This document shows, piece by piece, positions 1 through 64,000 of a stretch of DNA of 64,000 nt (the first letter of the stretch is position 1; every line of letters starts with the position of its first letter). The notes beneath the pieces were generated by a model. That model did no database searches, was not told the origin of the DNA, and worked only from the letters and a program-made list of their open reading frames with translations. Origin of the DNA: an uncultured Eubacteriales bacterium. Its GTDB lineage: Bacteria > Bacillota > Clostridia > Oscillospirales > Oscillospiraceae. The stretch spans positions 4,808 to 68,807 of the forward strand of contig URXY01000003.1 in assembly GCA_900552015.1 (NCBI GenBank), in the 5' to 3' direction. The translations under genes and the position numbers were made by a program.

Positions 1-418
1 TGAAGAGGGCGAGCGGCAGTATTACGTTGTCTGGCGGCAGTACAGCGCGGACGGCACGGCGGCGGATGTGCAGAGCTGCTACCACGATGTGGAGGACGGC
101 TGGAACCTGAGGCTTCCGGAGGAATGGAGCAAGGAGAAGCTCGCGGCCGAGCGCACGGTCGGCGCAGATGAGACGGCCGTCTCCTTCTATCGCATGGACG
201 CGGACGGCACGCGCGAAAAGCTCTTGACGATCTACCGCTTGACGGGCGATATGAGAGAAGAGCTCGGGAGCATCGGCGACCGCTTCGCGCTCACGCGCCA
301 GGTCGAGGCGGTGTACGCCGCAGAGATCGGCGAGACGTGGAACGTGCAGCTCACCGAGCAGTCGCTGCGCGAGCGTTTCTCGCTCATCATGGCCGAATGG
401 ATGATGGGCGATAACTGA
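1..418 (+). CDS. hypothetical protein, 5'-truncated by window edge (reading frame open from position 2)
   Basis: Frame 2 is open from the first bases of the window and runs into the listed ORF 68..418. No recognisable motif. Confidence 0.4.
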   Translation, partial: EEGERQYYVVWRQYSADGTAADVQSCYHDVEDGWNLRLPEEWSKEKLAAERTVGADETAVSFYRMDADGTREKLLTIYRLTGDMREELGSIGDRFALTRQVEAVYAAEIGETWNVQLTEQSLRERFSLIMAEWMMGDN

Positions 419-434
419 GAAGAGGGGGCAGGAT

Positions 435-1124
435 ATGAAAAAAGTGCTGGTGCTGGAGGACGAAGCCAGTATCCGTAGTTTTATCGTCATCAATTTACAG
501 CGCGCGGGTTACGAGGTCGTGGAGGCCGCGTGCGGTGAGGAAGCGCTGCAAAAATTGCAGGATAACCCCGACACGAGGCTTTGCCTGCTGGACATCATGC
601 TGCCCGATATCGACGGGTTCGAGGTCTGTAGGCGTATCCGTATGTCCAACTCCCAGATCGGCATCATCATGCTGACGGCGCGCGCGCAGGAGATGGATAA
701 GGTGACGGGGCTCATGACCGGTGCGGACGACTATGTGACCAAGCCCTTTTCTCCCGTCGAGCTGACGGCGCGCGTGGATGCGCTGCTGCGCCGTATGGGC
801 GAGGGCGCGCCGACCGCGCGCTCGGGCGAGCTCTATCAGCCGCCGTTCCTGCTGAACATGACGAACCGCACGCTTGAGAAAAACGGCGAGCGGGTGAAGC
901 TGACGCAGCTTGAATACTCCATCATGAAGCTCTTTATGGAAAACCGCGGCAAGGCCCTTGCGCGCGAGGAGATCCTCGATGCGGTGTGGGGCAAGGGGTA
1001 TTTTGGCGAGCTGAAGATCGTGGACGTGAATGTGCGCCGCCTGAGACTGAAGATCGAGGACGACGCGCAGGAGCCGAAGTACATCTCGACCGTGTGGGGC
1101 TTTGGCTATAAATGGAACGTGTGA
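435..1124 (+). CDS. two-component response regulator, OmpR family (receiver + winged-helix DNA-binding domain)
   Basis: N-terminal receiver signature (VLVLEDE...LLDIMLPDIDGF...TKPF). C-terminal trans_reg_C-like region (LTQLEYSIMKLF...VDVNVRRLRLKIE...GFGYKW). RBS GGGGG upstream. Confidence 0.9.
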   Translation: MKKVLVLEDEASIRSFIVINLQRAGYEVVEAACGEEALQKLQDNPDTRLCLLDIMLPDIDGFEVCRRIRMSNSQIGIIMLTARAQEMDKVTGLMTGADDYVTKPFSPVELTARVDALLRRMGEGAPTARSGELYQPPFLLNMTNRTLEKNGERVKLTQLEYSIMKLFMENRGKALAREEILDAVWGKGYFGELKIVDVNVRRLRLKIEDDAQEPKYISTVWGFGYKWNV

Positions 1125-2590
1125 GCGCGGAAAAGAGCGAAAAGGGGGGGAGCGCCGTGCCGGAGAACAGAAAAAGCTTCGTTTCGGCACTGCACATCCG
1201 CGGCCTTCGCGAGCGCTGGCTCTTCAGTGCCGCGCTGCCCATTTTGCTGCTGCTGGTGCTGGCGGTGGCGATGTTCAGCATCGGCGTGCAGGAATACTAC
1301 TATAACGCGATGCGCTCGGGCCTTGAGAGCCGGGCACGCATCGCGGCGGAGACCTTTTCGGGCTACGGCGTGAAGAGCTACAGCGAGTATTACCGCCTTG
1401 CCTCCTACTCGGCCGAGACCTTTGAGGAGAAGGACACGATCGAGCTGCAGTTCATCAACACGAACGGGCGCGTGCAGGTCTCGTCCTACGGGCTGACGGC
1501 GGGCACGCTGCCCGGCACGAGCGACATTGACGAGGCTGTCGGCGGCGAGATGGCGTTCTATCAGGGGCGCGACCCGCAGACGGGGGAGAATATCCTCGCG
1601 GTGTCATACCCGCTGTACTTCAATTCCCGCGTCGTGGGCGTGCTGCGGTATGTGACATCGCTGCGCGAGGCGCAGCACCGGGTGCTGATGGATTCGCTGC
1701 TCGCATCGGCCGCGGCGCTCGTGTGCATGGTGCTCATCGCGGCGTCGAACGCCATCTTCATCAACAATGTCGTCGAGCCCGTCGCCGTCGTGAGCGACGC
1801 GGCACGGCGTATCTCGGGCGGCAGCTACGGCATCATGATCGAAAACCGCTACCGCGACGAGCTCGGCGAGCTGGTCGACAACATCAACGATATGTCGATG
1901 AAGATCAGCCAGGCCGAAAAGATACAGCAGGAGTTCATCTCGTCGGTCTCCCACGAGCTGCGAACGCCGCTCACGGCCATCAGCGGCTGGGCGGAGACGC
2001 TGAGTGTGGACCCCGGCAGCAACCTGGAGCAGACCAAGCGCGGCCTCGGTATTATTTTGAAGGAATCGCGCCGCCTCACCACGATGGTCGAGGAGCTGCT
2101 CGAATTCACCAAGATGCAGGACGGGCGCTTCACGCTGCGCGTGGAGAGCGTAGACCTTGCCAGCGAGCTCGAGGATGCGGTCTACACGTATTTTGAGCTT
2201 TTTAGGCAGGAGGGCATCGAGGTCTGCTACACAGGTCCCGACGACGATATCCCGCCCATCGTGGCGGACAGCGAGCGCATGAAGCAGGTCTTCTGTAATG
2301 TGCTCGATAATGCCGCCAAGCACGGCGGCAGCGGCAAGCGCATCGACGTGAGCGCCGCGCGCGAGGGGAACAGTTTCGTTATCCGCGTGCGCGACTACGG
2401 CCCCGGCATCCCGGAGGCGGAGCTGCCGTTCGTGAAGCAGAAGTTCTACAAGGGCTCGTCCAAGGCACGCGGCAGCGGCATCGGCCTTGCTGTGTGCGAC
2501 GAGATCGTGCACCTGCACGGCGGCACGTTCGACATCGCGAACGCCGACGGCGGCGGTGCAGTCGTGACCATCGCACTGCCGATACAGTAA
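1112..2590 (+). CDS. sensor histidine kinase (TM sensor, HisKA, HATPase_c)
   Basis: H-box SHELRTPLTAISGWAETL. N/G-boxes (LDNAAKHGG ... GSGIGLAVCDEIVHLHGG). Two TM segments near the N-terminus. Overlaps the regulator stop by 13 nt (operon coupling). Confidence 0.9.
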   Translation: MERVSAEKSEKGGSAVPENRKSFVSALHIRGLRERWLFSAALPILLLLVLAVAMFSIGVQEYYYNAMRSGLESRARIAAETFSGYGVKSYSEYYRLASYSAETFEEKDTIELQFINTNGRVQVSSYGLTAGTLPGTSDIDEAVGGEMAFYQGRDPQTGENILAVSYPLYFNSRVVGVLRYVTSLREAQHRVLMDSLLASAAALVCMVLIAASNAIFINNVVEPVAVVSDAARRISGGSYGIMIENRYRDELGELVDNINDMSMKISQAEKIQQEFISSVSHELRTPLTAISGWAETLSVDPGSNLEQTKRGLGIILKESRRLTTMVEELLEFTKMQDGRFTLRVESVDLASELEDAVYTYFELFRQEGIEVCYTGPDDDIPPIVADSERMKQVFCNVLDNAAKHGGSGKRIDVSAAREGNSFVIRVRDYGPGIPEAELPFVKQKFYKGSSKARGSGIGLAVCDEIVHLHGGTFDIANADGGGAVVTIALPIQ

Positions 2591-2607
2591 GAAGAATAGA
2601 ACGGGTG

Positions 2608-2636
2608 TTGCATTTTTGAAATGCCCGTGGTAAGAT
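2608..2636 (+). promoter_or_regulatory. sigma70-like promoter TTGCAT-17-TAAGAT upstream of DUF1385/prmC
   Basis: Hexamers read directly with 17-nt spacing. Located in the HK/DUF1385 intergenic region. Confidence 0.4.
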
Positions 2637-2662
2637 ATCGCATAGAAAAAGGAGAACCGTTC

Positions 2663-3625
2663 ATGGCAAAAGAAAATGTGCCCGCACCGAAGTTCCGCAC
2701 GAGCATCGGCGGTCAGGCATTGATCGAAGGTATTCTGATGCGCGGACCCGGCAAGCAGGCCATCGTCGTCCGCTCGCCGGAGGGCCTTGTGGAAAAGGTC
2801 GAGGAGCTGACGCTCGTGCGCGATAAGTATCCCATTCTGGGCCTGCCCGTCATCCGCGGTGCGGTGACATTCGTCGACTCGATGGTCAAGGGCGTCAAGG
2901 CGCTGATGTTCTCGGCAGATTACTTCCCCGATGAGGACCTTGCCGAGCCGAGCAAGTTCGACCAGTGGCTTGAAAAGAAGTTCGGCAGTGAGAAAATGTC
3001 GAAGTTCATCACGGCCCTTGCGGTCGTGCTGTCGCTGGGGCTGACGATCCTGCTCTTTTTCCTGCTGCCGACATTTCTGGCAGGGTTCATCGACCCGTTC
3101 ATCAAGAGCGTGACCATCCACAATCTGATCGAATCCATCATCAAGCTCATCATCTTTTTCGGATATTTGCTGCTCTGCTCCAAGCAGAAGGACATTTACC
3201 GCGTGTTCCAGTACCACGGGGCAGAGCACAAGACCATCTTCTGCTATGAGGCGGGCCTGCCGCTGACGGTGGAGAACTGCCGCATCCAGCCGCGCCACCA
3301 TCCGCGCTGCGGCACGAGCTTCCTCTTCGTGGTCGTGGTCGTGTCCATCCTCGTTTCGAGCGTCGTGTTCAGCTTTGTCGAGTGGCGCAACATCTGGGTG
3401 CGCATGGGGTTGCACCTGCTGCTGCTCATCCCCATCGTGGGCGTTTCCTATGAGTTCAACCGCTACGTCGGCGGACACGACAACAAGGTGACGCGCTTTT
3501 TGGCGCGTCCGGGCCTGTGGCTGCAGAACTTCACCACCAACGAGCCCGACGACAGTATGCTCGAGGTCGCGATCCGCGCGCTCGAGCTGGTCATTCCCGA
3601 AGAAAAAGGCAAGGATGCGTGGTAG
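2663..3625 (+). CDS. DUF1385 (YqhQ-like) membrane protein
   Basis: Start chosen at ATG 2663 with RBS AAAGGAGAA 7 nt upstream (the track ORF begins earlier at an alternate codon). Polytopic hydrophobic core. Family typically sits upstream of prmC. Confidence 0.7.
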   Translation: MAKENVPAPKFRTSIGGQALIEGILMRGPGKQAIVVRSPEGLVEKVEELTLVRDKYPILGLPVIRGAVTFVDSMVKGVKALMFSADYFPDEDLAEPSKFDQWLEKKFGSEKMSKFITALAVVLSLGLTILLFFLLPTFLAGFIDPFIKSVTIHNLIESIIKLIIFFGYLLLCSKQKDIYRVFQYHGAEHKTIFCYEAGLPLTVENCRIQPRHHPRCGTSFLFVVVVVSILVSSVVFSFVEWRNIWVRMGLHLLLLIPIVGVSYEFNRYVGGHDNKVTRFLARPGLWLQNFTTNEPDDSMLEVAIRALELVIPEEKGKDAW

Positions 3626-3627
3626 AG

Positions 3628-4494
3628 ATGGCGACGACATACAATAACCTTTATCTGGACCTGCGCGCGGAGCTCAAGCGCGCGGGCGACGAGGAGGCAA
3701 CGCAGTCGGCGCGCGAGCTCGTCTGCGCCGCGGCGGCAAAAACGCGAGAGGAATTCGTGCGCGACGGCTCTCTTTACGCCTCGCCCGAGGTGGAGAAGAG
3801 TGCGCGCGAGCTCGTCAAGCGCCACTTGGCGGGCGAGCCGGTGGCCTACCTCATCGGCGAGTGGGAGTTCTACGGTCTGCCGTTCGACATTTCGCCCGCG
3901 GTGCTCATCCCGCGCCCCGACACCGAGGTGCTGGCGACGAAGCTCATCGACGCGGCGCGCGGCGCCGGGGCCTGCCGCATCCTCGACCTCTGCGCGGGCA
4001 GCGGCTGCATCGGCCTTGCCGCGGCGGCGAATCTGCCGAACGCGCGTGTGCTGCTCGGCGAGCTTGACGACGAGGCGCTGAAAATTTGCCGCCAGAACAT
4101 CCGCCGCAGCAATCTGACGGGCCGCGTGACGAGCATGAAGCTCGACGCGCGCGAAAAGCCGACGCGCAGCCTCGGCGAGTTCAACTTCCTTGTGAGCAAC
4201 CCGCCCTACATCCCGAGCGCAGACATCGACACGCTCGACGTCTCTGTGCGCGAGCACGAGCCGCGTCTCGCGCTCGACGGCGGCGAGGACGGGCTAGACT
4301 TTTACCGCGTCATCTGCGAAAAATGGCGCGACGCGCTCGCGCCCGAGGGGATGCTCTTTTTCGAGGTCGGCATCGGGCAGGCGGACCAAGTGCTGCGCAT
4401 CATGCGCACGAACGGCTTTGGCGACATTCAGATCGTCAAGGACCTCAACAATATCCCCCGCGTGGTATACGGCACGCTGTGCGAGCACATCTGA
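3628..4494 (+). CDS. prmC: release factor glutamine N5-methyltransferase PrmC (HemK)
   Basis: NPPY motif (FLVSNPPYIPSAD). SAM-binding GxGxG (LDLCAGSGCIG). Start at ATG 3628 immediately after the upstream stop. Confidence 0.9.
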   Translation: MATTYNNLYLDLRAELKRAGDEEATQSARELVCAAAAKTREEFVRDGSLYASPEVEKSARELVKRHLAGEPVAYLIGEWEFYGLPFDISPAVLIPRPDTEVLATKLIDAARGAGACRILDLCAGSGCIGLAAAANLPNARVLLGELDDEALKICRQNIRRSNLTGRVTSMKLDAREKPTRSLGEFNFLVSNPPYIPSADIDTLDVSVREHEPRLALDGGEDGLDFYRVICEKWRDALAPEGMLFFEVGIGQADQVLRIMRTNGFGDIQIVKDLNNIPRVVYGTLCEHI

Positions 4495-4537
4495 AAAGCA
4501 AAATAGTTTGACATAAAGTTACGGGAGGAAAGCGAAT

Positions 4538-5633
<1,096 letters not shown>

Positions 5634-5644
<11 letters not shown>

Positions 5645-6266
5645 GAAGATCGAACGATCGAAGCATAAGCAGGAGCGCGTTCTCGTGTATCTGGAGGGGG
5701 GAGACCTCCTCCAGGTCACCGAGAGCGAGCTTCTGCGTTTCGGTTTATCGATAGGGCTGGACATTGATGATGGGACTGTGGTAGAATTGCAGCAGTCCGG
5801 CGCGCGGAGCGAAACGCGCGTGCGCGCGGCGAACATGATCTCATCCCGTCCGCTGTCGAGGAAAGAGCTTTCGAAAAAGCTCAGGGAAAAGGGCGCGGTC
5901 GAGGCCGACGCCGAATCGGCGTGCGACTGGCTCGAGGAGATCGGCGCGCTCAACGACGCGGAGTACGCCGCGATGCTCGTGCGCCATTACGGCGGCATGG
6001 GTTACGGCGAGGCGAAGATTCGCGACGAGCTCTACCGGCGCGGCGTGCCGCGCGAGCTGTGGGAGGACGCGCTGTCGCAGTCGCCCGACGCGCAGGAGGC
6101 CATTATGTGCGTCATCGCGCAGAAGACAAAGGGCCGCGTGCTCGATGAAAAGGGGCGCAAGCGACTGTCTGATATGCTGCTGCGGCGGGGCTTTGCGTGG
6201 CGCGATGTGCGCGCAGCGCTCGCCCAGATCAGCGAAAATATGACAGAATTCGATTACGAAGAGTAG
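5634..6266 (+). CDS. recX: recombination regulator RecX
   Basis: Lies immediately downstream of recA and overlaps its last 11 nt. Three-repeat helical RecX-like sequence. Start ATG 5634 inferred (the track ORF begins at 5610). Confidence 0.75.
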
Positions 6267-6311
6267 TCGTTCGAGATATTTCTACAATTAGTTACATTCG
6301 GGAGAGGTTTT

Positions 6312-7640
6312 ATGCCTTATAACATTTCATTCATTTCTCTTGGCTGTGCCAAAAACCAGGTGAACTGCGAGCAGATGATGGCCACGGTACAGGCCGCGGG
6401 CCATGCAGTGCAGCTCTCGCCCGAGGGGGCGGACGTGGCCGTGGTCAACACCTGCGGCTTTCTGGCCTCTGCCTGCGAGGAGGCCATCGATAATATCTTA
6501 GAGATGGCGGAGCTCAAAAAAGAGGGCAAGCTCAAAAAGATCATCGTCACCGGCTGCATGGCGCAGCGCTACAAGGACGATGTGCTCCATGAGCTGCCCG
6601 AGGTCGACGCGGTGCTCGGCACCGGCAGCTACGGCGAGATCGCCCGCGCGGTCGACGAGGTCATGGCGCCCGGCGGCCTGCGCCCCTGCTACATGGGCGA
6701 TATCCAGAACTGCGCGCAGGGCGGCGCGCGCATTTTGTCCACGCCGTCGTGGTATGCGTATCTGCGTATTGCCGAGGGCTGCGACAACTGCTGTGCCTAC
6801 TGCGTCATTCCGCGCCTGCGCGGCCGTTACCGCAGCCGCCCGATGAACGAACTTCTGGACGAGGCGAGCGAGCTTGCGTCCGCGGGCGTGAAGGAACTCA
6901 TCGTCATCGCGCAGGATATCACGCGCTACGGCACGGACTTAAACGGCGAGCATCAGCTGGCTGCTCTCCTGCGCGAGCTGTGTAAGCTCGATTTCCACTG
7001 GATCCGGCTCCACTACCTCTATCCCGACGACATTACCGATGAGCTCATCGATACCATCGCGCAGGAAGAGAAGATCGTGCCCTATCTCGATATCCCCATT
7101 CAGCACTGCAACGACGCCATTTTGAAGGCGATGAACCGCCGCGACACGAAAGAGAGCATCCGCAAGGTTTTCCACGACCTGCGCGCGCGCATCCCGGGCC
7201 TTGTGCTGCGGACGTCGATCATAGCCGGTCTTCCCGGCGAGGGGGAGAAGGAGTTCGAAGAGCTCTGCGACTTCCTGCGCGAAGAGAAGATCGAGCGCGC
7301 GGGCGTGTTCCCGTTCTCGCCCGAGGAGGGGACGAAGGCCGCGACGATGGAGCACGTTCCGATGGAGGAGGCCCAACGCCGCACGGAGCTTCTGGTCGAC
7401 GTGCAGAGCGATATCATCGACGCATACAACGACTCCGTCCTCGGCGACGTGCGCGAGGTGCTGTGCGAGGGCTGGAGCGAGGAAGCGCAGTCCTATGTCG
7501 GCCGCAGCTACGCCGAATCCGTGGATATCGACGGAAAGATCTACTTTTCCGCAGAACGTGATATCATGGCAGGCGAGTTCGTCAACGTCCGCCTGACCGG
7601 CACGATGGACGGCGAGCTGACCGGCGAAGCGGTCGAATAA
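6312..7640 (+). CDS. rimO: ribosomal protein S12 methylthiotransferase RimO (radical SAM MTTase with TRAM domain)
   Basis: N-terminal MTTase cysteine motif (SLGCAKNQVNCE). Radical-SAM CxxxCxxC (CDNCCAYC). C-terminal TRAM. Lies next to pgsA as in many Clostridia. Confidence 0.8.
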   Translation: MPYNISFISLGCAKNQVNCEQMMATVQAAGHAVQLSPEGADVAVVNTCGFLASACEEAIDNILEMAELKKEGKLKKIIVTGCMAQRYKDDVLHELPEVDAVLGTGSYGEIARAVDEVMAPGGLRPCYMGDIQNCAQGGARILSTPSWYAYLRIAEGCDNCCAYCVIPRLRGRYRSRPMNELLDEASELASAGVKELIVIAQDITRYGTDLNGEHQLAALLRELCKLDFHWIRLHYLYPDDITDELIDTIAQEEKIVPYLDIPIQHCNDAILKAMNRRDTKESIRKVFHDLRARIPGLVLRTSIIAGLPGEGEKEFEELCDFLREEKIERAGVFPFSPEEGTKAATMEHVPMEEAQRRTELLVDVQSDIIDAYNDSVLGDVREVLCEGWSEEAQSYVGRSYAESVDIDGKIYFSAERDIMAGEFVNVRLTGTMDGELTGEAVE

Positions 7641-7674
7641 GTAAATGCCCTGCGAGGCAGGAGGAAAGAGAGAT

Positions 7675-8199
7675 ATGACAACTGCAAACAAATTAACGAT
7701 CATGCGCATTGCGCTGATCCCTGTATTCTTAGTGGTGCTGTACCTGGACTTCGCGGGTGCGAGATGGTGGGCGCTTGGTATTTTCATTGTCGCGTGCCTG
7801 ACGGACTTTGCCGACGGCTACATCGCCCGCCACTATAATCAGATCACAAATTTCGGCAAGTTCATGGACCCGCTGGCGGACAAGATGCTCGTCATGGCGG
7901 CAATGTGCTACTTTGTCGAGTGCGGGCAGATGCCCGGCTGGTGTCTCGCCATCGTGCTGCTGCGCGAATTTGCCGTGTCCGGCATGCGCCTTGTCGCTGT
8001 GGAGCAGGGGCGCGTCATCGCGGCAGCATGGTCAGGCAAGGTGAAGACCGCCTCGACCATGGTGTGTTTGTGCCTGATGCTGGTGTTCCAGAGCATCCTT
8101 TTGAATGTCGTGTGCATTGCGGTCATCGTGGCGACGACCGTGTACTCCGGCATTGAGTATTTCGCAAAGAACCTCGACGTCTTCAAAGAGGCGGACTGA
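7675..8199 (+). CDS. pgsA: CDP-diacylglycerol--glycerol-3-phosphate 3-phosphatidyltransferase
   Basis: CDP-alcohol phosphatidyltransferase motif DFADGYIAR...G...DPLADK. Start ATG 7675 with RBS GGAGGAAAGAG. Confidence 0.9.
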   Translation: MTTANKLTIMRIALIPVFLVVLYLDFAGARWWALGIFIVACLTDFADGYIARHYNQITNFGKFMDPLADKMLVMAAMCYFVECGQMPGWCLAIVLLREFAVSGMRLVAVEQGRVIAAAWSGKVKTASTMVCLCLMLVFQSILLNVVCIAVIVATTVYSGIEYFAKNLDVFKEAD

Positions 8200-8233
8200 T
8201 CCCGACATTTCATCTTCTCAAAGGAGAGCTATC

Positions 8234-9688
8234 ATGTATTTATACAATTCCGCGACCCATAAAAAGGAAGAATTCAAGACCCATACGCCGAACCATGTGG
8301 AGATGTACACCTGCGGCCCCACCGTGTATCACTTTGCCCATATCGGCAACCTGCGCTCCTACATCATGGAGGACGTGCTGGAAAAGTACCTGCGCTTTTC
8401 AGGCTACAGCGTGAACCGCGTGATGAATATCACCGACGTCGGCCACCTGACGAGCGACGCCGACGAGGGCGAGGACAAGATGGTCAAGGGAGCCAAGCGT
8501 GAGCACAAGACCGTCATGGAGATCGCCAAGTTCTATACCGACGCGTTCTTCGCCGACTGCAAGAAGCTCAACATCAAGCGCCCCGACGTCGTCCAGCCCG
8601 CAACGGGCCTGATCGACGATTATATCAAGATCATCACGAAGCTGCTCGACACCGGCTATGCCTATATCGCCGGCGGCAATGTGTACTTCGACACGAGCAA
8701 GCTCGAGCGCTACTATATCTTCAACGACCACAACGAGGAAGACCTCGCCGTCGGCGTGCGCGAAGGCGTGGAGGAGGACGAGAACAAGAAGAACAAGAAT
8801 GACTTCGTTCTCTGGTTCACCAAGTCCAAGTTCGAGGATCAGGCGCTCAAGTGGGATTCCCCCTGGGGCGTCGGCTATCCGGGCTGGCACATCGAGTGCT
8901 CCGGCATTTCGATGAAGTACAACGGCGAATACCTCGACCTGCACTGCGGCGGCGTGGACAACGCCTTCCCGCACCACACGAACGAGATCGCGCAGAGCGA
9001 GAGCTACCTCGGTCATCCCTGGTGCCTCCAGTGGTGCCACGTGGCGCATCTCAACACCTCGCACGGCAAGATGTCCAAATCCAAGGGCGAATTTTTGACG
9101 GTCTCACTGCTTGAGGAAAAGGGCTATGACCCGCTGGCGTACCGCTTCTTCTGCTTACAGAGCCACTACCGCAAGAGTCTTGTCTTCACGTGGGAAAACC
9201 TTGACAATGCGGTCGCCGCGTACAACAAGCTCATCGCGAAGATCGCGAACATCAAGGACGAGGGCGGCGTGGACGAGGCCGTTCGCGCCGAGTACCGCGC
9301 GAAGTTCATGAAGGAGATGGACAATGACCTCAACACCGCCATGGGCGTGACCGCGCTCTACGATGTGCTTAAGGCCAAGACCACGGGCGCGACGAAGCTC
9401 GCCATCATCGGCGACTATGACACGGTGCTGAGTCTTAACCTTCTCAAAAAGGCCGAAGCCGAGCGCGAGAAGAAGGAGAAGGCCGCGTCCCAGCAGAGTG
9501 CGGGCGGCTTCACGGTCGTCTCTGAGGATGGCACGGCGGACGAGGGCATCGAGAATCTGATCCGCCAGCGCGCGGAGGCCAAGAAGGCGAAGAACTTCGC
9601 CGAGGCCGACCGCATCCGCGACGAGCTCAAGGCGCAGGGCATTGAAGTGACCGATATGCCCGGCGGCGCGAAGTGGAAGCGCGTGTAA
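8234..9688 (+). CDS. cysS: cysteine--tRNA ligase
   Basis: Class I HIGH motif (FAHIGN) and KMSKS (KMSKSKG). Start ATG 8234 with RBS AAGGAGAG. Confidence 0.95.
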   Translation: MYLYNSATHKKEEFKTHTPNHVEMYTCGPTVYHFAHIGNLRSYIMEDVLEKYLRFSGYSVNRVMNITDVGHLTSDADEGEDKMVKGAKREHKTVMEIAKFYTDAFFADCKKLNIKRPDVVQPATGLIDDYIKIITKLLDTGYAYIAGGNVYFDTSKLERYYIFNDHNEEDLAVGVREGVEEDENKKNKNDFVLWFTKSKFEDQALKWDSPWGVGYPGWHIECSGISMKYNGEYLDLHCGGVDNAFPHHTNEIAQSESYLGHPWCLQWCHVAHLNTSHGKMSKSKGEFLTVSLLEEKGYDPLAYRFFCLQSHYRKSLVFTWENLDNAVAAYNKLIAKIANIKDEGGVDEAVRAEYRAKFMKEMDNDLNTAMGVTALYDVLKAKTTGATKLAIIGDYDTVLSLNLLKKAEAEREKKEKAASQQSAGGFTVVSEDGTADEGIENLIRQRAEAKKAKNFAEADRIRDELKAQGIEVTDMPGGAKWKRV

Positions 9689-9705
9689 AAGGTAATTTTT
9701 AGAAA

Positions 9706-9748
9706 GCACAGGCGCGGCGGACCATCCGCCGCGCCTGTGCGCTTCTTT
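9706..9748 (+). terminator. rho-independent terminator after cysS
   Basis: GC-rich stem GCACAGGCGCGGCGG / CCGCCGCGCCTGTGC followed by GCTTCTTT. Confidence 0.7.
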
Positions 9749-9781
9749 GGGCAGAATAGAAAAACCATCACGGAGGGTACT

Positions 9782-10294
9782 ATGGGAAGAAAAGTGAGAA
9801 AACGGATGACAAAGGACACCATCCCCGAGGGGTTCAGCGTCCCGATGGCGCTCGTTGACCTGATCCCCGTCGTATTTTTCGGCCTTTCGGCGGTGAAGGC
9901 GGGGAGTCTGTTCCATAGCACACTGTTCATGGCGGGCGCTGTCATTTGCCTGCTCTCCGGCGTTGTGAAGGTGGGATGGAAGCTCATCGCGGCGGTCTCC
10001 CAAAGAAATATCTGGCCGATGTTTGTGCAGATGCGTGTTCTGATGCCGGTCGGATTTCTGGCGATGCTCGCGGCGCTGGTCGTGGACCGCATGGGATTGA
10101 ATGGGAAAGCGATGCTCGCGGGACTGACCGGCTTTCCATCTTGCGTATTTTTCCTCGCGGGCGCACTCGGTATGGTGACGATGACCGTTTTCGCCTTCCA
10201 GATGGACTCGAGCGATCCCAAGGTAAACTGGACGGAGCAGATCGTCAACGGCTTTGCACAGCTCTGCTTTTTTATCGGACTACTGCTGGCCTGA
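9782..10294 (+). CDS. hypothetical polytopic membrane protein
   Basis: Start ATG 9782 with RBS GGAGGG. About 5 hydrophobic segments. No recognised motif. Confidence 0.5.
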   Translation: MGRKVRKRMTKDTIPEGFSVPMALVDLIPVVFFGLSAVKAGSLFHSTLFMAGAVICLLSGVVKVGWKLIAAVSQRNIWPMFVQMRVLMPVGFLAMLAALVVDRMGLNGKAMLAGLTGFPSCVFFLAGALGMVTMTVFAFQMDSSDPKVNWTEQIVNGFAQLCFFIGLLLA

Positions 10295-10387
10295 GCGGGA
10301 AAAGCTGCATTTTGGCGCGGAGCGTCCGCTGCGAGGGAGAAACAGGGGCTGACCGCATGGGTTGGTACAGGACAATATGATCGGGAG

Positions 10388-10415
10388 AAGAGCCGCCTGT
10401 GGCGGCTCTTTTTTG
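10388..10415 (+). terminator. rho-independent terminator
   Basis: Stem AAGAGCCGCC / GGCGGCTCTT followed by TTTTG. Confidence 0.7.
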
Positions 10416-10599
10416 CATCATCGACAGAAACGATGAGAAAAAGAAAGCATCGTGGGGAATTTCGTTCAAAAAAGAAAATGAAAGAATGCGAAGGGCATCA
10501 TTCAATTATTGCAATATCTGAGCGGCGATTTTACTCGCTTTTTGCAAGAAAATGTGATACGCTGTCAAGGAAAATTGCGATGAGAAAGGAAGACCTCCC

Positions 10600-11301
10600 A
10601 TGATCGATATCTTTGATATGATGGGGCCTGTGATGGTCGGCCCGTCCAGCTCGCACACGGCGGGTGCGGCGCGCATCGGCGCCATGGGCCGCACGCTGCT
10701 CGGCGAGGAAGTGGCCGAGGCGAAGATCGGCCTGCACGGCTCGTTTGCCGAGACAGGCTTTGGCCACGGCACGGACCGCGCGCTGCTGGCAGGACTGCTC
10801 GGGATGAAGCCGGACGACCTGCGCATTCCGAATGCCTATCAGGAGGCAAAGAACGCAGGGATGAAGTATTCCTTTCGCACGGTCGACCTGCGCGATGCGC
10901 ATCCCAACACAGCTCTTCTGGAGCTGGCGGGCAAAAGCGGTAAGCAGATGACCCTACAGGCCTCGTCCGTTGGCGGCGGCGCGATCGTCGTCAACAAGAT
11001 CGACGGCATCAACGTGAATTTTACGGGCGAATTCAACACGCTCATCGTGCGCAACCAGGATGAATTCGGCTCGGTCGCGGCCATCACCTCCATTTTGAGC
11101 CAGCTGCGTATCAACGTGGCGAACATGAGCGTGAACCGCCACCGCCGCGGAGGTGATGCGCTGATGGTCATTGAGACCGACCAGCATATCAAGCGCAATC
11201 AGGTGGATTTTCTCGCGCAGTTACCGGGCATTTTGTCCGTGACCTATTACGATAAGGAGGACGACGAAGATGGTTCTGGATTCGATGAAGCAAATCTTTG
11301 A
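10600..11301 (+). CDS. sdaAB: L-serine dehydratase, iron-sulfur dependent, beta subunit (with ACT domain)
   Basis: N-terminal GPSSSHTAGA signature of the SdaA family. C-terminal ACT-like regulatory domain. Confidence 0.9.
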   Translation: MIDIFDMMGPVMVGPSSSHTAGAARIGAMGRTLLGEEVAEAKIGLHGSFAETGFGHGTDRALLAGLLGMKPDDLRIPNAYQEAKNAGMKYSFRTVDLRDAHPNTALLELAGKSGKQMTLQASSVGGGAIVVNKIDGINVNFTGEFNTLIVRNQDEFGSVAAITSILSQLRINVANMSVNRHRRGGDALMVIETDQHIKRNQVDFLAQLPGILSVTYYDKEDDEDGSGFDEANL

Positions 11302-12154
11302 GTGCTCGGAGCGGGAGAACCTCCCGTTCTGGGAGATCGTCCTGCGCTATGATATGGACCTGCGGCAGGTGAGCCGTCAGGCCTCGATGGCGAAGATGCT
11401 CTCGACCTGGCAGGCGATCCAGGACGCAGCGGACTCCTACACCGGCACGCAGCGCAGCGTGAGCGGCCTTGTCGGCGGCGACGGGCTGAAGATGCGGCTG
11501 TATCTGCGCCGCGGCGACAGCATCGGCGGCGAGCTCATCGGCGAGGCCATCGCGCAGGCGATCTCGATGGCCGAATCCAACGCCTGTATGCGCCGCATCG
11601 TGGCGGCGCCGACGGCGGGCTCCTGCGGCGTCGTTCCGGCGGTGCTGCTGGCCCTGCGGGAAAAGGAGGATTACACACAGCATCAACTGCTGGAAGCACT
11701 TTATGTCGCCTCGGGCATCGGCGCGGTCATCGCGTACCGCGCGGGCATCTCCGGCGCGGCGGGCGGCTGTCAGGCGGAGATCGGCACGGCGTCGGCCATG
11801 GCGGCGGGCGCGCTCGTGACCCTGCGCGGCGGCACGAACGAGCAGATCGGCCACGCGGTGGCCATCGCGCTTAAGAACCTGATGGGTCTTGTCTGCGACC
11901 CCGTGGCAGGCCTTGTCGAGGTGCCGTGTGTCAAGCGCAATGTCATCGGCGCGGTGAACGCTATCTCGGCGGCGGACATGGCGCTCGCGGGTATCGAGAG
12001 CCGCATTCCCGTCGATGAGGTCATCGACGCGATGGGCGAGGTCGGACGGCGTATGCCGGTCGAGTTCCGTGAAACGGCCCTCGGCGGTCTTGCCGCGACG
12101 CCCACGGGTGAAGCCGTGAAGGCGAGAATGCCACACGGAGAGCCAAACAAGTAA
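11270..12154 (+). CDS. sdaAA: L-serine dehydratase, iron-sulfur dependent, alpha subunit
   Basis: Conserved SDH_alpha blocks (GSCGVVPAVLLA ... CQAEIGTASAMAAGALV ... GLVCDPVAGLVEVPCVKRN). RBS AAGGAGG. Overlaps sdaAB by 32 nt. Confidence 0.9.
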   Translation: MVLDSMKQIFECSERENLPFWEIVLRYDMDLRQVSRQASMAKMLSTWQAIQDAADSYTGTQRSVSGLVGGDGLKMRLYLRRGDSIGGELIGEAIAQAISMAESNACMRRIVAAPTAGSCGVVPAVLLALREKEDYTQHQLLEALYVASGIGAVIAYRAGISGAAGGCQAEIGTASAMAAGALVTLRGGTNEQIGHAVAIALKNLMGLVCDPVAGLVEVPCVKRNVIGAVNAISAADMALAGIESRIPVDEVIDAMGEVGRRMPVEFRETALGGLAATPTGEAVKARMPHGEPNK

Positions 12155-12196
12155 AAAAATGCCATTCAGAGCACTGCTTTGAATGGCATTTTTTCT
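12155..12196. terminator. bidirectional terminator between convergent sdaAA and selD
   Basis: Stem GCCATTCAGAGC / GCTTTGAATGGC (1 mismatch) flanked by an A-run and a T-run. Confidence 0.6.
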
Positions 12197-12207
12197 GTGT
12201 CTGCGGT

Positions 12208-13248
12208 TCAGTCGAATTCGAGTTCAGTCGCCTTGCAATCAAGCACCTCGCCGACGATGGCGCTCCACGGGGCGAAGGGGCGGAGCAGGCCAAGGAGCTT
12301 TTCCGCCTGCTCGCGCGGCAGCGCGACGAGCAGACCGCCCGAGGTCTGCGGGTCGGCTGCAAGGTCCAAAAGCGCCTGCTGCGCCGAGGGCAGGACTGCG
12401 AGATGGGGCTTCACATAGTCCATATTGCGATAAGCGCCCGAAGGGATGATGCCCATTTCGGCCATGTCGAGCGCCTCATCCATCAGGGGAAGGGCCTTGC
12501 CGTGCAGGCGGATGGTCACGCCGCTGCCATCGGCCATCTCAAAGCTGTGGCCGAGCAGGCCGAAGCCCGTGATATCCGTGCAGGCGTGCACATCGCTCAC
12601 CTGACGCACCGCGTCGCCCGCAGCCTTATTGAGTGTGGCCATGTGCGCATACGCCGCGTCGCGCGAGGCATCGGAGATGAGGTCTGCCTTGAGCGCGGTG
12701 GTGAGAACGCCGCTGCCGATGGGCTTGGTGAGCACGAGCACGTCACCCGGCTGCGCGCCGACATTTTTGAGGATGCGGTCGGGATGCACGAAGCCCGTGA
12801 CGCACAGGCCGTACTTCGGCTCGTTATCCTGAATGGTGTGGCCGCCGGCGATGACACAGTGCGCCTCGACGGCTTTGGAATGTCCGCCCTCTAAAATGGC
12901 GCGGACATCCTCCTTGGGCAGACAGTTCGGCACGCAGAGAAGGTTCATCGCGACCCGCGGCTCGCCGCCCATGGCGTATACGTCGCTCAGCGCATTCGCC
13001 GCGGCGATCTGGCCGAAGAGATAGGGGTCGTCCACAATGGGGGTGAAGAAGTCGACCGTTTCGATGACGGCGACATCGTCGGAAACGCGGTAGACGGCGG
13101 CGTCATCGCTGCTGTCGTATCCGACGAGAAGGCCACGGTCTTTGACATTCGGCAGACCTTGCAGAATTTCCGTCAGGGCACCCGGCCCTAATTTTGCCGC
13201 TCAACCGGCGGCGGTGGTCATCTGCGTGAGACGGAGCTTTTCCTTCAT
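12208..13248 (-). CDS. selD: selenide, water dikinase SelD (selenophosphate synthetase); a selenoprotein with in-frame UGA (Sec) at 13201..13203
   Basis: The track ORF 12208..13035 aligns with SelD residues about 70-346 (DDPYLFGQIAAANALSDVYAMGG ...). Extending the frame upstream gives MKEKLRLTQMTTAAG-TGA-AAKLGPGALTEILQGL. This matches the SelD N-terminus, with TGA at the position of the catalytic Cys/Sec (E. coli GAGCGCK). ATG 13248 is preceded by AGGAGG at 8 nt spacing. Confidence 0.9.
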
Positions 13249-13322
13249 GCGCAGCACCTCCTGTCCTGAAAACGTCATCACGGGCGTGACCGCCCGCGAA
13301 GCAAAAAGGCAAAGTACACTCT

Positions 13323-13351
13323 ATTGTAGAGAATCGCGGCAGATTTGTCAA
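13323..13351 (-). promoter_or_regulatory. selD promoter (minus strand TTGACA-17-TACAAT)
   Basis: Reverse complement of 13323..13351 reads TTGACAAATCTGCCGCGATTCTCTACAAT. Lies about 70 nt upstream of the selD start. Confidence 0.6.
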
Positions 13352-13399
13352 ATTGGAAAAGAAGATGAAAACGCTTTGAGATGGAACGATATTGCAGAT

Positions 13400-14089
13400 T
13401 CAATGCGGAGAGAGGATGCGCAGCATATCGAGAAAGCTGGACAAGAGGTTTGTAGGGCGGCCATCGGAGATAACGACAGAACCAGAGAGCCCCTCGCAGC
13501 GGACGAAGTAGCGCTCGGCAGAGGAGAGGTTCGTAAATTCACAGCGCGCGGACGCACCATCTACCTTGTAGCACATGATGGGGGACGCATTTTCGGGATC
13601 TGTGACGCTCCAGAGCACGATCTCACCGCTCTGAAGTGCATCAGAGCGGAACGTGACGGTGATCTTCGTGCTGTTGGTGAACAGACGGCGGCCATCGCAG
13701 GTGTCAGCGAAGGTGCTCACTTCGCCATCGGCGAGATTACAGATATTTTCTTCGACTGCGGGGACGAAGGGGTGCTGAGCCTGTATGAGGTGGAGCCATG
13801 AAGCTGCCGCAAGTGAGAGCAGCACGATCAAAAGGATGGCGGCGAGCGTCAGAACCGTGCTGCGGCGACGGCGGCGTTTTTTTACCGTCAGCGCATAGTC
13901 TGCAAGCTTCGGTGTGTCGAGCGGCGGGTGGGTAAGGGCAAAGCGCTCGCTTTGCATTCGCTGCAGCGCTTTCTGACAGCCCGGACAGGCGGCGAGGTGT
14001 TCATCCACCAGTGCACGGCTCTCAGATGAGCAGGTCCCGTCGGCATAGAGCGGCAGAAGATCGCCGATGATGCGGCAGTCGATGTTCAT
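13400..14089 (-). CDS. anti-sigma factor, zinc-finger (zf-HC2 type) with one TM and an extracytoplasmic domain
   Basis: N-terminal motif CPGCQKAL with upstream Cys/His (zf-HC2). Central TM (LTLAAILLIVLLSLAAASWL). Overlaps the ECF sigma gene by 4 nt. Confidence 0.75.
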   Translation of the reverse strand: MNIDCRIIGDLLPLYADGTCSSESRALVDEHLAACPGCQKALQRMQSERFALTHPPLDTPKLADYALTVKKRRRRRSTVLTLAAILLIVLLSLAAASWLHLIQAQHPFVPAVEENICNLADGEVSTFADTCDGRRLFTNSTKITVTFRSDALQSGEIVLWSVTDPENASPIMCYKVDGASARCEFTNLSSAERYFVRCEGLSGSVVISDGRPTNLLSSFLDMLRILSPH

Positions 14090-14571
14090 AGGATACCCTC
14101 CATTTCTTCGATGAGTTTATTTTTGGCGCGGTAGAATGTGACCTTGGCCCACGATTCGGTCCTTCCGAAGATCTCCGCGATATCGCGGAAGCTCAACTCA
14201 CCAAGCACGCGCAGCGTAAAGACCTCGCGGTACGGCTCTTTGAGCCTATGGAGGTATTTGTGGATGTGCAGGGCCTGTTCCCGGTCGGCAAGCAGCGCGA
14301 AAAGGTCGTCTGGGACACTTTGCTCGGGCGATCCGTCCAGGGAAACTGTTCGCTTTTGGCGGTGGAGCTCCTTGTACAGTGCGTTTTTTGCGATTTGGCA
14401 GAGCCAGGTCTCGATACGGCAGTCGCCGCGAAACGCGCCGATGTGCTGGTAAGCCTGATAGAAGGTCTCGGCTGTCAGTTCGTCGGCGAGGTGTTCATCG
14501 CGGCAGAGGGAGAGCAGAAAGTGGTAGACGATAGGGGAAGTACGCTGAAAAATGAGATCAAAGTCATCCAT
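14086..14571 (-). CDS. RNA polymerase sigma-70 factor, ECF subfamily
   Basis: Sigma70 region 2 (ELTAETFYQAYQHIGAFRG...ETWLCQIAKNALY) and region 4 HTH (LSFRDIAEIFGRTESWAKVTFYRAKNKL). Confidence 0.85.
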   Translation of the reverse strand: MDDFDLIFQRTSPIVYHFLLSLCRDEHLADELTAETFYQAYQHIGAFRGDCRIETWLCQIAKNALYKELHRQKRTVSLDGSPEQSVPDDLFALLADREQALHIHKYLHRLKEPYREVFTLRVLGELSFRDIAEIFGRTESWAKVTFYRAKNKLIEEMEGIL

Positions 14572-14850
14572 GCAAAGCCCTCCTTCTTGCTGGTCTTGTC
14601 AATAAGAGCGCGTAAGGCGCAAAAAGATACAATTTTTTATTTATCTTATCAGCCGGCCGCCTGCGGCGCAAGTGGACCGCCCGTGGAGAAGAAAAGATGT
14701 AAAAATGCGATGGTTTATCCTTATTTATCATGGAAAACAATGGAAGGGAAAGCGTAAACGCGAAAAAAGGCGTGCCAAAGGGAAAATTATCTGCTATAGT
14801 TGAAAACGAATATCGGCGGAGCATCCGCTTTGGAAAAAGGAGATATCACT

Positions 14851-15456
14851 ATGACGATCGAAGTAAATGCGATGGGCGAAGCCTGCCCCATCCCTGTTGT
14901 GAAGACGCAGAAGGCCATGAAGGAGCTTGGCGGCGCGGGTGTGATCGAGACGCTGGTCGACAACGAGACGGCGGTGCAGAACCTCGGCAAGCTGGCCGCG
15001 AGCAAGGGCTGTGCGTCCAAGACCGAAAAGCTCGGCGAGAATCAGTACCGCGTGACCATCACCGTTGGCGAGAACACCAACGTGGAGGAAGAGAGCAGCG
15101 AATGCTATACCTGCGGCAAGCCGAAGGTCGTGGCAGTGCTGTCCTCCGACAAGATGGGCAGCGGCAACGACGAGCTCGGCGGCGCGCTGATGAAGGCCTT
15201 CGTCTACGCCCTGAGCCAGCAGGAGACCCTGCCCGACACCGTCCTCTGCTACAACGGTGGCGTGAAGCTGACGTGCGAGGGCTCGGAGTCTCTTGAGGAC
15301 CTTAAGGGCATGGCGGAGCGCGGCGTGGAGATCCTTAGCTGCGGCACGTGCCTGAACTTCTACGATCTGAAGGAAAAGCTGGCGGTCGGCGAAGTGACGA
15401 ATATGTATGTCATCGTCGAGAAGATGAGCGGTGCGGACCGTGTGGTGCGCCCGTAA
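14851..15456 (+). CDS. yedF: selenium metabolism protein YedF (TusA-like CPxP domain fused to DsrE-like domain)
   Basis: N-terminal TusA-like CPxP motif (GEACPIPVV). C-terminal DsrE/DsrF-like domain with conserved Cys (LSCGTCLNFY). Start ATG 14851 with RBS AAAGGAG. Confidence 0.8.
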   Translation: MTIEVNAMGEACPIPVVKTQKAMKELGGAGVIETLVDNETAVQNLGKLAASKGCASKTEKLGENQYRVTITVGENTNVEEESSECYTCGKPKVVAVLSSDKMGSGNDELGGALMKAFVYALSQQETLPDTVLCYNGGVKLTCEGSESLEDLKGMAERGVEILSCGTCLNFYDLKEKLAVGEVTNMYVIVEKMSGADRVVRP

Positions 15457-15460
15457 GGAC

Positions 15461-16594
15461 ATGATCTATCTGGACAACGCGGCGACCACGCTGCGAAAGC
15501 CCCCGCAGGTCATCGACGCGGTGGTGCAGGCCATGGGGAGCTTCGGCAACAGCGCGCGCGGCACGCACGAGGAGGCGCTTGCCGCTTCGCGCGTCATTTA
15601 CGACACGCGCTGCAAGCTCGCCGCGCTCTTCGGCTGCAAGAGGCCTGACCACGTGGCCTTTGCCTGCAACTCGACCGAGGCGCTGAACATCGCCATCAGC
15701 GGCTGTATCCGTGCGGGCGACCATGTCATCTCGACGGACCTTGAGCACAATTCTGTGCTGCGTCCGCTCTATCGGCTGAGGGCGGAGAGAAATGTCAGCC
15801 TGAGCTTCGTCCCAGCGGATAGACAGGGGAACATCGACTATGCAGACTTTGAACGGCTCTTACAGCCGGAGACCCGCGCCGTCGTCTGCACGCACGCCTC
15901 GAACCTGACGGGCAATGTGCTGGACCTTGCGCGCATCGGTGCATTTACGCACGAGCATGGGCTTTTGTTTATCGTGGATGCCTCGCAGAGCGCGGGCGTT
16001 CTGCCGATCGACATGGAGAAAATGCACATCGACGTGCTGTGCTTCACAGGGCACAAGTCGCTCATGGGCCCGCAGGGCACGGGAGGACTGTGCGTGCGCG
16101 AGGGCGTGGACATCGCGCCTTGGAAGGTCGGCGGCACAGGTGTGCAGACATATTCCGAATCTCAGCCCGAGCAGATGCCGACGCGTCTCGAAGCCGGTAC
16201 GCTCAACGGCCACGGCATCGCGGGCCTCAACGCGGCGCTCGATTTTTTGAACGAGACCGGTATCGATACCATCCACGCGCACGAGACGGCGCTGCTGCGC
16301 CGCTTTGTTGCAGGCGTGAAGGATATTCCGGGCGTGACGCTCTACGGCGATCTTGACCACGAGCGCACAGCGGTCGCCACGCTGAACATCGAGGGCATGG
16401 ACTCGGGCGAGGTCGCGGACATTCTGGCCGAGGACTACGGCATTGCGACACGTCCGGGCGCGCACTGCGCGCCGCGGCTGCACCGTGCGCTCGGGACTGA
16501 GGAACAGGGTGCGGTGCGCTTCAGCTTTGGCTGGTACAATACAGAAGAGGAAGCGGACGAGGCGGCGCGCGCCATCCGCGAGATAGCGACATGA
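15461..16594 (+). CDS. class V aminotransferase-fold PLP enzyme, cysteine desulfurase / selenocysteine lyase family
   Basis: PLP-lysine block (CFTGHKSLMGPQGTG) and C-terminal active-site Cys (RPGAHCAP). The ATG at 15461 is translationally coupled to yedF (alternative GTG start at 15431). Confidence 0.8.
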   Translation: MIYLDNAATTLRKPPQVIDAVVQAMGSFGNSARGTHEEALAASRVIYDTRCKLAALFGCKRPDHVAFACNSTEALNIAISGCIRAGDHVISTDLEHNSVLRPLYRLRAERNVSLSFVPADRQGNIDYADFERLLQPETRAVVCTHASNLTGNVLDLARIGAFTHEHGLLFIVDASQSAGVLPIDMEKMHIDVLCFTGHKSLMGPQGTGGLCVREGVDIAPWKVGGTGVQTYSESQPEQMPTRLEAGTLNGHGIAGLNAALDFLNETGIDTIHAHETALLRRFVAGVKDIPGVTLYGDLDHERTAVATLNIEGMDSGEVADILAEDYGIATRPGAHCAPRLHRALGTEEQGAVRFSFGWYNTEEEADEAARAIREIAT

Positions 16595-16827
16595 GAGAAA
16601 AAAAACTCTATTTGATCATCACCTTCCACACGACGGCTGCGGCGATCGCGATGGAGCGGCTCTGCCGGGACAAGGGACTGCCCGGGCGGCTCATCCCCGT
16701 ACCGCGTGAGCTGACGGCGGACTGCGGCATGGCGTGGCGCGCGGGCGTGGAGGACAAGCCCGCGCTCGAGGCCATGGTCGAGCAGGAGAAGCTGGAGGCT
16801 GCCGGTTTCTACGAAGTGATGATCTGA
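16591..16827 (+). CDS. DUF3343 family small protein (selenium/sulfur-carrier-associated)
   Basis: 78 aa, overlaps the aminotransferase stop (ATGA). Family is recurrently found next to yedE/yedF. Sequence MREKKLYLIITFHTTAAAIAMERL. Confidence 0.65.
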   Translation: MREKKLYLIITFHTTAAAIAMERLCRDKGLPGRLIPVPRELTADCGMAWRAGVEDKPALEAMVEQEKLEAAGFYEVMI

Positions 16828-16999
16828 CCAAAGTTCAAAAACTAAAAACCGCACACATTATCGGGTTTTTCGATAATGCGTGCGGTTTCATTATGAGATA
16901 CCATTTGCTCTTTCCGTTAAGAACCCATATACTGTTATCGGCAAATTTCAACAAATGCCAGGTGTGTATCGAAAAATAGAATAGGAGAGTTGAGAAAAA

Positions 17000-18097
17000 A
17001 TGAAAAAAGTACATCTGGGCGTCATCATTGCCGGTGCCGCCGTGGGTCTTGCCGCGCTCATTCTGACGGCGCTCGGCAACCCCTCGAACATGGGCTTCTG
17101 CATCGCCTGCTTCCTGCGCGACATTTCGGGCGCCTGCGGCCTGCACAGCGCCGCGAAGGTGCAGTATGTCCGTCCTGAGATCATCGGTCTCGTGCTCGGC
17201 GCGTTCATCATGAGCGTTGCGAGCAAGGAATTCAAGGCCCGCACGGGCTCGTCCCCCGCGGTCCGCTTCGTGCTCGGCGCGTTCGTCGTCATCGGCGCGC
17301 TGGCGTTCCTTGGCTGCCCGCTGCGTATGGTGCTCCGTCTCGGCGGCGGCGACCTCAACGCGCTCGTCGGTCTCGTCGGCTTCATCATCGGTATCCTCAT
17401 CGGTATCGCGTGCCTGAAGAAGGGCTTCTCCCTCAAGCGTTCCTATGAGGCGCATGTGGCCGAGGGCGGCGTTCTGCCGACCGTGATGGCCGTGTTGCTC
17501 ATCCTTGTCGTCACCGTGCCTGCGCTGTTCAAGGCCTCCGAAGAGGGCCCCGGCTCCATGCACGCGCCGTTCTGGATCGCACTCGTCATCGCGCTCGTTG
17601 TCGGCGCGCTCGCACAGAAGAGCCGCCTTTGCATGGTCGGCGGCCTGCGTGACGCTTTCATGCTCAAGGATCTCCACCTGCTCTACGGCTTTGTTGCCAT
17701 CTTCGTCGTCACGCTGATCGGCAACCTCATCATGGGCAAGTTCCACCTCGGCTTTGCGCTCCAGCCGGTCGCGCACAGCGCGCACCTCTGGAACCTGCTG
17801 GGCATGGTGCTCGTCGGCTGGGGCAGCGTGCTGCTCGGCGGCTGCCCGCTGCGCCAGCTCATCCTGGCCGCACAGGGCAACGGCGACAGTGCCGTCACCG
17901 TGTTCGGTATGCTCGTTGGCGCGGCGCTCGCGCACAACTTCGGCCTTGCCGGCAACCCCGACTCCAAGAGCGAGGCGGGCGAGCTGATCGTCGGTGGCAT
18001 TTCCAATGCCGGTAAGATCGCGGTCGTCCTTGGCCTCGTTGTGATGCTGGTCGTTGCCGTGCTGAATATGCCTAAGAAGGAGGAAGCAAACGCATGA
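17000..18097 (+). CDS. yedE: YedE/YeeE family putative selenium/sulfur-compound transport membrane protein
   Basis: Polytopic protein with the two conserved Cys loops of the YeeE/YedE family (GFCIACFLRD and GGCPLRQL). Confidence 0.8.
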   Translation: MKKVHLGVIIAGAAVGLAALILTALGNPSNMGFCIACFLRDISGACGLHSAAKVQYVRPEIIGLVLGAFIMSVASKEFKARTGSSPAVRFVLGAFVVIGALAFLGCPLRMVLRLGGGDLNALVGLVGFIIGILIGIACLKKGFSLKRSYEAHVAEGGVLPTVMAVLLILVVTVPALFKASEEGPGSMHAPFWIALVIALVVGALAQKSRLCMVGGLRDAFMLKDLHLLYGFVAIFVVTLIGNLIMGKFHLGFALQPVAHSAHLWNLLGMVLVGWGSVLLGGCPLRQLILAAQGNGDSAVTVFGMLVGAALAHNFGLAGNPDSKSEAGELIVGGISNAGKIAVVLGLVVMLVVAVLNMPKKEEANA

Positions 18098-18297
18098 TTG
18101 ACGCAAGAGGTTATTCCTGCCCCATGCCCGTTGTGATGGTGCAGAACGAAGTGAAGAAGAACGCGCCCGCGTCTCTTGAAGTGCTGGTCGACAGCATGAC
18201 CTGTGTGGAGAATGTCTCCCGCTTTGCAGAAAAGCAGGGCTATAAGGTGAGCTATGCCGCCGAAGGCGAGGATTTCCGCCTGAAGCTCAACAAGTAA
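18094..18297 (+). CDS. TusA-like sulfurtransferase (YeeD/TusA family)
   Basis: 67 aa with CPxP motif (YSCPMPVV). Overlaps the yedE stop by 4 nt. Confidence 0.8.
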   Translation: MIDARGYSCPMPVVMVQNEVKKNAPASLEVLVDSMTCVENVSRFAEKQGYKVSYAAEGEDFRLKLNK

Positions 18298-18312
18298 GCA
18301 AACACAAGGGGA

Positions 18313-18344
18313 AAATGCCGGAGGGGTTACCCTCCGGCATTTTT
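18313..18344 (+). terminator. rho-independent terminator ending the yedE-tusA unit
   Basis: Stem GCCGGAGGG / CCCTCCGGC followed by ATTTTTG. Confidence 0.75.
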
Positions 18345-18401
18345 GCTTGTCGGTTTCCTTGAAATATGATAAAATACCGGGAAAAGAAGGAGGACGAGCG
18401 G

Positions 18402-18572
18402 ATGAAAGCAATCAAACGGATGCTGACAGGCCTGATGCTGATGCTGACGGCGATTTTAGCTGCTGTGGGGGATGGGAGCCGGGGCTCATGGATGGGCGGA
18501 GCGGGGTTTGTCCTGCTGCTGATGGCACTGGCCATGTTTGTGCTCGGCCTTTTCACGAAAGAGGAAAAATAA
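18402..18572 (+). CDS. small hypothetical membrane protein (2 TM)
   Basis: ATG 18402 preceded by AGGAGG. Two hydrophobic helices. No homology recognised. Confidence 0.4.
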   Translation: MKAIKRMLTGLMLMLTAILAAVGDGSRGSWMGGAGFVLLLMALAMFVLGLFTKEEK

Positions 18573-18618
18573 AAGCTTGTGCACAGCAGATGGCGGCCAT
18601 GGAGCGCCGGCCGCTGCT

Positions 18619-19134
18619 TTATTCCTTCAGCAGCTTCATCCGCTCGCGCCAGTCGGGCATGTAGCGCTCGATGAGCGCGTAGAAGGCGGGGGAGTGGTCA
18701 TGATGGCGGATGTGCGCAAGCTCGTGGACGACGACATAGTCAATGGCCTCGGGTGGGTACTGCATCAGCCGCCAGGAAAAGCAGATGCTGTTTTTGCCGC
18801 TGCATGAGCCAAAGCGCGTGCGCGCGGAGGTGATCTTGAGGCCCGTCGGCGTGAGGCCCATGATGCCGCTCCAGTAATCGACGCGCATCGGGAGGTATTC
18901 CTTTGCCAGCGCGATGAGCGCCCTGCGCTCCTCATCCGTCGGCTCGGGGTGGGCAAGGCGGCGCGCCTGCTGCTTTGCTCTCGCGCGCTCAAGCCAGCTT
19001 TCGTGTGCTGCAACAAAGCGGTCGATGTACTCTTTTTTGACACCGTAGGGCGCGCGGACGACGGCTTTTCCCTCGCGGTCCAATTGCAGGGACATCGTGC
19101 GCCGCCTGGCACGGATGAGCGTATAGTCCGTCAT
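18619..19134 (-). CDS. M48-like metallopeptidase, YgjP/DUF45 family
   Basis: HExxH zinc motif in characteristic context (VVVHELAHIRHHDHSP). Confidence 0.75.
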   Translation of the reverse strand: MTDYTLIRARRRTMSLQLDREGKAVVRAPYGVKKEYIDRFVAAHESWLERARAKQQARRLAHPEPTDEERRALIALAKEYLPMRVDYWSGIMGLTPTGLKITSARTRFGSCSGKNSICFSWRLMQYPPEAIDYVVVHELAHIRHHDHSPAFYALIERYMPDWRERMKLLKE

Positions 19135-19346
19135 TCGTCGATATAGGTGAAGCGGCGGAAGGTCTTGCCGTCGCGCTCGACGGTTTCATTCCACATCCGC
19201 GCGGGGCGCACCCAGAGCCCAAAGTCGCCGTACAGCGCACGGTAGACGACCATCTCCTCCTGCGTTTCGGAGTGGCGGGCGATGCCGATGACCTCGTATT
19301 CGTTGCCCTTGAAGTGGCGGTAGCGCCCGGGCTTGATCTCATCCAT
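19131..19346 (-). CDS. DUF1653 domain protein
   Basis: 71-aa core MDEIKPGRYRHFKGNEYEVIGIARHSETQEEMVVYRALYGD typical of DUF1653. Start ATG 19346 with RBS GGAGGG (the track ORF is extended upstream by an alternate start). Confidence 0.6.
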   Translation of the reverse strand: MDEIKPGRYRHFKGNEYEVIGIARHSETQEEMVVYRALYGDFGLWVRPARMWNETVERDGKTFRRFTYIDE

Positions 19347-19393
19347 GAAAGAACCCTCCTGTTGATCGTTTGAAAAAGTATAACATGAGGGCG

Positions 19394-19429
19394 CAAAAAA
19401 AGGAAGCGGCGCGTGCCGCTTCCTTTTTG
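19394..19429. terminator. bidirectional terminator (A-run, AGGAAGCGGC / GCCGCTTCCT stem, T-run)
   Basis: Perfect 10-bp stem with GCGT loop, flanked by A7 and T5. Confidence 0.7.
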
Positions 19430-19446
19430 CTGTTTGGGGTTGATCC

Positions 19447-20778
19447 TTAGTAGCTGCCGAGGTCGGCGGACTTGTCGCCCTCGACGCTGACGCCGAAGAC
19501 ATAGTCGTTGCCGGGCAGGATGGCGTTGAGGATGACGCCGCAGAGGGCTGCGATGGCGAGGCCGGAGAGCGTGACCGCCGCGTCGCCGACGGTGAAGGTG
19601 ATGCCGCCGACGGAGCTGAAGCCGAGGCCGCTGACGAACATGACCGCCGCGATGATGAGGTTGCGGGACTTGGTGAGGTCGACCTGGTTTTCCACGATGT
19701 TGCGCACGCCGACCGCGGAGATCATACCGTAGAGGATGAAGCTGACGCCGCCGACGATGGCCGCGGGGATGGAGTTGACGAGCGCGTCAAACTTGGGGGA
19801 GAAGCTCAGGATGATGGCGTAGATGGCCGCGAGGCGCACGACGCGGGGGTCGTAGACCTTGGAGAGGGCGAGCACGCCGGTGTTCTCACCGTAGGTGGTG
19901 TTGGCGGGGCCGCCGAACATACCGGCAAAGGCGGTGGCAAGACCGTCGCCGAGCAGCGTGCGGTGCAGGCCGGGATCTTCGATGAAGTTGCGGCCGGTGG
20001 TGGAGGAGATGGCGGAGATATCGCCGATGTGCTCCATCATGGCGGCGATGGCGATGGGGGCCATGACGAGGATGGCGGAAACGTCGAACTTTGCGATGAT
20101 GAACTTCTGGAGACCGACGAGGTGCGCGCTGTTTACGGCAGAGAAGTCGACCTTACCGGCAACAAGAGCAACGATGTAGCTGCCGACCACGCCGAGAAGG
20201 ATAGGAATGATCTTGATCATGCCCTTGCCCCAGATGTTGGCGACCACGATGATGGCCATAGCGACGAGGGCGAGCCACCAGCAGGTGGAGGCGTTATTGA
20301 TGGCGGAGCCGGAGAGGTTGAGGCCGATCATGATGATCATCGGGCCGGTGACGATGGGCGGGAAGTAACGCATGACCTTCTTCGCGCCGAGGAGCTTGAA
20401 GAGCAGCGCCAGCACGAGGTAGAGAAGACCCGCGATCACGATGCCGCCGAGCGCGTAGGCGAGCTTGAGCTCAGGGTCGATGCCCTCATAAGCGGGGAGC
20501 GATGCGACCGTGGAGAAGCCGCCGAGGTAGGCGAAGGAGGAGCCGAGGAACGCGGGGACCTTAAACTTGGTGCAGACGTGGAAGAGGAGCGTGCCGAGAC
20601 CGGCAAAGAGCAGCGTCGTCTGGATGGAGAGGGGCAGGCCGTAGCCCTGCACGAGGATGGGGACGAGCACCGTTGCGCCGAACATGGCGAACATATGCTG
20701 CAATCCGAGGACCAACATTCTGGGGGTGCCCAGCTGACGGGCATCGTAGATGGCTTCGTGTCCGAGTTCTTTCTTCAT
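19447..20778 (-). CDS. uracil permease (NCS2 / nucleobase:cation symporter-2 family, UraA/PyrP-like)
   Basis: Strong similarity to UraA (LQHMFAMFGATVLVPILV ... NTTYGENTGVLA). Start ATG 20778 (MKKELGHEAIYDARQLG); upstream track codons are alternate-start extensions. Confidence 0.85.
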   Translation of the reverse strand: MKKELGHEAIYDARQLGTPRMLVLGLQHMFAMFGATVLVPILVQGYGLPLSIQTTLLFAGLGTLLFHVCTKFKVPAFLGSSFAYLGGFSTVASLPAYEGIDPELKLAYALGGIVIAGLLYLVLALLFKLLGAKKVMRYFPPIVTGPMIIMIGLNLSGSAINNASTCWWLALVAMAIIVVANIWGKGMIKIIPILLGVVGSYIVALVAGKVDFSAVNSAHLVGLQKFIIAKFDVSAILVMAPIAIAAMMEHIGDISAISSTTGRNFIEDPGLHRTLLGDGLATAFAGMFGGPANTTYGENTGVLALSKVYDPRVVRLAAIYAIILSFSPKFDALVNSIPAAIVGGVSFILYGMISAVGVRNIVENQVDLTKSRNLIIAAVMFVSGLGFSSVGGITFTVGDAAVTLSGLAIAALCGVILNAILPGNDYVFGVSVEGDKSADLGSY

Positions 20779-20848
20779 GTGATTTTTCCCTTTCTGCTTT
20801 TTTATTCTTATTTTCATTTGAATAAACATGATCCTGCCCCGCGCGGGC

Positions 20849-20880
20849 AAAAAATAAGACCGGTAAAAAATTACCGGTCA
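20849..20880 (-). terminator. leader (attenuator) terminator upstream of the uracil permease: 9-bp stem GACCGGUAA / UUACCGGUC followed by UUAUUUUUU
   Basis: Read directly on the minus strand. Lies about 70 nt upstream of the permease start codon. Confidence 0.55.
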
Positions 20881-20966
20881 ACAGAAACAATATCAATATC
20901 AATAAAAACAGAAACAAAACGACCAATAGAGGAGTTTTTCTTTTTCGGCGCAGTGCAGAGCATCAT
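20871..20966 (-). CDS. putative 31-aa leader peptide (MMLCTAPKKKNSSIGRFVSVFIDIDIVSVDR) of the uracil permease attenuator
   Basis: AGGAGG RBS 8 nt upstream of tandem ATG ATG. The UAA stop lies inside the 5' arm of the leader terminator hairpin. A U-rich pause region precedes the terminator. Confidence 0.45.
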   Translation of the reverse strand: MMLCTAPKKKNSSIGRFVSVFIDIDIVSVDR

Positions 20967-21123
20967 GTGGCGTTCCTCCTGTTCGTTTATTGTCGTCTGA
21001 CCAAGAATACCTGAAAGTAAGGAAAATTGCAAGGTGGGATATTGCACAAGAAAAATGAAGGATATCTTTCTTTTTTGTCGCAATTTGCAGGCGGAAAGAC
21101 GAAACTTTTCCTGCAAAAACCTC

Positions 21124-21152
21124 TTGCCAAATGAAATTAAATGCAGTACAAT
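21124..21152 (+). promoter_or_regulatory. sigma70-like promoter TTGCCA-17-TACAAT for the DAACS symporter
   Basis: Hexamers with 17-nt spacing, about 65 nt upstream of ATG 21218. Confidence 0.45.
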
Positions 21153-21217
21153 AAATGTGACCCCTATTGATAATGTCTATAAATGGGGGATCTTCATTTA
21201 GAAAGTGTGTGTGGAGC

Positions 21218-22453
21218 ATGGAAAAGAAAAAACTCAGCCTGCCGGTGCAGATCGTTATTGCGCTTATCCTCGGTATTGCGGCCGGTCTTATCTTCTACTT
21301 TGTCGGTAAGCCCGAATTTACCACCAACTACTTAAAGCCCTTCGGCACGATCTTCGTCAATCTTCTCAAGTTCATCGTTGTGCCCGTCGTGCTGCTGTCG
21401 ATGATCGACGGCATCATCTCCATGGGCGATATGAAGAAGGTCGGCTCCGTCGGCTGGAAGACGGTCGCCTACTTCCTTGTCACCACGGCCGCGGCCTGCG
21501 TCATCGGCCTGGTATTCGCCAACCTCTTCAACAATGCAGGCTGGTTCCCCACGCTCGCGCTGGAGGACGGCGCGGTCTGGGATAAGGCCACCAGCGCCAA
21601 CTTCATGGATACCCTGGTCGCCATCTTCCCGAGCAACATGTGGAAGTCCTTCACCGACGCAAACATGCTGCAGGTCATCGTGATCGCCCTGATGTTCGGC
21701 GGCGGCATCCTTGCCGCGGGCGAAAAGGGCAAGCTTGCCAAGGACCTGGTCTCCACGCTCTATGCGGTCATCGAGCGCGTGATGGCGTTCATCATTGCCC
21801 TCAGCCCCATCGGTGTGTTTACGATGATGGCGTGGGTCGTCGCCACGCAGGGCCCCGAGATCCTGACGTCTCTCGGTATCGTGCTTGGCTGCGCTTACCT
21901 CGGATACATTGTCCACGCGATCCTCTGCTATTCCTTCTCCGCTAAGGCGTTTGCTGGCATCAGCCCCATCACCTTCTTCAAGAAGGCTTCCCCCGCGATG
22001 ATTTTCGCATTTACCTCCACCTCTTCTGCCGCTACGATCCCCCTGAGCAAGGAGTGCGCGGATGAGCTGGGCGCGGAGAACGACGTGTCCTCCTTCGTCA
22101 TCCCCCTCGGCGCGACGATCAACATGGACGGCACCGCCATCTATCAGTGCGTCGCCACCATCTTTCTTGCCACCTGCTGCGGCATGACGCTGACTCTTGG
22201 CCAGATGGTCACGATCGTCGTCACCGCAACGCTTGCCTCCATCGGCACGGCCGGTACGCCGGGCGCGGGCATGATCATGCTCGCTATGGTGCTCGAGGCG
22301 ATGAACATCCCCGTCGATATGATCATGATCATCTACGGCATCGACCGTCTTTTCGACATGGGCCGTACCTGCCTGAACATCACGGGCGATATCTCCTGCG
22401 CCTGCTGCGTGACCAAGTGGGAGAGTAAGAAGGCCGCGCAGACTGCCAAGTAA
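21218..22453 (+). CDS. dicarboxylate/amino acid:cation symporter (DAACS family, GltP/GltT-like)
   Basis: About 8 TM and re-entrant loops. Conserved SSSAATIP, PLGATINMDGTA and NITGD motifs of the SDF/DAACS family. Confidence 0.85.
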   Translation: MEKKKLSLPVQIVIALILGIAAGLIFYFVGKPEFTTNYLKPFGTIFVNLLKFIVVPVVLLSMIDGIISMGDMKKVGSVGWKTVAYFLVTTAAACVIGLVFANLFNNAGWFPTLALEDGAVWDKATSANFMDTLVAIFPSNMWKSFTDANMLQVIVIALMFGGGILAAGEKGKLAKDLVSTLYAVIERVMAFIIALSPIGVFTMMAWVVATQGPEILTSLGIVLGCAYLGYIVHAILCYSFSAKAFAGISPITFFKKASPAMIFAFTSTSSAATIPLSKECADELGAENDVSSFVIPLGATINMDGTAIYQCVATIFLATCCGMTLTLGQMVTIVVTATLASIGTAGTPGAGMIMLAMVLEAMNIPVDMIMIIYGIDRLFDMGRTCLNITGDISCACCVTKWESKKAAQTAK

Positions 22454-22471
22454 TTTTCCCGCTGCATCGTC

Positions 22472-22506
22472 AAAATGCCGCTCTGCTTTGCAGAGCGGCA
22501 TTTTTT
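22472..22506 (+). terminator. rho-independent terminator
   Basis: Stem TGCCGCTCTGC / GCAGAGCGGCA followed by TTTTTTG. Confidence 0.75.
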
Positions 22507-22594
22507 GCCCGCGCGGCATGCTATTTCTTGCTTTTTCGCAGGCAGCGGCATACAATGTTACCGTTCCGCGTCGGGTGGAACAAGGAGGAAGAAG

Positions 22595-23557
22595 ATGACG
22601 ACTGATCGGAAACGGGGATATCTCTATATCCTGCTTGCCGCGATGCTCTATTCCACGACGGAGGTCGCGCTCAAGGCGCTCGGCGGCGCGTTTGCACCCA
22701 TGCAGGTGACAGTCGAGCGTGTGCTGCTCGGCGCGCTGGCGCTGCTGCCGTTTGCCCTCAGGGAACTCAAAACGCGCGGCATCCGCCTCACAGGGGCGGA
22801 CTGGGGCTATTTTGCGCTTCTCGGCTTTCTCACGGTGACGCTGCACATGTCGCTTTTGCAGATGGCAGTGCTGCACATGGACGCCTCGGCCACGTCGATC
22901 ATTTACTCGGGGAATCCCGTTTTTGCGCTGGCGGCGGCGCATCTCATCCTGCACGAGCCGCTCAAAAAGAACCACCTGCTCGCCATCGGCATAGAGCTTA
23001 TTGGTATCCTTCTGATCCTCAACCCCGCAAAGCTTGAGATCAGCCTCCGCGGCTTTTTCGAGATCCTCGGCGCGACGATCCTCTTTGCCATGTACGGCAC
23101 GCTCTGCAAACTGCGTGTCGCAAGGCTTGGCAGCCTGGTGATCGCGGATCTCAATATCCTTGTGGGCGGGCTGGAGCTTTTGTTTCTGCTGCTGCTCGGA
23201 AAGATCCCGGCGATCGGTACGCTTTACCGCGGCCTCGGGCTGGACATTTTTGCCGACGTCCCGTTTTTTTCGGGCTTTACGCTCAAGTCGGCGCTGCTTT
23301 TGTGCCATGTCGGCATCGGCTGCGCGGCCATCGGCTTTCTGCTCATGGCGAAGATCACGGAGTATACCTCCGCGACCGAGGCCTCGTTCGTTTACCTTGT
23401 CAAGCCCGTTCTCGCAACGGTTTTGGCGGTGGCCGTGTACGGCGAGCACATCAGCACGAACCGCATGATCGGCATCACGTTCTTTGTGGCGGCGTCGCTG
23501 TGCGTCAGTGTGCCGGTCCTGCGCGAAATGCGGAGGGAGCGTGCGGTGAAAACTTGA
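22595..23557 (+). CDS. EamA/DMT superfamily transporter
   Basis: 10-TM organisation with duplicated EamA halves. Start ATG 22595 with RBS AAGGAGG. Confidence 0.75.
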   Translation: MTTDRKRGYLYILLAAMLYSTTEVALKALGGAFAPMQVTVERVLLGALALLPFALRELKTRGIRLTGADWGYFALLGFLTVTLHMSLLQMAVLHMDASATSIIYSGNPVFALAAAHLILHEPLKKNHLLAIGIELIGILLILNPAKLEISLRGFFEILGATILFAMYGTLCKLRVARLGSLVIADLNILVGGLELLFLLLLGKIPAIGTLYRGLGLDIFADVPFFSGFTLKSALLLCHVGIGCAAIGFLLMAKITEYTSATEASFVYLVKPVLATVLAVAVYGEHISTNRMIGITFFVAASLCVSVPVLREMRRERAVKT

Positions 23558-23569
23558 AAATGAGAATGG

Positions 23570-23602
23570 AAAAGCGGAAGGGCAGCGCCCTTCCGCTTTT
23601 TG
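23570..23602. terminator. bidirectional terminator between the DMT transporter and the MATE gene
   Basis: Stem AGCGGAAGGGC / GCCCTTCCGCT followed by TTTTTG, with an A-run upstream. Confidence 0.7.
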
Positions 23603-24985
23603 CTATTCGTCGATGCGGGTGATGTCGTGGATCCACTTGCCGCTGCGCAGGCGGTAGAGGCCGATGGGGGACTTGATGATGTATTCGATCATCAGACAGA
23701 AGCAGAAGACCTCGTTCGGCACCTTGAGCACAAGGCCTAAAAGGCACATGATGGGCAGCGTGCCGCACCAGAGGGGAACATTGTCGATCACGAGCGAAGC
23801 GTTCACATCGCCGCCGCCGCGCAGCACGCCGACGACCATCGTGGTCGAAAAGCTGTGGAGCGGGATGGCGCAGGCATAGCACATGAGCATCACACTGCAA
23901 AGCCGCTCGGCGACCGCCGAGAGCGAGAAGAGCGGCATGACGAACGGGCGCATCAGCGTCACGAACATCGTGTATTCGGCGACGCCGAGCACAATGCCGA
24001 ACGCGAACGCCGTGAAGCACAGCGCGCGGCCGATGTTGTAAACGCCCTTTAAGTTGCCCGTGCCGATCTCCTTGCCGACGATGACGGATACCGCCGCCGC
24101 GATGCCGAACACGCCGGAGGTCATCAGTTTGTCGATATTGCCCGCAAGCGTGTAGGCGGCGATGAGATCGCTGCTATTTGCCATGTGGCCCATGATGACC
24201 GTGATCATCGAAAAGCCCGTGCCCCAGAGCGTCTCGTTGATGAGCACCGGCGCGCTGTAGCGCAGGAATTTACGCAGCATGTCCATGCCGGGGCGGAGGA
24301 TGGCGTGCTTCATGAGCGGCATCGTGCGGCAGCGGAACGCGTAGGAGAACGCGACGACGAACTCCACCACGCGGGACAGAAGCGTCGCTACCGCCGCACC
24401 CGTGATGCCGAGCGCGGGCAGACCGAGCTTGCCGAAGATCAGCACATAGTTGCCGAGCGTGTTGCAGAGCATCGAGATCGCGAAGACGATCATGCCGAAG
24501 CGCGGATTTTCGATGCTGCGCTGCATGCCGATGTAGATGGAGGAAAGCGAGTTGAAAATGTAGGAGAAGCCGACGATGCGCAGGTACGGCTCGGCCAGCT
24601 CCACGAGTGTCAGATTGTCGGTGATGAGGTAGAGCACCTGCGCGGGAAACGCGCACAGAATGGCGGCAAACAGCACGCTCACGCCGCCCGCGATCATAAA
24701 GCCGATGCCCATGACGCGGTTGATGCTCTCGCGGTCGCCGCGGCCCCAGTATTGGCTGATGAGCACGCTTGAGCCGCTTTGCAGGCCGAAGACGACGAGC
24801 TGGATGATGAAGACTGGCACGTTCGCCACCGTGACGGCGGACATCTGATCGCTGCCGAGAAGTCCCACCATGAACGTATCGAGAAAGCCGAGCGACGTGG
24901 TGATCAGATTCTGCACGATGACCGGCAGCGCCAGCAGAAAAAGATGCTTGTAAAAGCCCTTGGGCTGGTGAAGATAGGAGAACAT
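23603..24985 (-). CDS. MATE family efflux transporter
   Basis: 12-TM protein of typical MATE length with duplicated halves. N-terminus LFLLALPVIVQNLITTSLGFLDTFMVGLLG. Confidence 0.8.
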   Translation of the reverse strand: MFSYLHQPKGFYKHLFLLALPVIVQNLITTSLGFLDTFMVGLLGSDQMSAVTVANVPVFIIQLVVFGLQSGSSVLISQYWGRGDRESINRVMGIGFMIAGGVSVLFAAILCAFPAQVLYLITDNLTLVELAEPYLRIVGFSYIFNSLSSIYIGMQRSIENPRFGMIVFAISMLCNTLGNYVLIFGKLGLPALGITGAAVATLLSRVVEFVVAFSYAFRCRTMPLMKHAILRPGMDMLRKFLRYSAPVLINETLWGTGFSMITVIMGHMANSSDLIAAYTLAGNIDKLMTSGVFGIAAAVSVIVGKEIGTGNLKGVYNIGRALCFTAFAFGIVLGVAEYTMFVTLMRPFVMPLFSLSAVAERLCSVMLMCYACAIPLHSFSTTMVVGVLRGGGDVNASLVIDNVPLWCGTLPIMCLLGLVLKVPNEVFCFCLMIEYIIKSPIGLYRLRSGKWIHDITRIDE

Positions 24986-25005
24986 AAAAACCTCGAATGT
25001 TGGAA

Positions 25006-26139
25006 TTACAGCATGGGGAAGCGCGTGTCGCGGTGGGTTTTGAGCGCGGAGACGAGTGCGTCGATCTCTTCTTTCGTCGTCTCGGGGCCGAAGCTGACAC
25101 GCAGCACGCCCGCGGCGGTCTTTTTGTCAAGGCCCATCGCGCGGTAGACGTGGCTCAGCTGCCCGCGATGGCAGGCGGAGCCTGCCGAGATGCAGATGCC
25201 CTGTGCGCCAAGTTCCGTAACGACATTCGCCGACGGGTAGCCGACGAGCGAGATCGACAGGATGTGCGGCGCGGTCCCGTCGCCGATGCGGACGACGCCG
25301 TCGAGTGCGAGGAGCTTTTCCTCGGCATAGGCCTTGATGGCGGCGATGTGGGCGAGCTTTTCATCGAGATGGTCGGCGCGCAGCTCGACCGCCTTGGCAA
25401 AGCCTGCGATCTGGCCCGTGGCCTCTGTGCCGGAGCGCAGGCCGCTCTCCTGCCCGCCGCCAAAGATCAGCGGCTTGGGCGCGCGGATGCGCTCACCCAA
25501 ATACAGTCCGCCGATGCCCTTGGGCGCGCCGAGCTTGTGCGCGCTGACGGAGATGAGGTCCGCGCCCAAGGTGTCGGCGCGGAAGGGGACTTTCAAAAAG
25601 GCCTGCACCGCGTCGGTGTGCAGCAGCGCACGGGACTTTTTCGCCTTTAGGAGCTGCGCGACCTCGGCAACGGGGAAGATGCAGCCTGTTTCGTTGTTTA
25701 CAAGCATCATCGTGACGAGCGCGGTGTCATCGCGCAGTGCACTTTCGACCTGAGAGGCGGTGATGTCGCCGTTCTTGTCGGGCTTTAAGTACGTGACGGA
25801 ATAGCCCTCCTGCTCGAGCGCTTTGCAGGTCTCGAGGATCGCGCTGTGCTCCACAGCGGTCGTGATGATGTGCTTGCCGATATGGCGGTTCTGGTGCGCG
25901 GCGAGGCGGATGGCCCAGTTGTCGCTCTCCGAGCCGCAGGAGGTGAAGACGAACTGTTCACTCTTGCAGCCGAGCGCGGCGGCAATCGTCTCGCGCGCCG
26001 CGGCGACAGCGTCGCGCGCCTGCTTTCCGATGGGGTATTGCGAGCTGGGGTTGCCCCAGCCAGAAACCAGCGTATCGTAAACGGCGTGCGCCACCTCTTC
26101 GGGAACGGGGGTGGTGGCCGCGTGATCGAGATAGATCAT
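25006..26139 (-). CDS. cysteine desulfurase NifS/IscS family
   Basis: PLP-lysine motif (SVSAHKLGAPKGIGGLY) and C-terminal active-site Cys (ISAGSACH). N-terminus MIYLDHAATT. Confidence 0.9.
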   Translation of the reverse strand: MIYLDHAATTPVPEEVAHAVYDTLVSGWGNPSSQYPIGKQARDAVAAARETIAAALGCKSEQFVFTSCGSESDNWAIRLAAHQNRHIGKHIITTAVEHSAILETCKALEQEGYSVTYLKPDKNGDITASQVESALRDDTALVTMMLVNNETGCIFPVAEVAQLLKAKKSRALLHTDAVQAFLKVPFRADTLGADLISVSAHKLGAPKGIGGLYLGERIRAPKPLIFGGGQESGLRSGTEATGQIAGFAKAVELRADHLDEKLAHIAAIKAYAEEKLLALDGVVRIGDGTAPHILSISLVGYPSANVVTELGAQGICISAGSACHRGQLSHVYRAMGLDKKTAAGVLRVSFGPETTKEEIDALVSALKTHRDTRFPML

Positions 26140-26292
26140 ATCGGGAAAATCCTTTCTTTGGACTTGTCAGATAGCTCAAATGATTATACAATATAAAAAT
26201 AAAAAAGCAAGGGCGGCGGACGCTTTGCGTCGGAAACGGCAGAAAAAAGCGGGACTTTACCGTCCAAATCGCGGAAAAGGATACAAACATAC

Positions 26293-27579
26293 ATGAAAGT
26301 TGCGATCTGTACCCTCGGGTGCAAGGTGAACCAATATGAAACGCAGGCGCTCGAGCAGGAGCTTTTACACCGCGGACACGAGTTGGTGGACTTTGAGGAG
26401 ACGGCGGACGCCTACGTCGTCAACACCTGCTCTGTCACGGCGGTGAGCGACAAAAAGTCGCGCCAGATGCTCCGCCAGGCGCAGCGCCGTAACCCGAGCG
26501 CGGTCATCGCCGCCTGCGGCTGCTACGCCCAGACGCATCCCGAGGACGTCAAAAAGCTCGGGCTCGACGTCATCGCCGGCACGAATGACCGCGCGAAGTT
26601 CATCGACCTTTTGGAGCGCGCGGCACAGGACAAAACGCCTATTGTCGATGTCGACGATGTCTGGGAGCGGCGCGATTTTGAGGTGCTGCCCGCGGGCGGT
26701 ATGGTGAATCGCACACGCGCGATGCTCAAGGTCGAGGACGGGTGCGTGAACTTCTGCACCTACTGCCTCATTCCTTACGCGCGCGGGCGCGTGCGCTCGC
26801 TGCCGATGGACGAAGCTGCAAAGCAGGTGAAAGCGCTGCGTGAGGAGGGCTACCGTGAGATCGTGGTCACGGGCATCGAAATTTCGTCCTACGGCTCGGA
26901 CTTCAAGGACGGGACCTCACTCATCGACCTTTTGGAGCTCATCGCGCGCGAGGGCGGCGACATGCGCATCCGCCTCGGCTCGCTCGAACCGCGGACCATC
27001 ACGGAGGAATTCTGCAAGCGGGCGTCGAAGCTTCCTTACCTTTGCCCACATTTCCACCTCTCGATGCAGTCGGGCTGCGACGCGACCTTAAAGCGTATGA
27101 ACCGCAAATATGATACGGCGCGCTATATGGAATCCTGCGACCTGCTGCGTCAGTATTTTGACGACCCTGCCATCACGACCGACCTCATCACGGGCTTTCC
27201 CGAGGAGACGGAGGAGGAATTCGCGCAGACGCTCGACTTCATCGCGCGTGTCGGCTTTGCCGACATGCACGTCTTCCCTTATTCCATCCGCCCGGGCACG
27301 AAGGCTGCGGAGATGCGCCAGATCGACATGCCCGTGCGCGAAGAGCGCGCTGCGCGCGCCTCGGCTGTCGCCAAGACGATGCACGAAGCGTATCTTGCGT
27401 GCTGCGTGGGCAAGATATTCCCCGTGCTCTTCGAGCGCGACCGCAAGGGCGGCAGCGCGGGCCACGCGCCGAACTATATGGAGGTATCCGTCGCGCAGGA
27501 GGGACTGCACAATCAGGTGAAGAACGTGAAGATCACGGCGGTCGACGGCGGCAGTCTTCGCGGCAATCTGGAGGAATAA
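26293..27579 (+). CDS. mtaB: tRNA t6A37 methylthiotransferase MtaB (radical SAM MTTase)
   Basis: N-terminal TLGCKVNQYE motif, radical-SAM CTYC motif, TRAM-like C-terminus. Distinct from the RimO-type N-terminus at 6312. Confidence 0.8.
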   Translation: MKVAICTLGCKVNQYETQALEQELLHRGHELVDFEETADAYVVNTCSVTAVSDKKSRQMLRQAQRRNPSAVIAACGCYAQTHPEDVKKLGLDVIAGTNDRAKFIDLLERAAQDKTPIVDVDDVWERRDFEVLPAGGMVNRTRAMLKVEDGCVNFCTYCLIPYARGRVRSLPMDEAAKQVKALREEGYREIVVTGIEISSYGSDFKDGTSLIDLLELIAREGGDMRIRLGSLEPRTITEEFCKRASKLPYLCPHFHLSMQSGCDATLKRMNRKYDTARYMESCDLLRQYFDDPAITTDLITGFPEETEEEFAQTLDFIARVGFADMHVFPYSIRPGTKAAEMRQIDMPVREERAARASAVAKTMHEAYLACCVGKIFPVLFERDRKGGSAGHAPNYMEVSVAQEGLHNQVKNVKITAVDGGSLRGNLEE

Positions 27580-27582
27580 CGC

Positions 27583-28158
27583 ATGGCCAACCATTTTTAC
27601 GCCTATATCTCCCGTATGCGCTGCGTCAAGCGCTGGGCGCTCATGCGCAACACCGAGGAGGAGAACATTCAGGAGCACAGCCACATGGTCGCGGTGCTGG
27701 CGCACGCGCTCGCGCTCATCCGCACGCGTGTCTTCGGCCTGCCCGCGGACGCGAACGCCGTGGCGGTCGCTGCGCTCTACCACGACGCGACGGAGATATT
27801 GACCGGCGATATGCCGACGCCCATCAAGTACTATAACCCCGAGATCCGCGACGCCTACCGCAAGGTCGAGGCCGTGGCAAGCGACAAGCTGCTCTCCATG
27901 CTGCCGGACGAACTGCGCGCGGACTATGAGCCCATCATCAAGATCGAGGACGAGACGACGAAAAAGCTCGTCAAAGCGGCGGACAAGCTCTCGGCCTACA
28001 TCAAGTGCGTCGAAGAGCTCAAGGCGGGCAACATGGAATTCAAAAAGGCTGCAGAGCAGACGCGCCGCGCGCTGAGCGAGATGCACATGCCCGAACTCGA
28101 CTATTTTATGGTCAACTGCATGGAGAGCTTCTCCATGACGCTCGACGAGCTCGAATAA
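27583..28158 (+). CDS. HD-domain 5'-deoxynucleotidase (YfbR-like)
   Basis: HD motif (ENIQEHSH ... YHDATEILTGD). Length about 190 aa, typical of YfbR. Confidence 0.8.
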   Translation: MANHFYAYISRMRCVKRWALMRNTEEENIQEHSHMVAVLAHALALIRTRVFGLPADANAVAVAALYHDATEILTGDMPTPIKYYNPEIRDAYRKVEAVASDKLLSMLPDELRADYEPIIKIEDETTKKLVKAADKLSAYIKCVEELKAGNMEFKKAAEQTRRALSEMHMPELDYFMVNCMESFSMTLDELE

Positions 28159-28246
28159 GAAAAACAACGGATTTTCGGAACCTTTTGCACAAAATGAGCG
28201 TCTAAAGCTTCAGAGACCCCAAAAAACAAAAATGAGGTGGATGAAG

Positions 28247-29215
28247 ATGAAGAAGATAGTTTCCTTTTTGCTCGCGCTCATGCTGGCGCTGTCTCTTGCC
28301 GCATGCAGCGCGAAGTCTGCCAGCAGCGACAGCGCGTCGATGGCGTCGGACAGCTACGACTTCAACGGCGCGGAGCTGCCGGATGCCAAGTATGACGATA
28401 CCGCGTCGGACGACGGTGCGTGGAACGGGCAGGAAGTATCAAGCGCTGGTGCGGACCTTGCCGAGCGCGGCGTCAAGATGGTCTACACCGCGAGCATCGA
28501 GATGCAGACGCTGGAATTTGATCAGGCCGCGCAGGACATTGCCGCGCTCGTAGAGAGCATGGGCGGCTACTTTGAGCAGAAGAATTTCTCGAATTACTCC
28601 AGCAGCTACCGCCACGCAAGCTACACCGTGCGCGTGCCCGCCGAGCAGTTCACGGACTTCTGTGCGCAGGTCGGCACGCTCTGCCATGTGACGTGGCAGA
28701 GCGACACGGCGGAGAACATCAGCGAGCAGTATTACGATACGCAGTCGCGCCTCGAAACGGCGCAGATCAAGCTCGAGCGGCTGCAGGAGCTTTTGAAAAA
28801 GGCCGAGAGCATGGAGGATATCATCACCATCGAGTCCGCCATCTCGGAGACGGAGTACGAGATCGAGGACCTTTCCGGCACGATGCGGCATTACGACGCG
28901 CTGGTGGACTATGCGACCGTTGACCTTGAATTGAGCGAGGTCTATCGCCTCTCCGGTACGGAGGATGCGCCGAAGAGCTTCGGCGAAAAGCTTGCCAATG
29001 CCTTTACCGATGGCCTTGCCGCCACGGGACAGGCGTTGGAAGACTTTGCGGTGTGGCTGGCCTATAGCTGGTTGGATGTCCTGATCTTCGCGGCGGTCGT
29101 GTTCGTGGCCGTGAAGCTCATCGGCCGCCTGCGCCGCGGGAAAAAGCTGCCGAAGCCCGTCAGAAAAAAGAAAAACGCAGAGACTCCCGCGGATGAAACG
29201 AAAACGGAGGAATAA
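28247..29215 (+). CDS. DUF4349 family lipoprotein (N-terminal lipobox, coiled-coil region, C-terminal TM)
   Basis: Signal peptide with lipobox LSLAAC. Coiled-coil QSRLETAQIKLERLQELLKKAE. C-terminal hydrophobic anchor plus a basic tail. Confidence 0.65.
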   Translation: MKKIVSFLLALMLALSLAACSAKSASSDSASMASDSYDFNGAELPDAKYDDTASDDGAWNGQEVSSAGADLAERGVKMVYTASIEMQTLEFDQAAQDIAALVESMGGYFEQKNFSNYSSSYRHASYTVRVPAEQFTDFCAQVGTLCHVTWQSDTAENISEQYYDTQSRLETAQIKLERLQELLKKAESMEDIITIESAISETEYEIEDLSGTMRHYDALVDYATVDLELSEVYRLSGTEDAPKSFGEKLANAFTDGLAATGQALEDFAVWLAYSWLDVLIFAAVVFVAVKLIGRLRRGKKLPKPVRKKKNAETPADETKTEE

Positions 29216-29218
29216 ACC

Positions 29219-29836
29219 ATGAACATCACCTGGCTGGGCCATTCCTGCTTTGTGGTCGAGAGCGCTGGCTGGCGCATCGTGCTCGACCCCTACTATGTGG
29301 AGACCTATCCCGCGCTGCACGTCGAGGCGGACGAGGTGCTGTGCTCGCATGGCCACCGCGACCACGCCTTTTTAGAGGCAGTGATGCTCTCGGGGCGTGA
29401 TAGATCGGAGAGCCCGTTCACGGTCGAGACTGTGGCGACGTTCCACGATGACAAGCAGGGGGCGCTTCGCGGCGAGAACACCATTCATATCCTGCGCGCC
29501 GAGGGATCAACGGTCGTGCACTGCGGCGACCTCGGCCACGAGCTGAGTGAAGACCAGCTCGCGGCGGTCAAGGGCTGCGATGCGCTGCTCATCCCCGTCG
29601 GCGGGTACTACACGATCGACGCGAAGACGGCGAAGAAGGTCGCGGACACGATCGCACCGCGCGTGCTCGTGCCGATGCACTACCGTTTCGGCGCGCGCGG
29701 GTATCCCGAGATCGGCACGCTGGACGAGTTTCTGGCGCTGTGTGAGGCGAAGGACATCCGCAGACTTGACGGAAACAGTTTCGAGCTGACGAAGGCCGCG
29801 CCCGCCGGCGTCATCGTGCCGCAGTTTGCCGAATAA
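29219..29836 (+). CDS. MBL-fold metal-dependent hydrolase
   Basis: HxHxDH motif (CSHGHRDHA) and downstream His/Asp ligands. Confidence 0.8.
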   Translation: MNITWLGHSCFVVESAGWRIVLDPYYVETYPALHVEADEVLCSHGHRDHAFLEAVMLSGRDRSESPFTVETVATFHDDKQGALRGENTIHILRAEGSTVVHCGDLGHELSEDQLAAVKGCDALLIPVGGYYTIDAKTAKKVADTIAPRVLVPMHYRFGARGYPEIGTLDEFLALCEAKDIRRLDGNSFELTKAAPAGVIVPQFAE

Positions 29837-29950
29837 GAGAAGAAATGCGAAAGCCGCCCGATGGGCGCCTTTTGCTGTATAAAGCCCGTCTTTTTCGCGT
29901 AGACTATAGTGCTTGCCCGGCTTGACCGGGACGGAAAGGGAGGACGGAGC

Positions 29951-30493
29951 ATGAAACGGGAGCTGCGCCGATGGGAGATCATCGGCTTTGCCGCAACAGG
30001 CCTTGCTGGGACGCTGCTGCACTTTGTCTACGAATGGTCGGGTGGGAACCGTGTGGTCGCGGCGTTTTCGGCGATCAACGAGTCGACCTGGGAGCACATG
30101 AAGCTGCTGTTCATTCCGTTTTTAGTCTTCACGGTGGTGGAGTTCATCGTGTTTTCGGAGGCGTTTCGGAATTTCTTTGCCGTCAAGGCGGCGAGCATCC
30201 TGCTGGGGCTCATCGCTATCCCGGTGCTCTTCTATACGCTGACGGGGATATTCGGCAAGCTTCCGGACTGGGTGAATATCACGATCTTTTTCCTGGCCGA
30301 CGCGCTTTTGTACTTTGTGAGCTACCGCATGCTGGCGGACGGGCGGCTGCGCGGAGGCGCGGTGCAGCTCGCGGGCTTTGTGCTTATGTGGCTGCTGCTG
30401 TTCACCTTCGTCTGGTGCACGTACCGCCCGCCGCACCTGCCGCTGTTTCTCGACCCTGTGAGCGGCTGCTACGGACTCGATGTTCCCTGCTGA
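29951..30493 (+). CDS. hypothetical membrane protein (DUF6512-like)
   Basis: Start ATG 29951 with RBS GGGAGG. 5-6 TM helices. Confidence 0.5.
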   Translation: MKRELRRWEIIGFAATGLAGTLLHFVYEWSGGNRVVAAFSAINESTWEHMKLLFIPFLVFTVVEFIVFSEAFRNFFAVKAASILLGLIAIPVLFYTLTGIFGKLPDWVNITIFFLADALLYFVSYRMLADGRLRGGAVQLAGFVLMWLLLFTFVWCTYRPPHLPLFLDPVSGCYGLDVPC

Positions 30494-30526
30494 AAAAAAG
30501 GCTCCCGCTGCGGCGGGAGCCTTTGC
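30494..30526 (+). terminator. rho-independent terminator
   Basis: A-run, stem GGCTCCCGC / GCGGGAGCC, then TTT. Confidence 0.65.
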
Positions 30527-30753
30527 TGCTGATATACAAAGAGTATTATCACGGAATTCTTGCAGATCGGATATGGCAAAGCGGCGAAAATGACAGCTTC
30601 TTCATCGGGGAAGAGAAGCAATGCTGCTCGACAAAAGTTGCCAAAAGACGAATGGAGCCGTGTTTTTGCGACCTTGTTCGATCGCTTTAGCGCACTTGAG
30701 CGGGAAAGCGACAAATTAACATAACGATTTCAATAAATCGATACTACGGTGAG

Positions 30754-30783
30754 TTATCCACAGTTTCCACAGAGTTTTCCACA
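30754..30783 (+). promoter_or_regulatory. cluster of three same-orientation DnaA-box-like 9-mers (TTATCCACA perfect, TTTTCCACA 8/9, GTTTCCACA 7/9)
   Basis: Read directly: GAGTTATCCACAGTTTCCACAGAGTTTTCCACACAGG in the intergenic region between convergent genes. Confidence 0.5.
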
Positions 30784-30952
30784 CAGGGCGGAAAACGAAA
30801 ACAGCCTTATTTTACGGGAGTTCAGGCAGTCGCTTTCGGAGAGTGGAAAAACTTGACACAGACTTTACAGCGTGTCGAAATTTACATAATATTGAAGTTG
30901 GTAAAATTATTGCAGAACAGATTTTCGATTTGTTACCATAACAGACGGATTT

Positions 30953-31064
30953 TGCAAGACGATGTAAATGTCTTGCAGCCCGCGGTGCAGCGGGGGGGCT
31001 GCACCGCCTGAAAGGCAAGTCAAAGGGGATGTTCTCTTTTGCGAAAGAGAACATCCCCTTTGAC
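30953..31064. repeat. three consecutive strong hairpins: 8-bp stem 30953..30977; 10-bp GC stem with G-tract loop 30982..31007; perfect 21-bp palindrome with TGCG loop 31019..31064
   Basis: Inverted repeats verified by reverse-complementing each arm. The region lies 36 nt beyond the tsaD stop. Confidence 0.7.
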
Positions 31065-31100
31065 TGTGACAGCATGGGGTGCTGCGCCTTAGTTATTTTT

Positions 31101-32117
31101 TCAAACGATGGGATCGTCGATATCCCGTGTCGCATACGCGTTGAGCGACCAGTCTGCACGCGCGCCGGCGAGGTATTCGTAGTAGCCCTGCGCGCCGATC
31201 ATCGCGCCGTTGTCGCCGCAGAGCTTCAGCGGCGGCATATAGAGCCGATAGCTGCGCTTCTGGCACTCTTTTTCGAGCGCTGCGCGGATGAAGGAGTTTG
31301 CCGCCACGCCGCCTGCGGCGGCGAGCGTTTTGTGCCCGCTTTGCTCCATGGCGAGCATCGCGCGCGGCACGAGCTCGTCGATGACCGCCTGCGTGAAGTC
31401 GCGCGCAAGCGCGGCGCGGTCAAGCTGCTTTCCGGTCTGCTCGGCGTTGTGCGCAAGGTTCACGACGGCAGTCTTGAGACCAGAGAAGCTCATATCGAGC
31501 GGGCAGCCGTCGATCTTCGCGCGCGGCAGCTCGTAGACGCCGCCCTTGCTCTCGTGGGCAAGCTTGTCCATCGCCGCGCCGCCGGGGTAGGGAAGACCGA
31601 GCACGCGCGCGGCCTTGTCGAAGCATTCGCCCGCCGCGTCGTCGCGTGTCGCGCCGAGGAGCGCAAAGTCCGTATAATCGCGCACATCAACGATGAGCGT
31701 GTTGCCGCCGGACATGCACAGCGCCAGAAATGGTGGCTCGAGCTCGGGAAACGCCAAGTAATTTGCGGCGATATGGCCGCGGATATGGTGCACGGGGATG
31801 AGCGGCACGTTCAGCGCATAGGCCGCGCTCTTGGCGAAGTTCAGCCCCACGAGCACCGCACCGATGAGCCCCGGTGCGTAGGTCGCGGCCACGGCATCGA
31901 TTTCTTTTTTCTCGACGCCTGCCTCTTTGAGAGCCTGATCGGTCAGCGCGGCGATGGCCTCGATGTGCTTGCGCGATGCGATCTCCGGCACGACGCCGCC
32001 GTAGAGCGCGTGCAGGTCAGCCTGCGACGCGATGGCGTCGGAGAGGATCTTGCGACCGTCCTCGACGACCGCGACGGCGGTCTCGTCGCAGGAGGACTCG
32101 AAAGCGAGAATTTTCAT
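31101..32117 (-). CDS. tsaD: tRNA N6-adenosine threonylcarbamoyltransferase TsaD
   Basis: Start MKILAFESSCDETAVAVV with conserved metal-binding His pair (PVHHIRGH). The ATG at 32117 carries a GGAGG RBS; the upstream part of the track ORF is an alternate-start artifact. Confidence 0.95.
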   Translation of the reverse strand: MKILAFESSCDETAVAVVEDGRKILSDAIASQADLHALYGGVVPEIASRKHIEAIAALTDQALKEAGVEKKEIDAVAATYAPGLIGAVLVGLNFAKSAAYALNVPLIPVHHIRGHIAANYLAFPELEPPFLALCMSGGNTLIVDVRDYTDFALLGATRDDAAGECFDKAARVLGLPYPGGAAMDKLAHESKGGVYELPRAKIDGCPLDMSFSGLKTAVVNLAHNAEQTGKQLDRAALARDFTQAVIDELVPRAMLAMEQSGHKTLAAAGGVAANSFIRAALEKECQKRSYRLYMPPLKLCGDNGAMIGAQGYYEYLAGARADWSLNAYATRDIDDPIV

Positions 32118-32602
32118 TGTTTTGCCTCCGCTTCCGCCGCACCAAATTCCTTCGTCATGATGATGGCATCCTCTTTCGGGTGGTCGTAGTAGTTCTTGCG
32201 GCGGCCCTCGCCGCGGAAGCCGCGGCTGCCGTAGAGCGAGATGGCGGCATAGTTGCTCTCGCGTACCTCCAGCGTCAAAAACGCAAGGCTGCTGCCCTCG
32301 GCGAAGCGGATGAACACGTCGAGAAGCTGACCCGCCACACCGCCGCGGCGGCAGTCGGGGCGGACGGCCATCTTGGTGATGCAGCCCTCGTCCGCGACGG
32401 CGAGAAGTCCCGCGTAGCCGACGACGCTGTCGGCCTCTGCGTCCAGCGCGACTAAGAAAGCCGAGCACGCGTTTTCGAGCTCCTCTGCGAGCATGTTGCG
32501 CGACCAGGGGTTCGAGAAGCATGTGCGCTCAAGCTCGGCCACGTCGTTCAAATATTCGTTCGTCATCGGTACGATGCGGACCTTTTTCTTTAGCTGTTCC
32601 AT
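32114..32602 (-). CDS. rimI: ribosomal-protein-alanine N-acetyltransferase RimI (GNAT)
   Basis: GNAT motifs (ITKMAVRPDCRRGGVAGQLL). 4-nt overlap with tsaD. Confidence 0.85.
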   Translation of the reverse strand: MEQLKKKVRIVPMTNEYLNDVAELERTCFSNPWSRNMLAEELENACSAFLVALDAEADSVVGYAGLLAVADEGCITKMAVRPDCRRGGVAGQLLDVFIRFAEGSSLAFLTLEVRESNYAAISLYGSRGFRGEGRRKNYYDHPKEDAIIMTKEFGAAEAEAKQ

Positions 32603-32615
32603 TGGTTTCCTCCGG

Positions 32616-35276
32616 TCATTTGGCTTCCAGCCAGTTTTTGCCCCAGTGGGCCTCGGCGGTCAGGGGAACGGAGAGGTGCACTGCGCCCTCCATCTCCTCG
32701 GTGAGGAGCCGTGCGACCGTCTCCTTTTCCTCCTCCGGGCACTCGACGATGAGTTCGTCGTGCACCTGCAAAATGAGCTTTGCCTTTAAGTTTTCCTTGT
32801 GCAGCCGCTCGTCGACGCGCACCATCGCGAGCTTGATGACGTCCGCGGCTGTGCCCTGGATGGGCATGTTGCGCGCCACACGTTCGCCGAACGAACGGGT
32901 ATTGAAGTTGCTCGCCGTCAGCTCGGGCAGCGCACGGCGGCGGTGCATCAGTGTTTCGACATAGCCGCGCTCTTTCGCCTGCGCGACGACCTCGTCCATA
33001 TAGCGGCGGATGCCGGGGAAGCGCTCAAAGTACGTCTCGATATATTCCTTCGCCTCGTACACCGGCACGCCGATGTCCTGCGCGAGCGAGAAGGCGGAAA
33101 TGCCGTACACGATGCCGAAGTTGACGGCCTTCGCGTGCGAGCGCATCTGCTTGGTGACCTGATCAGTCGGCACGCCGAAGACCTGCGAGGCGGTGACGGT
33201 GTGAATGTCCTCGCCGGTCAGAAACGCCTGCTTCATCGCCTCGTCGTCCGCGATGTGCGCAAGCAGGCGCAGCTCGATCTGGCTGTAGTCCGCGTCAACG
33301 AGCACGCAGCCGCTTGCTGGGACGAACATCCGGCGAAATTCGCTGCCGAGCTTTGTGCGCGTGGGGATGTTCTGCAAATTCGGCTCGGTCGAGCTGAGGC
33401 GCCCCGTCGCCGTGACGGTCATCTGGAAGCTCGTGTGGATGCGCCCGTCGGGCGCGATGACCTTCAAAAGGCCGTCGCAATAGGTCGAGCGGAACTTTGC
33501 GTACTGGCGGTATTGCAGCACTTCTTCAACGATGGGATTTTCCCAGCGGAGCTTTTCAAGCACGTCCGCGTTCGTCGACCAGCCGGTTTTCGTCTTTTTG
33601 CCGTGCGGCAGCTGCAAGCGCTCAAAGAGCACCTCGCCGAGCTGCTTGGGGGAGTTGATGTTGAACGGCCCACCGGCTTCTTCGTAGATGTGCTGCTCGA
33701 GCGTTTTGAGCTGGGCTTCCATCTCATTGCCGAACGCCGCGAGAGCGTTGGCATCGACGCGCATGCCCGCGTGCTCCATGCGTGCGAGCACGGCGCAGAG
33801 GGGCAGCTCTACCTTGTAATAGAGCTCGTGCAGCTCGCGCTTTTCGATTTCGGGGGAAAGGGTCTCATACAGCGCGTCGACGGCGCTGACATAGATGTGG
33901 AATGCCGTCTCGGCCCCCGCGGTGTCGCCGAGCATCGAGAAAGCCTCAGGTTCCAAGTGCTTCGGCTCAGCGAGCGTCTGGTGGAAGTAGGCGGCGAAGA
34001 GCGAGGCAATGTCATACTTGCCCGCCGTCGCGTCGAGAAGATACCCTGCGAGCGCGACGTCGAAGATGAAGCCGTCAATGGGAAGACCGTTTTCGAGGAG
34101 TGTGCGCTGCAAGTCCTTGACGTTGTGGCTGACCTTTTTGATATCGTCCGAGAACAGGGCGCGCAGCAGCGCGTTCCAGTCGCCCTCGTAGCGGTTAAAG
34201 TAGAATTCGGCAGAGACGGCAGTGCTTTCACCCGTATCACAGTCGACGATCACGCCGGAGAGGTCGGGCAGCGCCAGCAGCGTCACGTACTCCGCCTTGC
34301 GGAAGAGCGCGAGCAGCTCGTCCGCGTGCGTTTCCGCGCTCACGACCTCAGCCGTCACGGTGAGGTCCTTCGGCGCTTCGGCGGCGGGAAGGTCGGCGGA
34401 CGGCTTGAGGCCGTATTTGTCGATGAGCTTCGTGAACTCTAACTTCATAAAGAGCGGGTAGAGCGCATCTGATGGCGATTTGCGCAGATTGTCCTGCGGG
34501 GAAAATTCGAGCGGCGCGTCCGTCACGATGGTTGCAAGGTGGAAGCTCTGGTGCGCGCTCTCCTCACCCTCGGTGAGCTTTTTGATGACGTTCGGCTTTG
34601 CCTCGATATCCGGCAGCAGACGGTAAATTTCGTCGATGCTCTGATATTTCTGGATGAGCGCCGTCGCCGTCTTTTCGCCAACACCCGGGACGCCGGGGAT
34701 GTTGTCGCTCGCGTCGCCCATCAGGGCCTTGAGGTCGACGATGTGGACGGGGGCGAAGCCGTAGCATTCAAAAAACGTCTCGGGCGTCATGTCCTTCGTC
34801 GTGGTCTGACCCATGCGCGTTGAGATGAGCTTGACGGTCGTGTGGTCGGTGACAAGCTGCAAAGAATCCTTGTCTCCCGTGGCGACGACGCAGTCCCAGC
34901 CCTCTTTTTCGCACTTGCGCGAGATCGTGCCGATGAGGTCGTCCGCTTCAAAGCCGACGAGCTCGTAGCGGGGAATGTTCATCGCGTCGAGCACGTCCTT
35001 CAAAACGGGGATCTGCATGGCGAGTTCCTCGGGCATGGCATGGCGCGTGGCCTTGTAGCCCTCATATTCCAGGTGACGGAAGGTCGGCTCGCGGCGGTCG
35101 AAGGCGACGCAGAGCGCCTCGGGCTTTTCCTCATCCAGAAGACGGCCCAGCATCGTCACAAAGCCGAAAATCGCGTGGGTGAAAAAGCCGTCGCGTGTCG
35201 TGAGCGGACGGACACCGTAATAGGCGCGGTTGACGATGGAGTTGCCGTCAAGCACCATCAATTTCATGGGAAGCAC
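32616..35276 (-). CDS. polA: DNA polymerase I
   Basis: 5'-3' exonuclease domain (MVLDGNSIVNRAYYG). 3'-5' exo-like middle. Pol A motifs (DYSQIELRLLAH ... QVHDEL). RBS GGGAGG before ATG 35276. Confidence 0.97.
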   Translation of the reverse strand: MLPMKLMVLDGNSIVNRAYYGVRPLTTRDGFFTHAIFGFVTMLGRLLDEEKPEALCVAFDRREPTFRHLEYEGYKATRHAMPEELAMQIPVLKDVLDAMNIPRYELVGFEADDLIGTISRKCEKEGWDCVVATGDKDSLQLVTDHTTVKLISTRMGQTTTKDMTPETFFECYGFAPVHIVDLKALMGDASDNIPGVPGVGEKTATALIQKYQSIDEIYRLLPDIEAKPNVIKKLTEGEESAHQSFHLATIVTDAPLEFSPQDNLRKSPSDALYPLFMKLEFTKLIDKYGLKPSADLPAAEAPKDLTVTAEVVSAETHADELLALFRKAEYVTLLALPDLSGVIVDCDTGESTAVSAEFYFNRYEGDWNALLRALFSDDIKKVSHNVKDLQRTLLENGLPIDGFIFDVALAGYLLDATAGKYDIASLFAAYFHQTLAEPKHLEPEAFSMLGDTAGAETAFHIYVSAVDALYETLSPEIEKRELHELYYKVELPLCAVLARMEHAGMRVDANALAAFGNEMEAQLKTLEQHIYEEAGGPFNINSPKQLGEVLFERLQLPHGKKTKTGWSTNADVLEKLRWENPIVEEVLQYRQYAKFRSTYCDGLLKVIAPDGRIHTSFQMTVTATGRLSSTEPNLQNIPTRTKLGSEFRRMFVPASGCVLVDADYSQIELRLLAHIADDEAMKQAFLTGEDIHTVTASQVFGVPTDQVTKQMRSHAKAVNFGIVYGISAFSLAQDIGVPVYEAKEYIETYFERFPGIRRYMDEVVAQAKERGYVETLMHRRRALPELTASNFNTRSFGERVARNMPIQGTAADVIKLAMVRVDERLHKENLKAKLILQVHDELIVECPEEEKETVARLLTEEMEGAVHLSVPLTAEAHWGKNWLEAK

Positions 35277-35394
35277 CTCCCAAAGTGCAAATTTTTACTA
35301 AATATAGTATAGCGCAAAGCGACCAAAAACACAACAGAAACAAAAGCGAAGACCGTCAGGAGATGAGAAAATACAGCAAAAATAAACAGAATAC

Positions 35395-35423
35395 TTGCAT
35401 TTTCATAGCGAGACCTTTATAAT
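35395..35423 (+). promoter_or_regulatory. sigma70 promoter TTGCAT-17-TATAAT for the purine permease
   Basis: Hexamers with exact 17-nt spacing, about 80 nt upstream of ATG 35501. Confidence 0.6.
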
Positions 35424-35500
35424 AATGGCTGAAAATCTGTTTTGCTTCCTGAAAAAAATTCAGGTGTAGGGGCAAAGCAGAAAAAGAAAGGGAGAATATC

Positions 35501-36934
35501 ATGGAAAAGCTTTTTAAGCTGAAGGCCAACGGTACGACGGTCCGCACCGAGCTCCTTGCCGGTCTCACCACGTTTATGACCATGGCCTACATCATCGCGC
35601 TCAACCCGAATCTTCTGACGAACTTTGCAGCAGGTACGCCGCTGTGGAACGGTGTGTTCCTCGCGACGTGCATTGCCTCGGCCATCGGTACGATCTGCAT
35701 GGCGTTCTTCGCCAACAAGCCCTTCGTCATGGCGCCCGGCATGGGCCTCAACAGCTTCTTTGCTGTCGTTGTGGCCAACATCGCCGTCATCAATGAGTGC
35801 GAGTATGAGTCCGCATTCCAGGCGGCGCTCGTCATCATCCTCGTTGAGGGCATCGTGTTCCTTATCCTCACGCTCTTAAAGGTCCGCGAGAAGATCGTCG
35901 AGGCCATTCCTCTCGGCGTGCGCTACGGCATCGCTCCCGCCATCGGTCTGATGCTGATGAACGTGGGCCTTGGCTCCAACGTCGGCATCTATGCTGAGGG
36001 CAACGGCTTTGCGAGTCCCTTCTACATGATGCGCGACTTCTTCGGCGCGCTCACGCCCAGCATCATCAAGGACAGCATGGGCGATGTCGGTTACAATACC
36101 ATGGTCCTGACTGTTGTGACGGCGTTCCTCGGCGTGTTCGTCATGGTCGTCCTCGCCAAGAAGGGCGTGAAGGCGGCAGTTCTCCTCGGTATGCTGTTCT
36201 CCTCCGTCATCTACTGGGCGGGCAGCGCGATCTTCCTGCACGTGAACCCCTTTGAGAGCCTGGCCACCGCGAGCTTTGTCCCGCCCTTTGCTGACATGGT
36301 CTCCTCCACTCTCTTCAAATTTGACTTTGCTGGCTTTGTGAATATCGGCTGGTTCACTGCCATCACGCTCGTCATCACCTTCTGCATGATCGATATGTTC
36401 GACACCATCGGTACCCTCGTCGGCACGGCCTCCCGCGCCGGCATGGTCGATGAAGAGGGCAACATGCCCAACATGAAGGAAGCCCTGCTCTCCGACGCCA
36501 TCGGTACGGTCGCGGGCGCCTGCACCGGTACCTCCACCGTCACGACCTTCATTGAGTCCGCCTCCGGCGTGGAAGCGGGCGGCCGCACTGGCCTGACCGC
36601 ACTGACTGCGGGCATCCTGTTTCTCGCCTGCATGTTCCTCGCTCCTATTGCCGCCATCATCCCCGGCGCTGCGACCTCCGCCGCGCTGATCTATGTCGGC
36701 GTTCTGATGCTCCAGGGCCTCAAGAATGTGGACTTCAGCGACATGGACCAAATGCTGCCGGTGTCCATCATGCTCATCGGTATGCCGATCTCCGGTTCCA
36801 TCGGCCACGCCATCGGTCTTGGTCTCATCTCCTATACCTTCGTCAAGGTCTTCTCCGGCAAGGCTAAGGACGTCAGCGTTTTGACCTACGTCATTTCCGC
36901 GCTGTTCCTCGTCAAGTTCTTCGCCGTGGTGTAA
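35501..36934 (+). CDS. NCS2-family purine permease, AzgA/PbuG-like (adenine/guanine/hypoxanthine)
   Basis: Characteristic N-terminus (MEKLFKLKANGTTVRTELLAGLTTFMTMAYIIALNPNLL) and AzgA-type length (477 aa). Confidence 0.85.
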   Translation: MEKLFKLKANGTTVRTELLAGLTTFMTMAYIIALNPNLLTNFAAGTPLWNGVFLATCIASAIGTICMAFFANKPFVMAPGMGLNSFFAVVVANIAVINECEYESAFQAALVIILVEGIVFLILTLLKVREKIVEAIPLGVRYGIAPAIGLMLMNVGLGSNVGIYAEGNGFASPFYMMRDFFGALTPSIIKDSMGDVGYNTMVLTVVTAFLGVFVMVVLAKKGVKAAVLLGMLFSSVIYWAGSAIFLHVNPFESLATASFVPPFADMVSSTLFKFDFAGFVNIGWFTAITLVITFCMIDMFDTIGTLVGTASRAGMVDEEGNMPNMKEALLSDAIGTVAGACTGTSTVTTFIESASGVEAGGRTGLTALTAGILFLACMFLAPIAAIIPGAATSAALIYVGVLMLQGLKNVDFSDMDQMLPVSIMLIGMPISGSIGHAIGLGLISYTFVKVFSGKAKDVSVLTYVISALFLVKFFAVV

Positions 36935-36950
36935 GTGTGTCAAAAACCTT

Positions 36951-36985
36951 AAAAAGAGCGTCCCGCACGGGACGCTCTTTTTTTC
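36951..36985 (+). terminator. rho-independent terminator
   Basis: Stem AGAGCGTCCCG / GGGACGCTCT followed by TTTTTTTCTG. Confidence 0.8.
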
Positions 36986-37185
36986 TGCGCCGCGGTATGA
37001 TATCATGACGAAGATACATAGGGTAATAGGAGCGCACGGCGAAAAAACCTTGAAAAATCAAGGATTGCAACTGCCGGTTGACAAATTTGACAGTGCGCTT
37101 TCTTTCCCGCAACCGCGAAATGGGCTATGATAACGCCATCCAAACGGCGCGGGACCGCGCCGCAGAATTTCAGGAGGAAGACGAT

Positions 37186-38220
37186 ATGATCTTAGCAGAT
37201 AAGATAATCACGCTGCGCAAAAAGGCGGGCTGGTCGCAGGAGGAACTGGCGGTTCAGCTCGGCGTGACGCGCCAGTCGGTCAGCAAATGGGAGGGCGCGC
37301 AGTCCGTGCCCGACCTTGACAAGGTGGTGCAGATGAGCCGGCTGTTTGGCGTGAGCACCGACTATTTATTGAAGGACGAACTCGAAGAAGAGGAGTTCGT
37401 CGGATCCGAGGCGGAGGAAACGCCGCTGCGGAGAGTGACGATGGAGCAGGCGGCGCGATACCTCACACTGCGCAGGGCCTGCGCGCCGAGGATGGCGCTG
37501 GCGGTGGCGATGTGTATCGTCTCGCCGGTCGTGATCATTCTGCTTGCCGCGATGGCGGATACAGGGCTCTGCGGTATTTCTGATGATCTGGCCGCAGGTC
37601 TCGGCGTGAGCGTCATTTTGGTGCTGGTCGCCATTGCGGTGGGGATGTTCCTCTCGTGCGGGGCGAAGACGAAGGAATTCGACTTTCTTGAAAAAGAGCC
37701 GTTTGAGACCGAGTACGGCGTGAGCGGCATGGTGCGCGAGCGGCGCAAGGCCTATGAGCCGACCGCCTCGCGCTGTACGATCCTCGGCGTGGTGCTGTGC
37801 ATCCTTGCTGTTGTGCCGCTGATGCTCGGGGTCGGTCTCGCGTCGTCCGATGTCGCCGCGCTGCTCGTGCGCGTCGCTCCGGCGGATGTTTACGCCGCGG
37901 CGGCGGTGGATGCGCTGCTGCTTCTGGTCGCCTGCGGCGTGGGCGTGCTCGTCTGGAGCGGGACCTACACCGGCGCGATGGACCAGCTGCTCGAGGAGGG
38001 CGACTACACGCGCAAAAAGAAGGCGCGCAGCGGCGTAATGAGCACGGTGTCGCTCATCTACTGGCTGAGCGTGACGGCGATCTTCCTGTTCTACACTTTC
38101 GGACCCAAGGGGAACGGCCAGCCGCAGTATAGCTGGTTTATCTGGGCCGTTGGCGGCGTACTGTATGCGGCGGTGATGGGTATTGTGTCGCTCGTGCTGT
38201 ATCACAAAGATAAAATGTAA
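37186..38220 (+). CDS. membrane-tethered XRE-family HTH transcriptional regulator (N-terminal HTH_3, C-terminal approx 6 TM)
   Basis: HTH_3 signature (LRKKAGWSQEELAVQLGVTRQSVSKWE). Multiple C-terminal TM helices. RBS CAGGAGG. Confidence 0.75.
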   Translation: MILADKIITLRKKAGWSQEELAVQLGVTRQSVSKWEGAQSVPDLDKVVQMSRLFGVSTDYLLKDELEEEEFVGSEAEETPLRRVTMEQAARYLTLRRACAPRMALAVAMCIVSPVVIILLAAMADTGLCGISDDLAAGLGVSVILVLVAIAVGMFLSCGAKTKEFDFLEKEPFETEYGVSGMVRERRKAYEPTASRCTILGVVLCILAVVPLMLGVGLASSDVAALLVRVAPADVYAAAAVDALLLLVACGVGVLVWSGTYTGAMDQLLEEGDYTRKKKARSGVMSTVSLIYWLSVTAIFLFYTFGPKGNGQPQYSWFIWAVGGVLYAAVMGIVSLVLYHKDKM

Positions 38221-38375
38221 AGCACACTTGACAAATAGGAACGACAGTGATATCCTACAAGTAAAGCAAACTTGACATTTGCAAAATGGCTCTTGACAGT
38301 TGGAAATCACATGATATTATTTTGATATTACAAAGATATTCGAAACGGCTGCAAGAAGAAAAGAGGGAGAACCTT

Positions 38376-39089
38376 ATGCTCTTTATTGACCACCTGACCA
38401 AGACCTTCGGCGAAAAGAAAGCCGTGGACGATCTGTCGCTCCACATCGCGCCGGGGGAGATCTACGGCTTTATCGGCCACAACGGCGCGGGCAAGACCAC
38501 GACGCTCAAATCCGTCGTCGGCATCCAGCAGTTCGATTCCGGCAAGATCACCATCGGCGGACACTCCATTCAGGATGACCCTATCGCCTGCAAGAAAATG
38601 CTGGCCTACATCCCGGATAACCCTGACCTTTACGAGTTTATGACGGGCATCCAGTACCTCAATTTTATCGCCGACATCTTCGGTGTGGAGGAAAGCACGC
38701 GGCAGGAGCGCATCCGCAAGTACGCGGACCTCTTCGAGCTGACGGGCGACCTCGCGCAGCCCGTCGCGGCCTATTCCCACGGCATGAAGCAGAAGCTTGC
38801 TATCATTTCGGCGTGGCTGCACGAGCCGAAGCTCATTTTGATGGATGAGCCGTTCGTCGGCCTCGACCCAAAGGCCGCGCATATCTTAAAGGGCATGATG
38901 CGCGAGGTGTGCGACGCGGGCGGCGCGATCTTCTTCTCGACCCACGTGCTCGAGGTGGCGGAAAAGCTCTGCGACAAGGTCGCCATCATCAAAGGCGGTA
39001 AGCTCATCCGCTCCGGCACGATGGAGGAGGTCAAGGGCGACGACTCGCTCGAGGAGGTCTTCCTTGAGCTGGAGGGCGAATCATGCTGA
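38376..39089 (+). CDS. ABC transporter ATP-binding protein
   Basis: Walker A GHNGAGKTT. ABC signature and Walker B (LSGGMKQKLAIISAWLHEPKLILMDEP). Confidence 0.9.
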   Translation: MLFIDHLTKTFGEKKAVDDLSLHIAPGEIYGFIGHNGAGKTTTLKSVVGIQQFDSGKITIGGHSIQDDPIACKKMLAYIPDNPDLYEFMTGIQYLNFIADIFGVEESTRQERIRKYADLFELTGDLAQPVAAYSHGMKQKLAIISAWLHEPKLILMDEPFVGLDPKAAHILKGMMREVCDAGGAIFFSTHVLEVAEKLCDKVAIIKGGKLIRSGTMEEVKGDDSLEEVFLELEGESC

Positions 39090-40678
39090 AAACGCTCGTC
39101 AAGAAGCAGCTGATGGAAATTTTCCGCAGCTACTTTTATAATGCCAAAACCAATAAAAAACGTTCGACGGCGGGGATTATCGCTTATATCCTGCTCTTTG
39201 CCGCGTTGATGATCGGCCTGATCGGCGGGATGTTCACGGGGCTTTCCGTTTTGCTCTGTGCGCCGCTTACGCAGGCGGGGATGGGCTGGCTCTATTTTGC
39301 ACTCATGTCGCTGCTCGCCATCTTTCTCGGCGCGTTCGGCAGCGTGTTCAACACGTATTCGGGCCTGTACTTCGCTAAGGACAACGACCTGCTGCTGTCT
39401 CTACCCATCCCGGTGCGGACGCTGATGGCCTCGCGGCTGCTGACGGTCTATCTCATGGGTCTCATGTACTCCGCGGTCGTCATCCTGCCCGCGGTCATCG
39501 TCTACTGGGTCACGGTCTCGACGGCGCCGATGGCGCTCCTCGGCGGCGTGCTGCTGACGGCGCTCATCTCCATCTTCGTGCTCACGCTCTCGTGCGCGCT
39601 GGGCTGGGTCGTGGCGAAGGTGAGCCGTAAGCTCAAGCACAAGAGCTTCATCACGGTCATCGTCTCGCTCGCGGGGCTTGCCATCTACTATTTCTTCGTC
39701 TTCAAGGCGCAGACGGCCATCGAGCAGCTCGTCGCCAACGCCGCGGTCTACGGTGAGAAGATCAAGGGTGCGGCGCATCCGATCTACGTCTTCGGTCAGG
39801 TCGGCACGGGCGATGGTCTTGCGATGCTGCTGGCTTCGGCGGTCATCCTCGCGCTGTTCGCGCTGATGTGGGCGGTGCTCTCGCGCAGCTTTTTGCAGAT
39901 CACGACCACGACGGGCGCATCGGGCAAGGCGGTGTATCGCGAAAAGATCGTTAAACGCCAAAGCGCGGACGCGGCGCTATTCCGCAAGGAGCTCGCGCGC
40001 TTCACCGCGAGCCCGAACTATATGCTCAACTGCGGCCTTGGCATCCTGCTGCTGCCGGTCACGGGTATCCTGCTTTTGTGGAAGGGCGGGATGGTCGTGT
40101 CACTGCTGAACGAGGCCTTCGCCTCGCACAGCGGCTGTGCGGAGGTGCTGCTCTGCACCGGAGTGTGCGTCATCGCGTCGATGAACGATATGGCGACGCC
40201 GTCGGTCTCGCTCGAGGGCAAGTCCCTCTGGCTCGCGCAGTCGCTGCCGGTCAAACCCTGGTGGGTGCTGCGCGCGAAGCTCAAGGTGCAGCTCGCGCTC
40301 ACGGCCCTTCCGGCGCTCGTGCCGCTTGTCTGTATGGTGTTCATCCTGCCCGCGACGGCGGCGCTGCCGTTCGTTTTTGTCGCGGCGCTCGCGTACATCC
40401 TGTTTTCCGCGTGCCTGGGGCTGACGCTCGGCGTCACGCGGGCGAGCTTTACCTGGACGAGCGAGCTTATGCCCATCAAGCAGAGCCTGGCGGTGACGAT
40501 CGCGCTGTTCGGCGGCTGGCTCTATGCCGTTGCGCTTGCGGGGCTTTACCTCTGGCAGGGCTGGAAGCTCGGTGCGCCGGTCTACCTTGCCATCGCGGCG
40601 GCGGTGACGCTCCTCGCGGCGGGACTTCTCTTGAGATGGCTCAAAACGAACGGCGCGCGACGATTCGCTGCATTGTAA
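39083..40678 (+). CDS. ABC exporter permease (large polytopic, putative ABC-2 / ABC_export-type)
   Basis: 531 aa, about 12-14 TM. Overlaps the ATPase gene by 7 nt. Confidence 0.7.
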   Translation: MLKTLVKKQLMEIFRSYFYNAKTNKKRSTAGIIAYILLFAALMIGLIGGMFTGLSVLLCAPLTQAGMGWLYFALMSLLAIFLGAFGSVFNTYSGLYFAKDNDLLLSLPIPVRTLMASRLLTVYLMGLMYSAVVILPAVIVYWVTVSTAPMALLGGVLLTALISIFVLTLSCALGWVVAKVSRKLKHKSFITVIVSLAGLAIYYFFVFKAQTAIEQLVANAAVYGEKIKGAAHPIYVFGQVGTGDGLAMLLASAVILALFALMWAVLSRSFLQITTTTGASGKAVYREKIVKRQSADAALFRKELARFTASPNYMLNCGLGILLLPVTGILLLWKGGMVVSLLNEAFASHSGCAEVLLCTGVCVIASMNDMATPSVSLEGKSLWLAQSLPVKPWWVLRAKLKVQLALTALPALVPLVCMVFILPATAALPFVFVAALAYILFSACLGLTLGVTRASFTWTSELMPIKQSLAVTIALFGGWLYAVALAGLYLWQGWKLGAPVYLAIAAAVTLLAAGLLLRWLKTNGARRFAAL

Positions 40679-40687
40679 CAGGATAAA

Positions 40688-40741
40688 AAATGAAAGACGA
40701 AAGGGGAAAGCTGGACGGCTTTCCCCTTTCGTCTTTCATTT
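40688..40741. terminator. bidirectional terminator: perfect 24-bp stem (AAATGAAAGACGAAAGGGGAAAGC / GCTTTCCCCTTTCGTCTTTCATTT) with TGGACG loop
   Basis: Arms are exact reverse complements. A-run upstream; the right arm ends at the spoVT stop codon. Confidence 0.75.
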
Positions 40742-41283
40742 CAGCTTTCCATGTGCTTTCCGAGAAAGCCGGCAATGGTCTGTGCGAGCTTGTATTCCGT
40801 GTCACCCGCGGTCGTTTCGCCCTCCGTGCCGACAAAAAGCACGAGGCCCAGCGCGTCGCCCTCGGAGATGATGGGGGCGGCAATGGTCGCGCAGTAACGG
40901 TCGAGCGATTCGGTGACGAAGATGCTGCGCTCGCTCGGCACGGCGCGGTAGATGCCGCGGTCCTCCATGACCTGCTCGAGCTGGGGACTGATGCGCTTGC
41001 CGATGAGGTCGCGGCGCGCGCTGCCCGCCGCGGCGATGACGCTGTCGCGGTCGGTGACGGCGACAGTCGTACCGGTGGACTTGCTGAGGGTGTCGCACAA
41101 CTGCGCGGCAAACTCGTCCACGCCGCCCATGAGGGAATACTTTTTGAAAATGACCTCGCCGTCCTTGCTCGTGTAGATCTCCAGCGGGTCGCCTTCGCGG
41201 ATGCGCATGGTGCGGCGGATCTCCTTGGGGATGACGACACGGCCCAGGTCGTCGATCCGCCTGACGATTCCAGTTGCTTTCAT
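40741..41283 (-). CDS. spoVT: stage V sporulation protein T (AbrB-type SpoVT/AbrB N-domain + GAF domain)
   Basis: N-terminal swapped-hairpin motif (TGIVRRIDDLGRVVIPKEIRR). About 180 aa with a GAF-like C-domain. Confidence 0.85.
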   Translation of the reverse strand: MKATGIVRRIDDLGRVVIPKEIRRTMRIREGDPLEIYTSKDGEVIFKKYSLMGGVDEFAAQLCDTLSKSTGTTVAVTDRDSVIAAAGSARRDLIGKRISPQLEQVMEDRGIYRAVPSERSIFVTESLDRYCATIAAPIISEGDALGLVLFVGTEGETTAGDTEYKLAQTIAGFLGKHMES

Positions 41284-41495
41284 CTATCAAAACTCCTTCT
41301 TATTGCTTGCTGAACGATGCTTAGTCTTTGGAAAACCCGCCAATTTATCCAAAGGAAGTGCTGGAAGATTTTTCAGTGCGCGGACAGATGAGTGGGATAA
41401 TTGCTTTGAGACAGCGACACGGGGTGATTTTTATGTCAGTTTTGACGAATTTTTTACATATGGGAGTTCTTGGTACAAATACATCTGTCCATCCC

Positions 41496-41524
41496 TTGAA
41501 AAACAGACTGCCCGCGCGTATAAT
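41496..41524 (+). promoter_or_regulatory. sigma70 promoter TTGAAA-17-TATAAT for sstT
   Basis: Hexamers with exact 17-nt spacing, about 95 nt upstream of ATG 41618. Confidence 0.55.
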
Positions 41525-41617
41525 GAGTTCTGCTGTACAAAACCGCCTTTGTGGCCGAAAAGGAAAACAAAGACGATTCTCAAAGGCGTATTATTGGGAA
41601 AGAGAGAATACATCCAA

Positions 41618-42886
41618 ATGAATCAGATCACGAAAGCATTGAAAAAAGTGGCTGCCGCCTATAACGGCGTCAGCCTGATCCTACGCATCGCCGTCGGCCT
41701 TGTCATCGGTGCGATCTTGGCGCTCATTTGCCCGGGCGCGACTTGGTTACGGGAGCTCGGCAACCTGTTTGTCGGCGCGCTCAAGGGCATCGCCCCTGTG
41801 TTGGTGTTCGTCATCGTGGCGAGCGCGCTGGCGCAGGGCTCGTCCAAGCTCGACCGCCGCTTCGGCACGGTCGTGTGGCTCTACATGCTCACGACGTTCG
41901 TCGCCGCGGCGCTGAGCGTTGTGACCAGCATGCTCTTCCCGCAGACGCTCCTGCTGGCCGAGGCCGCTGAGGCCGAGGTCATCCCGCAGGGCCTTGGCGA
42001 GGTTATGCACACGCTGCTGTCCAACATCGTCTCGAACCCCATCTCCGCCATTATGAACGGCAACTACATCGGCATTCTGATGTGGGGCTGTCTCTTCGGC
42101 GTGGCGATGAAGAAGCTCGGTGCGGACTCGACGAAGGTCTTCCTCAGCAACACGGCGGACGCGGTGTCCACCATCGTGCGCTGGATCATCAATTTGGCAC
42201 CGTTCGGCATCATGGGCCTTGTGTTCACGAACGTCGTGAGCAACGGCCTTGCGATCTTCACCCAGTACGGCAAGCTCCTGCTGCTTTTGGTCGGCACGAT
42301 GCTCTTCATGGCGCTTGTCATCAACCCCATCATCATCTTCATCTATCTGCGCTGCAACCCCTATCCGCTGGTTTTCCGCTGCCTGCGTGAAAGCGGCCTG
42401 ACGGCCTTCTTCACTCGTTCCTCCGCAGCGAACATCCCCGTGAACATGGCGATGTGCGAAAAGCTCGGCATGGACAAGGACTTCTACTCCGTCTCTATCC
42501 CCCTCGGCGCGACGATCAACATGGACGGCGCGGCCATCACCATCACCATCATGACGCTGGCCGCGGCCAACACGCTGGGCATGCAGGTCTCGCTGCCCGC
42601 GGCGATCTTGCTTTCCATCATGTCGGCCCTTGGCGCGTGCGGCGCTTCCGGCGTGGCGGGCGGCTCGCTGCTGCTGATCCCGATGGCGTGCTCGCTGTTC
42701 GGCATTTCGAACGACATCGCGATGCAGGTCGTCGGCGTCGGCTTCATCATCGGCGTCATTCAGGACTCTGTCGAGACCGCGCTCAACTCTGCGGGCGACG
42801 TGGAGTTTGCCGCGACGGCCGAATATCATCAGTGGCTCAAGCAGGGCAAGCCCCTGCCGGAGTTCCTCGGCGGCAAGAAAAAGTAA
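41618..42886 (+). CDS. sstT: serine/threonine transporter SstT (DAACS family)
   Basis: Near-colinear with SstT (NLFVGALKGIAPVLVFV ... FFTRSSAANIPVNMAMCEKL ... PLGATINMDGAAITI ... DSVETALNSAGDVEF). The track ORF upstream of 41618 is an alternate-start extension. Confidence 0.9.
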   Translation: MNQITKALKKVAAAYNGVSLILRIAVGLVIGAILALICPGATWLRELGNLFVGALKGIAPVLVFVIVASALAQGSSKLDRRFGTVVWLYMLTTFVAAALSVVTSMLFPQTLLLAEAAEAEVIPQGLGEVMHTLLSNIVSNPISAIMNGNYIGILMWGCLFGVAMKKLGADSTKVFLSNTADAVSTIVRWIINLAPFGIMGLVFTNVVSNGLAIFTQYGKLLLLLVGTMLFMALVINPIIIFIYLRCNPYPLVFRCLRESGLTAFFTRSSAANIPVNMAMCEKLGMDKDFYSVSIPLGATINMDGAAITITIMTLAAANTLGMQVSLPAAILLSIMSALGACGASGVAGGSLLLIPMACSLFGISNDIAMQVVGVGFIIGVIQDSVETALNSAGDVEFAATAEYHQWLKQGKPLPEFLGGKKK

Positions 42887-42995
42887 GAAAAGCGCGGCGA
42901 TAGACCGTGACGGAAAACGACTTACCGCCGAATAGGGCAGGCAGAGACCTTGCCGATATAAAATAACAAGGACGCATTGCAGAATGGCGCCCTGA

Positions 42996-43050
42996 ATAAA
43001 AGAGATGAGCAGGTTTCCCCGAAAGGGGAGCTTGCTCATCTCTTTGTCTT
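42996..43050. terminator. bidirectional compound terminator hairpin
   Basis: Outer stem AGAGATGAGCA / TGCTCATCTCT and inner CCCC-GAAA-GGGG stem, flanked by A- and T-rich tracts. Confidence 0.65.
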
Positions 43051-43051
43051 A

Positions 43052-44290
43052 TTACTGCTGTGTTTCGCTCTTCTGCGCGCTGCGGTGGATGTACTTTTCG
43101 AGCGCCGCATACAAAAGCGGCGGGTCGATGGGCTTGGGGAGATGTTCGTTCATGCCTGCGTCGATCGTGCGCTTCTGCTCCTCGGCAAAGGCATCCGCCG
43201 TCATAGCGACGATGGGGACTGTCTTCGCGTCGGCGCGCGATAGTGCGCGGATGGCCCTCGTTGCCTCAATGCCGTTCATCACCGGCATTCTCACGTCCAT
43301 CAAAATAGCGTCGATGCCGCCGATCGCAGAGGACTCAAACTGCGAGAGAGCCTCTTGTCCGTTTTCCGCCGTGGTGACGACGCAGCCGACCTCTTCCAGA
43401 ATGAGTTTTGCCACATAGGTGTTGATCTCGTTGTCTTCGACCAGCAGGATGTTTGCGCCCCGCAAGTTCCTGCCGGGCTGCTCCTGCAAAGCCTTGTGCG
43501 CCACAGGTTCCGCCAGCGGGGCGCAGATCGTCACGACGAGTTCCGTACCCTCGCCGAGCTTGCTCTTGACGCTGATCGTGCCGCCCATGGCGTCCACCAG
43601 GCTTTTCACGATGGGAAGGCCCAGTTCGGTCCCCTTCACGCTGCCGCTGAGCTGGGAATGTTCCTGCGAAAACGGGTCGTAGAGGTGCTCTAAAAAGTCC
43701 TGACTCATGCCGATGCCGTTGTCGCGTATCGTAAAGCGCAGGTTCGCCATGCCCTCGGCAGCCGGAAGGCTCTCCATCCGCATGCAGACCTCGCCGCCCA
43801 CCGGCGTGAATTTCGCCGCGTTGGACAGCAGGTTCAAAAAGATCTGCTGGAAGCGCAGGCGGTCGACCGAAATGCACTCTGGTCCGCCATCCACGCGGCA
43901 GTCGAAGTGAATGCGGCGGCTGTCCATCAGCGGACGGATGACCGTGTTGATCAACTCGGTGAACTCTTTCTTGGTCACCGGCTCGGGATCGAGCGTCAGA
44001 CTGCCGCTTTCGATCTTGCTCATATCGAGGATGTCGTTGATGAGACCGAGCAGAAAATCGCTGGACGGATCGATCTTGTCAAGATACTCGCGGATGGTGG
44101 AGAGGTCGCTCTCCTCCTCGGCGAGGTGGGTCAGATCCACGATGGCGTTCATGAGCGTCCGGATATCGTGGCTCATGTTGCTGAGGAAGGTGGTCTTTGC
44201 CATGTTGGCCTCGCGCGCCTGCTCGAGCGCAGACTTGAGCCATCTGCTGTTGCGGTAAGATAAATACGGTATTTTCAACAAGGCGGGCAC
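43052..44290 (-). CDS. hybrid histidine kinase lacking any sensor domain (HisKA + HATPase_c + REC), probably 5'-truncated
   Basis: H-box FLSNMSHDIRT appears about 35 codons into the ORF. The only in-frame start at 44290 is a GTG inside a perfect 13-bp palindrome; the first ATG is at 44203. The C-terminal REC domain is intact. Confidence 0.6.
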   Translation of the reverse strand: MPALLKIPYLSYRNSRWLKSALEQAREANMAKTTFLSNMSHDIRTLMNAIVDLTHLAEEESDLSTIREYLDKIDPSSDFLLGLINDILDMSKIESGSLTLDPEPVTKKEFTELINTVIRPLMDSRRIHFDCRVDGGPECISVDRLRFQQIFLNLLSNAAKFTPVGGEVCMRMESLPAAEGMANLRFTIRDNGIGMSQDFLEHLYDPFSQEHSQLSGSVKGTELGLPIVKSLVDAMGGTISVKSKLGEGTELVVTICAPLAEPVAHKALQEQPGRNLRGANILLVEDNEINTYVAKLILEEVGCVVTTAENGQEALSQFESSAIGGIDAILMDVRMPVMNGIEATRAIRALSRADAKTVPIVAMTADAFAEEQKRTIDAGMNEHLPKPIDPPLLYAALEKYIHRSAQKSETQQ

Positions 44291-44311
44291 TCAGCTTCGA
44301 GTGCCCGCCTT
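44280..44311. repeat. perfect 13-bp inverted repeat AAGGCGGGCACTC-N6-GAGTGCCCGCCTT at the junction of divergent genes
   Basis: Arms are exact reverse complements. Overlaps the kinase ORF's nominal start. Confidence 0.7.
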
Positions 44312-44351
44312 GTTGCCGTACCGGTGCTTGTTTTTTGGCACAGCATGCGGT

Positions 44352-45713
44352 ATGATGGAGAACAGCATAACAGAAGGACCGGAAAAAGCCATGAAACTTG
44401 CCATCATCACCAGCCAGTCGCTGCGCGACCCGACGGCAGCCTCGCTCGCGCGGCTGCAAAAGCTGCAGCCAGACTACGAGACGGTGCTGCTCACCTATGA
44501 GAACTTTGCCCAGCTACCCGCGCTCTACGATGAATACGCGCCCTCGGTCGACGGTTTTCTCGTCAGCGGTCAGGTCACGCTGGCGGCCATCGAGAGGAAG
44601 GAGCACGCGGTGCGCAAGCCGCTGCTGCATTTTCAGGCCGACACGGCTGAACTATACAAGTCGATCTTGCAGTACGTGCTGGCGCATCCGGGCGCGGATA
44701 TCGGCCGCATCGTGCTCGACTTCCTGCTGCCGCTCAAGGGCGGCTGCTCGGCGCAGACATTTTTAGACGAAATGGAGCTGCCGATGCTTGAATCACAGGT
44801 GAGCGGCTGGGTCGGCACGATGCAGACCGACCATCTTGAACAGCTCGAATCGTCTATCGCTTCGCGCATCGTGGAGATGTGGGAGAGTGGGAAGATCGAT
44901 ATGGTCATCTGCCTTTACGGTAGCATCGCACCCGTTCTGCGTGCGCACGGCATCCCGTTTGAATGTCCGCTGGTCGAGGATATGCACCTGCTGGACCTTC
45001 TGCGACGGCTGCAGGTCACCATCGAGCTCGACCGGCTGCGGGCCAATATGCCGGCGGTGGTCAGTGCCTCGCCGCGCGGTAAAGAGGCTGCGGCGCATTT
45101 AGATGCGCTGCAGGAAAAGCTCGAACTCTTCCTGCGGGAAAATCTGCTCGACTGTATGCTGCAGAAAAAGCGCGACCACTGCGAGTTTTTCACGAGCGTG
45201 TCGGTCGTGCAGTATTTGACGGACCATGCCAAGACGAGCAGGCTCTCTTCCTGGCTGGATGAAGAGCTCGCATTCCCGACCGCCGTGGGCTACGGCATCG
45301 GCGTGGACATCAATCAGGCGATGCTCAACGCGCAGGCCGCGCGCAAAGAGTCGGAATTCGTGGGCAAGAGCTTCATCCGCAACGAAAAGGAAGCGCTGAT
45401 CGGTCCGCTCGGCACGGCGAAGGCCATGGTCGTAGAGTACGGCAACGTGCAGGGTGTGGGGGAGATCGCACGCCGGTGCGGGCTCTCGACGCTGACGATC
45501 CAGAAGGTCGCGGCCAGTATGAAGCAGTCCGGCTCACAGAAGATCACCACGCAGGAGCTGGCCGGGCGCTTCGGTGTCACGGTCCGCAACGCCAACCGTA
45601 TCCTCGGCCGCCTTGTGGAGGGCGGGTACGCGCGCGTGGCGTACTTTCAGACAGCCAATTCCAAGGGCCGCCCCGTCAAGGTCTACGAGTTGATGCTCGA
45701 CGCCAAGCAGTAA
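44352..45713 (+). CDS. hypothetical regulator with C-terminal winged-HTH (N-domain unknown)
   Basis: C-terminal HTH-like segment (ITTQELAGRFGVTVRNANRILGRLVEGGYARV). Start uncertain (ATG 44352 or 44391). Confidence 0.5.
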   Translation: MMENSITEGPEKAMKLAIITSQSLRDPTAASLARLQKLQPDYETVLLTYENFAQLPALYDEYAPSVDGFLVSGQVTLAAIERKEHAVRKPLLHFQADTAELYKSILQYVLAHPGADIGRIVLDFLLPLKGGCSAQTFLDEMELPMLESQVSGWVGTMQTDHLEQLESSIASRIVEMWESGKIDMVICLYGSIAPVLRAHGIPFECPLVEDMHLLDLLRRLQVTIELDRLRANMPAVVSASPRGKEAAAHLDALQEKLELFLRENLLDCMLQKKRDHCEFFTSVSVVQYLTDHAKTSRLSSWLDEELAFPTAVGYGIGVDINQAMLNAQAARKESEFVGKSFIRNEKEALIGPLGTAKAMVVEYGNVQGVGEIARRCGLSTLTIQKVAASMKQSGSQKITTQELAGRFGVTVRNANRILGRLVEGGYARVAYFQTANSKGRPVKVYELMLDAKQ

Positions 45714-45893
45714 AACGGAAAGGTGCGGCCTTTACATGGTGTTTTTGGCCGGAGAAAGGCAATATGCCAAGCCCGACTCGGAAGCTCAGGGGATATGAGG
45801 GCGAAGAGGATGTCAAATCAGGAGGGCGGATTTGTGGCAGAACATATGCAATTGAGTGATATCCCTAAATTTTGCGCGGAAATAGAAGAGTGA

Positions 45894-46539
45894 CTGAACA
45901 CGCGATACGAAGAAGCGGAGGGAAAGAAGCTCTGGGAGGCGACCTGCCGCCAGTATGATGAATACCTCAAGGAGCTTCCCGACTGCGGTGGGAAAAAGAC
46001 CAGCCATGCCCTCGCGATCTACGGCAGTATCGTGATCTTCTCGCTGTATCCGCTGCTGCCGGACCATCCGCCGGTAGAGGAACTGCAGGAGCTCGTCACG
46101 AGCCTTTTTATGTCGGGATTTGTAAGATCGGGAAATAGCTTTGACCTGAACCGGAGCTTTGACATGTGGCTGATCGACAAGGTTTTCCACGGGTGGGGGA
46201 AAAGGACCGAAAGCTGTACGCACAGCATCCGGCATGCTTCTGCAACGTCTCCGAGCCGTACGACAAAAAGAACCATGCTGCGAGATACCATTTTACGCAG
46301 TGCCCGAATGCGGAATTTGCGAAAAAGCACGGTTTGATGCACGTGCTCCCGCTTTCTGCAATTCCGACTATTGGGGAATGAGTCAGCTTCATGGAACGCT
46401 GATCCGCCGCGGTACTTGCGGGAACTCCGACAGATGCGACTATTGCGTGGTCGGGTCTGAAGATCCGATGGCAAAAGCATATGAGATCGTAAAGGATGAA
46501 GCTGGATTTTTGGTGAGTCGGAAAATCGAGAGGGAATAG
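45894..46539 (+). pseudogene. frameshifted pseudogene, Cys-rich small enzyme family (possibly L-2-amino-thiazoline-4-carboxylic acid hydrolase-like)
   Basis: Coding potential passes through three frames (about 45894-46190 in frame 3, 46190-46350 in frame 2, 46350-46539 in frame 1). No ATG at the 5' end. Cys-rich C-terminal motifs (CPNAEF ... FCNSDYWG ... CGNSDRCDYCV). Confidence 0.4.
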
Positions 46540-46576
46540 TGCCTTTTTACAGGTTTTGTGCATTTTGTAAGGGAAT

Positions 46577-46613
46577 GAGGCCCGGCGCGCTGCGCCGGGC
46601 CTCGTTTTGTTTC
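46577..46613 (+). terminator. rho-independent terminator
   Basis: Perfect 12-bp GC stem GAGGCCCGGCGC / GCGCCGGGCCTC followed by GTTTTGTTTC. Confidence 0.75.
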
Positions 46614-46663
46614 AAAAAACAACAGTTGCTTCTGTATAAAAACAACAAAATTCATAAAGGTTA

Positions 46664-46692
46664 TTGACGGGATAAATAGGCTGTGCTACTAT
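46664..46692 (+). promoter_or_regulatory. sigma70-like promoter TTGACG-17-TACTAT for the M20 amidohydrolase
   Basis: Hexamers with 17-nt spacing. Confidence 0.45.
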
Positions 46693-46773
46693 TTTAACGA
46701 TATCTATTCCGTAAATATACCATAAATGAAGGGGGCGGACCTCCGCCCAAATGAAAAGAAGGAGGACCTGATC

Positions 46774-47946
46774 ATGAACGACTATGAACGCGCCTTAGCG
46801 CTGCGGGACGAGACCGTTGCGCACCGCCGCTGGATGCACACCCATGCAGAAGTCGGCCTGGAGATGCCGAAGGCACGGGCCTATGTGCTGGAGCAGTTAA
46901 AGCTCGCAGGGCTGGAGCCGCGCCCCTGCGGTCACGGCGTTGTGGCGGAGCTTGGGAAAAAGAGCGGCAAGACGCTGCTGCTGCGCGCAGATATGGACGC
47001 GCTGCCGATGAAGGAGGAGAGCGGTGAGCCCTTCGCCTGCCCGAGCGGTACCGAGGCGCACGCCTGCGGCCATGACTTCCACACGGCGATGCTGCTGTCG
47101 GCGGCAAAGCTTCTTAAAGAGTCGGAGGACAAGCTCGAAGGCACGGTCCGCTTCATGTTCCAGCCCGCGGAGGAGACCTTCGAGGGCGCAAAGGATATGA
47201 TCGCGAACGGCATTCTGGACGGCGTGGACGCGGCGCTCGCCTATCACGTGAGCACCGGTCGTATGCCGGTCGGTATCTTTATGTACAACGACAGCGGCAC
47301 GATGATGAACTCGGTCGACGGCTTCAAGATCACCGTTCACGGGAAGGGTTCGCACGGCGCATACCCGCAAAATTCGATCGACCCGATCAACATCGGCGTG
47401 CACATCTATCTGGCGCTCGAAGCGCTCCTTGCGCACGAGGCCGACCCCAACAAGACCTGCGTGATGACCGTCGGACAGTTCACTGCCGGCGCCGCGGCCA
47501 ACATCATCCCCGATACCGCTGTTCTGCAGGGTACCATCCGCACGAACGACCGCGACAGCCGCGTGCTGCTGGTGCGCCGCATGAAGGAGACCGCCGAGAA
47601 GACTGCCGAGGTCTACGGCGGCACGGCGAGCGTGGAGATGATCTCCGGGGTCCCGCCGCTGATCTGCGACCCCGCGCTGACCAAGCAGATCGTGGGCTAT
47701 ATGCAGGAGCTGCCCATCCCCGGTCTCACGCCGTATCCCGGCATTTCGGCCAACGCGTCGGAGGATTTCGCCTCCGTCGCCGAACGCGTGCCGTCCACAT
47801 TCATGTATCTCTCCGCGGGATTCCTCGACGAGCGCGGCGATGCGCCCGCGCACAACCCCAAGGTGCGCTTCAACGAGGATGTCTGCCCCATCGGTGTGAG
47901 CTGTCTGACGCACTGCGCCATCCGCTGGCTGGAAGAGAACAAGTAA
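46774..47946 (+). CDS. M20 family metallopeptidase / amidohydrolase (aminoacylase-like)
   Basis: M20D motifs (LLRADMDALP ... HACGHD ... FQPAEE). RBS AAGGAGG before ATG 46774. Confidence 0.85.
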   Translation: MNDYERALALRDETVAHRRWMHTHAEVGLEMPKARAYVLEQLKLAGLEPRPCGHGVVAELGKKSGKTLLLRADMDALPMKEESGEPFACPSGTEAHACGHDFHTAMLLSAAKLLKESEDKLEGTVRFMFQPAEETFEGAKDMIANGILDGVDAALAYHVSTGRMPVGIFMYNDSGTMMNSVDGFKITVHGKGSHGAYPQNSIDPINIGVHIYLALEALLAHEADPNKTCVMTVGQFTAGAAANIIPDTAVLQGTIRTNDRDSRVLLVRRMKETAEKTAEVYGGTASVEMISGVPPLICDPALTKQIVGYMQELPIPGLTPYPGISANASEDFASVAERVPSTFMYLSAGFLDERGDAPAHNPKVRFNEDVCPIGVSCLTHCAIRWLEENK

Positions 47947-47980
47947 AAACCGGAACGAAGCAAGAAAGGGACCAAAAACT

Positions 47981-49420
47981 ATGGCAAATGAAACAAGCAC
48001 TGCCGTCATTCAGCTTCCCAAGGGCAAAAAGAACCTCGTTCAGTTGGGCGCTATTTGCCTGACCGTTTCCATCGCGTGCTACGGTCTTGCGCTGTCCACG
48101 CTCATCACACCCATCCTCTCCAGCATGGACGCCATGGGCTATGTTGGCCTGTTTTCCATTTTTTCCTCGATCGGCATCACCATCATGACGCCGATCGGCG
48201 GCAAACTCGGCGATATCTTCGGCCGCAGACGGATCGTAGTCATCGCAGGAATCGTCTGTGTGCTGTGCGGCGTCGGCATCGCGTTTGCGCCAAACCTGCC
48301 GATCTTGATGATCTGCCGCTTCGGTGTTGGCTTTGCGCAGGGCGCGTTCATGGCCGCGCCATACATCATCGTCGGCGTCATCAACGAGAAAAAGGACGTG
48401 CCGAAGGCGATGGGCTTTCTGGCGATGGCGCTGTCCATCGGCGGTTTCGGCGGCAGTATCGTCGCGGGCCTCCTGACCGATATGGGGATGCTGACGGCGG
48501 CTATTCTCTTCCCCGCGATCCCGCTGATCGTCGGTATCGTGCTGATAGGCCTGTTCTATCCCGATGATAAGAGCGCCGCCAAGCAGAAGATCGACACGGT
48601 GGGCATCCTGCTGCTCGTGGCCGCGCTGTGCGGCATCCTGCTGCCGCTGAACTACGGCGCGACCGCCGGCTGGACGGATCCGCTGATCCTCGGCGGGCTC
48701 GTGCTGGGCATCGTTTTCACCGCGCTGCTGATCCGCTATGAGTCCAAGATCGAGCAGCCCATCATTCCCGTCAAGATGTTCCGCCACAAGAGCTACCTTG
48801 CCTTCGTGCTCGTGGGCTTCCTGTGCTACTTCTACCGCGGCGCGATGGACGTTTATTCGCCCCTCGGCGCGATCAATGTCATGGGCACCAGCACGACGAC
48901 CGCGGGCTCGCTGCAGTTGCCGCGCACCATCGTGACGATGTTCCTGCCGGTCATCGCGGGCGCGTGGGTCGGCAAGAAGAGGGTCAACCTGTGGAAGGCT
49001 ATGGCCATCGCCACCGCGCTTGCCGCCTTCCCGATGCTCGCGATGGGCTTTACTACGCCACAGACGTCCGTACTGCTGTACTTCATCGCGCTCACCATCA
49101 CCGGCGTTGCCGAGAGTTACCGCGGCGTGTCCGTCACGCCCGCCGCACAGGGCTGCCTGAAGACAGAGGACATCGGCATCGGCACAGCGCTCGTGAACTT
49201 TGCGAACTCGCTGGCGGGTTCGCTGGCCGCAGCCATTTACGGTATGATCTACGGCGCCTGCACTGCCGCTGACCCGACCAACGTCGCCAACATCCAGAAG
49301 GGCGTCAACGCCGTTTTCCTGACGGCCGGCGGCGTCACGGTGGTTGGTCTTCTGCTGGTCCTCTTCTGGGTCCGTCCGCTGATCGAAAAGCAGGCCCGCG
49401 AGGAAGTGCAGCAGGCCTGA
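47981..49420 (+). CDS. MFS transporter (14-TM drug:H+ antiporter-like)
   Basis: MFS signature between TM2-3 (GGKLGDIFGRRRI). About 14 TM. Confidence 0.85.
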   Translation: MANETSTAVIQLPKGKKNLVQLGAICLTVSIACYGLALSTLITPILSSMDAMGYVGLFSIFSSIGITIMTPIGGKLGDIFGRRRIVVIAGIVCVLCGVGIAFAPNLPILMICRFGVGFAQGAFMAAPYIIVGVINEKKDVPKAMGFLAMALSIGGFGGSIVAGLLTDMGMLTAAILFPAIPLIVGIVLIGLFYPDDKSAAKQKIDTVGILLLVAALCGILLPLNYGATAGWTDPLILGGLVLGIVFTALLIRYESKIEQPIIPVKMFRHKSYLAFVLVGFLCYFYRGAMDVYSPLGAINVMGTSTTTAGSLQLPRTIVTMFLPVIAGAWVGKKRVNLWKAMAIATALAAFPMLAMGFTTPQTSVLLYFIALTITGVAESYRGVSVTPAAQGCLKTEDIGIGTALVNFANSLAGSLAAAIYGMIYGACTAADPTNVANIQKGVNAVFLTAGGVTVVGLLLVLFWVRPLIEKQAREEVQQA

Positions 49421-49452
49421 GGAAAGAACCCTAGTATCCTGAGATCGATAGC

Positions 49453-49503
49453 AAAAAAGCAGCAGCGGCCGACTTATTACGTCAGGCGCTGCTGCTTTTT
49501 TGC
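49453..49503. terminator. bidirectional terminator
   Basis: A6, stem GCAGCAGCG / CGCTGCTGC, T7. Confidence 0.7.
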
Positions 49504-49783
49504 GGCCTTTGCGGCAGTATCAGAAATGAGTGTGTTCCGCGATGAGGTCGTTGACAGTCGTATCCAGCATGACGCTCAGGACGTAGAAGTTATCCACACT
49601 CGGCAGGCTTCGACCCGCCTGCCGGTGGTACACCGCCTGTGGGCAGGCAGCGCCATCTGCATGATATAAAAAGCAAATTGTAGTTGAAATTATGAGAAAA
49701 TGTGATATATTTAGAACAATACCAGTGAAAACGAGGTGTGTGCCGTGAAAAAGAACTTGACATCGCGCTTCGCGGTGCAATAC

Positions 49784-49855
49784 TGCTGAGAGCAGAGCAG
49801 AGCAGAGCAGAGCAGAGCAGAGCAGAGCAGAGCAGAGTAGAGTAGAGTAGAGTAA
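49784..49855. repeat. pentanucleotide tandem repeat (GCAGA)x9 followed by (GTAGA)x3
   Basis: Read directly at 49791..49850. Lies about 150 nt upstream of the surface-protein start codon. Confidence 0.9.
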
Positions 49856-49904
49856 GTAAAGCTCTGCGCTTTTTTGCTGCCAAAAATTATTATTTTGTAA
49901 TAGA

Positions 49905-49950
49905 AGACACTCCCTGACATGGGTTATCCATGCCAGAGGGTGTCTTTTTA
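49905..49950 (+). terminator. imperfect long hairpin followed by TTTTTAT in the 5' leader of the surface-protein gene (attenuator-like)
   Basis: GACACTCCCTGACATGG-GTTATC-CATGCCAGAGGGTGTC then a T-run. Lies about 50 nt upstream of ATG 50000. Confidence 0.4.
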
Positions 49951-49999
49951 TTTATCATTCAGCCCGCGGAGACGGGTAGAAAAACAGGTGGAAAGAAAT

Positions 50000-52453
50000 A
50001 TGAAAAAACGATTATGCTCAATATTGTTGGGGTTATGTCTTGTTTTGACAATGCTGCCGACAATGGCACTGGCGGCAGACGGTGGGGATGGAACACAGGC
50101 AAATCCCTGGAATATTTCTGCCGAGGGTGAGGGAAACAACGTTACGGCCTATCTAGAGCAGAACGACGATGGTCCTACCTATACGCTCGTCATCTCCGGC
50201 TCCGGAGCAATGAAAGATTTCAAATTCTCGTCACCCTCAGGATATTGGACATCGGATGCTCCTTGGCATACTGCGTTGACAGTAGATTCCTCAATAAATA
50301 GATACCCGATCACGGCTCTGGAAATTGAGGATGGCATTACTCATATCGGCAGCGCTGCATTCGCATCTTTGTCCATTCCGGAGATTTCTTTCAAACGGAA
50401 CGTGACAAGCTATGGCACGTACGTATATATTTCCTGCACAGCCGTGACGACTGTCGACTGGACGAATTTCAGCATCGAGACGATTCCGGAAGGTCTTCTG
50501 TATGGGTGCACTGCGCTGCGCACGTTCAAAAATGGCGACGCAGTCTCCGCTGATTACACGTTGATGCTTCCGAGCGCTGTGACAGGAATTGGGACGAGTG
50601 CTTTCTTTGGGTGCAGAAGTCTGATCCGTGCTGATTTGACGAACCTGTCCAAAAGCGTAGGGCAGAATGCATTTATGTCCTGCACGGGCCTGAAGCAGGT
50701 TGATTTGCCCAAAACTGTAGATGAATCCTGCGTGGACAGTTATTTTGGAATTGGCTGCTTCAGCACCTCGGCAATCGAGACCATTACTCTGCCGGAAAAT
50801 GTCACAATGATTTCGAATAATATGTTCAACCGGTGTGGTTTGCTTACGGATGTTAAGACGACCAGTTCTATCAAAACGATTGGAGAAACAGCATTTTTCT
50901 GCGACAAAGATAGTGTGGGGAAGACAGAGGCTCCTTGGAGTTCTTTTGTTGGTACCAATTTGGATCTCAGCGGCGTTACAACGATTGGAGCGTCTGCGTT
51001 TAACACTTGTTCTTCTCTCAAGAACGTGATTCGTCTTGATTCGATCCAGAATTTAGGCGAGCGGGCTTTTGGCGACTGCTCCTCCGTTCAGGTCGTTGAT
51101 ATGAGTAAAGCTGGCGAATCGATTACTTGTGCAAGTGACGCATTCACACAGCTAGGAAATGACTCCGTTATTTATATCGCGAATAATTTGAGTTCTTTGA
51201 CGGGCCAATATGAAGGCATTTATTCGAAGAATAAGACGGTGCTCGCCATTACTAATGGCGGCACATTCCCGGCCACGTCCCAGTTCGTCGCGGGCCAGCT
51301 TGCCGAGCCGGTCAAGGGCGGCTATAAATTCGAGGGCTGGTATGAAAGCGCCACATTCGAAGATGAGGCCCTTACGGGCACACCGATTGCTGGCAAGACC
51401 TACTATGCCAAGTGGGAAGAAAAGGCCGAGCAGTCCGCGCCTGCAGCGCCTACGCTGAAAGACCGCGGCTATACCAGCATCACCCTGGAAACCATCGAGG
51501 GCGCTCAGTACCGGTGCAACGGCGGCGCTTGGCAGACCTCCCCGGAGTTTACCGGCCTGACCGCCGGAACGGTCTACACCTTCGAGACCCGCTATCCCGA
51601 AACGGAGGATCACAAGGTGTCTCCCGTCAGCGATGCGGTAGAGCTTTCCACCTTGTATTATGTTGTGCCCTCTGTCTCGAGCAACAGCGTTTCCGCGCCC
51701 TCTACCCCCAACGGCACCGTGACCGTCTCTCCGGCCAACGCTTCTAAGGGTACGACCGTGACCGTCGCGACCAAGCCTAACGAGGGCTATGAGCTCGGCA
51801 GTCTGACCGTGACCGACGCAAACGGCAACGCGCTTGCCCTCACCGATCTCGGCGATGGCAAGTACAGCTTTGTGATGCCAGGCAGCAAGGTCAGCGTCGA
51901 GGCGAGCTTCGTCAAGACCGCGGTCTCTACCGGCTTTGCCGATGTCCCTGCGGATGCTTACTTTGCCGACGCGGTCAAGTGGGCCGTTGACAAGGGCGTG
52001 ACGAACGGTCTGACCGACACGATGTTCGGCCCCTATGAGCCCTGCACCCGCGCGCAGATCGTCACCTTCCTGTGGCGCGCAGCCGGTTCTCCCGAACCGA
52101 CCAGCACCAGCACGTTCGCTGACGTTCCCGCAAGCGCCTACTATGCCAAGGCGGTCGCTTGGGCGGTCGAGAACGGCATCACGGACGGCATGACCGCGAC
52201 GGAGTTTGCTCCCAACGCCACCTGCACGCGCGGCCAGAGCGTGACCTTCCTGTATCGCGCCCTCAAGGGGACCGCCGGCAGCGGCGCGAGCTTCGGTGAT
52301 GTTGCATCCGGCGCATTCTACGCCGATGCGGTCAACTGGGCGGTCGCGAGCAACGTGACGAACGGCACGTCCGACACCACGTTCTCTCCCGACGCGAGCT
52401 GCACCCGCGCGGAGATCGTGACGTTCCTGTATCGTGCCTATCAGGGCAAGTAA
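50000..52453 (+). CDS. S-layer-anchored surface protein: signal peptide, BspA-type leucine-rich repeats, Ig/FN3-like spacer, three C-terminal SLH domains
   Basis: Signal peptide MKKRLCSILLGLCLVLTMLPTMALA. Repeated LRR_5-like units (IGSAAF..C..L..V.LP). Three SLH repeats (FADVPADAYFADAVKWAV..GVTNG; FADVPASAYYAKAVAWAV; FGDVASGAFYADAVNWAV). Confidence 0.85.
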   Translation: MKKRLCSILLGLCLVLTMLPTMALAADGGDGTQANPWNISAEGEGNNVTAYLEQNDDGPTYTLVISGSGAMKDFKFSSPSGYWTSDAPWHTALTVDSSINRYPITALEIEDGITHIGSAAFASLSIPEISFKRNVTSYGTYVYISCTAVTTVDWTNFSIETIPEGLLYGCTALRTFKNGDAVSADYTLMLPSAVTGIGTSAFFGCRSLIRADLTNLSKSVGQNAFMSCTGLKQVDLPKTVDESCVDSYFGIGCFSTSAIETITLPENVTMISNNMFNRCGLLTDVKTTSSIKTIGETAFFCDKDSVGKTEAPWSSFVGTNLDLSGVTTIGASAFNTCSSLKNVIRLDSIQNLGERAFGDCSSVQVVDMSKAGESITCASDAFTQLGNDSVIYIANNLSSLTGQYEGIYSKNKTVLAITNGGTFPATSQFVAGQLAEPVKGGYKFEGWYESATFEDEALTGTPIAGKTYYAKWEEKAEQSAPAAPTLKDRGYTSITLETIEGAQYRCNGGAWQTSPEFTGLTAGTVYTFETRYPETEDHKVSPVSDAVELSTLYYVVPSVSSNSVSAPSTPNGTVTVSPANASKGTTVTVATKPNEGYELGSLTVTDANGNALALTDLGDGKYSFVMPGSKVSVEASFVKTAVSTGFADVPADAYFADAVKWAVDKGVTNGLTDTMFGPYEPCTRAQIVTFLWRAAGSPEPTSTSTFADVPASAYYAKAVAWAVENGITDGMTATEFAPNATCTRGQSVTFLYRALKGTAGSGASFGDVASGAFYADAVNWAVASNVTNGTSDTTFSPDASCTRAEIVTFLYRAYQGK

Positions 52454-52484
52454 GTGGATTTGACCCTGTTTAACTGATTTTGAT

Positions 52485-52530
52485 AAAAAGGTGCTCGACC
52501 ATTCGGAAAGAATGATCGGGCACCTTTTTG
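52485..52530. terminator. bidirectional terminator
   Basis: Stem AAAGGTGCTCGA / TCGGGCACCTTT (1 mismatch) with a large loop, flanked by A- and T-runs. Confidence 0.55.
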
Positions 52531-52551
52531 GTTTAACGATAACCTGATATC

Positions 52552-54105
52552 TCAGCTCAGATCGCCGGCGGCTTTGATCTTGACGCGGTTGGTGTTGCCG
52601 GGGTAGTAGGCGAGGGGAACGTCTTCCATCTCGATGATCTCGACGGTCTCGCGCACGGCACCGGCCTCGACCGCGAGCTCGATGGCCTCGTTCTTGGCCT
52701 TTTCGAGCGACTGCTCGCGGGGCAGCTCATCGTAGTTCATCAGCTTTTCGTAGGTACCGCTGACCTTGGAAATGGCAGAGCCGATGGCGTTGGCGCAGCC
52801 GAAATGCTCCGGCTTCAGAACCGTTGCCGCACCGCTGATCTTTTCCGGCAGGATAATGGAGCCGCCGCCGACGAGGATAAGATCGACGTCCGCGTTGGAG
52901 ACCTTCATGGCGTCCACGCTGTCTTCAACGAGGGAGCGAATGACGGCCATGGCCTTATCCGCGACCTCCTGCGGGATGTCGGCGACCTTGGACTTGTCGC
53001 CGAGCTCCACCATGCCGAGACGCACGGCGATATCGGTGGTCGTCATCGTGTTGCCGCCGAAGACGAGCGCCTTTTTCGTGATCTCATAACCCACGCTGTC
53101 GGGACCGACGGTCACGCTGCCGTCATCCTTGACGCGCACGATGGAGCCGCCGCCAAGGCCGATGGAGATGACGTCCGGCATACGGAAGTTCGTGCGCACG
53201 CCGCCGATGGTGACGGCCACGCTCGATTCACGCGGGAAGCCGTTCTGGATGACGCCGAGGTCGGTCGTCGTGCCGCCGACGTCAACGACGATGGCGTCCT
53301 TGAGCGAGGAGAGGTAGCTTGCGCCGCGGATGGAGTTCGTCGGACCGCAGGCGACCGTGAGGATAGGGTAGCGGCGGGCGTGCTCCATGGTCATGAGAGT
53401 GCCGTCGTTCTGGCTGAGATAGACGTCCGCGTTCGTGATGCCCTCGTCGCGCAGGCTCTTGGCAAAGCCCTTGGTGAAGCGCTCGGCCACTTGCCAGAGC
53501 GCGGCGTTCAGAATGGTGGCGTTCTCGCGCTCGATAAGGCCCATGGAGCCGATCTCGCTGGAGATGGAGACATGGATGTCCTCACCCATGACCTCGCGGC
53601 AGAGCTTTGCGGCCTCAAGCTCGTGGTCATTGCGGACGGTGGAGAACACGCAGGAGATGGCGACGGACTTGACGCCCTTTGCCTTCATATCGGTGAAGAA
53701 GGCCTTCGCGGCCTCCACGTCGAAGGGGGCGAGCTCCTTGCCGTCGTATTCAAAGCCGCCGCCGATGATGGCACTGCCGACAGCGACCTTCTGGATATCC
53801 TCGGCCCAGTCGACCATGGGGCGGATGCCCGTGGTGGCGGGCGCGCCGATGCGCAGGATGCCGATGGGGGCGAGGTTCTTGCGCTCCACAATGGCGTTGG
53901 TGCACTGCGTCGTGCCGAGCATGGCCTGGTGGATATGCTTGGGATCCACGCCGGAGACCTCGAGCACCGTGCGCATCGCGCCCAGAATGCCGTCGTAAAT
54001 ATCCGCAGAGGTGGGATACTTGATATCCGCGACCACCGCGCGGTTTTCGTCGATCAGGACAGCGTCCGTATTGGTGCCGCCCACATCAATTCCGAGTTTA
54101 TACAT
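52552..54105 (-). CDS. hydantoinase/oxoprolinase-family protein (HyuA-like N-terminal domain)
   Basis: Sugar-kinase/Hsp70/actin fold signatures (MYKLGIDVGGTNTD ... DVGGTTTD). Confidence 0.75.
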   Translation of the reverse strand: MYKLGIDVGGTNTDAVLIDENRAVVADIKYPTSADIYDGILGAMRTVLEVSGVDPKHIHQAMLGTTQCTNAIVERKNLAPIGILRIGAPATTGIRPMVDWAEDIQKVAVGSAIIGGGFEYDGKELAPFDVEAAKAFFTDMKAKGVKSVAISCVFSTVRNDHELEAAKLCREVMGEDIHVSISSEIGSMGLIERENATILNAALWQVAERFTKGFAKSLRDEGITNADVYLSQNDGTLMTMEHARRYPILTVACGPTNSIRGASYLSSLKDAIVVDVGGTTTDLGVIQNGFPRESSVAVTIGGVRTNFRMPDVISIGLGGGSIVRVKDDGSVTVGPDSVGYEITKKALVFGGNTMTTTDIAVRLGMVELGDKSKVADIPQEVADKAMAVIRSLVEDSVDAMKVSNADVDLILVGGGSIILPEKISGAATVLKPEHFGCANAIGSAISKVSGTYEKLMNYDELPREQSLEKAKNEAIELAVEAGAVRETVEIIEMEDVPLAYYPGNTNRVKIKAAGDLS

Positions 54106-54107
54106 CG

Positions 54108-55199
54108 TTAGTTACCTCCTTTGCTGCGCTCTTCGAGCGGAATGTAGTCGGTGTCCACGCCGAAGTAGCGCGGGCCTACGAGCTCAAGGCCCTTTTCCGT
54201 GCGCCAGAGGTGGAAGCACTTGAGACCGACCACCATGACGCGCTTACCGTACTTGAGCGCGTCGGTCGTGACAGGGGTAAAGGTCTCCGTATCCACCAGC
54301 GAAATAAGGTCGGGGGTGGTGGCAAGGATCCTGCCGTCCACCGTGGCGGTCAGGTTCTCATTCTGGAACTCCACATAGGCGGTATGGCCCTTGCACTCAC
54401 CGATGCCCTCCAGCACCACCTTGCCGATGTTGAAGCCGGCCCGGGTCTCGCGCAGCACGTCTGCGATCTTGCCCTTGAAGAGCTTGAAGCCTTCGGACAT
54501 TTCAAGGAAGTGCTCCTCGGGCGTCTTGTCGCCGCAGTCCTTGACGGTGCGGATGGCGCGGCCCAGCTGCTGGCTGCGGGTCACGATGCCGTGAACGCCA
54601 AACTCCTTCATCTCTTTACCGCTCATGGGATAAAGAGACACGGAAACGGATGCGCCGCAGCTCATGGTGACCGCCCGGGCCAGCTCCTCCGTCCACTTGT
54701 TGGTGATGGTCTCAAAGATACAGCTGTTGCCCTTCTCGTCCACCAGCGCCATCGGCGTTGCCTTCATACCGCCGATGGTAAAGGTCACCATCTGCAATTC
54801 AGGGAAAGCGCGGCCCATGCCGTCCACATCCACCATCGGCATATTCAGTCGGGCCGCCGCGGCGATGGGCAGCATGGAGTTGACGCCGCCAGCCTCGATG
54901 GGCATAAAGGCGTAGATATCCCTGCCAAAGAACTTGGATACCATATCAAATAGCTTTTTGTATTCGTTTCCGCCGATGCCCTTCTCTGCCAAGACCGTCG
55001 GCGCGCCCATCATGGCGATGGGGACGACGAGCGCGTCGTCCGGCACCTCCTCCGGCTCGAGCAGCGTGACAGGACCGCACTCCTGCACCGCGCCGATGGC
55101 AACGAGCTTGCCGACATAGGGGTCGCCGCCGCCGCCCGCGCCCAGCAGGGCTGCGCCGGTGGCAATATCTTCGATCTCAGGGATACCGATTTTTCGCAT
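54108..55199 (-). CDS. DUF917 family protein (partner of hydantoinase-like proteins)
   Basis: N-terminal GAALLGAGGGGDPY signature and about 360 aa, typical of DUF917. Arranged in tandem with the hydantoinase-like gene. Confidence 0.7.
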   Translation of the reverse strand: MRKIGIPEIEDIATGAALLGAGGGGDPYVGKLVAIGAVQECGPVTLLEPEEVPDDALVVPIAMMGAPTVLAEKGIGGNEYKKLFDMVSKFFGRDIYAFMPIEAGGVNSMLPIAAAARLNMPMVDVDGMGRAFPELQMVTFTIGGMKATPMALVDEKGNSCIFETITNKWTEELARAVTMSCGASVSVSLYPMSGKEMKEFGVHGIVTRSQQLGRAIRTVKDCGDKTPEEHFLEMSEGFKLFKGKIADVLRETRAGFNIGKVVLEGIGECKGHTAYVEFQNENLTATVDGRILATTPDLISLVDTETFTPVTTDALKYGKRVMVVGLKCFHLWRTEKGLELVGPRYFGVDTDYIPLEERSKGGN

Positions 55200-55276
55200 G
55201 ACCTTTTCCTTCTTTCATTAAAATTACAACGCAAGGAGAAGCGAGCGGACGCTTGCTCCTCCTGCAAGAGAGGGGA

Positions 55277-56599
55277 TTACGCAGTTTCCTTTTCGGGAAA
55301 GACCTTCGCAAGGATGACGTACAGCACGAGCGAGACGACGATACCGTTGACCGGGCCGACAAAGAACGGCCAGTTCAGGAACGGCAGGGCCTCGACAAGG
55401 CCGGGGAAGCTTGCGAACGTGCCGCCGGTGATGCAGGCGAAGATAGCGCCCACAGCGAAGGAGATGATGCCGACGGCGGAGAAGCCGGAACGGATGGCGA
55501 AGTTTTCCTTCTTGCCCTTGCCGACGATCCAGTAGGACGCAATGAGCACGCCCGCGAGCGGCGGGATGAGGGCGGACATGAGCGACAGGAAGCTCTGGAA
55601 GGCGTTGAGCAGGCCGAAGGCGGCGAGCAGCGTGCCGATGCCGCCGGCGACGCCGGTCGTGACCTTGAACTTGCTCTCATCAAAGCCGAGCAGGTTGCTC
55701 AAGGCGAGACCGCCAGAGTAAGCATTGGTGACGTTGGTCGTCCAGGTGGCGAGCACAAGGGCGATAAGGCCGATGAACGGCACGCCGAGGGAGGCGAGGA
55801 TGGCGGAGATGTCATACTGGCCCGTGACGATGCTCATCAGCGCGCCGGTCATGAGCATGAAGAGACCTGCGGGGATGACGCCGACGATGGAGGACTTGAC
55901 CACGTCGCCGCGGCTCTTGGCAAAGCGGCAGTAGTCGGCGGAGATGACGCCGCCGAGGGCAAAGGAGGCAACGACCATGGAGATGCCGAACACCAGACCG
56001 CTCGAGACTTCAGGCGCATAGTTCGCGATGGCGCTGCCGCCGTCGTTGGCGGTGATACCGGCGATCAGGCCGTACAGGCAGACGATGACGAGCAGGGGAA
56101 CGGCGATGTAGTTGAGCCACTTGAGACCCTTGAAGCCGATGCAGGCCGTGACCAGCATGATGACGCCCCAGACGATGGAGCTGATAGAGACGAACAGGGG
56201 AGACGCCTCAGTGCCCATCATGCTCGCAAGCATACTGGCAAAGGCGCTGCCGCAGGTCGCGGACTGAATGCCGAACCAGCCGACGCAGGCGATGGCAAGG
56301 AGCGTGCTGATGATGTAGCGCGCGCCCTTTTCACCCAGCGCGCCGGAGGCCATCACCGAAACGGGAAGGCCCGTATCACAGGCCTGCATACCGATGCAGA
56401 TCATATATGCGCAGATCAGACCGTAGCCGATCAGAATGGACGCAATGATCTCGCCCATGCTCAGTCCGCCGCCGGCCAGCACGCCGCCGATCATCAGGCA
56501 GGGGACACAGATCATGCCGCCCGCCCAGACTGCCGCGATGGACAGCCAGTTCTGGCGTTGGGATTCGTCTACTTTGAATCCGCTGTTGTTTTCACTCAT
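55277..56599 (-). CDS. NCS1 family nucleobase/cytosine-type permease (CodB-like)
   Basis: 12-TM protein with purine-cytosine permease family conservation. Start ATG 56599 (MSENNSGFK). The track ORF is extended upstream by an alternate start. Confidence 0.8.
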   Translation of the reverse strand: MSENNSGFKVDESQRQNWLSIAAVWAGGMICVPCLMIGGVLAGGGLSMGEIIASILIGYGLICAYMICIGMQACDTGLPVSVMASGALGEKGARYIISTLLAIACVGWFGIQSATCGSAFASMLASMMGTEASPLFVSISSIVWGVIMLVTACIGFKGLKWLNYIAVPLLVIVCLYGLIAGITANDGGSAIANYAPEVSSGLVFGISMVVASFALGGVISADYCRFAKSRGDVVKSSIVGVIPAGLFMLMTGALMSIVTGQYDISAILASLGVPFIGLIALVLATWTTNVTNAYSGGLALSNLLGFDESKFKVTTGVAGGIGTLLAAFGLLNAFQSFLSLMSALIPPLAGVLIASYWIVGKGKKENFAIRSGFSAVGIISFAVGAIFACITGGTFASFPGLVEALPFLNWPFFVGPVNGIVVSLVLYVILAKVFPEKETA

Positions 56600-56693
56600 G
56601 GAAAGCACCTCTTTTTTGGAAGTTTTGCGGGGGGAAAATGAAGAATGGGGCAAGTATAACACCGGAAAATGCAAATGAATACTGTCGGATAGG

Positions 56694-56746
56694 CAGAAAA
56701 AAAGCTCCACGCATTGTCCTGAAAGACAATTCGTGGAGCTTTTCTC
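56694..56746. terminator. bidirectional terminator between the PucR regulator and the permease operon
   Basis: 16-bp stem AGCTCCACGCATTGTC / GACAATTCGTGGAGCT (1 mismatch) flanked by A7 and T4. Confidence 0.65.
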
Positions 56747-56756
56747 ATAATGAATA

Positions 56757-58352
56757 TCAATGCGCCTCATGGAGCAGGCGGTAAATGGCCGCGCCGCGGT
56801 AAAGCTCGATGGTCTCTGGCATCTTGCCGATACGGTAGCCCAGAAGGTCGGAGATGCGCTGCAGGCGGTATTTGATGGTGTTCTTGTGCAGAAACAGCAT
56901 CTCTGCTGTACGGGTCACGCTGCTGTCGCAGTCCAAAAGGAACACGCAGGCGGTGTGTAGCAGTTCCGGATATTCCGTCTCAGACTGGAGGACAGAGAGC
57001 GGCAGGATGCGCTGCGCGGCAGCGGCCTCGCCCTCGCTGATGCGCCTGCGGCAGGAGGAGGCGAGCTCCAGCTCGCCCTGCAGAAATACATTTTTGTGGG
57101 GGAAAATGCGTTTTGCGTCGTCCAAGTTGTCCAGCATCGACAAATATGCGCGGCGGCAGCTTGTTGTATTGGACAATCCGCTGCAGCGGACGACCACAGC
57201 GTCCGGACTGGCTCTGAGCGCACCAGCAAGGAGCTCCTGTATCACGCTCTCCGCTTCGCGCAGCGAGTGGGGCGTGCTCAGAAACATGACGGGTTGGCCT
57301 TCATAGATGCCGCCGACGACGGTGTCGGCACACTGGCGCGCGAGCGCGAGGTCCTGCTCCATGCGGGAGCTCACTTCGTCCGCACTTGTGCCGCAGAGCA
57401 TCCAGAGCTCATGGATGGCGGCGACGTCAACATGGAAAATGTCGGCCAGGCGCCGCATCTTGAGCGGATCATCCTGCAAAATGGCACGCAGCAGCTCGTG
57501 GATAGCGACCGCGCCATGCTGCCGGCCCCAGATATTGATGCAGATACGCACGGTGTCCGCCGCCTGCTCCACGGCGCGCTCGCCCAGCGGCGTGCCGACC
57601 TTGATGAGCGTTAGCTGGAGCGGCTGGGCAAGGTCCGACTGAATGGAGACAGAAGACATTTCCGCGTCTGGCAGGAAGGAACATGGTAGGTGCGCCTGCT
57701 CCGCGGGCAGCGGCAGACGGCGCTCAATGCCCTCGCGGATGGTATCGTCCATGCCGCTTGGCCAGGTGGCGAGATTCAGGATGTTGCCCTCATGGGTACT
57801 CAGCACCGCCGAGCAGCCGAGCTCCGCGCAGAGCATTTGCAGCGCTGTGCCGACCGACTGCTGGTGATGCGGCGCGGACGAGATGCGCGCAAGAATGTCC
57901 GACACGAGCGAACCGGCTGATGAGCGATCGCGGTAGATGCACTCCGTCACGTCGGTGATGAGGTCGCTGTAGCGCAGATGCCGCTGCCCCTCCGGCATAC
58001 AGATGAGCACGAAGTCATGCGTGTCGGCAATGTCGATGAGCCGCTGATCCACGGAGGGAAGGTAGACACCGACGTAGTACAGCACGAGCCCAACTTCGCC
58101 GCCGTCGATGAGCCGCATAAGGTTCAGGCACTGACGGTCTATGTCGTTGATGCAGTTCAAAAAGCCTGTGATGACGATCTCGCTTCCGGAGTACTTGTCA
58201 TGCGGGAAGACCTCGTTGACGAGGACCGAGGGGTCCGTGGATTCCAGCACCGAGATGGACGAGACCACCTTTTGCAGTCCGCCCGCCCCGCCCAGGACCT
58301 TCGCCTGCCGCAGAGAGGGGAGCTTCAGCAGATCCGATACCGTAACGCTCAC
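56757..58352 (-). CDS. PucR-family transcriptional regulator (purine catabolism regulator-like, C-terminal HTH)
   Basis: N-terminal PucR-type domain (MSVTVSDLLKLPSLRQAKVLGGAGGL). C-terminal PucR HTH (TAEMLFLHKNTIKYRLQRISDLLG). Confidence 0.8.
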   Translation of the reverse strand: MSVTVSDLLKLPSLRQAKVLGGAGGLQKVVSSISVLESTDPSVLVNEVFPHDKYSGSEIVITGFLNCINDIDRQCLNLMRLIDGGEVGLVLYYVGVYLPSVDQRLIDIADTHDFVLICMPEGQRHLRYSDLITDVTECIYRDRSSAGSLVSDILARISSAPHHQQSVGTALQMLCAELGCSAVLSTHEGNILNLATWPSGMDDTIREGIERRLPLPAEQAHLPCSFLPDAEMSSVSIQSDLAQPLQLTLIKVGTPLGERAVEQAADTVRICINIWGRQHGAVAIHELLRAILQDDPLKMRRLADIFHVDVAAIHELWMLCGTSADEVSSRMEQDLALARQCADTVVGGIYEGQPVMFLSTPHSLREAESVIQELLAGALRASPDAVVVRCSGLSNTTSCRRAYLSMLDNLDDAKRIFPHKNVFLQGELELASSCRRRISEGEAAAAQRILPLSVLQSETEYPELLHTACVFLLDCDSSVTRTAEMLFLHKNTIKYRLQRISDLLGYRIGKMPETIELYRGAAIYRLLHEAH

Positions 58353-58676
58353 GCTGTGCCTCCTATTCTTATCCGCCGATCTTAAAAAAGCAGCGGAGAG
58401 CTGAGAAAATAAAATTTTCCTCTATTGTAGCCGCAAGATGAAAAAATGGCAAGAGGGAAGGCCGCATATGCTGTTTTTGCAAGTGTGTCCGGCGGGGCAA
58501 CAGATAAGTGGTGAAAGGCCATTGCGCGCTTTGCAGTGGGAAGTATTAGCTCATAGCCAGCCTATTATCGCAAAAGACTTCGGAGACCTTACGCTGCAAG
58601 GCCTCCGAAGTTCTTTTCTAAAGTGCAGTGCTTTTACACTTGCCAGTATTAAATTATAGAGTATCAGCGCTTTCGC

Positions 58677-59462
58677 TCACTCAAAAAGCCAACTGTACTT
58701 TCGCTTCTGCTCGAGCAGCACATATTCAGCCCGCTGGAGCACCTCTGGATCATAAAGCTCAGATGATCGCTCAAACTCTTTTTTCAGTTCATCTCGTGTG
58801 ATATGGAACGTAAGCTGTGAGCCATATAACTCCTCCGCTGCCGCCATTTGCTCTGCATGGTCTCGATCAAATGGTTTTGCCTTTACTCGCTCAATGCAGG
58901 TATACAGATCATCCGTGAGCGGGTAGTCGTTCAGATCCGAAAGCAGTGAAAGGCCATTATCGAAAATCGGACAAAGGCGGAACTCCTTGGTCTCTTCGTA
59001 CCGTAATACAGCAAGATCGTTTGTATGCCGGTCTTCATTGAGCGTTAGGCAATCAAGCTCCAGGATGGCAGTGAGATACTTCCCCACATCCGTCAAGTTT
59101 GTAACTCGCTCTATAAAGTCGACCGTATAAACGATCCGATCCTTCGGTGGATCAAACGCTGCAAGTGCCTGTGCAAGACCGTGGCCTTCATAGGCACGGT
59201 GCAACCGCTCAAACGGGATCAGCATTTCCCCTTTCCGCATAAAATCGCGGCTGATACATCCGGCCACATCTTTATCGTCATAATGAAGAAGGACCGGATC
59301 ATAGGTCACAAGATCCGCTGCGTTTGAATGTGCCAGCAGGCGCGAAACGATGACTTCGGCCAACGCCTCATAACCCATGTGATCTGCCTTGTACCCCGTA
59401 AGATAAACATATTTGCTGTGGGATGGATGTTCTTCCTGCCAGATCATATCTTCGTCATTCAA
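58677..59462 (-). CDS. HipA-like kinase C-terminal domain protein (stand-alone, no HipA N-domain)
   Basis: HipA catalytic-loop-like motifs (LNEDRHTNDLAVL and PIFDNGLSLL). Only 261 aa. No RBS upstream of the annotated ATG. Confidence 0.5.
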   Translation of the reverse strand: MNDEDMIWQEEHPSHSKYVYLTGYKADHMGYEALAEVIVSRLLAHSNAADLVTYDPVLLHYDDKDVAGCISRDFMRKGEMLIPFERLHRAYEGHGLAQALAAFDPPKDRIVYTVDFIERVTNLTDVGKYLTAILELDCLTLNEDRHTNDLAVLRYEETKEFRLCPIFDNGLSLLSDLNDYPLTDDLYTCIERVKAKPFDRDHAEQMAAAEELYGSQLTFHITRDELKKEFERSSELYDPEVLQRAEYVLLEQKRKYSWLFE

Positions 59463-59702
59463 ATCATTCAGAACATCAAAATCATGACCCTTCTAGGCAC
59501 AAGTAGGTGTGGTGCGTATCATTTCATAGGAATTACCCCATGGTATTCCCTGATCATAATAGGTACTTCAATGTTCTATCACAAACGAAAGACTCGCAGT
59601 AGCGGGATGACTTAGCATCCTTAACTACTACGAGTCCTTGTGCTTATGCAGTTGGACGGTAAGCATGGTGGTATAAGGCGGCACTCACTATGAGAGCTGC
59701 CG
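59463..59702. other. low-GC, highly structured non-coding island (possible ncRNA or mobile-element remnant)
   Basis: GC content drops visibly relative to flanks. Compound hairpin GACTCGCAGTAG ... GGATG-N-CATCC ... CTACTACGAGTC, and GCTTATGCAG...GGTAAGC. No ORF. Confidence 0.3.
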
Positions 59703-60155
59703 TCAGAGTAGCCGCTGTATCACGCAGAGACGCTGCAGATCGGTGTCGTAGAAAAGATATAGAGTGCTGTTGTCCTCCGCCGTGCGGCTGTTCCAGCGGT
59801 AGGCATGGGTGTAGTCGGGCAGGTAGGCCTCATCTACTTCAAGATAAGACAGGATATCCGTGATGTCCTGCTCGGCCTGAACGCTCTTCTGCTCGGTCAG
59901 GTGGGAGAGGAACGTCTCGTCCCCACCGTCCCATTGGAAGACAGTGTAGCGCTCGCCGTCGCCGTGAAAGCTTGTTGGCGTATGTACGTTGTATTCCTCC
60001 CGGATGCCCTTCGGCAGGTCGATATCCCAGTTTATTTCGATCGTCCGTTCGGTCGTGAAGTAGAGGTTTCCCAGAAGATACAGCCCCGCCGGGACCGTGA
60101 TCGCGATGACAGCGACCGCAAGCATGATCTGAAGCGTTGTCTTTGCCGTACGCAT
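59703..60155 (-). CDS. hypothetical membrane-anchored protein (N-terminal TM)
   Basis: N-terminal hydrophobic helix (LQIMLAVAVIAITVPAGLYLLG). No motif recognised. Confidence 0.45.
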   Translation of the reverse strand: MRTAKTTLQIMLAVAVIAITVPAGLYLLGNLYFTTERTIEINWDIDLPKGIREEYNVHTPTSFHGDGERYTVFQWDGGDETFLSHLTEQKSVQAEQDITDILSYLEVDEAYLPDYTHAYRWNSRTAEDNSTLYLFYDTDLQRLCVIQRLL

Positions 60156-60233
60156 GAGCCCGCCCTCCCATCGTTTGTCAGTTACCTGATTAGACGCAGG
60201 CAGGGAACAAAAGGTTCCATAGTGGGTAACAAT

Positions 60234-60407
60234 ATGGAAAACGGAACAAAACTCAGAATCCTATATTTATATCAACACCTTGTTCAACACACCGATGCCG
60301 AGCATACATTAGCGACCGCCGAGCTGATGAAGATCCTCAAGGAAGACTATTCCTTTAAGGTCTCCCGCAACACGATCAGTGATGATCTTCCTATACATAC
60401 GACGTGA
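60234..60407 (+). pseudogene. N-terminal HTH fragment of a DeoR/WYL-type regulator, abutting a truncated kinase fragment
   Basis: MENGTKLRILYLYQHLVQHTDAEHTLATAELMKILKEDYSFKVSRNTISDDL is a typical HTH_11-type N-terminus. The ORF ends after about 58 codons with no ligand-binding domain. Confidence 0.5.
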
Positions 60408-61770
60408 AGTGCCCTATATATACAAGGCTCAGCTTTCCAGCCAGCACCTGCTCAGCCTGATCAACGATGTACTGGATATGAGCAAGATCGAGTCCGGTGA
60501 GGTCAGTCTGAACCGCGAGCCGGTCAGCTTTGCGGAGATCGTCGGCCAGATCGACAGCATCATCCGCTCCCAGACCAACGAGCGCGGACAGTCCTTCCAA
60601 ATGCAGGTCCACACAGTGGCGCATGAGTACATCATGTCAGACGGTTTGCGCCTGTGCCAGCTACTTATCAACCTGCTCTCCAATGCCACCAAGTACACAC
60701 CGCGCGGCGGCAGCATCACCTTTGACCTCATTGAGCGTCCTTGCGATAAGGATGGCTATGCCTCCTACCGCATCATCGTGGAGGACACCGGCTTCGGTAT
60801 GGCTCCGGAGTTTATGGAACATCTTTTTGAGGCTTTTGCGCGCGAGGAAAATTCCAGAACAAATCAGATACAGGGCACGGGCCTCGGCATGGCGATCGCC
60901 AAGAACATCGTCGATATGATGGGCGGTACGATCAGTGTGCAAAGCGAGGTCGGCAAGGAGACCCGCTTCGAGGTCGATCTGACCTTTGAAATTGATCACA
61001 ACGCCGATATGAAGGTAGACCTTGGCTCGGCGCTGCTCATTATCGACGACGAGGTGCTGCGCGATAACATGGCAGCTTCCATGCGGGAGGCCAATGTCCG
61101 CTTCTATACCGCCACGACCCGTGCGGAGGCGACGGAACTGATGCAGCAGCAGAACATGGATATCGTCCTGATTGGCGGCCATCTTGCCGACGAAGAACTG
61201 GCAGACAAGGTGGCCTTGATCCGCAATGCCGCAAAAGAAGCCATCCTGATCCTCTTTGTGGATCATGTTCGCGCCGATCAGATCGAAGAAGTGGTGTCCG
61301 CCTGCCGTGCGGATGGCCTGATCCCCCGTCCATTCTTCCTCTCGAATCTCCTGCGGACCATTGAACGGATCAGGAACGCGGATGCCTATGAGGATAAGCG
61401 GCGCTCCAGTCTCAAGGGTAAGCATTTCCTCTGTGCGGAGGACAGCCAGCTCAACGCAGAGATATTAACGGCGATTCTGGAGGATAAGGGCGCAAGCTGC
61501 ACGATCTGCCGCAACGGTCAGGAGATCGTAGACGCCTTTGCGTCGGTCAAGCCCGGCGAGTATGACGTGATCCTCATGGATATGCAGATGCCGCAGATGA
61601 ACGGTCTGGAGGCGACAAAGATTATCCGCAGCGGCGAGAACCCGCTGGGTAAGACCATCCCCATTATTGCGATGACCGCAAATGCCTTTAACATTTTCTG
61701 CGTGCTTTATAATACGTTTATCCAATCAACAGGGGGAAATTTGTTATTACTTATCAGAAGCAGGATGTAA
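60379..61770 (+). pseudogene. hybrid histidine-kinase fragment truncated at both ends (partial HisKA, HATPase_c, degenerate REC, partial second REC)
   Basis: Homology to the 43052..44290 kinase starts mid-HisKA (LLSLINDVLDMSKIESG). The second REC stops after AMTANAF and runs into non-homologous sequence. Confidence 0.6.
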
Positions 61771-62235
61771 CAGCGTATTGCCGCTATTTTTGCAGAGAAG
61801 ACCGTACAAGCCGAAAACATTCTGCGGTCGCTCAAACGCCACTGAGGGCAATTACGGTGTGTTTCCCATTATATCTATCTCGGATGCGGATATGGACAGA
61901 GAGAGGTACAGAGCAAAAATGTGGCAGACACCGCAAAAGCATTGCTGCTTCCCGGAAGAGCCGATAGAACTGTCTGATGCCCGTACCGAGCGTCTGGACG
62001 AGATCGACAACGCTGTTTATGAGTGCCTCTGCGTGCTCCTTCAAAAAACGGAAGATGATTGGACCTGTGGTTGAGCACAATGTCGTATTTCCAAATTGAT
62101 AAGCCCAGCTTCCGCTGGACTTTTTCGACAGGTTGTAATATAACAGAGAAGGATCTATATGAAAAAATATTTAAAAAGTTTGTGCAATAAATCGTCCTTT
62201 CCGTGCATTACACGGATGACAGGAGAAAAAAGCCC

Positions 62236-62811
62236 ATGCTCAGTATGCTGATGACAACCGAATATGCGCCGGCGGAGGAGCGCCGCGAACTGCAGCGATT
62301 GCTCATCCGCGTTGCCGGTGGTGACCGTGACGCTTTGGCGGAGCTGTATCAGCGCACGCGCGCGGCGGTGTACGGCTTAGCGCTTTCCTACCTTAAAAAC
62401 GCGCACGACGCGCAGGATATCACACAGGATGTCTATGTGCAGGTGTGGGACTGCGCAGCGCAGTACCGTTCCACTGGCTCGCCGATGGGGTGGCTGCTGA
62501 CGGTCTGCCGCAACCTCTGTCTGATGCGCCTGCGGCGCGAAGAACGTCATGCCGCGCTCAGCGAGGAGGAATGGGACGCCATTCCCGCGCAGGAATGCGG
62601 TTTGGATGCCGACGAGCGTGCGCTGCTGCAAGGCGCGCTGGCAAGCCTTGCTGATGAGGAGCGGCGCATCGTGCTGCTTCACGCGGTCACGGGCATGAAG
62701 CACCGGGAGATCGCGGCGCTGCTGGAACTGCCGCTTCCCACCGTCCTGTCGAAATATCACAGAGCATTGAAAAAGATGCGAATTTTTCTGGAAGGAGATG
62801 ACGCCCGATGA
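62236..62811 (+). CDS. RNA polymerase sigma-70 factor, ECF subfamily
   Basis: Region 2 (DITQDVYVQVWD...GWLLTVCRNLC) and region 4 (MKHREIAALLELPLPTVLSKYHRALKKMR). RBS AGGAG before ATG 62236. Confidence 0.85.
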   Translation: MLSMLMTTEYAPAEERRELQRLLIRVAGGDRDALAELYQRTRAAVYGLALSYLKNAHDAQDITQDVYVQVWDCAAQYRSTGSPMGWLLTVCRNLCLMRLRREERHAALSEEEWDAIPAQECGLDADERALLQGALASLADEERRIVLLHAVTGMKHREIAALLELPLPTVLSKYHRALKKMRIFLEGDDAR

Positions 62812-64000
62812 CCAATGAAAAAATGGAGCAGAGGCTGGCTGCGGCGCTTGAAAAGACCGCGCCGGACGATGTGAGCGGCGTTCTCTCCCGCTGTGAAGCG
62901 CGGAAAGGAACGGTAATCAACATGGAAACGAAGAAAACGACAAAGAGAAGATGGACATCGCTCATCGCCTCTTGCCTTGCGGTAATGCTGCTCGGCGGAG
63001 GACTGTTCTACCAGCGAGCGAACGCAGTCGCGTCCGTGGTGTCGCTGGATGTGAACCCGAGCATCGAGCTGAAAGTGAATCGGAGCGAAAAGGTGCTCGT
63101 CTGTACCCCGCTCAACGAGGATGCAAAAGCCATCCTTGCGGATATGAGCAATGGCGCTGACCTCAAGGGCGCGAAGCTCGACGTGGCGGTGAACGCCATC
63201 GTGGGCAGCCTTGTGCGAAACGGCTACCTCAATAGCATTTCCTCCGCCATCATGATCTCGGTGGAGGATAAGGATACCGATCGCGCGGAAAAGCTCCAGC
63301 GCGAGCTGACGAGCACCGTGGACGGTGTTTTGCAGACAAGCGAATCGAGGGCGTCCGTCCTGACGCAGACGCTTACGCAGGACGCGGGACTTACGCAGCA
63401 GGCGCGGGAGAACAGCATCTCCACCGGAAAGGCGGCACTGGTAAACCGTGTGCTGGCGCTCAACGCCACACTGAAGTTTGACGCGCTGGCGAAGCTTTCG
63501 GTCGAGGAGCTCAAGGACCTCGCCGAAGCGGGTGCACCTGCCATGCCCATCGGTATGGATGCAGCCCGCACCGCTGCGGAGGAGTATGCCGGAACGACGG
63601 CGGTGGATTCCGTTACAGCGGAGGTCGATCCCGAACTCGACGAATCCCCTGCGCACTACGAAGTAGAGCTGCAAACGGCATGGGGCGAGTTCGAGTATCT
63701 AGTGGATGCCTACACAGGGAAGGTGCTCAGCGGGCAGAAAGATTTATTGGCTGCCGTTTCCGCATCGAATGAAACGACGAAGCCCTCTGGTCAAAAGCCC
63801 GCGCCGTCCGGAACGGTGCAGGATATCGGCTACGCCAAGGCGAAGTCCATTGCCCTGAACCACGCGGGCGTGAGTGAAAATGAAGCGTATGACATGGACA
63901 TTGAGCTGGATGATGAGGACGGAAAGCTCGTCTACGAAATCGAGTTCAGATCCGGCAATATGGAATATGACTACGAGATCGACGCGGCCTCCGGCACCAT
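62808..64000 (+). CDS. putative anti-sigma factor with single TM and extracytoplasmic PepSY-like repeats, 3'-truncated by window edge
   Basis: ATGA overlap with the sigma gene. TM (WTSLIASCLAVMLLGGGLF). PepSY-like segments (AKAKSIALNHAGVSENEAYDMDIELDDEDGKLVYEIEF). Frame open to the end of the window. Confidence 0.7.
   Translation, partial: MTNEKMEQRLAAALEKTAPDDVSGVLSRCEARKGTVINMETKKTTKRRWTSLIASCLAVMLLGGGLFYQRANAVASVVSLDVNPSIELKVNRSEKVLVCTPLNEDAKAILADMSNGADLKGAKLDVAVNAIVGSLVRNGYLNSISSAIMISVEDKDTDRAEKLQRELTSTVDGVLQTSESRASVLTQTLTQDAGLTQQARENSISTGKAALVNRVLALNATLKFDALAKLSVEELKDLAEAGAPAMPIGMDAARTAAEEYAGTTAVDSVTAEVDPELDESPAHYEVELQTAWGEFEYLVDAYTGKVLSGQKDLLAAVSASNETTKPSGQKPAPSGTVQDIGYAKAKSIALNHAGVSENEAYDMDIELDDEDGKLVYEIEFRSGNMEYDYEIDAASGT

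Follow-up and report, generated by a model that had tools for sequence, protein, structure and literature searches.

A hypermutable GCAGA repeat in the leader of a clostridial LRR/SLH surface-protein gene, probably the core of a leader-peptide/terminator switch locked in its low state

The window, as we call the whole 64,000-nucleotide stretch of DNA analyzed here, carries a (GCAGA)9(GTAGA)3 tract in the leader of a gene for a cell-surface protein. The tract is a slipped-strand, hypermutable repeat whose length changes very quickly between strains, and it is followed by two terminator-like hairpins, T1 and T2, the second of which is conserved. Comparison with the pil1 and pil3 operons of Streptococcus gallolyticus and with homologous leaders inclines us, with somewhat better than even confidence, to see in the tract the central element of a pil1/pil3-type phase-variation switch that works by leader peptide and terminator, locked low in this allele.

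In the intact design, as in leaders L034, L086, L141, L088 and L043, an upstream promoter would generate the leader mRNA, and a ribosome starting at the Shine-Dalgarno (SD)/GTG site would translate across the GCAGA tract. Gain or loss of a 5-nt unit would shift the frame in which the ribosome exits. In one exit frame it would meet a stop codon a few nucleotides past the tract, T1 and T2 would form, and expression of the surface-protein gene would be low. In the two other frames it would read across T1 and stop inside T2, the hairpins would not form, and transcription would continue into the gene. We infer translation of the leader ORF, transcription termination at T1 and T2, and relief of this termination by translation. 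The known mechanism and the homologous leaders together point to the reading frame of the leader ORF running through the repeat as the property that matters. The features are collected in Table 1.

Table 1. Features of the leader and the surface-protein gene, in positions of the window
Feature	Position	Strand	Basis
P1, promoter-like site TTGAAA-16-TG-n-TATATT; candidate promoter of the leader mRNA	49684-49711	+	10/12 matches plus TG extension
Shine-Dalgarno sequence GAGGTG of the leader ORF, 6 nt before GTG	49733-49738	+	sequence
Leader ORF, VKKNLTSRFAVQYC then stop; GTG at 49745, TGA at 49787-49789	49745-49789	+	sequence
P2, sigma-A-like motif TTGACA-16-TG-n-AATACT, inside the leader ORF and abutting the repeat	49757-49784	+	motif match
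(GCAGA)9 hypermutable microsatellite	49792-49836	+	exact coordinates read from the sequence; Tandem Repeats Finder
(GTAGA)3, units with a C-to-T change; TAG in each reading frame	49837-49851	+	sequence
T1, terminator-like hairpin; 5' arm formed by repeat units, 3' arm GCTCTGC, then GC and T6	49831-49878	+	fold
T2, long hairpin with apical CATGG..CCATG, then TTTTTATTTAT; predicted terminator	49902-49956 (hairpin 49902-49948)	+	fold
P3, weak promoter-like site ATGCCA-17-TATCAT that overlaps T2; may serve the LRR gene as a basal promoter	49930-49958	+	9/12 matches
Small 5'-UTR hairpin CCCGCGGAGACGGG, just 5' of the RBS	49962-49977	+	fold, -7.7 kcal/mol
Gene for a secreted BspA-type LRR/Flg_new/3xSLH cell-surface protein, 817 aa	50000-52453	+	domain search

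The product of the downstream gene has a signal peptide, LRR_5 (3.5e-39) and Flg_new domains, and three SLH domains (1.4e-31), matches that agree with the original prediction of an LRR surface protein with three SLH domains. Look-up of the 817-aa form returned no record, and an 800-aa gene call did match. The gene is under purifying selection, with dN/dS values between alleles of 0.23 to 0.39. Its paralogs P0005 and P0027 have leaders without a simple sequence repeat (SSR), so SSR leaders are not general to the gene family; the small hairpin in front of the RBS recurs in the homologs and also in L036, a paralog without a repeat leader. In the window the tract lies outside the surface-protein ORF, 148 nt from the gene and separated from it by stop codons. 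Gene finders also called a minus-strand ORF of 69 aa across the tract, which we rejected as a gene: it has no Pfam match, and its length elsewhere is 64, 69 or 121 aa depending on repeat number.

Tandem Repeats Finder reports a period-5 array at 49789-49852 with 12.8 copies, 98% matches and a score of 107, while the runner-up array in the 64-kb window scores 52. With up to two mismatches allowed, GCAGAGCAGAGCAGA yields 10 matches in the window, every one of them inside the tract; the chance expectation is 0.28, and 10 matches were reached in none of 100 shuffles. The predicted (GCAGA)9(GTAGA)3 repeat in a surface-gene leader is therefore real (49792-49851), and its assignment to the slipped-strand, phase-variation type is borne out by alleles of 5, 7, 8, 9 and 12 units on near-identical or identical flanks. 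The original prediction had proposed a comparison of related strains and metagenomes, and repeat number does differ among conspecific metagenome contigs. Their GCAGA+GTAGA counts are 9+3, 4+3, 7+2, 6+2, 4+1 and 7+0, plus an allele with at least 10 GCAGA units; GCAGA units thus number 4, 6, 7, 9 or at least 10, and GTAGA units 0, 1, 2 or 3 in the other alleles. For both L029 versus L031 and L031 versus L032, tracts of 5 and 9 units sit between flanks of 956 and 3805 nt (4761 nt) with 0 mismatches, and the tract is hypermutable because these identical flanks carry such different unit numbers.

A first metagenome scan with the T1 flank as query gave 0 matches. The genome-contig scan with the neighboring MFS gene as query contained no conspecific genome; the best genome match to this gene, from an uncultured Oscillospiraceae, is 90% identical and has no LRR gene at that position. 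At least six contigs terminate within the tract. We rejected these breaks as a sign of within-sample heterogeneity, reasoning that the k = 31 Logan assembler would itself break there.

The presence of two terminator-like hairpins after the repeat was also predicted correctly. Both lie between the repeats and the structural gene, and each ends in a T-run. In T1, repeat units (GCAGAGC/GTAGAGT) pair with GCTCTGC at 49861-49867; the predicted energy of -17.8 kcal/mol (z = -1.7) is marginally better than that of shuffled sequence, and an equivalent hairpin lies 3' of the repeat in L086, L141, L088 and L043. T2 folds with -25.2 kcal/mol (z = -5.2), a value equaled in none of 200 shuffles. Across seven homologous leaders, 5 of the 12 pairs in its outer stem are kept through changes on both sides, and by this measure T2 is a conserved structure. 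The geometry of T1 had been expected to vary with repeat number. Hardly any such dependence appears, since predicted energies range from -17.6 to -22.1 kcal/mol in every modeled allele with at least three units, and these nearly constant values likewise argue against attenuator strength that changes with repeat number. A fold series built on a wrong AGC+GCAGA junction generated an artificial GCGCAGAGC stem and is excluded from the energies quoted.

The leaders L086, L141, L088 and L043 align to the window over their whole length from SD to RBS, in the order SD-GTG, TTGACA, ..TACACTGAC, GCAGA tract, T1, T2, small hairpin and RBS. The genes after L141 and L088 encode LRR_5 plus SLH proteins, and over the C-terminal part of the L088 protein, identity to the window protein is 54%. 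In these four leaders and in the sister allele L034, a short ORF with an RBS and a start codon encloses the repeats. L086 and L141 keep the SD as GGAGGTG-N6-GTG, and their leader ORF runs into the repeat, as it does in L034, where it specifies a 48-aa peptide with its stop codon at a TGA in the 5' arm of T2. All five related leaders compared (L141, L088, L043, L242 and L082) have one exit frame that stops at +4 to +8. The stops of the remaining two frames are at +48 to +89, and several fall within T2; two frames open for ~50-90 nt past the tract are little above chance in AT-rich sequence. The open-ORF families keep one frame (7, 10 and 10 units in one, 7, 10 and 13 in another, and again 10 in L111), and the closed-ORF lineage of the window has 12, 7, 9, 5 and 8 units. 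With few distinct alleles, we put the frame-conservation test at roughly p = 0.04 by our own estimate.

A c-di-GMP-I riboswitch (RF01051, 47-71 bits) lies upstream in the homologous leaders L086, L141, L114, L043 and L088. No GEMM-I aptamer was detected in the window leader, with no Rfam match either for the region in E-value mode or for the whole window at gathering thresholds. Here the sequence upstream of the leader is rearranged, with a truncated XRE-like gene fragment and no riboswitch. The fragment is the minus-strand 86-aa ORF at 49520-49780, which we do not count as part of the element: only its C-terminal half is XRE-type HTH-like, and the N-terminal half is absent in any frame.

The leader ORF of the window, as read from the sequence, is closed. 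It ends 2 nt before the repeat, and the repeats accordingly lie outside it. A single nucleotide just before the tract distinguishes the window from the open form: TACTGCTGA replaces TACACTGA, which brings a TGA into frame at 49787-49789. TAG codons at +1, +6 and +11 after the GCAGA run, all of them in GTAGA units, cover the three frames, and with TAG in every frame the window does not offer exit frames that end either well before the terminator or within or after it. Given the TGA and the TAG codons, no ribosome would cross the tract, and the window allele is predicted to be locked, probably in the low, terminated state. Changes in repeat number in the window would then probably switch nothing and amount to neutral mutational noise. 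The closed-ORF haplotype (TGCTGAGA-type) is found in ~10 samples versus ~4 for the open-ORF haplotype (ACTGAGA-type), and all conspecific alleles keep P1, the SD, T1 and T2 intact and nearly identical in sequence. The LRR gene of the closed-ORF haplotype is itself intact, with a dN/dS of 0.37, so some expression of it must persist, and the description "locked low" may oversimplify.

Three promoter-like sites lie in the region. P1 is upstream of the leader ORF and the same in all alleles, and a separate upstream promoter-like site is present in 9 of the 14 other leaders of this class that were checked. P2 is the best promoter match in the region (10/12 plus TG). Its TTGACA element had been noted before, correctly as to its presence but 1 nt off in position (49757-49762, not 49756). 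The tract starts 7 nt past the -10-like hexamer of P2 and 80 nt past that of P1. It is therefore downstream of the -10 element and not in the -35/-10 spacer, contrary to the idea that repeat number acts on promoter spacing. What survives of the earlier interpretation is the hypermutable repeat in a surface-gene leader; the two proposed effects, on promoter spacing and on attenuator strength, are not supported. Transcription mainly from P2 would give mRNAs without the start codon of the leader ORF. The status of P3 is doubtful because no equivalent was seen by eye in the aligned homologous leaders.

Could the repeat act without a leader peptide? Transcription might start at P2, with the number of units altering the length or structure of the 5' leader and thereby T1 efficiency or mRNA stability, a rheostat giving graded expression as does the AGAT tract of Moraxella catarrhalis uspA2. 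The rank of P2 among the promoter matches and the use of the repeat as the 5' arm of T1 are consistent with this, and mRNA-modulating SSRs upstream of ORFs are known (uspA2 AGAT, nadA TAAA). We nonetheless consider it unlikely: the energy of T1 is nearly independent of unit number, the conserved T2 stands downstream whatever T1 does, and a rheostat has no need of an SD and start codon leading into the tract, of a separate upstream promoter, or of the riboswitches in five homologs. An RNA-binding protein seems to us highly improbable as the reader of the repeat. Read as RNA, the tract consists of GAG triplets spaced by 2 nt, (GAGCA)9(GAGUA)3 plus the next GAG, or 13 GAG in all, and the ring protein TRAP of Bacillus binds (G/U)AG-N2-3 arrays. 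A TRAP-like protein might bind a short RNA running from P2 to T1, masking the 5' arm of T1 or being titrated, with affinity set by unit number. The GAG periodicity is read directly from the sequence, and here as in no fewer than 10 other loci P2, tract and terminator together form a self-contained unit. Against this, we know of no TRAP-like gene in these lineages, no Rfam family matches, and the perfect tandem array and its length polymorphism fit slippage, whereas natural TRAP sites have variable spacers. Elsewhere, inside ORFs, the tract clearly serves to shift the frame, and both in-frame and out-of-frame alleles occur.

It is also possible, though we give it a low probability, that the tract and hairpins are a neutral relic of a former switch or upstream transcription unit, the gene being transcribed from P3 and the repeat having no effect. 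The closed leader ORF, the accumulated stop-bearing GTAGA units, unit numbers in all three frames, and the rearranged upstream region with its truncated XRE-like fragment and no riboswitch would all fit, as would the position of promoter-like P3 over T2 and the continued purifying selection on the LRR gene. P3 is weak, however, and has no visible equivalent in the aligned homologs, and a relic does not readily explain why P1, the SD, T1 and T2 are intact and near-identical across conspecific alleles. The relic and the "locked" reading overlap to a large extent and differ only in where the transcripts of the gene start.

The same repeat occurs well beyond this family of leaders. The sigma-A-like motif of P2 also abuts the repeat, at -38..-30 from it, in 42 of the 104 independent (GCAGA)n loci, where 0.6 would be expected. 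Some of these loci are inside ORFs, and there, in the phage MTase clusters L074 and L164, the DNA of the motif is kept in two or more reading frames. A tentative reading, which we hold with low confidence, is that the tract is a copy of a widespread, so far undescribed promoter-plus-repeat module of gut Firmicutes and their phages, and that in the window family a switch was in addition set in series with a c-di-GMP-I riboswitch. The module may comprise an A-rich tract and TTGACA, then after 16-18 nt a -10-like hexamer, C-yTrAGA and finally (GCAGA)n or (CAGA)n. Since the motif could not give a translatable mRNA of the downstream gene in any of the three contexts, a conserved role would concern the repeat itself; transcription starting in the tract could, for example, raise slippage and act as a built-in local mutator, or the module could yield a repeat RNA. 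The link to the riboswitch may run via a leader ORF with a sequesterable SD. If this holds, riboswitch and repeat would combine signal-responsive with heritable-random control of an adhesin.

In the literature searched, the GCAGA leader-peptide switch is confined to two pilus operons of one Streptococcus species, and nothing else relevant to SSRs in gut Firmicutes was found apart from that report (PMC3894217). We find the same pentamer in uncultured gut Clostridia before genes for BspA-LRR/SLH, SpaA/thioester, Big_2 and BACON/ricin surface proteins, at the 5' end of acyltransferase genes, and within a phage DNA methyltransferase gene. Some leaders couple it to c-di-GMP riboswitches, and among natural strains the leader ORF occurs open as well as closed. 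It would thereby become possible to predict from metagenomes whether a surface antigen of a gut commensal is ON, OFF or locked, and recurrent contig breaks at such loci would be explained. The conclusion for the window itself goes less far: its repeat is real and unstable, yet control of the gene by it has probably been lost.

Several known systems share parts of this arrangement. In M. catarrhalis uspA2 (AGAT)n and Neisseria meningitidis nadA (TAAA)n, the SSR lies 5' of the ORF and modulates the mRNA level. As here, a multi-unit SSR precedes the start codon of an adhesin, and unit number is polymorphic between strains; those repeats, however, act by graded transcription or regulator spacing and involve neither a leader peptide nor a terminator, whereas the anatomy of SD, ORF, tract, T1 and T2, together with the homologs, suggests frame dependence for the present leader. 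Pentanucleotide repeats also occur at the 5' end of coding sequences, as in Neisseria opa (CTCTT)n and Streptococcus pyogenes sclB (CAAAA)n, where every slip of the 5-nt unit likewise shifts the frame. Other (GCAGA)n loci share this design, for example acyltransferase_3 genes with in-frame and out-of-frame alleles, but the window tract is not in the surface-protein ORF. The proposed mechanism resembles ribosome-mediated transcription attenuation at the Escherichia coli trp leader in that terminator formation would depend on where a ribosome stands on a short leader ORF. In trp that position is set by the supply of charged tRNA, and here it would be set by a heritable frameshift in the repeat; we identified no alternative antiterminator hairpin here.

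The closest counterpart is the pil1/pil3 system (Danne et al. 2014, PMC3894217), where the GCAGA repeats are part of a leader-peptide ORF and a stem-loop terminator comes after it. Which frame is read determines whether the ribosome runs past the terminator, the frames that give longer peptides lead to anti-termination, and the effect depends on translation, as shown with chloramphenicol (PMC3894217). The pentamer singled out in the original prediction is thus the core of an experimentally proven, terminator-acting phase-variation switch. The window shares with pil1/pil3 the identical pentamer, its place in the 5' leader of a surface adhesin-type gene, a (predicted) intrinsic terminator after it, and variation in repeat number between strains. 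Its open-ORF relatives L034, L086, L141, L088 and L043 further share the placement of the tract in a short SD-bearing ORF with alternative stops just past the tract or inside the terminator. The differences are also considerable. The host belongs to the class Clostridia rather than Streptococcus, the target is a BspA-LRR/SLH protein rather than a sortase pilus, and the tract is shorter (5-12 versus 13-26 units). The leader start codon lies 47 nt 5' of the tract with a promoter-like motif between them, and relatives carry a c-di-GMP-I riboswitch upstream. Two predicted terminators stand in tandem, the first with the repeat as its own 5' arm, whereas the pil1 terminator lies 39-49 bp past the stop codon of the wild-type leader peptide and in pil3 the distance from the leader ORF to the terminator downstream is 33 bp. 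Reporter fusions of pil1 have been made in Lactococcus. To test the model, ATG*, 3 STOPs and delta-term mutants were constructed; delta-term is termed a Pil1+ locked mutant, and the legend of Fig. S6 describes a homogeneous profile for all 3 STOPs mutants (PMC3894217). It is the engineered pil1 "3 STOPs" mutant that the closed leader ORF of the window resembles.

Tandem Repeats Finder places the tract in a period-5 array at 49789-49852 (12.8 copies, 98% matches, score 107) that scores about twice as high as any other array within the 64 kb. A 15-nt repeat probe yields 10 matches, all in the tract, with 0.28 expected by chance and none of 100 shuffles reaching 10. The repeat, the TTGACA element, the two hairpins and the gene for an LRR protein with three SLH domains, all read from sequence alone in the original prediction, are confirmed. 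The fold of T2 is strong (-25.2 kcal/mol, z = -5.2, equaled by 0 of 200 shuffles), and T1, at -17.8 kcal/mol, has a modest z-score (-1.7).

Features of the window and of retrieved metagenome or viral contigs (L-numbers). Positions of (CAGA)n tracts are 0-based offsets on the CAGA-reading strand
Feature	Source	Position	Strand	Description
M20 peptidase gene	window			upstream of leader
MFS transporter gene	window	47981-49420		upstream of leader
Bidirectional terminator	window	49451-49503		after MFS gene; 26-nt-arm inverted repeat, A6/T6 flanks
XRE-type HTH gene	window	49520-49650	-	C-terminal half (..AVYHRQAGRSLPSVDNFYVLSVMLDTTVNDLIAEHTHF*)
P1	window	49684-49711		TTGAAA-16-TG-n-TATATT, promoter-like, farther upstream than P2
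Shine-Dalgarno (SD)	window	49733-38		GAGGTG, 6 nt before GTG 49745
P2	window	49757-49762 (TTGACA)		then TG-n-AATACT at 16-nt spacing; good sigma-70-type match
(GCAGA)9	window	49792-49836		exact composition
(GTAGA)3	window	49837-49851		exact composition
T1	window	49861-49867 (GCTCTGC)		terminator-like hairpin with repeat units, then GC + T6
T2	window	49902-49948		hairpin, then TTTTTATTTAT
P3	window	49930-49958		weak promoter-like site, overlaps T2
LRR gene	window	50000-52453		817 aa; signal peptide, BspA-type LRR_5 repeats, Flg_new domains, three SLH domains
RF01051 aptamer	L086	4285-4374	+	
RF01051 aptamer	L141	6305-6394	+	
RF01051 aptamer	L114	623-712	-	
RF01051 aptamer	L043	3933-4007	-	
RF01051 aptamer	L088	3922-3996	-	
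Phage C5 DNA methyltransferase gene	L220	1364-3013		tract 2127-2186; motifs ENV, QNRER, RECGRLMG
(CAGA)n with motif	L077	11274		
(CAGA)n with motif	L149	2217, 6422		
(CAGA)n with motif	L188	2578		
(CAGA)n with motif	L192	7647		
(CAGA)n with motif	L209	11648		
(CAGA)n with motif	L217	10854		
(CAGA)n with motif	L231	1235		
(CAGA)n with motif	L240	6239		
(CAGA)n with motif	L243	279		

Conspecific human-gut contigs were found by exact-protein look-up of the MFS and LRR proteins. On near-identical flanks they carry tract alleles of 9+3, 4+3, 7+2, 6+2, 4+1 and 7+0 GCAGA+GTAGA units, and of at least 10 units, which bears out the expected repeat-number heterogeneity across related contigs. Alleles of 5 and 9 units (L029 versus L031, L031 versus L032) share 956 + 3805 nt of flank with 0 mismatches. 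The tract is hypermutable, a repeat of the contingency type. Just 5' of it two haplotypes occur, the window type CAATAC-TGCTGAGA/TGCTGACA and CAATAC-ACTGAGA (L002, L004, L005, L034). Contig ends fall within the tract in at least six cases, and MEGAHIT, metaSPAdes and Logan assemblies repeatedly break within its 25-64 nt (ends of L002-L005, L010 and L035). Such breaks were discounted as a sign of within-sample heterogeneity, since a k = 31 assembly algorithm predicts the break point.

Changes in repeat number had been proposed to act through promoter spacing or hairpin strength. The tract does not lie within a promoter spacer. In folds of the leader spanning 0-12 GCAGA units, with as many as three GTAGA units added, T1 was nearly constant at three or more units (-17.6 to -22.1 kcal/mol) and T2 was unaltered. 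Both mechanisms are therefore unsupported, whereas the view of a hypermutable tract in an attenuator-bearing surface-protein leader stands. Only two papers in the literature searched mention 'GCAGA repeats'. The pil1 and pil3 pilus operons of S. gallolyticus have 22 and 13 such repeats in a leader-peptide ORF, downstream of which lies a stem-loop terminator (Danne et al. 2014, PMC3894217). Pilus transcription is high when the repeat number yields a longer peptide whose stop falls at or within the terminator, chloramphenicol abolishes the repeat-number effect, and the switching rate is ~5 x 10^-3 per cell per generation (PMC3894217). Most likely, this known leader-ORF/anti-termination mechanism applies here, rather than promoter spacing or hairpin strength.

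The leader ORF of the window starts at GTG 49745, encodes VKKNLTSRFAVQYC and stops at TGA 49787-89. The same ORF continues into the tract in L086/L141 (GGAGGTG-N6-GTG, VKKNLTSRFAVQYTDG..), and L088 and L043 share its ..Y-T-D-S-R-A-E-Q.. frame, entered from a start codon 25 nt 5' of the tract. All five leaders checked in this homologous family (L141, L088, L043, L242, L082) have a stop 4-8 nt past the tract in one exit frame and run for 48-89 nt before a stop in the other two; several of these long frames stop within T2, in its loop or 3' arm. In L034, a conspecific allele of the ACTGAGA haplotype with 7 units and no GTAGA, a 48-codon leader ORF spans T1 and ends at the TGA in the T2 5' arm. 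Two defining features of a pil1-type switch are absent from the window: the tract lies outside the leader ORF, and TAG in the GTAGA units blocks all three exit frames. L034 and the homologues, by contrast, possess both. Within open-ORF families, alleles are a multiple of three units apart (7, 10, 10; 7, 10, 13; 10 in L111), and unit numbers in the closed-ORF lineage of the window are 12, 7, 9, 5 and 8; for this frame conservation we estimate p ~0.04 from a small sample of distinct alleles only.

From SD to RBS the window can be aligned with L086/L141/L114, L088 and L043, and in its C-terminal part the L088 protein shares 54% identity with the LRR protein of the window. In the outer stem of T2 the sequences diverge (GACACTCCCTG.. 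versus GACGCTTTCAAG..) with pairing kept, and compensatory changes affect 5 of 12 pairs across only seven sequences; T2 is conserved as structure. No equivalent of P3 is apparent by eye in the aligned homologous leaders, which suggests that transcripts of the gene originate upstream and would have to cross T1 and T2. A separate promoter-like site precedes the repeat module in 9 of 14 leaders of this class checked besides the window. Between such a site and the module, ~105-130 nt 5' of the GCAGA tract, L086, L141, L114, L043 and L088 contain a c-di-GMP-I riboswitch aptamer (RF01051, 47-71 bits). An anti-SD in L086 (CCTCTTCTGC), read from the sequence, could pair with the leader ORF SD (GCAGAAGGAGG), suggesting that the riboswitch may act on leader ORF translation. 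Rfam matched no family, and thus no c-di-GMP-I riboswitch, in the tract region or the whole window. Among homologous leaders, the tract is interrupted in L114 (8207-8257 onward; (GCAGA)10 GCTGA GCTGA (GCAGA)3) and by one GCACA unit in L128 (25-65), and L111 and L128 have unrelated sequence 3' of the tract-T1-T2 module.

Metagenome contigs scanned for exact (GCAGA)6 and viral contigs scanned for exact (GCAGA)5 gave at least 120 matching contigs per collection; dereplication of upstream flanks yielded 104 clusters among the matches listed, with the tract inside an ORF, at an ORF 5' end or in a non-coding leader. The first context comprises a phage C5 DNA methyltransferase gene (L220) and a protein family starting ALIKLLQYVFGY after the tract. 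Many of the gut phage contigs with the tract in this methyltransferase gene come from IMG/VR sample 3300045988. The methyltransferase gene looks split across several frames, which suggests either phase variation or long-read indel errors. A second simple repeat, (AGTA)5-6/(TACT)5-6, occupies a conserved position in this phage family (L159, L161, L166, L172, L179 and ~18 other viral loci). In the second context the tract begins 4-10 nt past an SD-preceded ATG or TTG (L038, L042, L068, L069, L077, L085, L093; L130/L149; L040/L063). By eye, several of these ORFs have an acyltransferase_3-like N-terminus and L130/L149 an AMP-ligase-like one. Alleles are a mix of in-frame and out-of-frame, also for one and the same gene (for instance L149, 8 units, in frame; L130, 10 units, out of frame), the classical pattern of translational phase variation. 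In the third, downstream of the tract comes a hairpin with a repeat-complementary 3' arm and T-run, usually a second hairpin with T-run, and then the RBS of a large secreted protein; Pfam identifies LRR_5 + SLH (L141, L088), SpaA + thioester domain (L095), Flg_new + BACON + ricin lectin (L155) and Big_2 (L242).

A sigma-A-like promoter motif abuts the repeats. TTGAC starts 30-38 nt 5' of the first GCAGA in 42 of the 104 clusters among the matches listed, against a mean of 0.6 and a maximum of 4 in 1000 composition-matched shuffles; counts in adjacent 9-nt windows are 0-3, and the motif's reverse complement appears twice. An A-rich tract lies 5' of TTGACA, and a -10-like hexamer (A2, T6, at least 4/6) follows at 16-18 nt spacing in 32 of the 42 (shuffles, 3.3). 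In full, the motif reads A-tract, TTGACA, 16-18 nt, -10-like hexamer, C-yTrAGA and (GCAGA)n, with the window copy at 49757-49784. The same loci contain 14 (CAGA)n tracts, of which nine have TTGACA 31-34 nt upstream and three more have TTGCA. The offset of the -10-like ACAATC differs by one nucleotide between the L074 and L164 phage clusters, so it appears to be read in two frames within the methyltransferase ORF; if so, we infer that constraint on the motif would be at the DNA level. Acting as a promoter, the motif could not yield an mRNA from which the downstream ORF or leader ORF can be translated in any of the three contexts, because the SD and/or start codon lies upstream of, or within, it. 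The mapped start site in S. gallolyticus lies 5' of the leader ORF (PMC3894217). The motif might raise slippage by driving transcription into the tract, give rise to a repeat RNA, or couple ribosome to polymerase through sigma-dependent pausing.

The N-terminal half of the XRE-type HTH gene is absent in every frame, and the fragment marks a rearrangement boundary at ~49655; the AT-rich leader starts at ~49655-49660. The 3' arm of the bidirectional terminator (GCTTTTTTGCGGCC) resembles the T1 tail (GCTTTTTTGCTGCC, 49868-49881). In the nearest species-level genome (GTDB; uncultured Oscillospiraceae) the MFS protein is 90% identical and the LRR gene is missing 3' of the MFS gene. This absence, together with the 48% G+C of the LRR gene 5' half against ~59-62% for the window, suggests a lineage-specific insertion (window 50001-51000; L011 5414-6351). 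A paralogous LRR/SLH gene in L036 (1150-1215; 71% identity) has a small 5'-UTR hairpin (CAGCCCGCGGAGGCGGGC) and RBS region, and no repeat, T1 or T2; since only hairpin and RBS are shared, the switch module joins the gene just upstream of 49960.

The locus alone is of moderate interest, and the family-wide picture of higher interest. The window element probably works like the pil1/pil3 switch, to which it would be related by design, and this allele is probably locked, with low, non-switching expression predicted while the tract still slips. The LRR gene is intact, with an overall dN/dS of 0.23-0.39 (0.37 for a pair of closed-ORF strains), so some expression must persist, putatively through terminator read-through or P3; this is the main uncertainty of reading the allele as locked. 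The S. gallolyticus model was tested with an RBS/ATG mutant, with '3 STOPs' mutants (stops in three frames after the repeats) and with a terminator deletion, which is referred to as the Pil1+ locked mutant (PMC3894217); the profile was homogeneous in all 3 STOPs mutants (PMC3894217, Fig. S6 legend). Because its tract lies outside the ORF and all exit frames are blocked, the window allele is read as a naturally closed version of the switch, equivalent to the pil1 '3 STOPs' mutant.

What the first reader, a model, noticed from the sequence alone, without database searches (positions are those of the whole stretch)
58353..62235. Mosaic or rearranged segment: stand-alone HipA-like kinase domain, low-GC structured island, HTH fragment abutting a doubly truncated hybrid-kinase fragment
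In under 4 kb there are several oddities:
- A HipA C-terminal-domain-only ORF with no RBS and no HipB or HipA-N partner.
- A 240-bp AT-richer non-coding island.
- An orphan membrane-anchored ORF.
- A 58-codon DeoR/WYL-type HTH N-terminus that runs straight into a histidine-kinase fragment lacking both its N- and C-termini.
This looks like the scar of insertions and deletions (decayed toxin-antitoxin or defence locus, or a mobile-element landing site), not a normal operon. No integrase or transposase remains in the window, so the agent is not identifiable here. The true nature of the HipA-like protein is also uncertain: it could equally be a decayed HipA or a functional minimal kinase.
Basis: partly seen in the sequence, partly recalled or inferred. 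Interest (0 to 1): 0.55.

Follow-up and report, generated by a model that had tools for sequence, protein, structure and literature searches.

The report
Decayed kinase module and island remnant
This 4-kb stretch of a gut Oscillospiraceae chromosome is a strain-variable hot spot holding a dead copy of a two-gene HTH-plus-HipA/CtkA-like kinase module and the collapsed remnant of a larger gene island, which is ordinary genome decay, although the intact module seen in sister strains is an uncharacterised toxin-antitoxin-like or defence-like pair.

Summary
It can now be stated base by base, because near-identical (98.6-100%) metagenome contigs of the same species carry alternative versions of the locus.

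1. An 835-bp blunt deletion (junction 59395|59396) removed a 191-aa HTH_7 gene and the first 32 codons, including the Gly-rich loop, of a 270-aa kinase gene. The rest was fused in frame to a DUF6429 mini-ORF. In the window lineage a TGG>TAG mutation at 59494 then cut that fusion.

2. The intact kinase belongs to a family of more than 1100 stand-alone proteins of about 269 aa. It has no Pfam match. Its closest fold matches are CtkA, then HipT, then HipA. An HTH_7 gene lay immediately upstream in every locus examined where upstream sequence was available.

3. Window 60219-62042 (1824 bp) is a presence/absence polymorphism. It consists of the 5' end of a BrxR/CapW-like WYL regulator gene, an internal piece of a hybrid histidine kinase gene, and a 353-bp tail. 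Another haplotype at the same site has a full-length kinase, an AAA_14 gene and a tyrosine recombinase in the same order, so the window carries a collapsed island remnant.

4. The 'AT-rich island' is a terminator hairpin, a promoter-like site and the DUF6429 remnant.

Everything in the window is dead, so interest is low to moderate.

The parts
58353..58460 (-). Promoter and 5' leader region of the PucR regulator gene. It is the last stretch still shared with the nearest other species.
   Evidence: Homology with L001 (89% PucR) runs to 58460 and with other species to 58351-58355. In L072 a different left context starts at 58457.
58572..58616 (.). Hairpin with 19-nt arms downstream of the kinase gene. 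Likely the terminator of the kinase operon.
   Evidence: Inverted repeat I6, 84% complementary, 7-nt loop. The position follows from the sequence.
58677..59395 (-). The 3' 719 bp (family codons 33-270) of a CtkA/HipA-like minimal kinase gene. The catalytic NEDRHTN and IFDNG motifs are kept. The Gly-rich loop and the native start codon are lost.
   Evidence: Alignment with the intact 98%-identical P0002 and the family. blastn breakpoints. CtkA hit on the catalytic loop. Fold search.
59395..59396 (.). Junction of an 835-bp blunt deletion relative to haplotype A (L026 positions 1626-2460). The deletion removed 158 bp of upstream sequence, the whole 191-aa HTH_7 gene and 94 nt of the kinase gene.
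   Evidence: The deletion is absent in L026, L027, L028 and L034. It is present in L025, L029-L033, L035, L072 and L074.
59396..59540 (-). The 5' part of a DUF6429 mini-ORF (ATG at 59522; alternative ATG at 59540), now fused in frame to the kinase remnant. It is interrupted by TGG>TAG at 59494.
   Evidence: The L026 ORF 1499-1684 matches DUF6429 at E=1.2e-14. P0001 is the 287-aa fusion product. The nonsense change is found only in the window, L030, L031 and L037.
59553..59636 (-). Sigma-70-like promoter match (59584-59553) for the mini-ORF, and a strong terminator hairpin (59636-59590, followed by a U-rich tail) ending the 150-aa gene. This is the 'structured AT-rich island'.
59703..60155 (-). 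150-aa ORF with one N-terminal transmembrane helix. It is present in the haplotype contigs that cover this position (shortened to 92 aa in L034; L028 and the E contigs do not reach it). Function unknown.
   Evidence: The single-sequence AF2 model was poor (pLDDT 63) and was not used.
60219..62042 (+). 1824-bp presence/absence block (1-nt ambiguity at the ends). The empty site in haplotypes A and B reads GGTTCC|AAAAAACGG. There is no target-site duplication and there are no terminal repeats.
   Evidence: The block is identical in all the contigs that carry it that were fetched and aligned (19 carry the HK-fragment ORF).
60219..60410 (+). The 5' fragment of a BrxR/CapW-like WYL regulator gene: 15 nt upstream, then ATG at 60234 and about 52-58 codons of winged HTH.
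   Evidence: Homologues are broken 5' ends of WYL genes at the edges of defence islands. Nucleotide homology covers 60219/60233 to 60388/60396. Junction inspection.
60413..61689 (+). Internal fragment of a hybrid histidine kinase gene: the end of the HisKA helix, HATPase_c, a pseudo-receiver and two thirds of a receiver. It lacks the sensor part, the H-box and the last ~55 residues.
   Evidence: 72% nucleotide identity to the full-length gene of L067/L069 and 85% to L047. 2-nt (TA) microhomology at the 3' junction.
61690..62042 (+). Tail segment of non-coding sequence plus the 5' part of a small ORF (61892-62074) that reads across the block's right end into the flank.
   Evidence: 95.4% identical to, and contiguous with the flank in, L067/L068, where it follows an AAA_14 gene. 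Small-protein homologues are P0269, P0273 and P0274.
62237..62811 (+). ECF-type sigma factor gene forming the right flank (not part of the scar).

Best explanation
**What it is.** The segment is a recombination and indel hot spot in the chromosome of a human-gut Oscillospiraceae species, and it now holds only dead genes.

**Event 1 (shown).** A blunt 835-bp deletion removed three things:
- the HTH_7 partner gene;
- its upstream region;
- the first 32 codons of a CtkA/HipA-like kinase gene, including the GHTSKGDQPKW loop.

I infer that this loop is the ATP-binding Gly-rich loop. The deletion fused the remaining kinase sequence in frame to a DUF6429 mini-ORF.

**Event 2 (shown).** In the window's sub-lineage a TGG>TAG mutation truncated that fusion.

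**Event 3 (shown as a polymorphism; history inferred).** The 1824-bp block between the 150-aa gene and the sigma factor gene is the internally deleted remnant of a larger variable island. Its order is WYL regulator, hybrid histidine kinase, [AAA_14], tail. Another haplotype at the same site still has a full-length kinase, AAA_14 and a tyrosine recombinase in that order.

**How the intact module works (inferred).** The HTH_7 + kinase pair probably behaves like hipBA. The kinase would be a growth-arresting Ser/Thr kinase. The upstream, translationally coupled HTH protein would repress and/or neutralise it. The pair travels on mobile and defence islands and on prophages. Losing the HTH gene and the kinase's nucleotide-binding loop in a single event is the kind of loss a cell can survive if the kinase is toxic without its partner.
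For: **Haplotypes**
- Same-species contigs at 98.6-100% identity define the haplotypes:
  - A: neither event (L026, L027; L028 has no deletion but does not reach the block site).
  - B: deletion only (L025, L072, L074).
  - C: both events (window, L029-L033, L035).
  - D: block only (L034).
- Junctions are identical to the base in all carriers.
- The block-bearing ORF P0121 is 100% identical in 19 contigs.

**Haplotype E**
- L067/L069/L070 place a full 699-aa hybrid kinase, an AAA_14/DUF4143 gene and the tail segment in the same order and orientation.
- The tail is contiguous with the same right flank: 95.4% identity over window 61689-62224, and the flank is 98.4% identical to L026.

**Internal junctions**
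- They look like simple deletions, with TA microhomology at 61689/61690.

**Kinase family**
- 1131 homologues, typically 269 aa.
- Invariant H17, S19, K20, D22, Q23, P24, K25, W26, plus NEDRHTN and FDNG motifs.
- AF2 model with pLDDT 84.7.
- Foldseek best hits: CtkA (E=3e-7, TM 0.65), then HipT, then HipA.
- The profile hits the CtkA catalytic loop at E=5.7e-5.
- PADLOC candidate PDC-M03A at E=3.9e-13.

**Partner gene**
- An HTH_7 gene lies directly upstream in L026-L028, in L039-L046 (L046 retains only its last 28 codons at the contig start) and in 14 of 14 viral contigs.
- It overlaps the kinase gene by 14 nt or sits 7 nt away.
- It diverges in step with the kinase: about 79%/78%, 60.6%/60.6% and 45%/41% identity.

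**Role of the Gly-rich loop**
- It is required for ATP binding in HipA and HipT (PMC10627512).
Against: - No experiment shows that the kinase is active or toxic, or that the HTH_7 protein neutralises it.
- The partner is not a Cro/Xre-type HipB and could not be modelled here.
- Assigning GDQPK as the Gly-rich loop rests on its position in the model (a low-confidence loop between strands 1 and 2) and on remembered HipA/HipT motifs. It does not rest on an alignment.
- The polarity of the 1824-bp polymorphism is not settled. It could be a remnant retained, or a remnant imported into an empty site.
- Haplotype E's kinase is only 72% identical to the window fragment and has no WYL gene in the 4 kb upstream. 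It is therefore a cousin of the ancestral island, not the ancestor itself.
- The link between E and this locus rests on 183 bp of shared right flank.
- The differences between the window's and L026's kinase remnants are 5 non-synonymous and 6 synonymous. This gives no clear signal of relaxed selection.
Confidence: 0.85

Rival explanations
1. The empty site (haplotypes A and B) is ancestral. The 1824-bp patchwork arrived as one piece, either captured at a double-strand break or imported by homologous recombination from a strain that already carried the remnant. On this view it did not decay in place.
For: - No target-site duplication, and only 1-nt ambiguity at the ends.
- Block-bearing and block-free haplotypes recombine freely: all four combinations with the nearby deletion exist.
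- The right flank of the window is 95-96% identical to L026 while the left flank is 99% identical, as expected for an imported tract.
Against: - The tail segment is contiguous with the flank in two diverged haplotypes, C/D and E.
- The small ORF's similarity to P0273 and P0274 seems to continue about 6 residues past 62042 into the flank. That is more easily explained if the sequence is ancestral and A/B is a deletion.
- The patchwork still has to be produced by internal deletions somewhere.
Confidence: 0.3
2. The pieces are functional. On this view the shortened kinase (or the DUF6429-kinase fusion) acts as a stand-alone minimal kinase or pseudokinase. The 462-aa HATPase-receiver ORF would be a working orphan signalling protein driven by the WYL promoter.
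For: - Both ORFs are long and uninterrupted.
- The 462-aa ORF is 100% conserved in 19 contigs.
- The fusion ORF P0001 is intact in haplotype B and stands for 51 sequences.
- The catalytic Asp residues of the kinase are retained.
Against: - The kinase remnant lacks strand 1 and the invariant loop of the family, and has no ribosome-binding site.
- The fusion carries a stop codon in the window.
- The histidine kinase fragment lacks the phospho-accepting H-box, and its receiver lacks the last third.
- The 100% identity reflects recent common descent of near-clonal contigs, not selection.
Confidence: 0.07
3. The mosaic is an assembly chimera or a sequencing artefact.
For: Gene fragments abut each other with no mobile-element signature.
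Against: Identical junctions were recovered in many independently assembled contigs from different samples and assemblers.
Confidence: 0.01

Closest known systems
[quoted passage not shown] 2021, PMC8262856)
   Same: - An upstream HTH gene and a downstream Ser/Thr-kinase-fold gene lie on one strand and are tightly coupled.
- The kinase lacks HipA N-subdomain 1, as in HipT, HipG, HipI, HipJ and HipM, so the putative Gly-rich loop sits near the N-terminus.
- The catalytic Asp/Asn loop and the Mg-binding Asp are conserved.
- Distribution is patchy and associated with mobile elements.
   Different: - No match to Pfam HipA_C or any NCBIfam Hip model. HipT and HipA are only the second and third fold matches (TM 0.41-0.52 across the HipT and HipA chains).
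- The partner is an HTH_7 protein of about 190 aa with an uncharacterised C-terminal half. It is not a Cro/Xre HipB and there is no separate HipS.
- None of the gene organisations listed in that paper (hipBA, hipBST, hipH, hipEB, hipRF, hipRG, hipMP, hipL, hipIN, hipJS) could be matched here.
CtkA (JHP0940) of Helicobacter pylori, PDB 3akj/3akk/3akl
   Same: - Best sequence and fold match.
- Similar size.
- The NxDRHxxN and IFDxG motifs align residue for residue (family D153 with CtkA D155; family D177 with CtkA D179).
   Different: - Only 16-18% identity.
- From my own knowledge, CtkA is a secreted, pro-inflammatory kinase of a plasticity zone. No HTH_7 partner is known to me.
- The family here is from Clostridia and their prophages.
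PADLOC phage-defence candidate PDC-M03 (protein A)
   Same: The kinase matches five PDC-M03A models, the best at E=3.9e-13. The neighbourhoods of family members are rich in defence and mobile genes.
   Different: - The matches are partial (residues 39-189 of 270).
- The HTH_7 partner matches no PDC-M03 component.
- I found only one paper mentioning PDC-M03 and did not open it.
BrxR/CapW-type WYL regulators at the edges of defence islands
   Same: The 57-codon fragment is 71-75% identical at the DNA level to the 5' ends of such genes, and 73-92% identical at the protein level to their products (e.g. P0254, P0246, P0241). In L048 the gene lies next to BREX plus CBASS-like genes and continues into WYL and WCX domains.
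   Different: Only the first part of the winged HTH survives here. The WYL and WCX domains are absent and there is no defence system beside it.
Hybrid sensor histidine kinases (BarA/TorS/ArcB-like architecture)
   Same: HATPase_c and receiver domains, with 67-68% identity to full-length proteins of about 695 aa.
   Different: The sensor region, the H-box histidine and the end of the receiver are missing, so this is a pseudogene fragment. The window has a separate intact 412-aa paralogue at 43052-44290.

Membership tests
HipA/CtkA-like protein kinase fold | Overall kinase fold superposable on CtkA, HipT and HipA | tested here: met
   AF2 model of the intact allele P0002 (pLDDT 84.7). Foldseek against PDB: CtkA E=3e-7 with TM 0.64-0.66, HipT E=1.4e-4, HipA E=6e-4. 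This was tested on the sister-strain allele, not on the truncated window copy.
HipA/CtkA-like protein kinase fold | Catalytic loop Asp...Asn and Mg-binding Asp | tested here: met
   NEDRHTN and IFDNG are invariant in the family and are present in the window ORF. They align with CtkA GNFDRHNGN and IFDCG.
HipA/CtkA-like protein kinase fold | N-terminal Gly-rich (ATP-binding) loop | tested here: not met
   The family has an invariant segment H-x-SK-x-DQPKW at residues 17-26 (the consensus reads GHTSKGDQPKW from residue 16; G16 and G21 are conserved at 90% or more). The window copy lacks residues 1-32 because of the 835-bp deletion. Calling this motif the Gly-rich loop is an inference.
HipA/CtkA-like protein kinase fold | Match to Pfam HipA_C or NCBIfam Hip models | tested here: not met
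   No Pfam or NCBIfam hit at E<=10 (Pfam) or E<=1 (NCBIfam) for the window ORF, and none in Pfam at E<=1 for P0002.
hipBA-type type II toxin-antitoxin module | Adjacent, co-oriented, coupled HTH gene upstream of the kinase | tested here: not met
   Absent from the window because it was deleted. Present in every relative examined where upstream sequence was available: L026-L028, L039-L046 (only its last 28 codons in L046) and 14 of 14 viral contigs. The partner is HTH_7 (E=6e-12), not Cro/Xre.
hipBA-type type II toxin-antitoxin module | Kinase arrests growth and the partner neutralises it | not testable with these tools
   Needs expression experiments.
PADLOC candidate system PDC-M03 | Both component proteins present | tested here: inconclusive
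   Partial hits to the A component (best E=3.9e-13). The partner shows no hit to any PDC-M03 model.
WYL-domain transcription regulator (BrxR/CapW-like) | N-terminal winged HTH followed by WYL and WCX domains | tested here: not met
   Only about 52-58 codons of HTH are present. The homologous gene in L048 continues into WYL (E=1.5e-13) and WCX.
Hybrid sensor histidine kinase | HisKA with phospho-accepting His, HATPase_c and a complete receiver | tested here: not met
   HisKA model positions 39-66 only, with the H-box SHDIRTPMN of homologues absent. HATPase_c is complete. The last receiver stops at model position 80 of 111.
Transposon, IS or integrative element insertion | Terminal repeats, target-site duplication, and a recombinase within the inserted block | tested here: not met
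   No direct or inverted repeats at 60219/62042, and the empty site differs by a clean 1824 bp. Recombinases are seen only in other haplotypes.

The most novel reading that the evidence does not exclude
The intact version of the wrecked module would be a previously undescribed relative of hipBA. It pairs a ~190-aa HTH_7 protein with a translationally coupled ~269-aa CtkA-like minimal kinase that current Pfam and NCBIfam models do not detect. It is widespread in gut Clostridia and their prophages (more than 1100 homologues). On this reading it acts as a toxin-antitoxin or abortive-infection defence pair, with the HTH_7 protein's uncharacterised C-terminal half acting as the kinase inhibitor (a fused HipB+HipS-like role). 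The one-step loss of the partner together with the kinase's ATP loop in this window would be a footprint of that toxicity.
Probability: 0.45. Interest if true: 0.5.

Novelty: new member of a known kind. Interest (0 to 1): 0.3.

Why it matters
For the window itself the result is mainly a clean-up. About 3.8 kb that looks puzzling is explained as two indels and one nonsense mutation, and no working system remains.

Two things have wider value:

1. **An unannotated kinase family.** The wreck points to a large family of minimal HipA/CtkA-like kinases that is always paired with an HTH_7 gene and sits in defence and mobile neighbourhoods of gut Firmicutes and their phages. This would extend the known range of Hip-type kinase modules and is directly testable.

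2. **A documented example of within-species gene flux.** The locus has five or more structural haplotypes. All four combinations of two indels only 824 bp apart occur. Different strains carry IS or recombinase genes at the same site. It could serve as a strain marker in metagenomes.

Tried and rejected
- **Rfam.** A scan of 58000-62600 at E<=1 gave nothing. The structured island is therefore not a known RNA, and a terminator hairpin explains it.
- **Repeats.** A search of 56000-64000 found only short chance matches. There are no terminal repeats or duplications around either indel.
- **GTDB species representatives via PucR.** 21 of the 24 loci returned shared only the 5.8-kb PucR operon or part of it. 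None carried the kinase, the 150-aa gene, the sigma gene or the block next to it, so outgroup polarisation failed.
- **Exact look-up of the window's 261-aa ORF.** Not on record.
- **Plasmid and phage collections.** blastn of the 1824-bp block gave only trivial histidine-kinase matches in plasmids and none in phages.
- **The rest of the window as source of the block.** Rejected. Only a 44-nt match was found, and the 412-aa paralogue at 43-44 kb is about 70% identical in patches.
- **AF2 model of the 150-aa ORF.** pLDDT 63, not used.
- **Contig ends of haplotype E as a group II intron.** No Rfam match, so the idea was dropped.
- **dN/dS-style count on the kinase remnant.** 5 non-synonymous against 6 synonymous differences, too few to say anything.
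- **L043/L044 WYL gene next to a kinase pair.** It is not related to the window's WYL fragment.

Full report
**Observation**

The region 58353-62235 differs in composition from its surroundings. The variable stretch 58461-62236 is 50.9% GC, against 58.9% for the window and about 61% for the flanking PucR operon and sigma factor gene.
- a 261-aa ORF at 58677-59462 (-);
- a 150-aa ORF with an N-terminal hydrophobic helix at 59703-60155 (-);
- a 57-codon HTH ORF at 60234-60407 (+);
- a 463-aa ORF at 60379-61770 (+). It contains only the last helix of HisKA (model positions 39-66), a full HATPase_c, one receiver, and a second receiver cut at model position 80 of 111.

The 261-aa ORF matches nothing in Pfam or NCBIfam, even at permissive thresholds. 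Its only sequence link to HipA-type kinases is a weak hit to the H. pylori kinase CtkA over the NxDRHxxN...IFDxG stretch (E=0.014). No Rfam family matches the region. No repeats flank anything in it.

**Organism and comparators**

PucR-based retrieval places the window in a human-gut Oscillospiraceae lineage (Dysosmobacter/Oscillibacter-like). The nearest species representative has 89% PucR identity. Across species only the 5.8-kb PucR operon is shared, so those genomes cannot be used to polarise events.

The decisive material came from metagenome contigs of the same species, at 98.6-100% nucleotide identity. They were found through exact-protein look-ups and one DNA pattern scan.

**The deletion**

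Haplotype A (L026, L027, L028) reads: sigma factor gene (divergent), 150-aa gene, DUF6429 mini-ORF (61-67 aa), 191-aa HTH_7 gene, 270-aa kinase gene, PucR.

The window matches L026 continuously except that L026 positions 1626-2460 (835 bp) are missing, with the junction at window 59395|59396. The junction is blunt (...CTTGTACC|CCGTAAG...). The deletion removed:
- 158 bp upstream of the HTH_7 gene;
- the whole HTH_7 gene;
- the first 94 nt of the kinase gene.

It joined the DUF6429 mini-ORF in frame to kinase codon 33. That fusion exists as an intact 287-aa product in another contig (P0001, L025).

In the window, and in L030, L031 and L037, a further TGG>TAG change at 59494 truncates the fusion. 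The ORF has no ribosome-binding site because its apparent start is not a real start. It has no partner because the partner gene was deleted.

The 'AT-rich structured island' (59463-59702) has three components:
- the remnant of the mini-ORF;
- a promoter-like site;
- a strong hairpin with a U-rich tail that terminates the 150-aa gene (-38 kcal/mol, z = -6.6).

**What the kinase is**

The ORF belongs to a family of at least 1131 proteins, nearly all 269-277 aa long and stand-alone. Invariant residues include H17, S19, K20, D22, Q23, P24, K25 and W26, the NEDRHTN motif and the FDNG motif.

- A profile of the family hits the CtkA catalytic region at E=5.7e-5.
- An AlphaFold model of the intact allele is confident (pLDDT 84.7, pTM 0.86).
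- Its best structural neighbours are CtkA (E=3e-7, TM about 0.65), then HipT of HipBST, then HipA. CotH and PI4K-type kinases lie further away.

'HipA-like' is therefore right at the fold level. The protein is a complete minimal kinase, not a HipA C-terminal domain. It resembles the Hip families that lack N-subdomain 1 and carry the Gly-rich loop near the N-terminus (PMC8262856).

The deleted 32 residues include the invariant ...SKGDQPKW loop. I infer from its position in the model, and from the G-x-Q-x-K pattern I remember in HipA and HipT, that this is the ATP-binding Gly-rich loop. That loop is required for ATP binding in HipA (PMC10627512). The window copy is therefore almost certainly inactive.

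**The module**

An HTH_7 gene of 191-199 aa sits immediately upstream of the kinase gene in every locus examined where upstream sequence was available:
- the sister strains;
- two unrelated chromosomal contexts rich in defence and mobile genes, including AAA_14/DUF4143, AAA_15/21, WYL, Macro, SSB and sigma-like genes;
- 14 of 14 IMG/VR viral contigs.

The two genes overlap by 14 nt or are 7 nt apart. They diverge in parallel: about 79%/78%, 60.6%/60.6% and about 45%/41% identity.

The kinase also hits the PADLOC defence candidate PDC-M03A (E=3.9e-13, partial). The partner hits no PDC-M03 component.

This gene order, coupling and patchy mobile distribution are what is expected of a hipBA-like toxin-antitoxin or abortive-infection pair. 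That is my preferred mechanism, but nothing here tests toxicity. The single deletion that took out the HTH gene and the kinase's nucleotide loop together is consistent with the kinase being harmful when unpartnered.

**The 1824-bp block**

Relative to haplotypes A and B, the window has 1824 extra bases, 60219-62042, with one base of ambiguity. The empty site reads GGTTCC|AAAAAACGG, and there is no duplication.

The block is identical in all contigs that carry it that were fetched and aligned, always at this site. Its 462-aa ORF (P0121) is on record in 19 contigs. Assembly error is therefore excluded.

The block has three parts.

1. **60219 to about 60410.** This is the 5' end of a WYL-type regulator gene.
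   - Its homologues in the protein database are all short ORFs of 38-87 aa.
   - Two contexts explain why. In L048 the gene lies at the end of a BREX + CD-NTase/Cap15 + GmrSD island and is split by a frameshift into an 87-aa piece and a 222-aa piece carrying WYL and WCX domains. In L049-L052 it is cut by IS66.

2. **60413-61689.** This is an internal piece of a hybrid histidine kinase gene.
   - Full-length relatives (about 695 aa, 67-68% identical) show what is missing: about 220 N-terminal codons that include the H-box, and the last ~55 residues.

3. **61690-62042.** This is a tail containing the start of a small ORF (61892-62074).

**A fifth haplotype gives the context**

Contigs L067/L069 and L070 carry, in this order:
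- a RelB-like gene and other small genes;
- a 282-aa tyrosine recombinase;
- a full-length 699-aa hybrid kinase, 72% identical at the nucleotide level to window 60413-61690;
- an AAA_14/DUF4143 gene on the opposite strand.

L067/L069 then continue into the tail segment, and L068, from the same sample as L070, overlaps that tail. The tail is 95.4% identical to window 61689-62224. It runs without a break into the same right flank, which is 98.4% identical to L026.

The window's kinase-to-tail junction has 2-nt microhomology (TA). Relative to this arrangement it corresponds to a loss of about 1.9 kb that removed the kinase's 3' end and AAA_14. The WYL-to-kinase junction is also a direct join. The block is therefore best read as the collapsed remnant of a larger, variable island at this site.

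**Polarity of the block**

Whether haplotypes A and B never had the island or lost it cleanly is not settled. The small ORF's similarity to P0273 and P0274 seems to continue for about six residues beyond 62042 into the flank. This mildly favours deletion in A and B.

**Population picture**

All four combinations of the 835-bp deletion and the 1824-bp block exist. Examples are L026 (neither), L025/L072/L074 (deletion only), L034 (block only) and the window (both). Their junctions are identical, and the two sites are only 824 bp apart, so strains recombine at this locus.

Two more observations fit that picture:
- The window's right flank is 95-96% identical to L026, while the left flank is 99% identical.
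- In L072 the block from 58457 rightwards abuts an rve-family transposase and sigma-54 genes instead of the PucR operon.

Recombinase and transposase genes do occur at the same site in other strains.

**Verdict**

The segment is an ordinary, well-resolved case of gene decay in a hot spot:
- a dead HTH_7/CtkA-like kinase module;
- a dead WYL regulator fragment;
- a dead hybrid kinase fragment;
- a surviving small membrane protein gene of unknown function.

The only part with novelty potential is the intact module seen in sister strains. It is an unannotated relative of hipBA, and possibly a new variant of it.

Noticed in passing
window 52552-58460: The 5.8-kb operon (hydantoinase A, S-Me-THD, cytosine/purine permease, PucR regulator) is shared at 80-89% nucleotide identity (lower for the more distant or partial matches) with about 20 different species representatives. 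The ends are very sharp (52552 and 58351-58355, or 58460 in L001) and the flanks are unrelated. This looks like a horizontally exchanged cassette.
   Followed up: partly
L072 9029-9948 (equivalent to window 58457): In another strain the stretch corresponding to window 58457-60219 directly abuts a 302-aa rve-family transposase ORF, preceded by sigma-54, a sigma-54 activator and an alanine symporter. The PucR operon is not there. Window position ~58457 is therefore another rearrangement boundary.
   Followed up: partly
L069 3481-3508 and 3725-3752: A 28-nt inverted repeat pair (89% complementary, 216 nt apart) lies just downstream of a 282-aa tyrosine recombinase and upstream of the full-length hybrid kinase. 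The layout resembles an invertible promoter switch.
   Followed up: no
L048 6001-6980; L049-L052 (e.g. L049 6001-8696): WYL regulator genes homologous to the window fragment lie at the downstream edge of different defence islands. One island is BREX + CD-NTase/Cap15 + GmrSD. Another contains NERD, radical SAM and HATPase_c_3 genes. These WYL genes are repeatedly broken, by a frameshift in L048 and by IS66 after about codon 81 in L049-L052. No intact full-length copy turned up among 28 hits.
   Followed up: partly
L047 748-1833: The closest allele of the window's kinase fragment (85% nucleotide identity over window 60760-61690) is itself cut at its 5' end at a different position, next to a Glug-domain gene. 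This kinase gene seems prone to fragmentation.
   Followed up: no
window 43052-44290 (-): An intact 412-aa soluble hybrid histidine kinase (HisKA, HATPase_c, receiver) is a distant paralogue of the fragment, about 70-76% identical in short patches. It is not the source of the fragment.
   Followed up: partly
window 62043-63225: The sigma/anti-sigma flank is only 94.8-95.8% identical to L026 and L027, while everything left of the block is about 99% identical. This suggests a recombination tract boundary at or near the indel.
   Followed up: no
L071 217-339: A 123-bp piece spanning the 'empty site' occurs in a short contig with unrelated sequence on both sides, including a truncated RidA-like ORF. 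It may be another rearranged haplotype or a chimeric contig.
   Followed up: no
window 58482-58529: L074 lacks these 48 bp relative to the window. This is a further small indel in the spacer between the kinase terminator and the PucR promoter.
   Followed up: no
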